NCBI GenBank assembly: GCA_964016885.1
Contig: OZ024755.1
Span: forward strand, 9,610,001 to 9,674,000
DNA length: 64,000 bases
Origin: Eledone cirrhosa
Lineage: Eukaryota
Reading direction: 5' to 3'
The notes under the pieces are model-generated. The model was not told where the DNA came from. It was given only the letters and a program-made list of their open reading frames with translations, and ran no database searches. Below are positions 1 through 64,000 of the stretch, piece by piece. A program made the translations under genes and the position numbers. Each line of letters starts with the position of its first letter. Position 1 is the first letter of the stretch.

Positions 1-1455
1 TTAATTTCATATATATTTTTAAACACTATTTAAAGGGATGTTTTCTGTAAACATCGATTCCCATACATTAAAATCAAACACGTAAACTTTTATATCGTAA
101 GATGGACATTAACTAGTTTACTGTCTCCATCCCTCGACCTTCTTTTTTTATAACTTCCTTAATGACATTCTATTTTATTTATTCATTTTGCTAATTATAG
201 TTGTAGAAATGACATTACGTTCCTGTTGGAATTCTATGATATCCCGATTAATATTATTTATTATAAACATAATAATTCAAGGCAATTTTCAAATTAGGCG
301 TACCATTCAGAAAGCCAAACGGGCCACAGTTTGCCCATGACTAGTGTGTAAAGTGGACGTAGCATCGCCCAATTGTTAAGCAGTTAACTTCGTAAGGACT
401 CAAGTTCGATCCTACTGCTTGACATCTTAGGCAAGTGTCATTTACCATAACTTCAAGTAACCCATATCTTGTATGTGAAACTAGATAGACGGAAACTGTT
501 TGAAAGTCCATCAGATTGACTATACACGTAATTCAAAGGGCCAGCTTTGTCACACACTATGTCACACTGCCTCTCTCTAAGAATTACATTATGGGTTCAC
601 ATGTCTGTGGAATGCTCAGCCACTTACGCGTTAATTTCACTGACAGGCCATTTCGTTGATCTAATAACCGGAACACTCATCGTCAAAATTTGTTCTAAAT
701 TTGACAGGAAAATGGTAATTTGATATGTGCCTCCTACCTTTCTTCTGTGCACTTTTGACAAGATGTTGAAGTAGTCGAAGCTACAGCTATCTATACGTAT
801 CAATCGTCAGACAATAAATGCATCTGTCTGTCTATATGTCTATTTAGCTAACTATCTGTCTATCCCTCTGTCTTCATCTATCTATTTAACTATCTATCTT
901 TCTATTTCTCTTTCCATTTATCTACCTACCTCTCTATATGTCTGACTGTCAATCTATAGTTATCTATGTATATTTACCAATGTATCTATCTTGGACAAGA
1001 ACAACACTAACAACAACAATGCCAAAATCCCAATAGCAGTCAGGAGATAGATAGAACAAAGTCATTGTAATATAGTTGTTATATGTTTGATAATGATTAA
1101 AGAAAATGTGGAAGAAAATTAGTTTTACAATTAGTTTTGATAGTCAGTTGCTATAAAATAGCTTAAAAATCAAGGAAAAAAGGTTTCATAGATGGAAAAA
1201 AGGTTACCAATGACTACTACAAGGAATTGAACCTCATATCCTGCAGCTTCTAGCAATTAGTTTCCATCTATAAGGTGTCTTTACCTGATTTTCTAAGCTA
1301 TTTATAACAACTGACTGTATCTACAATTATTTTGTGTGTCTGAACATACTGTATTTTTTTATCTCTCAGTGCATCGAAAATCCAAACTTTGCATATGATG
1401 ATATTTCGTTTTTACTGTGGACTGTATTATTAGCATTGTTTTATATTGTTTACAG

Positions 1456-4392
1456 GACATGTTAAAGTGGTCCGTGCAATTTACAACTACACAGCACAAA
1501 GGGTAAGTATATTTAGTATATCATCATCATCATCGTTTAATGTCCATCTTCCACACTAGCATGGGTTAGACGGGTTTGTCCCACTTGAGACAAGATTGGT
1601 CAGGTGACCGTGTCTCGATCGTATAGAATTGTTTCTGGCTGGTTTTCTACAGCTGGAAGCTCTTCCTAACGCCAACCACATTTACAGTGTATATGTATAT
1701 ATTTTAATAAATAAATATATATATATATATAGTTTAGAGTTTATAATATATATATAGTTTAGAGTTTAGCGTAAAAGTTGGTGTTCATCGGGGCTCCGTT
1801 CTTAGCCCCCTACTATTTATTATTGCCCTTCAGGCTATAACAGTGGAGTTCAAGACCGGCTGCCCATGGGAACTCCTATACACAGATGATGTAACGCTCA
1901 TAGCTGAATCAATGGCTGAACTAGAGAAGAAATTCCAAACATGGAAGCATGGCCTAGAATCAAAAGGCCTTAAAATTAACCTGTCTAAGACTAAAGTTCT
2001 AGTTTGTAGGAAGGAAAATAGGGCTCTGGTTCCATCCGGGAAATGGCCATGCTCAGTGTGTAGGAAAGAAGTAGGTAGAAACTCCATTTTATGTCCCAAA
2101 TGCAAAGTATGGGTGCATAAAAGATGTAGTGGGATCACTGGTAAGCTAACTAAGAACATAGATTTTATATGTGGCCGGTGCTCTGGTGCAATAAGTAGCA
2201 GCAAGTGCCCACAGAATACTAGCTCATTCCATTGCACAGATGGTTCTATAGAAATAGTGGACACCTTCCGTTACTTGGGTGACAAAATAAGCAGTGGTGG
2301 GGAGGTGCTCTGAAAGTACAGTAGCTAGAGTCAGAACCGGATGGAAAAAGTTCAGAGAGCTTATACCACTATTAGCCGCTAAAGGGTTCTCTCTAAAAAT
2401 GAAAGGCAGGCTGTATGATGCCTGCATACGAACAATAATGTTACATGGCAGTGAGACCTGGGCATTGTGTGCAGAGGATATACGCAGACTGGAGAGGAAC
2501 GAAGCTTGCATGCTCCGCTGGATGTGTAATTGTAATATACGTGAACGGCAAAGCATAAACGAACTAAGGGAAAAATTAAAAATAAGAGGGATCAGATGTT
2601 GTTTACTCGAGAGAAGACTACGTTGGTATGGTCACGTGATGCGCATGAAAGACGCCAGCTGTATAAAAAAGTGCAGGGCAATAAAAATAAACGGTAGCCA
2701 CGGAGTAGGCAGACCCAGAAAAACCTGGGACGACTTGATAAATTCCGACCTCACACACTTACACCTCTCCAAGACAATGTCACTGGACCGTGATCTTTGA
2801 CGCTACACAGTAATACAGAAGACCCGCCTTACCTAAGTACAAAGTGAAACCTACTAGTCAGTAGGCACCTCTAACAAAAATACACCCCCGTCCCACTACC
2901 CCCACCCCATCCACACCACCCCTTTCAATGTAAAGTTATGTTGGTACCACAACATCCAGTCCGAAACAAATGAGGTCATGTAGGAGTCACGACAAAAAAA
3001 CACACAGTCCACACTGTAATGTGGCCGTGTAGGTAACATGGTAAAAACCTCCCAGTCCACACTGTAAACATAGTTGGTGTTAGGAAGGGCATCCAGCCGT
3101 AGAAAACCCGCCAGACAGTCCTATACGAGCAGGACAACAAATCTTGCCTCAAGTGGGAAAACTCTCGTCCAAACCCATGCAAGCGTGGAAGATGGACATT
3201 AAACGATGATGATGATGATATATATATATACTAAATGGAGAGAGAATAACCAAGTTATACTTAAAACATAATTTTAATTCTACACACATATATATCATCA
3301 TTACTTCTACTGCTACCACCACCACTACTATTATCACCACCACCACCAATACTACTATTACTAACACTGCTACCACCACCAATACCACTGCTGCTGTTGT
3401 TATATAACACTTTACTGGATATTTTTTCTTCATTGTATTATGATTTCAGGATAATGAATTAACATTTGAGGAAGGAGATGTTATTTATATAACTGACCAA
3501 AAAGATTCAAATTGGTGGAAAGGAAAATGTGGCTCAAAGGTTGGCTTAATACCAAGCAATTATGGTAAGATAAGATATTGTCTTGTAATTGTTGATGAAA
3601 TACATAAACATGATTCTGATTTGTTATAGTAAATTGTATAACACCATAGTCAGGATTCATTTATTTTATTTTTTGGCTTCCAAATTGAGAGACCACAGCT
3701 CTGATACTATGGGCATGTGGTTAGAATGTCTCAGAAAAGAATCACTGGACAGGACAGATTTTACAGGCAAAACCAACCGGCAAGAGACCCTTGGGTAAAC
3801 CCCAAGCAAGATGGTTGTATAACATCCTTGAGCTTGGCTAGTCACACTTTGGGATCCAGCTGGATCAGTTGGAGATGGTTGCTTATTTTAGGACTCGCTG
3901 GACGGAGTGTTTGAGGACTCTACCTCCACATCCCTCTCAAGAATAAGTGGGCGAAGAAGAAGGCTTCTGTTCTTCTTGTGACTAGACTAACTGGTCAGAG
4001 AACCACATCTTGCTCATATATTCTATATTTGGCATGGTTTATAAGACTGGGTGTTCTTCCTAATGCCAACCACTTTACAGAGTATACACAGAGCATCTTA
4101 CTTATTATGCAGCACTATCACTTTATATAATATACAGAATGCATTTTATTCTGGCACCAGCACTGTCACTTTACAAAGTGTACTGGGTGTATTCATCATA
4201 GCACTTACACTACTACTTTAGAGGGTTACTAGGTGCATTTTATCATGTAATAGCACTAACACAGCAAGACTTAAAATAAAGGTGTATATGGACACATATA
4301 CACCTTTATATTTAAAAATAAATACCATGAAGATGGTGGAATGAGGTATACTGTGTTCAGTGAACCATACTAGTATTGTATATACAGTACCA

Positions 4393-4449
<57 letters not shown>

Positions 4450-7135
4450 TGTATATACAGTGCAGGTGAACATGTATATTTCTTATTACTCTTTTCTCAC
4501 TGGGCTTTGCAATTTCAATGAAGGTACACGGTCTAATACTTAAGTGTTGGACTCACAGTCGGTAATTCATAAGTCCAATTTCTGGACTGGGTGGTCCTTT
4601 GTGTCCTTCAGGAAGACATTTCACATTGCTCTGGTTCTCTTAGCTGAAACAAAAATGATTACTCAACAGTTGAGGGCTAATCCAAGCATTGAACTGACAT
4701 TTGGTCCAGAAGGGAGTTTTTTCATGAAAGGACCAGGGCTCTTATCATCAAAACCCCTGAAAAATTTCTTATGAGATAGACCTTACTGGAGGTTTGCTAA
4801 ACCTATATAGATGTGAGCTGCAACAACAATAACAACAACAATTTCAGTGGTATTTAAAGTGTGAGTCCTATGTTACATAGCTTTCTAATACTTATTGTAG
4901 TTTTAAATCTCTTCTCTACCTAAATTGTGTTAAAAAGGTGTATAACCTGATACATGCTTGACTTCTTCACATCTTTTAAAATTTAAATTAATATATTTTC
5001 TTTAATATTTCCAGTTGAAGAAAATACCCAAGCTCTTGATTTTCCTTTACATGAAGCAGCTCGACGAGGCAACTTAAACTTTCTCATAGAATGTATAAAG
5101 AACGGTGTAAGTTGATTATTATATATTCTTTACACTTTTCAAATTGTATCCTCATCATCAACTTCTGGAAATCCTTATAATTTCAGTGCATTAAAGTTGA
5201 TATATGTATGTGTTCTTAAAACTGTTTCATTGATTCTATATATTTATATATCTCAACAATATAGGTTTCTGTCAACTCCTTGGACAAAGCTGGCTGTACC
5301 CCACTACACTGGGCTGCTCATGGCGGACACACTGAATGTATGGAATCTCTCCTTAATGTCAGCAATATTGAAATTAATGTCCAGGTTTGTTCATTATTTA
5401 GCATCTCTCATAATGTTGGTTAGTGGAAGCACACGGCCTAATGGTAAGAGTATTAGACTTACGATCATAATGTCATAGGTTTAATTCATGGATTGTGTGT
5501 TGTGTTCTTCCTTTTTCCTTATTTTCTGTATCCTGTCATGTTGCTGATTAAATTAATCTGAACAACCTGTACCACATGAAACTGCATTAGCAAGACATTC
5601 TTGATAAGTATAAAACAACACTATAACTGTATCACATTAAATATTAAAATCTTTGCTCTAATATTGCAAATTTTCACAATGATCTGTCCACCATTAAAGA
5701 TACTATAGACATTTGAATTAACAAACCAATTTTAGATAATTTTCTGTTAAATCCTTCATTACAGGAGGTTAAGGAGTTAATAAACAAATCTTTTTTATCA
5801 TCACCAGAATAAACTAGGAGATACACCGCTTCACTCAGCTGCATGGAAAAAACACATTACAGCTGTGGAAATGTTGTTGGACAAAGGTTGGTTGGTTTTA
5901 TTTTAAGAAAATATTTCCAGATCATTTTTAAAGAAACATGTGTATCATTTGTTTTAATTTTATGTTGATGTTGAAAATATTTCCAGAACTGATCATATCA
6001 TCATCATCATTTAACGTCTGTTTTCACTGCCAGCAAATATTGGATGGATCTTCACAGTCCAAGTCTTAGTGCTATTGACCTCTTAGATGAGCCAGGGGCT
6101 GCATCTCATTTATATACACTCCTGTACTCTACAGAGTGTACTGGGTGCATTTTATAATGTCACTAATGCAAGGGATGTTGTCATGTCTTAGACATGACTA
6201 AATTGTCTTCTCAACCATTTGTTTGGCAAGTTTTCTGTGGTTGGATGGCATTCCTATCTCCAACTACTTTACAGAGTGTACTGGGTGTATTTTATTGTGA
6301 TACCTTTTGTTATCAACCACTTCATTAATATATTTCTAATGAAAGACGTTGCATATGATATTTTAAATGTTACACAATATTACAAATGGTAAAATAAAAG
6401 GAATGCTTATTGTTCCCTACTTTGAACTAATTATGCAAGTAATAAGAATAACATTGTATTTCTTGAATAACATAATTAACTTGTTTTTAAAAATGCAATA
6501 TTTTTCATTAATTTTAATACCTTTACCCATGATAAAATACAAAACTTATTTGTTTTGTTTTTTTCTTTTTGTCATTAGGTTTCTGTATAAATTTGAGAAA
6601 TAATGAAAATCAACTTGCTTTTGATTTGACAAATGAACCCAAGATTGCTGCACTTTTACAGTGTTCTGGTAAGATCTGTAGTTTAACCATTTCAAATTAA
6701 CCCTTCACCTTTTTTCAATCCCAGGAAAGATCCCTAGAAGTGATTGACAGTTTCTGCTATCTAGGTGATCCAATTAGCAGTGGAGGAGGGTGCTCTGAGA
6801 GCAGAGTAGCTAGAATAAGGATATGATGGAAGAAATTTAGGGAGCCACACACTCAAACACAACCTCAAAAAAGTTCTCATAAAATTATCAATTTTCCTCA
6901 ACTATTATAATAGTCATTTGTGTTGGGGCACACACATTTAAAATTTCAAACTATCCTGATGTTTCTAAAATCAACTGCATTGTTTACAAGTTTGTTAAAA
7001 TTTAATTATTAAATGTTTACTATTGTTAAATAGTATTTAGAAAAAATTATTGAATGAATATTTTGTGTCTTTTCAGATATTGTGGACAATTGCGAAGAAT
7101 ATTTAGATGATACAGATGGATCTGATTCGGATTAA
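1456..7135 (+). CDS. OSTF1: Osteoclast-stimulating factor 1 (SH3 + ankyrin repeats), 5'-partial; exons 1456-1502, 3450-3564, 5015-5106, 5265-5384, 5808-5886, 6579-6668, 7077-7135
   Basis: GT-AG exons join in frame: [74 protein letters not shown]...[17 protein letters not shown]...[14 protein letters not shown]...[11 protein letters not shown]...[13 protein letters not shown]. This is collinear with vertebrate OSTF1. The first exon was not found in the window. Confidence 0.95.
1521..1690 (-). repeat. Inverted copy of the RTE/SINE 3' tail
   Basis: catcatcatcgtttaatgtccatcttccac...ttcctaacgccaacca is the reverse complement of 3060-3217. Confidence 0.8.
1760..3217 (+). mobile_element. 5'-truncated RTE-clade LINE relic (RT core, C-terminal region, 3' UTR with (GAT)n tail) in an OSTF1 intron
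   Basis: ORFs 1843-2313 ([21 protein letters not shown]) and 2294-2800 ([21 protein letters not shown]) are separated by a frameshift. The element ends in ...ggacattaaacgatgatgatga. Confidence 0.9.
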
Positions 7136-7479
7136 TTCCCACTAATATCCACCTGTAAAAAGTGCTTTATACAGTATGACGGATGGAATCTTAAACGTTC
7201 TTTTATTTGATAAAGTTATACCTGTATAAATACAGAGTGTAACCGAAACTGCAATAATGTGTATATAAATATACACTTTTTTTTTATATGTAGACATATA
7301 AGCATGCCAGAATATATTCTTTTATTTGTATACACATGTGATTCTTACTAGTAAAATGATATAAAATATAATAAATAGCCAATACTGAAGATTGAATAGC
7401 CAAGGAAACAATGAGTGACATCCACTGATTTACATTATATACATTGGACAGACAGGTGTCTTTATCTTGTTTTGTTGTT

Positions 7480-7526
7480 AACACAACGTTTCGGTTGATG
7501 TACCCTCCAGCCTTCAACAGGTGTCC
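7480..7526 (-). ncRNA. Minimal type I hammerhead ribozyme motif in the Penelope pLTR (core mutated to CTGTTGA)
   Basis: Minus strand reads gacac-CTGTTGA-aggctggagggtacatcaacc-GAAAC-GTT-gtgtt, giving stem I gacac/gtgtt and a palindromic AACGTT stem III. Confidence 0.7.
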
Positions 7527-9166
7527 TAGTGATGTTATTATTAACGTTTGTTCAGGTCACTGCCTAGAATTGAATTCGGAATCTTGAGGTTAGTAGCCCG
7601 CTTTTTAACCACTTTTTTTTTTTTCCGTGAATTTTTAAGGCTTATAAACTGATATTTTTCTATCCTTCCTCAATACCGGTTCCCATATACTACTCATATC
7701 TGCACTAGGTATGCTTAGGAGGTTATTGTGTCCTAGCATATGTGCTGCCTCTTTTAGTTTTCGTGTTTTCCAGTGGTGTTCTCTGTCTATTATTTTAACT
7801 TCATCCCACAGGGGAAGGTGGTCTCTGTTTTTCCATACATGATCAGTTATACCCGATTTATTGATCTCTCCTTGTGTTACAGCTTTACGATGTTCTTCTA
7901 CCCTTATTTTGAGGCCTGTTTCGCCTTTGTATAACCTACCACAACTGCCTGGGATGGAGTACCCGCAGTCTTTGGCCATATTCTCTTCTATTGGTGGTTC
8001 TACTCGAAGGAGATATTTGCGAAGTGTTGTATTACTCTTGAATACTGTCCTGATGTCATATGGACCGCATATCTTTTGTATCTTTTCCGAGGGTAGACAG
8101 ACTGTGGTCAATTTTGAGGTTTCATCCTCTCTCCCCTTCCTAATTGGAGTGGATAGTATGTTTTTTGGATAGTTATTGCTTAACAAATTGTTACTTACCT
8201 TGATCATTTCTTCATGGTGTGTATCAGAATCACTACTTATATTCTTTGCTCAATGTTTTAGGCACTGAACCAGCCCTCTCTTTACACTGTATGGATGGTG
8301 GGAATTGTAGATGAGGTATCGTCCAGTGAAGGTTGGCTTGCGGTATACGGATGTCCTGAACCCATACTCAGTGTGTGTTATTAATACATCCAGGAATGTT
8401 AGCTGATTGTCTTTTTCTTTTTCCATTGTGAACTGTATGGATGACTTTATTGAATTCACATGACCTAGCAGTACTTGGACTTCTTCCTGGTGCAGCCAGA
8501 GTATGAAGGCGTTAACATATCTAAGCCATAGGGTTGGCTTTAGTGGTGTTGATCCTAAAGCTAAATTCTCAAAGTATTCCATGTATATATTGACTATTAT
8601 TGGTGAGAATGGCGAACCCATATATCCTGTCGATATATATCAGTGTCCATTCTGAAGTAGGTAGTTTCTACACAGAAGGTCAACATTTCCATCAAGTTTC
8701 CCATTTGGACTTTGGTGAACAGACTTACCACATCTAGACTCACCATCTGGTTGGATCCAATGGGGGTATCCTTGATCAATTCTGTGAAGTGGGTGGAATT
8801 CTTCATATACGATGTTGACTTACCTGCTAATGGACTGATTATATCCACAAGGAAGCGGCTTAGTGGATGACATGCCGAACCTCTGCCGCTCACTATGGGT
8901 CTTAATGGAATACCATCTTTGTGAATCTTAGGGAGACTGTACATGTGTGGTAGCTTACTGTAGTGTTGGGTTAGTTGTCTGTACTCAATTGGTATGAAGT
9001 GATCCTTGTTCTTGATTAAGATCTGTGACAACTTCCTCTCTCTTTTCAGAAAAAAAATAAATTCACAACAAAAAAAAAAGTGGTTAAAAAGTGGGCTACT
9101 AACCTCAAGATTCCGAATTCAATTCTAGGCAGTGACCTGAACAAACGTTAATAATAACATCACTAG

Positions 9167-9210
9167 GACACCTGATGACGGCTGGAGAGTACATCAGCTG
9201 AAATATGTTA
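9167..9210 (+). ncRNA. Second hammerhead copy in the inverted pLTR (intact CTGATGA core, degenerate stem III)
   Basis: gacac-CTGATGA-cggctg gagagtacat cagct-GAAA-tatgtt. Confidence 0.65.
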
Positions 9211-10239
9211 ACAACAAAACAAGATGAGGACACCTATCCGTCCAATGTATATAATGTAAATAATTCCTTGTCTCAAAAATATAGAACAGTATTATCCACT
9301 GATTTGAACTCAGAACTTCTTCCATGGCTTCCTTCTATTTTCAACTCCTAGTACCACCACACACAGCGATCATCACCCTTTTCTGTGTATGGATGAGGAG
9401 ATGGAAGGAAATTGTGAAAGAAGTCCAAGAAAGATGTGGGTAGACATGATGAAAGCTGACCTCAAGGAATTACACCCCACGAAGGAATTGAGAAGACAAA
9501 AGAAAGAAACAAGGGGATAGATGTTGTACTAGAGAGGACTCGTTTAACCCATGCCAGCATGGTAAAACGGATGTAAAAATGATGAATGCATACAGATGCA
9601 TGCATTCCTAGAAATATGAAAAAAAGCAAGGCCATAAAAACTGAACTATTTTATAACTATTAACTCCAGCCATCCTGATTTTCCTCTTTATATATTATAT
9701 AAATGACCTATTTTTACACATATACATATATATATATTCCCCAAAGCTTTGCTTCAACTCAGTCTTAGTGCAACGTTTCAACTTCTTTAAACGCTCTACT
9801 ACATTAAACATTCCAACCTGCAAGATTAAAGGAGTATTTATATTCTATCCTCGTTGTTTTACTGTTTTTGTTTTTCTTTGTAAAGGGTCAAGAACACTCT
9901 TCAGTCATATCAAAGACACAAGGAACTCACTAGTGTTGGTGCTATGCTAAAATGCACCCAGTACACTTTGTAAAGTATTTGGTGATAGGAAAGGCATCGT
10001 GCAATAGAAATCTTGCTAAATAAAGTGTTGAGAGGACTTTTCAGTTGTGTTAAAGACATAATGACCTCTCTATTGTTGGTGCCATGATAAAATGTACCTG
10101 ATGTATTCTGTAGTGTGGAAATATTTGTAACCAAATTGTAGCCCCCAGCCCGAGTGATCAGTGGCTCCTAATAAATACTGACTTGGCTTGTGCACACCCA
10201 TCCAAACCTTGCTAGCTGCGAAAATGGAAATTAAATGAT

Positions 10240-10605
10240 GATGTGTTCTGGTGCTATGATAAATTGCACACGGTATACTCTTTAAAGTGATTGTACTGGT
10301 GCCACAAAAATGCTCGAGTACACTATATAATGGTAGTGCTAGTGTCACAATAATGTGCTCAGTACACTCTGTAAAGGGGTGGTGCAGGTGCCACAATAAA
10401 GTGTACCTATTACACTGTAAAGTGGTAGTACTACTGCCACAATAAAATGCATACAGTGCACTCTGCAAAGTGGTAGTACTAGTATCAGAATAAAATGCAC
10501 ACACTGCACTCTGCAAAGTGGTACTGTTGGTGCTACAATTAAATGCAGCTTGTACACCCACTCTATAAAGTGGTAGTGTTGATGCTGTGAATAAAATGCA
10601 CCCAG
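10240..10605. repeat. ~48-bp minisatellite array (dispersed family)
   Basis: The unit aaaatgcacccagtacactctgtaaagtggtagtgctggtgccacaat is repeated. The same family occurs near 4060-4260, 29430-29690, 34030-34410, 61620-61800 and 63590-63770. Confidence 0.85.
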
Positions 10606-11089
10606 GATAACCAGATTGGACCTAATAAACAATGTTTCTATTAGTTTTTTTCCCCATATCTGCCCTAACACAACTCAGCTAAATTTACTGCAAAGATTAA
10701 TTACATGGCAAAGAACAACAGATTAATGATACGTAAAGTCTATAAAATCCAGAAGACAATTGTAAAACAAATGATATAAAGAAAGAATGGTCTCTAGATA
10801 ACAAACCCGAATCTTAAGATTATGGTATGGATTTAGACGAGGTGGTCATGGTTAGAATGCTTCTGATCATAGATTTACTTAATCAAGTCATTAAATGACA
10901 TTTGAGACAATCCTATTGACTTCTCTTTCTTTATATATTTCTTAATAATACATATTTTTCATTGAAATTTTGCATAGATACGTTTTTGAAGGCATAGACT
11001 ATTATAATATTGCCGAAATTAAATAAACAAAAATGTTTCCGGAATTCATTATTGTAGAAATTACATTATGCTCTTGTAAAAATAATATG

Positions 11090-11515
11090 GCATTATGAAT
11101 CCTGGGTAATGAGTGAAAAAATACGATCGCGAATACAGGCGGTCGAAACGGGATTCCTTTGAAGGGTCTTTGGAGTAACGTTACTCGATAAAGTGCGTAG
11201 ATCAGAGTCACTCCAGGTAGAGCCGCTACTGCTCCGAATTGAGAGATCACAGCTCCGATACTATGGACATGTGGTTAGAATATTTATGGAAAGAATCGCG
11301 AGACAGATTTTACGGGCGAAACCTACCGGCAGGAGACCCATGGATAGATCCCGAGCAAGATGGTTGAATAACATCCAAGTGCTTGGTTGGTCTTGCTTGG
11401 GATCCAGCCGGATCAGTTGGAGACGGTTGCTTCTGACAGGACTTGCTTGAAGAAGTGTTTGAGGACTATGTCCCCACGAACCTTTCAGGAATAAGTGGGT
11501 AAAAGAAAAAAAGAA
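11090..11515 (+). mobile_element. 3' fragment of a second RTE-like LINE family
   Basis: Encodes IERSQLRYYGHVVR..PTGRRP..ARW and ends in gaataagtgggtaaaagaa. Related fragments lie at ~3690-3960 and ~24270-24540. Confidence 0.75.
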
Positions 11516-12280
11516 GACTTTGTTGACAACATACGTTTAACCATCTACAAACAAATCAGAACATCAACAAACGGAGTCATACACAATGATTGAAGGGAAG
11601 GGATAAGTCGATTAAATCGACCCCAGTGCGTTACTGTTTCTTTATTTTTTCGACCCCGTAAGGACGAAAGGTAAATCTAACCTCGACTGAATTTGAACTC
11701 AGAACATAAAGGGATGTAACTCTGTCACAAAAGAACTATTAGTGAAAGTATTTAACAAATTTAATTAGTTTCTGGTGTTTTTTTTATGTATATAAAATTT
11801 ATATATACATTATCATAATCTACACTATGAAAAACCTATCTGTAAAATTTAATTTAAGAATATATATTCAACGAAATATTTCAATCAATTTATGAAACAT
11901 TTTGAGAGATTCACTAAAATAATTATTCCCTTACAAAGATAGTAGTTTAACATACGATTCTTATATAAAATATTGTGGGCAGATTTTAATTTAAATAGAA
12001 ACTTTTTAAAATGTATGATATTTATTCATAGAATTAGAGCAAGGTTGGTGTCAAAGGGTTATAAGAAAACAAATTCGGGACGTTATATTTTTACTGCTTT
12101 ATAGATATTCTTTGGCGTGTAAGAGGGGGAGTGTGAATGTCTTTTTTAAAGTCATTTTATTGTTATTGTCCATTTACTTATATATATATAACAATAAAAT
12201 TAGTCTCTCTATTTATAATATACAATTTATTTAATATTATTTATTTATATTTTCCAGAATATTCACAAATTAGACGACAA

Positions 12281-12387
12281 CCGGAAATGACTGAAGACAA
12301 ATTCTCATTTCCGGATTACTGAATCTCGAAGAAGTGAACTTTCAACGAGATCACATGTGATTTCCCTCTTTTACTGTTACCTCCATC
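12281..12387 (+). promoter_or_regulatory. RPS8 core promoter / 5'-TOP (TCT-type) start with ETS-like and E-box motifs
   Basis: The pyrimidine tract tttccctctttt (12361-12372) lies just before the ATG. CCGGAA is at 12281 and the palindrome TCACATGTGA at 12351-12360. Confidence 0.65.
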
Positions 12388-15300
12388 ATGGGTAAGTAGA
12401 TAGTTTCTTCTCTCCTTTTTATATCTGAGTAATCCTCCTAATTTATTTCAATTTATTTCCTGTACACTCGATATTGTCAAGTTTAAAATCTAAGAATGTA
12501 ATTTTTTTAAATATTTAATTCGTACTTATATTTATTAACATGATTTTTCGAAATCAAGCGTGAATAAGTCTTGTGTTCGGATATTGCATCTGATTTAATT
12601 TTAAATATTTCTGTGTATATATTTATCAAATATACAATGTTTAATATATATTCTGCATATGTATTTATTAAATGTATTAAATTTTGCTTGTATAGCAAAA
12701 GATCTTTTTTAATCCTACACACGTGTTTATAATCGTTTAGTCTTAGCCGATTGTTCATGTTACAGAAGGAAGTTTCTATTTCATTAAATCATTTTGGCGA
12801 TCAAACATATTACAGATTTAGATCGTTTAAAAATATTGATATGCTACTTAGAAATATTCGATATACTCCTGTAATGTAATGTTAGTGCAAAGATATATAT
12901 CTTAATGTATCATCAATGGCTGTTGACTAGATCAAATATATATATGACCTACCATGCATAGTCGTTCTTAGGTTCTGTAGATATATCTACACTTTACTGA
13001 CTGCTTCTGGATTTATTTCCTCGTGAAATTTTGCAGAGATATATTTTTCAATTATATAGATTATGATTATGTTGTGAAAAATGTATATAGTTGGGTTGAT
13101 CGATGTCTTTAATTAAGTTATGTAGTTCGATCACCATAATATTGAATATTAGTCGGTATGGACAAGGAAAAATTAAAATTACCATCGTTCTGTTGGAAAC
13201 ATTAATTTATATTATTTATGATTTGATAAGTCGCCAAAATATACAGAATGAGATGGCAAGACTTTAAATAACCCCTCTTTTAGGGACCGGTTTTTTCCGG
13301 CATTGTTTCCGTGGTCCCAAAGATGCCGGATTAAAAATTTTCGAACTTCAAACACCGGTCGAATGTTACCCACCTAATAATTATATTTTGAATTTCTACC
13401 ACGAGATCTAAATAGAAAATATGTCTAATTCCTAATTACCTTCTATAAAGTGGAATTTATTGGTCTCGTCCGGATGTTTGTTTTTTTTTGTTTTAATGAT
13501 ACAATCGCAATGTATTGTTTTACAACAGATAATGATCCTAAAGTAAGAATATAATTTTATTTGTCCATCTGAAATTCATGTATGGTATGGATACTGTTTC
13601 ATTTCCCATCCTGTACCGATAACATGCAGCATTTTCCAAGACTTCCACGTTCATTCTTCGGAATAGTCCCATCCGCCCTCTGAATTAATAATTACTAATT
13701 TATTCCAAATTAGAATTGGGGTTAACTCAATTTCTTGTAATTCAAAATGCGAATTAACTCTAATTTGGAATAAGTTATTCGATTATATTTTATTTACATT
13801 AGTTTGTTTCGGGGAAGAGGGTATTATGGAGAAACACTATTTCTACAGATCAAATGGAGAGAATTCATTTGTGGCTAGCCGGCGAATTCGTATAGTGTTC
13901 GTCAAAATCACAGATTTCTCTTCGGTCATCATCACGATAAACAGCAACATCTTGATATTTAATTTTTATTGATGTAATTAAATTCTCCTTGGTTCCTAAT
14001 AATCCGCTGGTAATCACCGACTGCTTTATTTATTATGTGAACTTGGATGGTGTAGTGTCCGGCATGGTTATCGGGAATTTTTTAAAATTCAGACCACATG
14101 GCCATAATTGTTTACCTGTTGTTGCAGAAGTGCCGGACCTTTTTCTTATCCACATGTGACGAATACGTATTGGTTTATCCCAATAACAGCTGTGATGTTT
14201 CACAATATTTCTAGAAAGTCTATCAAGAAATCGTTTAATAAAGTTGCCTGATCCTTCGGTTCCCTCAGAATTTATATATATTTAATGTTTTCACTTTTTT
14301 TTTCCAGGTATCAGCCGCGCAAATTGGCATAGACGAAAAGCGACTGGCGGTCGCAAGGTTCAAATCCGCAAGAAGCGGAATTATGAGCTTGGCAGACCTG
14401 CCGCAATGACCAAGGTAGGTGGAGGTTTTGTAGAATTAAAATTACCAGCTACTGTGTAGCCATGTGTTTAGAGTGATCGTAGGGTTGTATGCGTGATTCT
14501 TGGGCCAGGCAACGTTTTGTTTCACTTTGCTCCACTCAACTAGGTGGGAAATAAGTTGAAGTGACCTTTTAAAACCCGTAATGGACTGACTGTCCTAGTC
14601 GTTTCGTAAGATTGAAGCCCTCTATTTAAAAATAAGATACCTGAGGTGCAGCTAAGCATAAATAAGTGTGATCTGTAACAACCAAAACATTGTTAGTACA
14701 ACTGTTGTGATATATTTTCTAGTTGGGGTCCAGAAGAGTTCACACAGTGAGAACTAGAGGTGGCAACAAAAAATTCCGAGCTCTGAGGCTAGACACAGGC
14801 AACTTTGCTTGGGGATCAGAAAGTAAGTATAATGTTCAATATTTTTGTATTGTGGTTATTCTCAGTTATTTGGAAATCATTTGAAGTATTGTAATGAACG
14901 TTAGCAGTCTGTATTTCATGTTTTGATGGATCGGTGTGAATATAATTACAGGTCAACTTTATAGTGTATTAGTGGAAGAAATATAATTTTATGGTAGAAT
15001 TTGAAGTAATCTGCAGATGATGAAACATTTCACGATGGTCTTCATTAATGTTTGTTGCTGATGTTATCCAGACCTGATGCAGTGTTGCTTTGTAGGGACT
15101 AGAGACTTTGGGTGGGCGGGTGAAAGATGTTGCTTTGTATGGATTAGACTGGTTGGTAGTACTAATTTGATTAATCCTTTTGGATACCAAACCACCCTTG
15201 GTATGCAAAACTTTTATATTTACTGAAAAATCTCCCATTATAATTTTATGCAAGGGTCTTTATATTCCAAAGCCCCGAGTTTATAATTTGGAAATTATAT

Positions 15301-18300
15301 TATTCAATCCTTCCAAGTTCTTGATTAATCATTAGAAATGTGGTAACAAAAGGGTCAAAGTTAGCTGCCTGTATTTCATGGTATGACATGTTGGTCTGAA
15401 TACAATTACTATAATTTGAAAACCCATCCCACCAAGTCAATTTTATAGTGATAAAATGTTTATTAGTGGAAGGAATATTATTTTATGGTAGAATTTAAAA
15501 TAATCTGCAGATGATGAAACATTTCACGATGGTCTTCATTAAAGTTTGTTGCTGAAGTTATCCAGACCTGATGCAGTATTATTTTGTAGGGGCTAATAAA
15601 GACTGAGTGTGGAATGAAAGTGTTGCTTTGTAGGGACTAAAGACTGGGGTGGGGGTGAAAGATGAAGTGGTACTTTTGTAAAAATAAATGTGGTTGGCGG
15701 TACTGATTTGTTTTGGATTCCAAACTAGTTCTGGTACAAAACTTTGTTTTTATATTTACCTAAAAATCTTCCATCAATTAATTTTATGATCCAAACACCA
15801 ACTTAATGAAGTCATTTTATTACCAAATCCTTCCAAATTCTTGATTAGTCATTAGAAATATGGTAATGTATTAAAGCTAGCTGCCTGTATTTCATGTTAG
15901 GATGTGTTGGTGTAAATGATATTGCTCCAGTTTGAAAACCTAACCCACCAGGCCAACTATGTAATAGGTATTAGTGGAGTGGAAGGAATATGATTTTATT
16001 TATGGTAGAATTTGAAGTGATCTGCAGATGATGAAACATTTCACGATGGTCTTCATTAATGTTTGTTGCTGAAGTTATCCAGAACTGATGCAGTATTGCT
16101 TTGTTGGTACTAGAGACTTTGGGTGGGCGAAAGATGTTATCCAGACCTGATGAAGTATTGTTTTATTTGTACTGATGACAAGGTGGAGTGAAATACCTCA
16201 TCTAGACTTGATACAGTATTGATTTTAGAAATACATTAAAATCTAACTCTTTTTTTTACCATATTTCTAATGAAATACAAACTAGTTTTTAGGTATTTAT
16301 TAAATTATTTCATAACTAACAAATTGTTTCTTATATAAAATTGTAGGATTTTAATTGAAATAGTTGCTTTAAAATGGTTAGTTTTGGATAAGATATTAAC
16401 ATATTGGATGCTAGTGACTCGGGGCTTGATAGTTTGTCTTATGTGGTAAGTGTAATGTTCTGAAAACGAGATTGTAATGTGGTTGGTGTATTATTATACA
16501 GTAGTTCCAAGTAATCTGCAAATGATGAAACATTTCACGATGGTCTTCATTAATGTTTGTTGCTGAAGTTATCCAGACCTGATGCAGTATTATTTTGTAG
16601 GGGCTAATAAAGACTGAGTGTGGAGTGAAAGATGTTACCTATGATTAAGTATTTTTTTTATATTGACTAAAGACTATGTTCAGCTAGTAATGTTTCCCCA
16701 AAGACCCTTCCGATGAACTCCATTTCAATCGCTTATATTTGCAATGGTTTTATTTCTGTCCACTTATATCCCTTCTCATTACTGAATCTGGCACCAGCTC
16801 CTAAAATTCTTGCATTTGATTTAGCCTCCAGTTGTCATTTATAATGACTGGGGGCAACTAGATATAATTTTGTGTTATTAAGCTCAACAAATCAGTAAGT
16901 TATTCTGCAGAGTTTATCAGATTTGTGATATTGGTATAATGTTCTGTTCCTGTATGAAAGTGTTGCAGAATTCTTTTGATCACAAATTGAATTTAACTTT
17001 TAGATGTTCGGTACATGAAATTACATTAGCAAAGCTTTCTTGAAGTACAAAGCAGCACAATGAGTGCCAGTCTTTACACTAATACAAATTTTCAAACCAT
17101 TTTTTGTTTTTTAACATTTTCTGCTAAATCATTACTGTTAAAGAGATCTGCACATGATGAAACATTTCACGATGGTCTTCATTAACCCTTTATTGCTGAA
17201 ATTATCTAGAACTGATGCAGTTTATCTCTTCAAAACCTGTCATTCAAGTGATTATAGTATCTTTAGATAGTGAAAGATTGCAATATTTAGAGTAAAGATT
17301 TTTAATGAGATGCAATTACAGTGCTATTTTATAATTTTTAAAAGGTTTTATATATATGGTACAGGACATTTAAAGTTATCAATTCTGATTTATCTTTAAA
17401 AATTATATTCTCAGCAATATTTGTTAGATTTTGGAGTTGGTATATTTATGTGTTTTTGTTCATTTAATTAGTTTCCATCTGTTGACAACTGATTTTAAAA
17501 AATGGTCTTTAATTTGTAGGTATCACCCGCAAAAGCAGAATTATTGATGTTGTATACAATGCTAGCAATAATGAGTTGGTGAGAATGAAGACATTGGTAA
17601 AAAGTTGCATTGTAACCATTGATGGCACACCTTTCCGACAGTGGTATGAGGCTCATTATGCTCTGCCACTTGGTAGGAAGAAGGGCGTGAAATTGGTAAA
17701 TATACTTTGATTTTGGTATTTGTGTTGACCCTTTTAATACTAAGCTGCTTGGAACCACTCTTGGTTCCATGGTACAATGCCATGTTTATTTCCATAATTC
17801 ATTGAATGTAGACTTATACAAGGAGCAAAATTTATATTACTAATTCCCACTAAATTCTTTAATATTTTCGAAATTATTTATAAGTATCATTAAGAGTATG
17901 GTAACAAAAAGATTTAACCCAATGATACCAGAATATTGTCTGGATCATGTTTAATGTACTGTTATATATTAGGGGCTGAATTGTTGGAGAGATTTTGTGA
18001 TGAATACAACGTCATCTTTCGCCTGAAGCAGAATGTTGCACAATATTTTAAATTCTGATAAATCTCTTCCAATTAATGTTTGTGATTAAGGTAAATAATA
18101 GTTATTGGTTTATTAAATTTGTTGTTCTTTAATGATAATAGGTAGATGTTTGATACAAAGTCACTTAACTGGTTGTCTGTTTTTTTTTTTTGCTTTGTAA
18201 TACATTGTGTACCTACTGTAAACCAGACACAGCAATCTATTTTATAATTGTTCTGAAATTTGTTTTCCATTAACGTTTATAATGTCTCTAATATATATAG

Positions 18301-21300
18301 ATATTATCGAAAATGCCAAGTGTTTATCATCAAATATTACTAATTCAGTTCATAAAGCAGTGTTGTAAATATTTAGTCATTATTTAGAAACTGGTAGGGA
18401 TTACATGGTTGCCTCTTTCATTGGCTGTGGATTTATACGAGCACAATTTATATTACTAATTCCCATCAAATTTAGTTTTGAAGAGAGATGTGATGTGCAT
18501 TTATGTATTAGGGGGCCGACTTGTTGGTGATATATTAGTTTTTGGGGGAAATTGTGATGTACAGTTATATATTAAGGGACTGAAATGTTCGTAATATATT
18601 AATTTTGGAGGGAGATTTTGTGATGAAAATTACGCCATCTTTCGCCTGAAGCAGAATGTTGCACAATTTCTAAAATTCTGATAAATCTCTTCCAAATATT
18701 TGTAACTGTCTTACCTATTTTTTAAGATAAATAATAGTTATTAGTTTATTAAATTTGATAGATGTTTATATAATATAATAGTCACATCACTGGCTACTGG
18801 TTGTCATACTTAATGTTAAAATAGATTTGAGTTTTGGGCAAAAGTCAAATTTATAAAAGGAGTTTACTTCCTGTTCAGTCCCACTCTGGCATATTTGGCA
18901 AGTATCTTCTGCTATTTGGGTTGAGCAAAACCATGTATGTAAGTAGGATTTTATTAGATGGAAACTGGCTGCATGTTATGTCTGCGGTGTATATGATCAG
19001 TTGGCTGTCTACAAAGCAGTGCTCCGGCATAGTCACTGTTTAATGAGTGAAACCAGTAAAAGTATATTACTAAAGAGTACTTGTGTGTTTGTGATCAACA
19101 GAGTTGTTTCCATTCAATGCAAATCTAGTTTATTTTACCAAAAGCAGAATGATGAAGATATATGAGCTGTAGTGCTAAATGTTTAGCTACCATGTCAGTA
19201 TGTCATAGTTACCCTGACTGCATTTGGTATAATTTCTCTCCCTTCTCCAGTTTCTCTGTTTGCCTAGGGAGGCAGACAATCACATGGTTTATACACATCA
19301 CCTGATCCTTTGTGGTGAGAGAAAGGGTTTTACTGCCTTATACCCTTTAATATACATGAGTATGAAGTACATATTGTAAAATACACACAGTAATCTATAT
19401 TATAGTAATTGTTCTAAAATCTTTTGTCAACATTTATATCACTTTATATCTATCTCAATGTATTATGTATAATCCATAATTTCAAGTGTTTATGTCTGTG
19501 TTACTCTCCTTGTATAAATACTTTTTGATTTGTAAATAAGTGTCTTTCATTAAGAGTATGGTAACAAAAAAATTTATCTTAGCAAGACCTGAATATTAAT
19601 GTCCTGATCGTGTTTTGTGTGCAGATATACATTAGAGGAGTTGAATTGTTGGTAATATATTAGTTTTGGAGAGAGATTTTGTGATGAATATAACGTCATC
19701 TTTCGCCTGAAGCAGAATGTTGTACAATATTTAAAGTTCTGATAAATCTCTTCCAATTAATGTTTGTGATTGTCTTACCTATTCTATAAGGTAAATAATA
19801 GTTATTAGTTTATTAAATTTGATAATTGTTCTTTAGCCCTTACATTACTCTATATATACTATTATATTTTCATGGTAAAGGCTTTACCTCGCATAATATC
19901 GAATGAGATTTTGAAAGTATTTATTTTGAGAACAATACCTTAACATCAGTTTGAGCAACCGGTTATGGCTAGTTTGAACATTAAAGGGTTAATAAATATT
20001 TGGTAGATGTTGGTGTGATATAATAGTCACTTTATTGGCTACTGGTTGTCAGTTTTTCCATGGTTAATGTTGAAATGGACTTTCTACTTGTGAGTACGTC
20101 AATTTTCTATGAGGAGTTCACTTCAGGTTTAAATGGTTATCTCAACAAATCTGGGATTTCTTTTGTCAAAATGATTTTGTAAATGTCTTGCAATAGAAAT
20201 ATGGTAATAAAAGAGTTAACTCAATATGACCAGAGTATTGGCGTGCAGTTAAAAACTGGGCTGAATTATTGGTAAATATTATATTGTGGAGAGATTTTTG
20301 TGATGAATATTATGCCATCTTTCGTCTGAAACAGAAATGTTGCACAATCTTGTAAAATCTGATAAATCTCTTCCATATAATAGTTATTGGTTTATTAAAT
20401 TTGGTAGATGTTTATGTGATATAAAAAAATCATTTGGCTATGATGTGGTGACTGATTTTTTGCTGTAATTTTTACCCTAAGGAAGCCTTTGGTGTTGATT
20501 TGAATTTTAACATGTTAGTTTTCTGTTTAGGCCCTGTAGATTTTTGTTTTCTCATAGTCACAGGTTGTCAAAAATGCTGATTGGGTGAATCAATAGTCTT
20601 CAGATATTTTAATTTTCCATTTCTTTATGTATTTATATTTACCAAAGGGCAGGATGATGATTATAAATACTGTAGTGGCTAAATTATTTTAGCTATGGTG
20701 ACAGTATGTCATAGTTACACTGACTGCATTTGGTATTTTACTGTTAATCTCCAACAATCTCAATTTTGCAATTGCTGGAATATTGAATAGTGAGTAACAT
20801 GTATTTGTTAAAACCTTTGCAGACTGAACAAGAAGAATCTGTTCTCAATAAAGTGCGTTCACGAAAGAATCAAAGAAAATACACATTACGGCGAAAGACA
20901 GCCAAGGTTGAGCCAGCTCTGCAGGAGGAATTTATGACTGGTCGCTTATTAGGTGAGTACTTCAGAATTCTTAGTGACTTTACAAAGTGGATGAGTTTTA
21001 TTCCAGCACCAGATGGTTGTTACACCAGACAGAAAAGTCCCTTTAGATTAAATTACCAAACGCTAACCCCTGGTCTCAGATCTACTTTTGAGTGGTGGAT
21101 GGTCATCATGGTTATTGTAGAGTTCAGTTTTTCATCTTGTACCACTTTTGGTAAGATAAGCCCTTGGCATCTTTATATGGAGGATGTTGTATAAAAAATT
21201 TAATTCATATGTTTATAGTGGAGAGATAGTGAAAGTATTCAATAATCTAACGTAAAACCTATAATTTGTAATGTGATGCAGTCAGTGGTTTTAAGAGATA

Positions 21301-21654
21301 TCTTGCTAATTAATTAATTAAGTCTGTAACAATTGTGTGAACTTTCACTAGATATTTATGTCATTGTTGGCTATTTTGATACCAAACATCCTCCTGGATC
21401 ATGGGATTTCCGTTTTCCCACACCTGCAATAGTTTATATTTTAAAAATCTATAAAAGTGTGCCTTAACCCAAATTAATGAGAAATTCCATTCTATTACTA
21501 ATCTATATTTTGTTAGTTAATTATATTTTTTACTTTCATTACAGCAAAAATCACATCCCGACCTGGTCAGTATGGTAAATCTGATGGTATTGTACTTGAA
21601 GGAAAGGAACTTGAATTTTATATGAGAAAAATCAAGGCAAAGAAAGGGAAATAG
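12388..21654 (+). CDS. RPS8: 40S ribosomal protein S8 (eS8), complete; exons 12388-12391, 14308-14414, 14723-14822, 17520-17695, 20823-20952, 21545-21654
   Basis: 627 nt encode 208 aa: [16 protein letters not shown]...[13 protein letters not shown]...[13 protein letters not shown]...[29 protein letters not shown]...[32 protein letters not shown]. All introns are GT-AG. AATAAA is at 21782. Confidence 0.98.
14045..14157 (+). ncRNA. Candidate box H/ACA snoRNA 3' hairpin in RPS8 intron 1
   Basis: Lower stem ggatgg/ttatcc, pocket tgtagt + ctttttc, upper stem gtccggcat/gtgccggac, ACA at 14152. The pocket fits 28S GAAAAG-UU-ACCACA with one mismatch. The 5' hairpin and H box were not securely found. 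Confidence 0.45.
15011..15082 (+). ncRNA. SNORD35: Box C/D snoRNA, SNORD35/snR73-like, copy 1
   Basis: ctgca stem, C box ATGATGA, guide TTTCACGATGGTCT complementary to 28S AGACCGUCGUGAGA, D box CTGA, closing tgcag. Confidence 0.88.
15505..15576 (+). ncRNA. SNORD35: SNORD35-like snoRNA, copy 2
   Basis: Same boxes, guide and terminal stem as copy 1. Confidence 0.88.
16022..16093 (+). ncRNA. SNORD35: SNORD35-like snoRNA, copy 3
   Basis: Same boxes, guide and terminal stem as copy 1. Confidence 0.88.
16516..16587 (+). ncRNA. SNORD35: SNORD35-like snoRNA, copy 4
   Basis: Same boxes, guide and terminal stem as copy 1. Confidence 0.88.
17148..17220 (+). ncRNA. SNORD35: SNORD35-like snoRNA, copy 5 (most diverged; extended stem aagagat/atctctt)
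   Basis: The guide and C/D boxes are identical to the other copies despite unrelated flanks. Confidence 0.88.
17987..18070 (+). ncRNA. Box C/D snoRNA, SNORD32/SNORD51/snR39-like, copy 1
   Basis: gagattt/aaatctc stem, C box GTGATGA, guide CGTCATCTTTCG + D' CTGA complementary to 28S CGAAAGAUGGUG, D box CTGA. Confidence 0.85.
18607..18693 (+). ncRNA. SNORD32/51-like snoRNA, copy 2
   Basis: GTGATGA..CGCCATCTTTCG-c-CTGA..CTGA, with terminal stem. Confidence 0.85.
19137..19228 (+). ncRNA. SNORD46: Box C/D snoRNA, SNORD46/snR63-like, copy 1
   Basis: C box ATGATGA, guide GTCATAGTTAC-c-CTGA complementary to 28S GUAACUAUGAC, stem accaaa-gcag/ctgc-tttggt. Confidence 0.88.
19668..19754 (+). ncRNA. SNORD32/51-like snoRNA, copy 3
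   Basis: Same boxes, guide and terminal stem as copy 1. Confidence 0.85.
20288..20374 (+). ncRNA. SNORD32/51-like snoRNA, copy 4
   Basis: GTGATGA..TGCCATCTTTCG-t-CTGA..CTGA, with terminal stem. Confidence 0.85.
20641..20734 (+). ncRNA. SNORD46: SNORD46-like snoRNA, copy 2
   Basis: ATGATGA..GTCATAGTTACACTGA with terminal stem, about 90-100 nt upstream of the 3' splice site. Confidence 0.9.
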
Positions 21655-24106
21655 TAGTAATGCGTGGAGTGTATTGTCCATATCTTTATGGCTTAAGGAG
21701 TATTCCTGGCATCTTTGTAATGAAAGTAACCATCTTCTATATTGGAATGTCTGTCAAAGATGTGCTTTCAAGAATTGGGCAAATAAAGTACTATTGTTAA
21801 ATGGATATGATTTTGTTCTGTTTGTTTTTGGTCATCTTGTAAAGAATACTGAGTATTACAACCTTCCGGTAAAGTTTCAGTATTAACTTAGTAATAATAT
21901 TATCGTTACTGTAGGTGCACTGAATGCGTAGTCTCTGGTATGTATTTTAAGTTTGTACTAAGCAGGACTTTTATATAGATATAGAGAGAGAGCAAGTGCT
22001 ATTTAATTATAGGTTGTATATATATAAAGAGGTCCAGACTCTTCCTATATGTGTATATCATCATCATCAATTAATGTCCGTTGCCCATGCTAATTTATCT
22101 ATATATGGGGTCTCTCATCTCTTCCTATGTATAGATAGATATATGTGGGGTAGAGCATTGGCCCTGCAATCGAAAGGTGAGTTCAATTCTCAGTCCGGGT
22201 GATGTGTTGTTTCCTTGAGCAAGACACTTTATTTCAGTTTGCTCAGCTGTAGAAAGGAACTGACTGGGGTCCCTATCGTATAGGTGCCACGGAAAAAAAG
22301 AAGCACCCTGAGGTTGGTGTTAGGAAGGGCATCCAGCCAGAATCAGTTCCCGTCCCACCCTACGTAAAGTGATGATATGGATGTTTTTGAAAAAGGTTCT
22401 TACATAAAATAATGATGGAAGTTGCTAAATATAAACAGTTTTGAATGTTAGAGCCAAGGGTGGTTGTATTTACACGGGGTGGGACCTGATCAAATACATC
22501 CAGTATACTGTGTAAAATGGTAGTACTGGCACTATCCATTACACTGTCTATTGATAGTACTGGTACAGTTATAAATTACATTCTTGCTGGAAGAGCATCT
22601 AACCATAGAAACTGCCAAATACAGAACATAGCGTTTTTTACTGATATCCTGTAGACAGACATTGAAGAATGTCAATTTTGCAATATAGAGCCAGGAGGAG
22701 AACAATTAACAAAGAGAATACTGTAACCCTTTAGCATTTACATTACTCTATATTTACTATTGTATTTTCATGGTAAAGGCTTTATCTCACATAATATCAA
22801 ATCTATGAGATTTTGAGAAGAAAACCTTAACATAAGTGGCCAGAGAATTCTGGCCGGTTTAAATGCTAAAGGGTTAAACCAATAAAGCAACACAAATGAA
22901 TTAAAAGAAAACTGCAGGAGCATGTCATGGTAATTACATAAAAGCTTTACTGGTAACATCAGTTTTGTCAGTACAATAAATTCTGATTACTTATACATTT
23001 TGTGCCAAATCAATTGTGTTCATAGGTTTGTGTATATTCATATTGTATATATAAATATACATACATACAACCATATGTGTGAAACACACTAGTTTTCAGT
23101 GACACTCATTCCCTATGTTTTTGAAAGTCTTAAAATAGCAATTAACATTCCCCTAAATCTAACCAAGAAATCAGAATTGATGTGGCATACATACATATTG
23201 CATATGCATGTGATCAGTATACATGTAGCATACATACATGTTATTTATTACATATGATCAGTATATATGTGACATACATGTTGCATATTCATGTGATGCA
23301 CCATACACACTTTGCATATTCGTAAGATCAGTATATATGTGACATACATGAGATGAACTACAGATATTTCATATACATGTAATGCACCATACACTACACA
23401 CATTTCATATTCATGTGATGCAAGTATTCAATATATATATGGCAGTCAATTTGCAATATTTTACAAGGTGCAAAAATAAAATTAAAACAATGAAAGAAAA
23501 TATTTCAATATGATAATAATAATAATTTAAATATTTCATACAAAGGAACAGCTATAGAAATAATTAGAATTCTAATAAAAATACTAAAATATCAGTAATC
23601 TCGCTCATTTCACAATTAACGATTACATCTTTAATTCCACATCCCTCCTCATCTTCACAATGATACATCATACACTCATTTTCTATAATGTATTTCTTTT
23701 TTTCTTCTTTTTATAACTTTTCTGTAATTTTAATGAATATTTTCTTCATTTAGTGAGGTTGTTCAATTTTGTTTCTTTACACTTTGAAAAGCCCCACTAG
23801 AATAGCTTGGCCAGTTATATATTTATTGGTACCAGTCCCTGTTTGGTGTAAGGTATGACTTATGCTGCTACTTTCATTCAGGTCACACATTCACATACAA
23901 GGATACACACACGCACACTTGTGTTAACTTGCAAAACCTTGGTGAGATCAGTTGCACAAACACTAGATGGTCATTCACTCGATGCTGGGATGAAAAGTTA
24001 AAAACAAATATATGTTTATATGAAAAATATCTGTGAGCATCTGTAATGACTTATTTTTTCAACTGGCTTCACTTCATTTTCTTCCATTTTTATCTTACAT
24101 TCACCT

Positions 24107-63413
<39,307 letters not shown>

Positions 63414-64000
63414 TTAACATGTTTGAACTCCTTTCCAACAGTTCATAACTTCAAAGCTAGATGGGATTACTAGTTTATTGATGTGACGTTAGTCAATCAA
63501 AGTAGTCATTTTACTTAAGAAAAACTTGGCACAGCAACTGTAGCTGTGTAAATTATATGCAGCAGTCAACACAACAGGTTAAAGAAACATTTAGTAGTAG
63601 TGCTGGTGCCATGATTAAAGCATCCAGTCCACCCTTAAAAGGTGGTAGGACCAGGGTCACAATAAATGTTCCCAGTCCACTCTGTAAAGTGTTAGTGATA
63701 TCACAATAAAATGCACTCAGTACATACTGTAAAGTGGTTGGTATTAGGATGAGCATCCAGCTATAGAAACCACAACAAAATGAAACATGATCAAAAGATG
63801 GTTTTCTGAGCTGTCTAGTCTCAGAACATAAACACCCTAACTACTAATCCAAGTGTTTACACAGTATATAAAAGAATATAATAAATAACTTAGTATTTAC
63901 TTTGTATTAGAGAACTCAAGACTGATAACATTAAATATTTTGTCTCGATCGGGGCTGTTGTAGTATTCTGTCCATTCTCGCATCAACATCTTATAGTCCT

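Follow-up and report, generated by a model that had tools for sequence, protein, structure and literature searches.

The usual rule in animals is one snoRNA per intron, and to our knowledge no endonucleolytic step acting on box C/D clusters is known in this group. Introns with several snoRNAs are already known from plants and from fly H/ACA RNAs. In the excerpts on which we draw for all sources cited by PMC number, the multi-snoRNA introns of Drosophila hold H/ACA RNAs and, like the intronic clusters of rice, have several snoRNA genes per host intron, whereas fly C/D RNAs occur one per intron (PMC3089462). The vertebrate sno-lncRNAs (PWS locus, SLERT), likewise described here from excerpts, also keep more than one snoRNA per excised intron, with two snoRNAs capping the ends. 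The array described here, in the RPS8 gene of the octopod Eledone cirrhosa, shares this general layout, but differs from the fly and rice clusters in being of the box C/D type, in a mollusc, with spacers of 290-570 nt between units, and from the PWS and SLERT transcripts in having five and six rRNA guides whose inner copies are constrained. The original prediction had pointed to fly clusters as a precedent, which is right for H/ACA RNAs but does not extend to fly C/D loci, so that the octopod case is a little more unusual than first claimed. Our literature search, with most subscription papers outside its scope, returned no paper describing molluscan introns with several snoRNAs, and the RPS8 snoRNA rows of a published supplement are mono-intronic in 20/20 cases. 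Methylation goes unmentioned in the excerpt of a preprint on the octopus 28S H88 break (PMC13321053), to which we draw no link.

The window, meaning the whole 64-kb stretch of DNA analysed, includes the E. cirrhosa RPS8 (eS8) gene, with six coding exons, an open frame of 208 aa and five GT..AG introns; its exon-4 peptide is identical to that of Argonauta hians RPS8 P0005 at 58/58 positions. Introns 3 and 4 are each removed whole, by GT..AG joints at a contig depth of 3615, in run X4, which is taken as RNA-derived solely from its spliced contigs (its library type is off record and the contigs show no ends). These whole-intron joints confirm that each array lies within a single intron of the main mRNA, as had been proposed. 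Among the 15 of 268 X4 joints listed, none is a GT..AG joint into intron 3 or 4, in contigs that drop rare forms.

Eleven box C/D units occupy the two introns (Table 1), five of them SNORD35-like (A) in intron 3, and four Me28S-Am982-like (B) and two SNORD46-like (C) in intron 4, in the order B1, B2, C1, B3, B4, C2. With five and six snoRNA genes, both introns hold at least the two per host intron that define an intronic snoRNA cluster. The units are intact, as predicted: 11/11 open with box C (RUGAUGA), close with box D (CUGA) and have a terminal stem, and 10/11 are separated from the 3' splice site by at least 304 nt. An assembly artefact can be dismissed, since 8/8 listed contig pieces of the DNA-like run X1 (which may be the source sample, and none of whose pieces spans the array) match with 0 differences, and since the copies are mutually distinct, their cores being 82-98% alike. 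No further snoRNA was found in the window outside the array at E ≤0.5, one weak minus-strand Rfam match excepted; that match, at 45720-45785, overlies a simple repeat. As to independent transcription of the units, each from a promoter of its own, a crude scan with octopus elements left aside gave a TATA-like word upstream of 2/11 units and box B for 0/11. The RAD run X6 yielded nothing outside repeats.

Table 1. Features of the RPS8 locus, in positions of the window
Feature	Position	Strand	Remarks
RPS8 host gene	12388..21654	+	six coding exons, intact; run X4 has joints across introns 2-5
RPS8 exons	12388-12391, 14308-14414, 14723-14822, 17520-17695, 20823-20952, 21545-21654	+	
Intron 3	14823..17519	+	2697 nt, five A units; joint 14822 to 17520 in X4
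A1, SNORD35-like, 5'-most of intron 3	15017..15077	+	box C to box D
A2, SNORD35-like, inner	15511..15571	+	Rfam E-value match, rRNA pairing, stem
A3, SNORD35-like, inner	16028..16088	+	upstream flank also in organism B
Partial extra copy of A-unit 3' end, without box C or guide	16133..16164	+	91% to A1, A2, A4; family D4
A4, SNORD35-like, inner	16522..16582	+	Rfam E-value match, rRNA pairing, stem
A5, SNORD35-like, 3'-most, most diverged A	17154..17215	+	304 nt to 3' splice site; shared with organism B
Intron 4	17696..20822	+	3127 nt, four B and two C units; joint skips 3127 nt in X4
B1, Me28S-Am982-like, 5'-most of intron 4	17997..18058	+	Rfam E-value match, rRNA pairing, stem
27-nt AU-rich motif behind B1	18095..18121	+	candidate processing element
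B2, Me28S-Am982-like, inner	18620..18681	+	Rfam E-value match, rRNA pairing, stem
27-nt motif behind B2	18731..18757	+	
C1, SNORD46-like, inner	19149..19217	+	retained in organism B, flanks differ
B3, Me28S-Am982-like, inner	19681..19742	+	also in organism B
27-nt motif behind B3	19795..19821	+	
Dispersed high-copy repeat piece, B3-B4 spacer	19831..19992	.	three more copies in window; summed depth >300000 in X1 and X5
B4, Me28S-Am982-like, inner, most diverged B	20300..20362	+	Rfam E-value match, rRNA pairing
27-nt motif behind B4	20377..20403	+	
C2, SNORD46-like, 3'-most of intron 4	20654..20723	+	99 nt to 3' splice site; shared with organism B

At its gathering thresholds Rfam gave no match in the window (0/11 units). 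At E-value level 11/11 units match C/D families, with all scores below gathering, which is why we file them as '-like'. The A units reach 28.4-35.6 bits against SNORD35 (gathering 36; E 3e-5 to 5e-3; best A5, 35.6), the B units 28.7-31.8 bits against snoMe28S-Am982 (gathering 49; E 0.03-0.17) and the C units 24.8-24.9 bits against SNORD46 (gathering 40; E about 0.07). SNORD35 and SNORD46, the families first proposed, are recovered at this level; the B units are best matched by snoMe28S-Am982, SNORD32/51 themselves being unlisted, and we take vertebrate SNORD32A/51 to be guides for the same site. The A units resemble SNORD35 (RF00211) and fly sn3071 (RF01166) in a guide upstream of D', in its register and in a large-subunit site, and depart in being shorter (61 nt between box ends), in their D' box and sub-gathering scores, and in having five copies per RPS8 intron. 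The B units share the D' guide of snoMe28S-Am982 (RF00535, clan CL00054), but a single intron has four of them, with units of another family in between, and their scores fall well under gathering. The RPS8 genes of human, macaque and zebrafish contain SNORD46 (RF00218), which has the D guide and host gene of the C units, two copies of which here share their intron with four other units.

In stand-in, non-cephalopod rRNA all 11 guides find conserved sites of the large subunit, pairing over 11-14 nt. Against three stand-in rRNA loci the guides pair from position 2 over 14 nt in A, 12 in B and 11 in C, a test that is circular for A because the loci were fetched using the A target; the stand-in locus L069 is eukaryotic LSU by Rfam. 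The two variable guide columns still pair, via G-U. The D' box is a perfect CUGA in B and a degenerate CAUU in A, in the SNORD35 register and invariant in 5/5, while the C units guide via box D. A second A guide upstream of box D was provisionally rejected (best duplexes of 8-10 nt, equalled by 16-75% of 150 random intron pieces, and altered in A5). D-box guides in B were rejected too, their pairing being not above random. Judged by their sequences, the three appear to be ordinary 28S 2'-O-methylation guides with ordinary targets.

Local tandem duplication, the origin first suggested, is supported by A1-A3, which form a tandem unit of roughly 500 nt that is 73% alike. The spacers have diverged, as stated, but are not unrelated, since they are diverged duplicates. 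Greater conservation of the core than of the flank, also claimed originally, is significant in 10/10 A pairs but reaches p<0.05 in only 2/6 B pairs. Box and guide columns are invariant at 76/78, compared with 78/119 other columns within units (Fisher p 9e-9), and the bias extends to the inner copies. In A2-A4 and B2-B4 alone, private changes fall on 1/168 functional versus 12/207 other sites (p 0.005), a signal that comes mostly from B4, B2 and B3, A2-A4 having 1 private change in total. C1 and C2, whose cores are 85% alike, differ at 0/22 functional and 20/50 other columns. The related organism B keeps the inner units C1 and B3 and the A3 flank; its C1 has 6 changes in 127 nt amid unalignable flanks, the piece ceasing to align at 19241. 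Selection on boxes and guides, inner copies included, is thus supported as predicted, and the fallback that only some copies mature is weakened by the constraint on inner copies. The copies may have been retained because more guide is an advantage, as the dosage reading first offered would have it, or they may simply be tolerated and kept in repair.

External stems of 11-18 bp are predicted in 11/11 units, at -11.0 to -14.4 kcal/mol (the 5th percentile of 500 random intron pieces is -7.8 kcal/mol). Such stems are the known mark of splicing-independent assembly. Vertebrate C/D RNAs far from the 3' splice site need them, according to excerpts of PMC4150776 and PMC5519232. The A stem is 93.8% paired, with 2 varying pairs changed on both sides and 3 on one side; its covariation is weak, being reached by 39/500 shuffles, and cognate flanks show no pairing advantage over swapped ones (18/120 and 6/24 permutations). 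The nine spacers fold better than shuffles in 0/9 cases (z -0.13 to +3.2, 12 shuffles each), which leaves the spacers without an RNase III-type substrate; processing of the yeast Rnt1 type, which calls for spacer stem-loops, was set aside. In U content introns 3 and 4 do not exceed introns 1 and 5, and no motif common to all spacers was found. One motif that recurs in spacers of both introns (near 15334, 16256 and 20195) was discarded as a processing signal, as it is part of a dispersed repeat elsewhere in the window. Behind 4/4 B units stands a 27-nt AU-rich motif that has 26/27 invariant columns and occurs nowhere else in the window at ≤4 mismatches; the search for a pairing partner gave just loose AU-rich duplexes.

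Eleven guides in two introns, set against the one-per-intron rule, mean that the inner copies need another route of release or use. The best reading, which we put at about an even chance, is a polycistronic intronic box C/D cluster that is cut and then trimmed. Local duplication within RPS8 introns 3 and 4 has multiplied three guides, and in the main mRNA each intron is seen to be excised whole. The predicted external stem of every unit would, by extension of the vertebrate rule, allow core proteins to assemble at a distance from the branch point and independently of the spliceosome. An endonuclease with no need of a long hairpin, for example a single-strand or EndoU-type enzyme, may then open the spacers, and exonucleases would trim to the protein-protected units, giving several mature guides per transcript. 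A splicing-independent endonucleolytic route in animals is described for XendoU in Xenopus, and the same excerpt gives release of snoRNAs by its human homologue as not demonstrated (PMC10557570).

The original statement that this lineage must cut between units proved too strong: cutting is not forced, given that two snoRNAs in one vertebrate intron yield an uncut sno-lncRNA (PMC11028025) and that partly processed linear C/D RNA, but not lariats, guided methylation in yeast (PMC8609340), both in excerpt. The main rival, which builds on these two precedents and which we consider unlikely, is an exonuclease-only route to uncut linear sno-lncRNAs of ~2.2 kb (A1 to A5) and 2.7 kb (B1 to C2), whose five and six C/D domains would guide as they are. 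It would explain the constraint on inner copies without a new nuclease, and unstructured spacers are consistent with it; yet 0.3-0.6 kb of unstructured AU-rich RNA would likely be nicked, the spacers freely accept repeat insertions, and the 27-nt motif behind every B unit suggests per-unit handling. Moreover, the known C/D sno-lncRNAs in the excerpt of PMC11028025 are nucleoplasmic protein decoys, not rRNA guides.

We regard as improbable a hidden splicing pattern that restores one snoRNA per intron through minor non-coding exons, nested introns or recursive sites, in a short-lived or NMD-degraded form. Clusters of the fly mfl locus do keep the rule via extra exons (excerpt of PMC1821038), and rare forms could escape the X4 contigs and the joints listed from them. 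An AG-preceded donor-like site can be seen 30-50 nt past the ends of B1 (18091) and B3 (19791), but B2 has it in mutated form and B4 lacks it through a deletion; the candidate cassette exon behind C1 (about 19251-19314) begins only after the organism B piece has stopped aligning. X4 contigs are unbroken across 18058-18665, 18728-19617 and 19905-20851, intron 3 has 0 acceptors above a cut-off that 3/5 real acceptors also miss, and long external stems would be less needed were each unit near its own 3' splice site. Inefficient assembly, with exonucleases passing unassembled units so that about one, varying snoRNP survives per intron and extra copies raise the odds, has a slimmer chance still. 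Most units are distant from the position favouring splicing-coupled assembly, and such a process makes a new enzyme unnecessary and predicts constraint on all copies; but B and C guides in intron 4 would compete for a single slot, and strong stems on 11/11 units suggest efficient assembly, in which case at least two units would assemble and the product would be a string. Very unlikely, finally, is that only the terminal copies work, the inner ones being silent duplicates whose similarity reflects recent duplication and gene conversion. The upstream-flank, core and downstream-flank trees do disagree, a broken partial copy is present, and organism B has at 16062 a base absent from A1-A4 here, on a contig of depth 42 (single-copy pieces 14-18; a copy-number hint only), which suggests that several copies changed together. 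Conversion spares no position, however, yet changes avoid boxes and guides even in inner copies, boxes and guide are identical between the otherwise diverged C1 and C2, and organism B keeps C1 where its flanks no longer align.

Excerpts of two reviews state that exonucleases alone would be expected to leave an uncut sno-lncRNA, and that an endonuclease for human intronic snoRNAs is not established (PMC11028025, PMC10557570). The RPS8 locus is a clean natural test of multi-snoRNA release, being a highly expressed housekeeping gene whose three guides are known and most of whose units carry copy-specific variants. Because annotation at the Rfam gathering level misses all 11 units, cephalopod snoRNA counts are probably too low. 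Beyond the cut-and-trimmed cluster preferred above, we tentatively suggest, as a possibility short of probable, that the lineage of this octopod has escaped the one-C/D-per-intron rule, either by a routine endonucleolytic step, for which the 27-nt motif would be a candidate signal, or by kilobase multi-guide snoRNP strings acting as methylation machines. If this escape is true, further host genes of snoRNAs in the lineage should carry arrays of this kind.

The array is, on the evidence of the DNA, real and well supported. As the original prediction held, eleven box C/D units lie in two introns of RPS8, five in intron 3 (A1-A5) and six in intron 4 (in the order B1, B2, C1, B3, B4, C2), with spacers of 291-571 nt between units of one intron; boxes C and D are present in 11/11 units, and each unit is closed by a stem. 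Rfam models matched all eleven at E-value level and none at gathering level, so that we label the units '-like'. The family names SNORD35 for A and SNORD46 for C hold at the former level, while the B units were matched by snoMe28S-Am982; the A units were additionally matched by fly sn3071. Self-comparison bears out the predicted local tandem duplication, with a tandem unit of roughly 500 nt in A1-A3, 73% alike today, and shorter flanks common to A4, A5, the B copies and the C copies. Assembly duplication as the source of the copies was ruled out, since contig pieces of a DNA-like run (X1), which may be the source sample, matched the window without a difference in 8/8 cases listed.

Run X5, from a related organism (organism B) whose pieces are about 89-97% alike to the window, contains among the matches listed the A3 upstream flank, A5, C1, C2, the B4 flank and B3, the last with two versions of its upstream flank; the alignment of its C1 piece is confined to 19115-19241 and includes 6 changes. 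At about 89%, the likeness of the A3 flank between the two organisms exceeds that of paralogous flanks inside the window genome, and we therefore infer that the duplications are older than the split from organism B. Among the 40 of 363 rows listed, changes in organism B at 16014 and 17218 each keep a stem pair, and one at 17225 breaks a pair unless compensated.

The host gene is intact: six exons give an open protein of 208 aa, with GT..AG borders in 5/5 introns. RPS8 looks faster-evolving here than in other molluscs, judging from sequence likeness. The exon-4 peptide is identical to that of Argonauta hians RPS8 over 58/58 residues (the best full-identity match of 984), and a by-eye comparison of the complete protein with that record gives six differences, so that the window stems from a close, argonaut-like relative. 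For exon 4, likeness reaches 98-100% with two records and is at most 91% with every other match listed. In X4, a run of unrecorded type treated as RNA-derived, a contig with a depth of 3615 joins exons 2-3-4-5 and skips exactly 2697 and 3127 nt, and each array thus lies within one intron of the main transcript; each of these introns is spliced out whole from the main mRNA. Intron pieces in the same run have a depth of 4-13 and one continues into exon 5, a pattern that pre-mRNA would give.

Features of the stretch in addition to the snoRNA units
Feature	Position	Strand	Remarks
Inverted repeat, intron 1	13695-13778		both strands weakly matched by a microRNA model; probably a small transposon remnant
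Four G-runs directly behind A1	15095-15120		
27-nt motif behind B units, starts	18095, 18731, 19795, 20377		
Candidate exon behind C1	19251-19314		
Very high-copy dispersed repeat, copies	19831-19992, 22729-22877, 43148-43314, 49203-49352		
778-aa open frame	29781-32117	-	lysine/serine-rich, short [11 protein letters not shown] repeats; likely a single large exon
Exon	62967-63413	-	by-eye likeness, presumably to a JmjC histone demethylase domain
Broken reverse-transcriptase-like frames	1747-2800 and 7635-9118	+ and -	by eye; we take them to be a LINE-type and a Penelope-type remnant

Stand-in target loci, used in place of cephalopod rRNA, came from a metagenome scan with the expected A target, which yielded 114 loci. 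In 34 of the 114, a pairing site for the C guide lies 400-900 nt upstream of the A site, and nine of those 34 also have a pairing site for the B guide, 2.0-2.4 kb upstream. At three of these loci (L001, L008 and L069, the last a eukaryotic LSU rRNA according to Rfam), 14 pairs form in 5/5 A guides, 12 in 4/4 B guides and 11 in 2/2 C guides; the duplexes start with the second base ahead of the box, which puts the fifth base opposite one and the same rRNA nucleotide in every copy. We take the A, B and C sites to be Cm4506, Am1511 and Am3739 of human 28S. When 150 random intron pieces served as a duplex control, B2 was equalled by 0, C by 1 and B1/B3/B4 by 5, while the corresponding figure for the A guide (0/150) is circular, the loci having been picked by the A site itself. 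The D' box of A, CAUU, is more degenerate than the Rfam consensus, yet invariant and in register. Ahead of box D, A2-A4 contain a stretch (15559-15567 and the A1-A4 equivalents) with an 8-nt pairing to the LSU peptidyl-transferase region and a 10-nt pairing close to the 5' end of 18S, neither of them better than expected by chance; a second guide or helper pairing is possible. A lineage-specific break in octopus 28S is reported in PMC13321053.

The prediction that boxes and guides stay intact while the spacers diverge was confirmed. Cores are more conserved than 100-nt flanks (p<0.05) in 10/10 A pairs, 2/6 B pairs and the C pair; unrelated pieces under identical alignment settings are 68% alike, so that many unit flanks are near background. 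Inside the units, 76/78 box and guide columns are invariant against 78/119 others (p 9e-9; column classes assigned by us from guide positions), and the two variable guide columns retain pairing via G-U. Inner A and B copies carry private changes, mostly in B copies, at 1/168 functional sites against 12/207 others (p 0.005), and C1 and C2 differ at 0/22 functional and 20/50 other columns. By these counts the inner copies are under constraint, and we consider it very improbable that they are silent. Gene conversion probably acts as well, because trees of flanks and of cores conflict and because in organism B several collapsed A copies seem to have one base in common; conversion by itself, though, would leave boxes and guides no better protected than other positions.

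As to release, it is about an even chance that C/D proteins would assemble on each unit individually, the spacers then being cut and the units trimmed. An external stem is predicted in 11/11 units (11-18 pairs, -11.0 to -14.4 kcal/mol; among 500 random pieces -7.8 marks the 5th percentile and -12.8 the 1st). The A outer stem varies in sequence with 93.8% still paired and two both-sided changes, a result equalled by 39/500 shuffles. C2 alone sits close to the 3' splice site, at 99 nt, and the other ten units are at least 304 nt off. Since vertebrate C/D RNAs distant from that site need extended stems for splicing-independent processing (PMC4150776 and PMC5519232), the predicted stems would be in keeping with each copy assembling independently, without telling how the copies get separated. 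No excess folding was found in the spacers. An AU-rich 27-nt motif stands 15-53 nt behind 4/4 B units, with 26/27 columns invariant, a higher share than in the snoRNA positions outside the functional ones; no further copy was found within the window and no pairing partner in our search, and the motif may represent a signal or else a tract of gene conversion. The G-runs behind A1, a pattern not found behind other units, could form a G-quadruplex.

Cutting between units, which the original prediction made obligatory unless only some copies mature, is not forced: PMC11028025 describes vertebrate introns with two snoRNAs that yield sno-lncRNA, and PMC8609340 describes partly processed linear C/D RNA that directed methylation in yeast, whereas lariats did not. 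The gain in guide dosage that the original prediction ties to the duplications is no more than a possibility. By these precedents uncut strings could work, though we think it unlikely that they do here. That hidden splicing divides the long introns is improbable. In a crude site scan of low sensitivity, donor-like sites followed B1 and B3 alone; behind C1 the scan marked a candidate exon, which has a strong pyrimidine tract as well as a donor-like site and could be a poison exon. Its spliced form was not seen, nor any GT..AG joint inside introns 3/4, among the 15 of 268 X4 joints listed (contigs drop rare forms), and the organism B piece gave no alignment over it. Spacers are crossed without a break by three intron-4 contigs of 608-977 nt. 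Maturation by lottery, in which a varying copy matures from each excised intron, is more doubtful still.

Animals carry 'predominantly' one snoRNA per intron, according to the part of PMC11028025 consulted. In its supplementary table, 84 of 109 matches to a phrase for animal C/D intronic clusters (which misses column-parsed rows) were listed, mostly imprinted arrays and U3 copies with some pairs, and including three platypus RPL13A rows; the column-parsed part holds at least one C. elegans row. Annotated C/D clusters therefore exist in animals, and closer cases may stand elsewhere in that table. RPS8 snoRNAs, SNORD46 included, are mono-intronic in 20/20 rows listed there, whereas here two C units sit inside a six-unit intron. 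In fly, as far as the consulted text of PMC3089462 goes, H/ACA loci are clustered and C/D loci single, in contrast to the clustered box C/D units here, and the mfl C/D cluster has one per intron (PMC1821038, in part). Our literature search found no report of multi-snoRNA introns in molluscs (further comparison literature, seen in part: PMC10557570, PMC7277114, PMC12205218, PMC10948791, PMC11014333, PMC6984369, PMC6962438). The guides and the kind of layout are thus already known; what we found no description of, and what this array adds, is the combination of snoRNA class, copy number and animal group.
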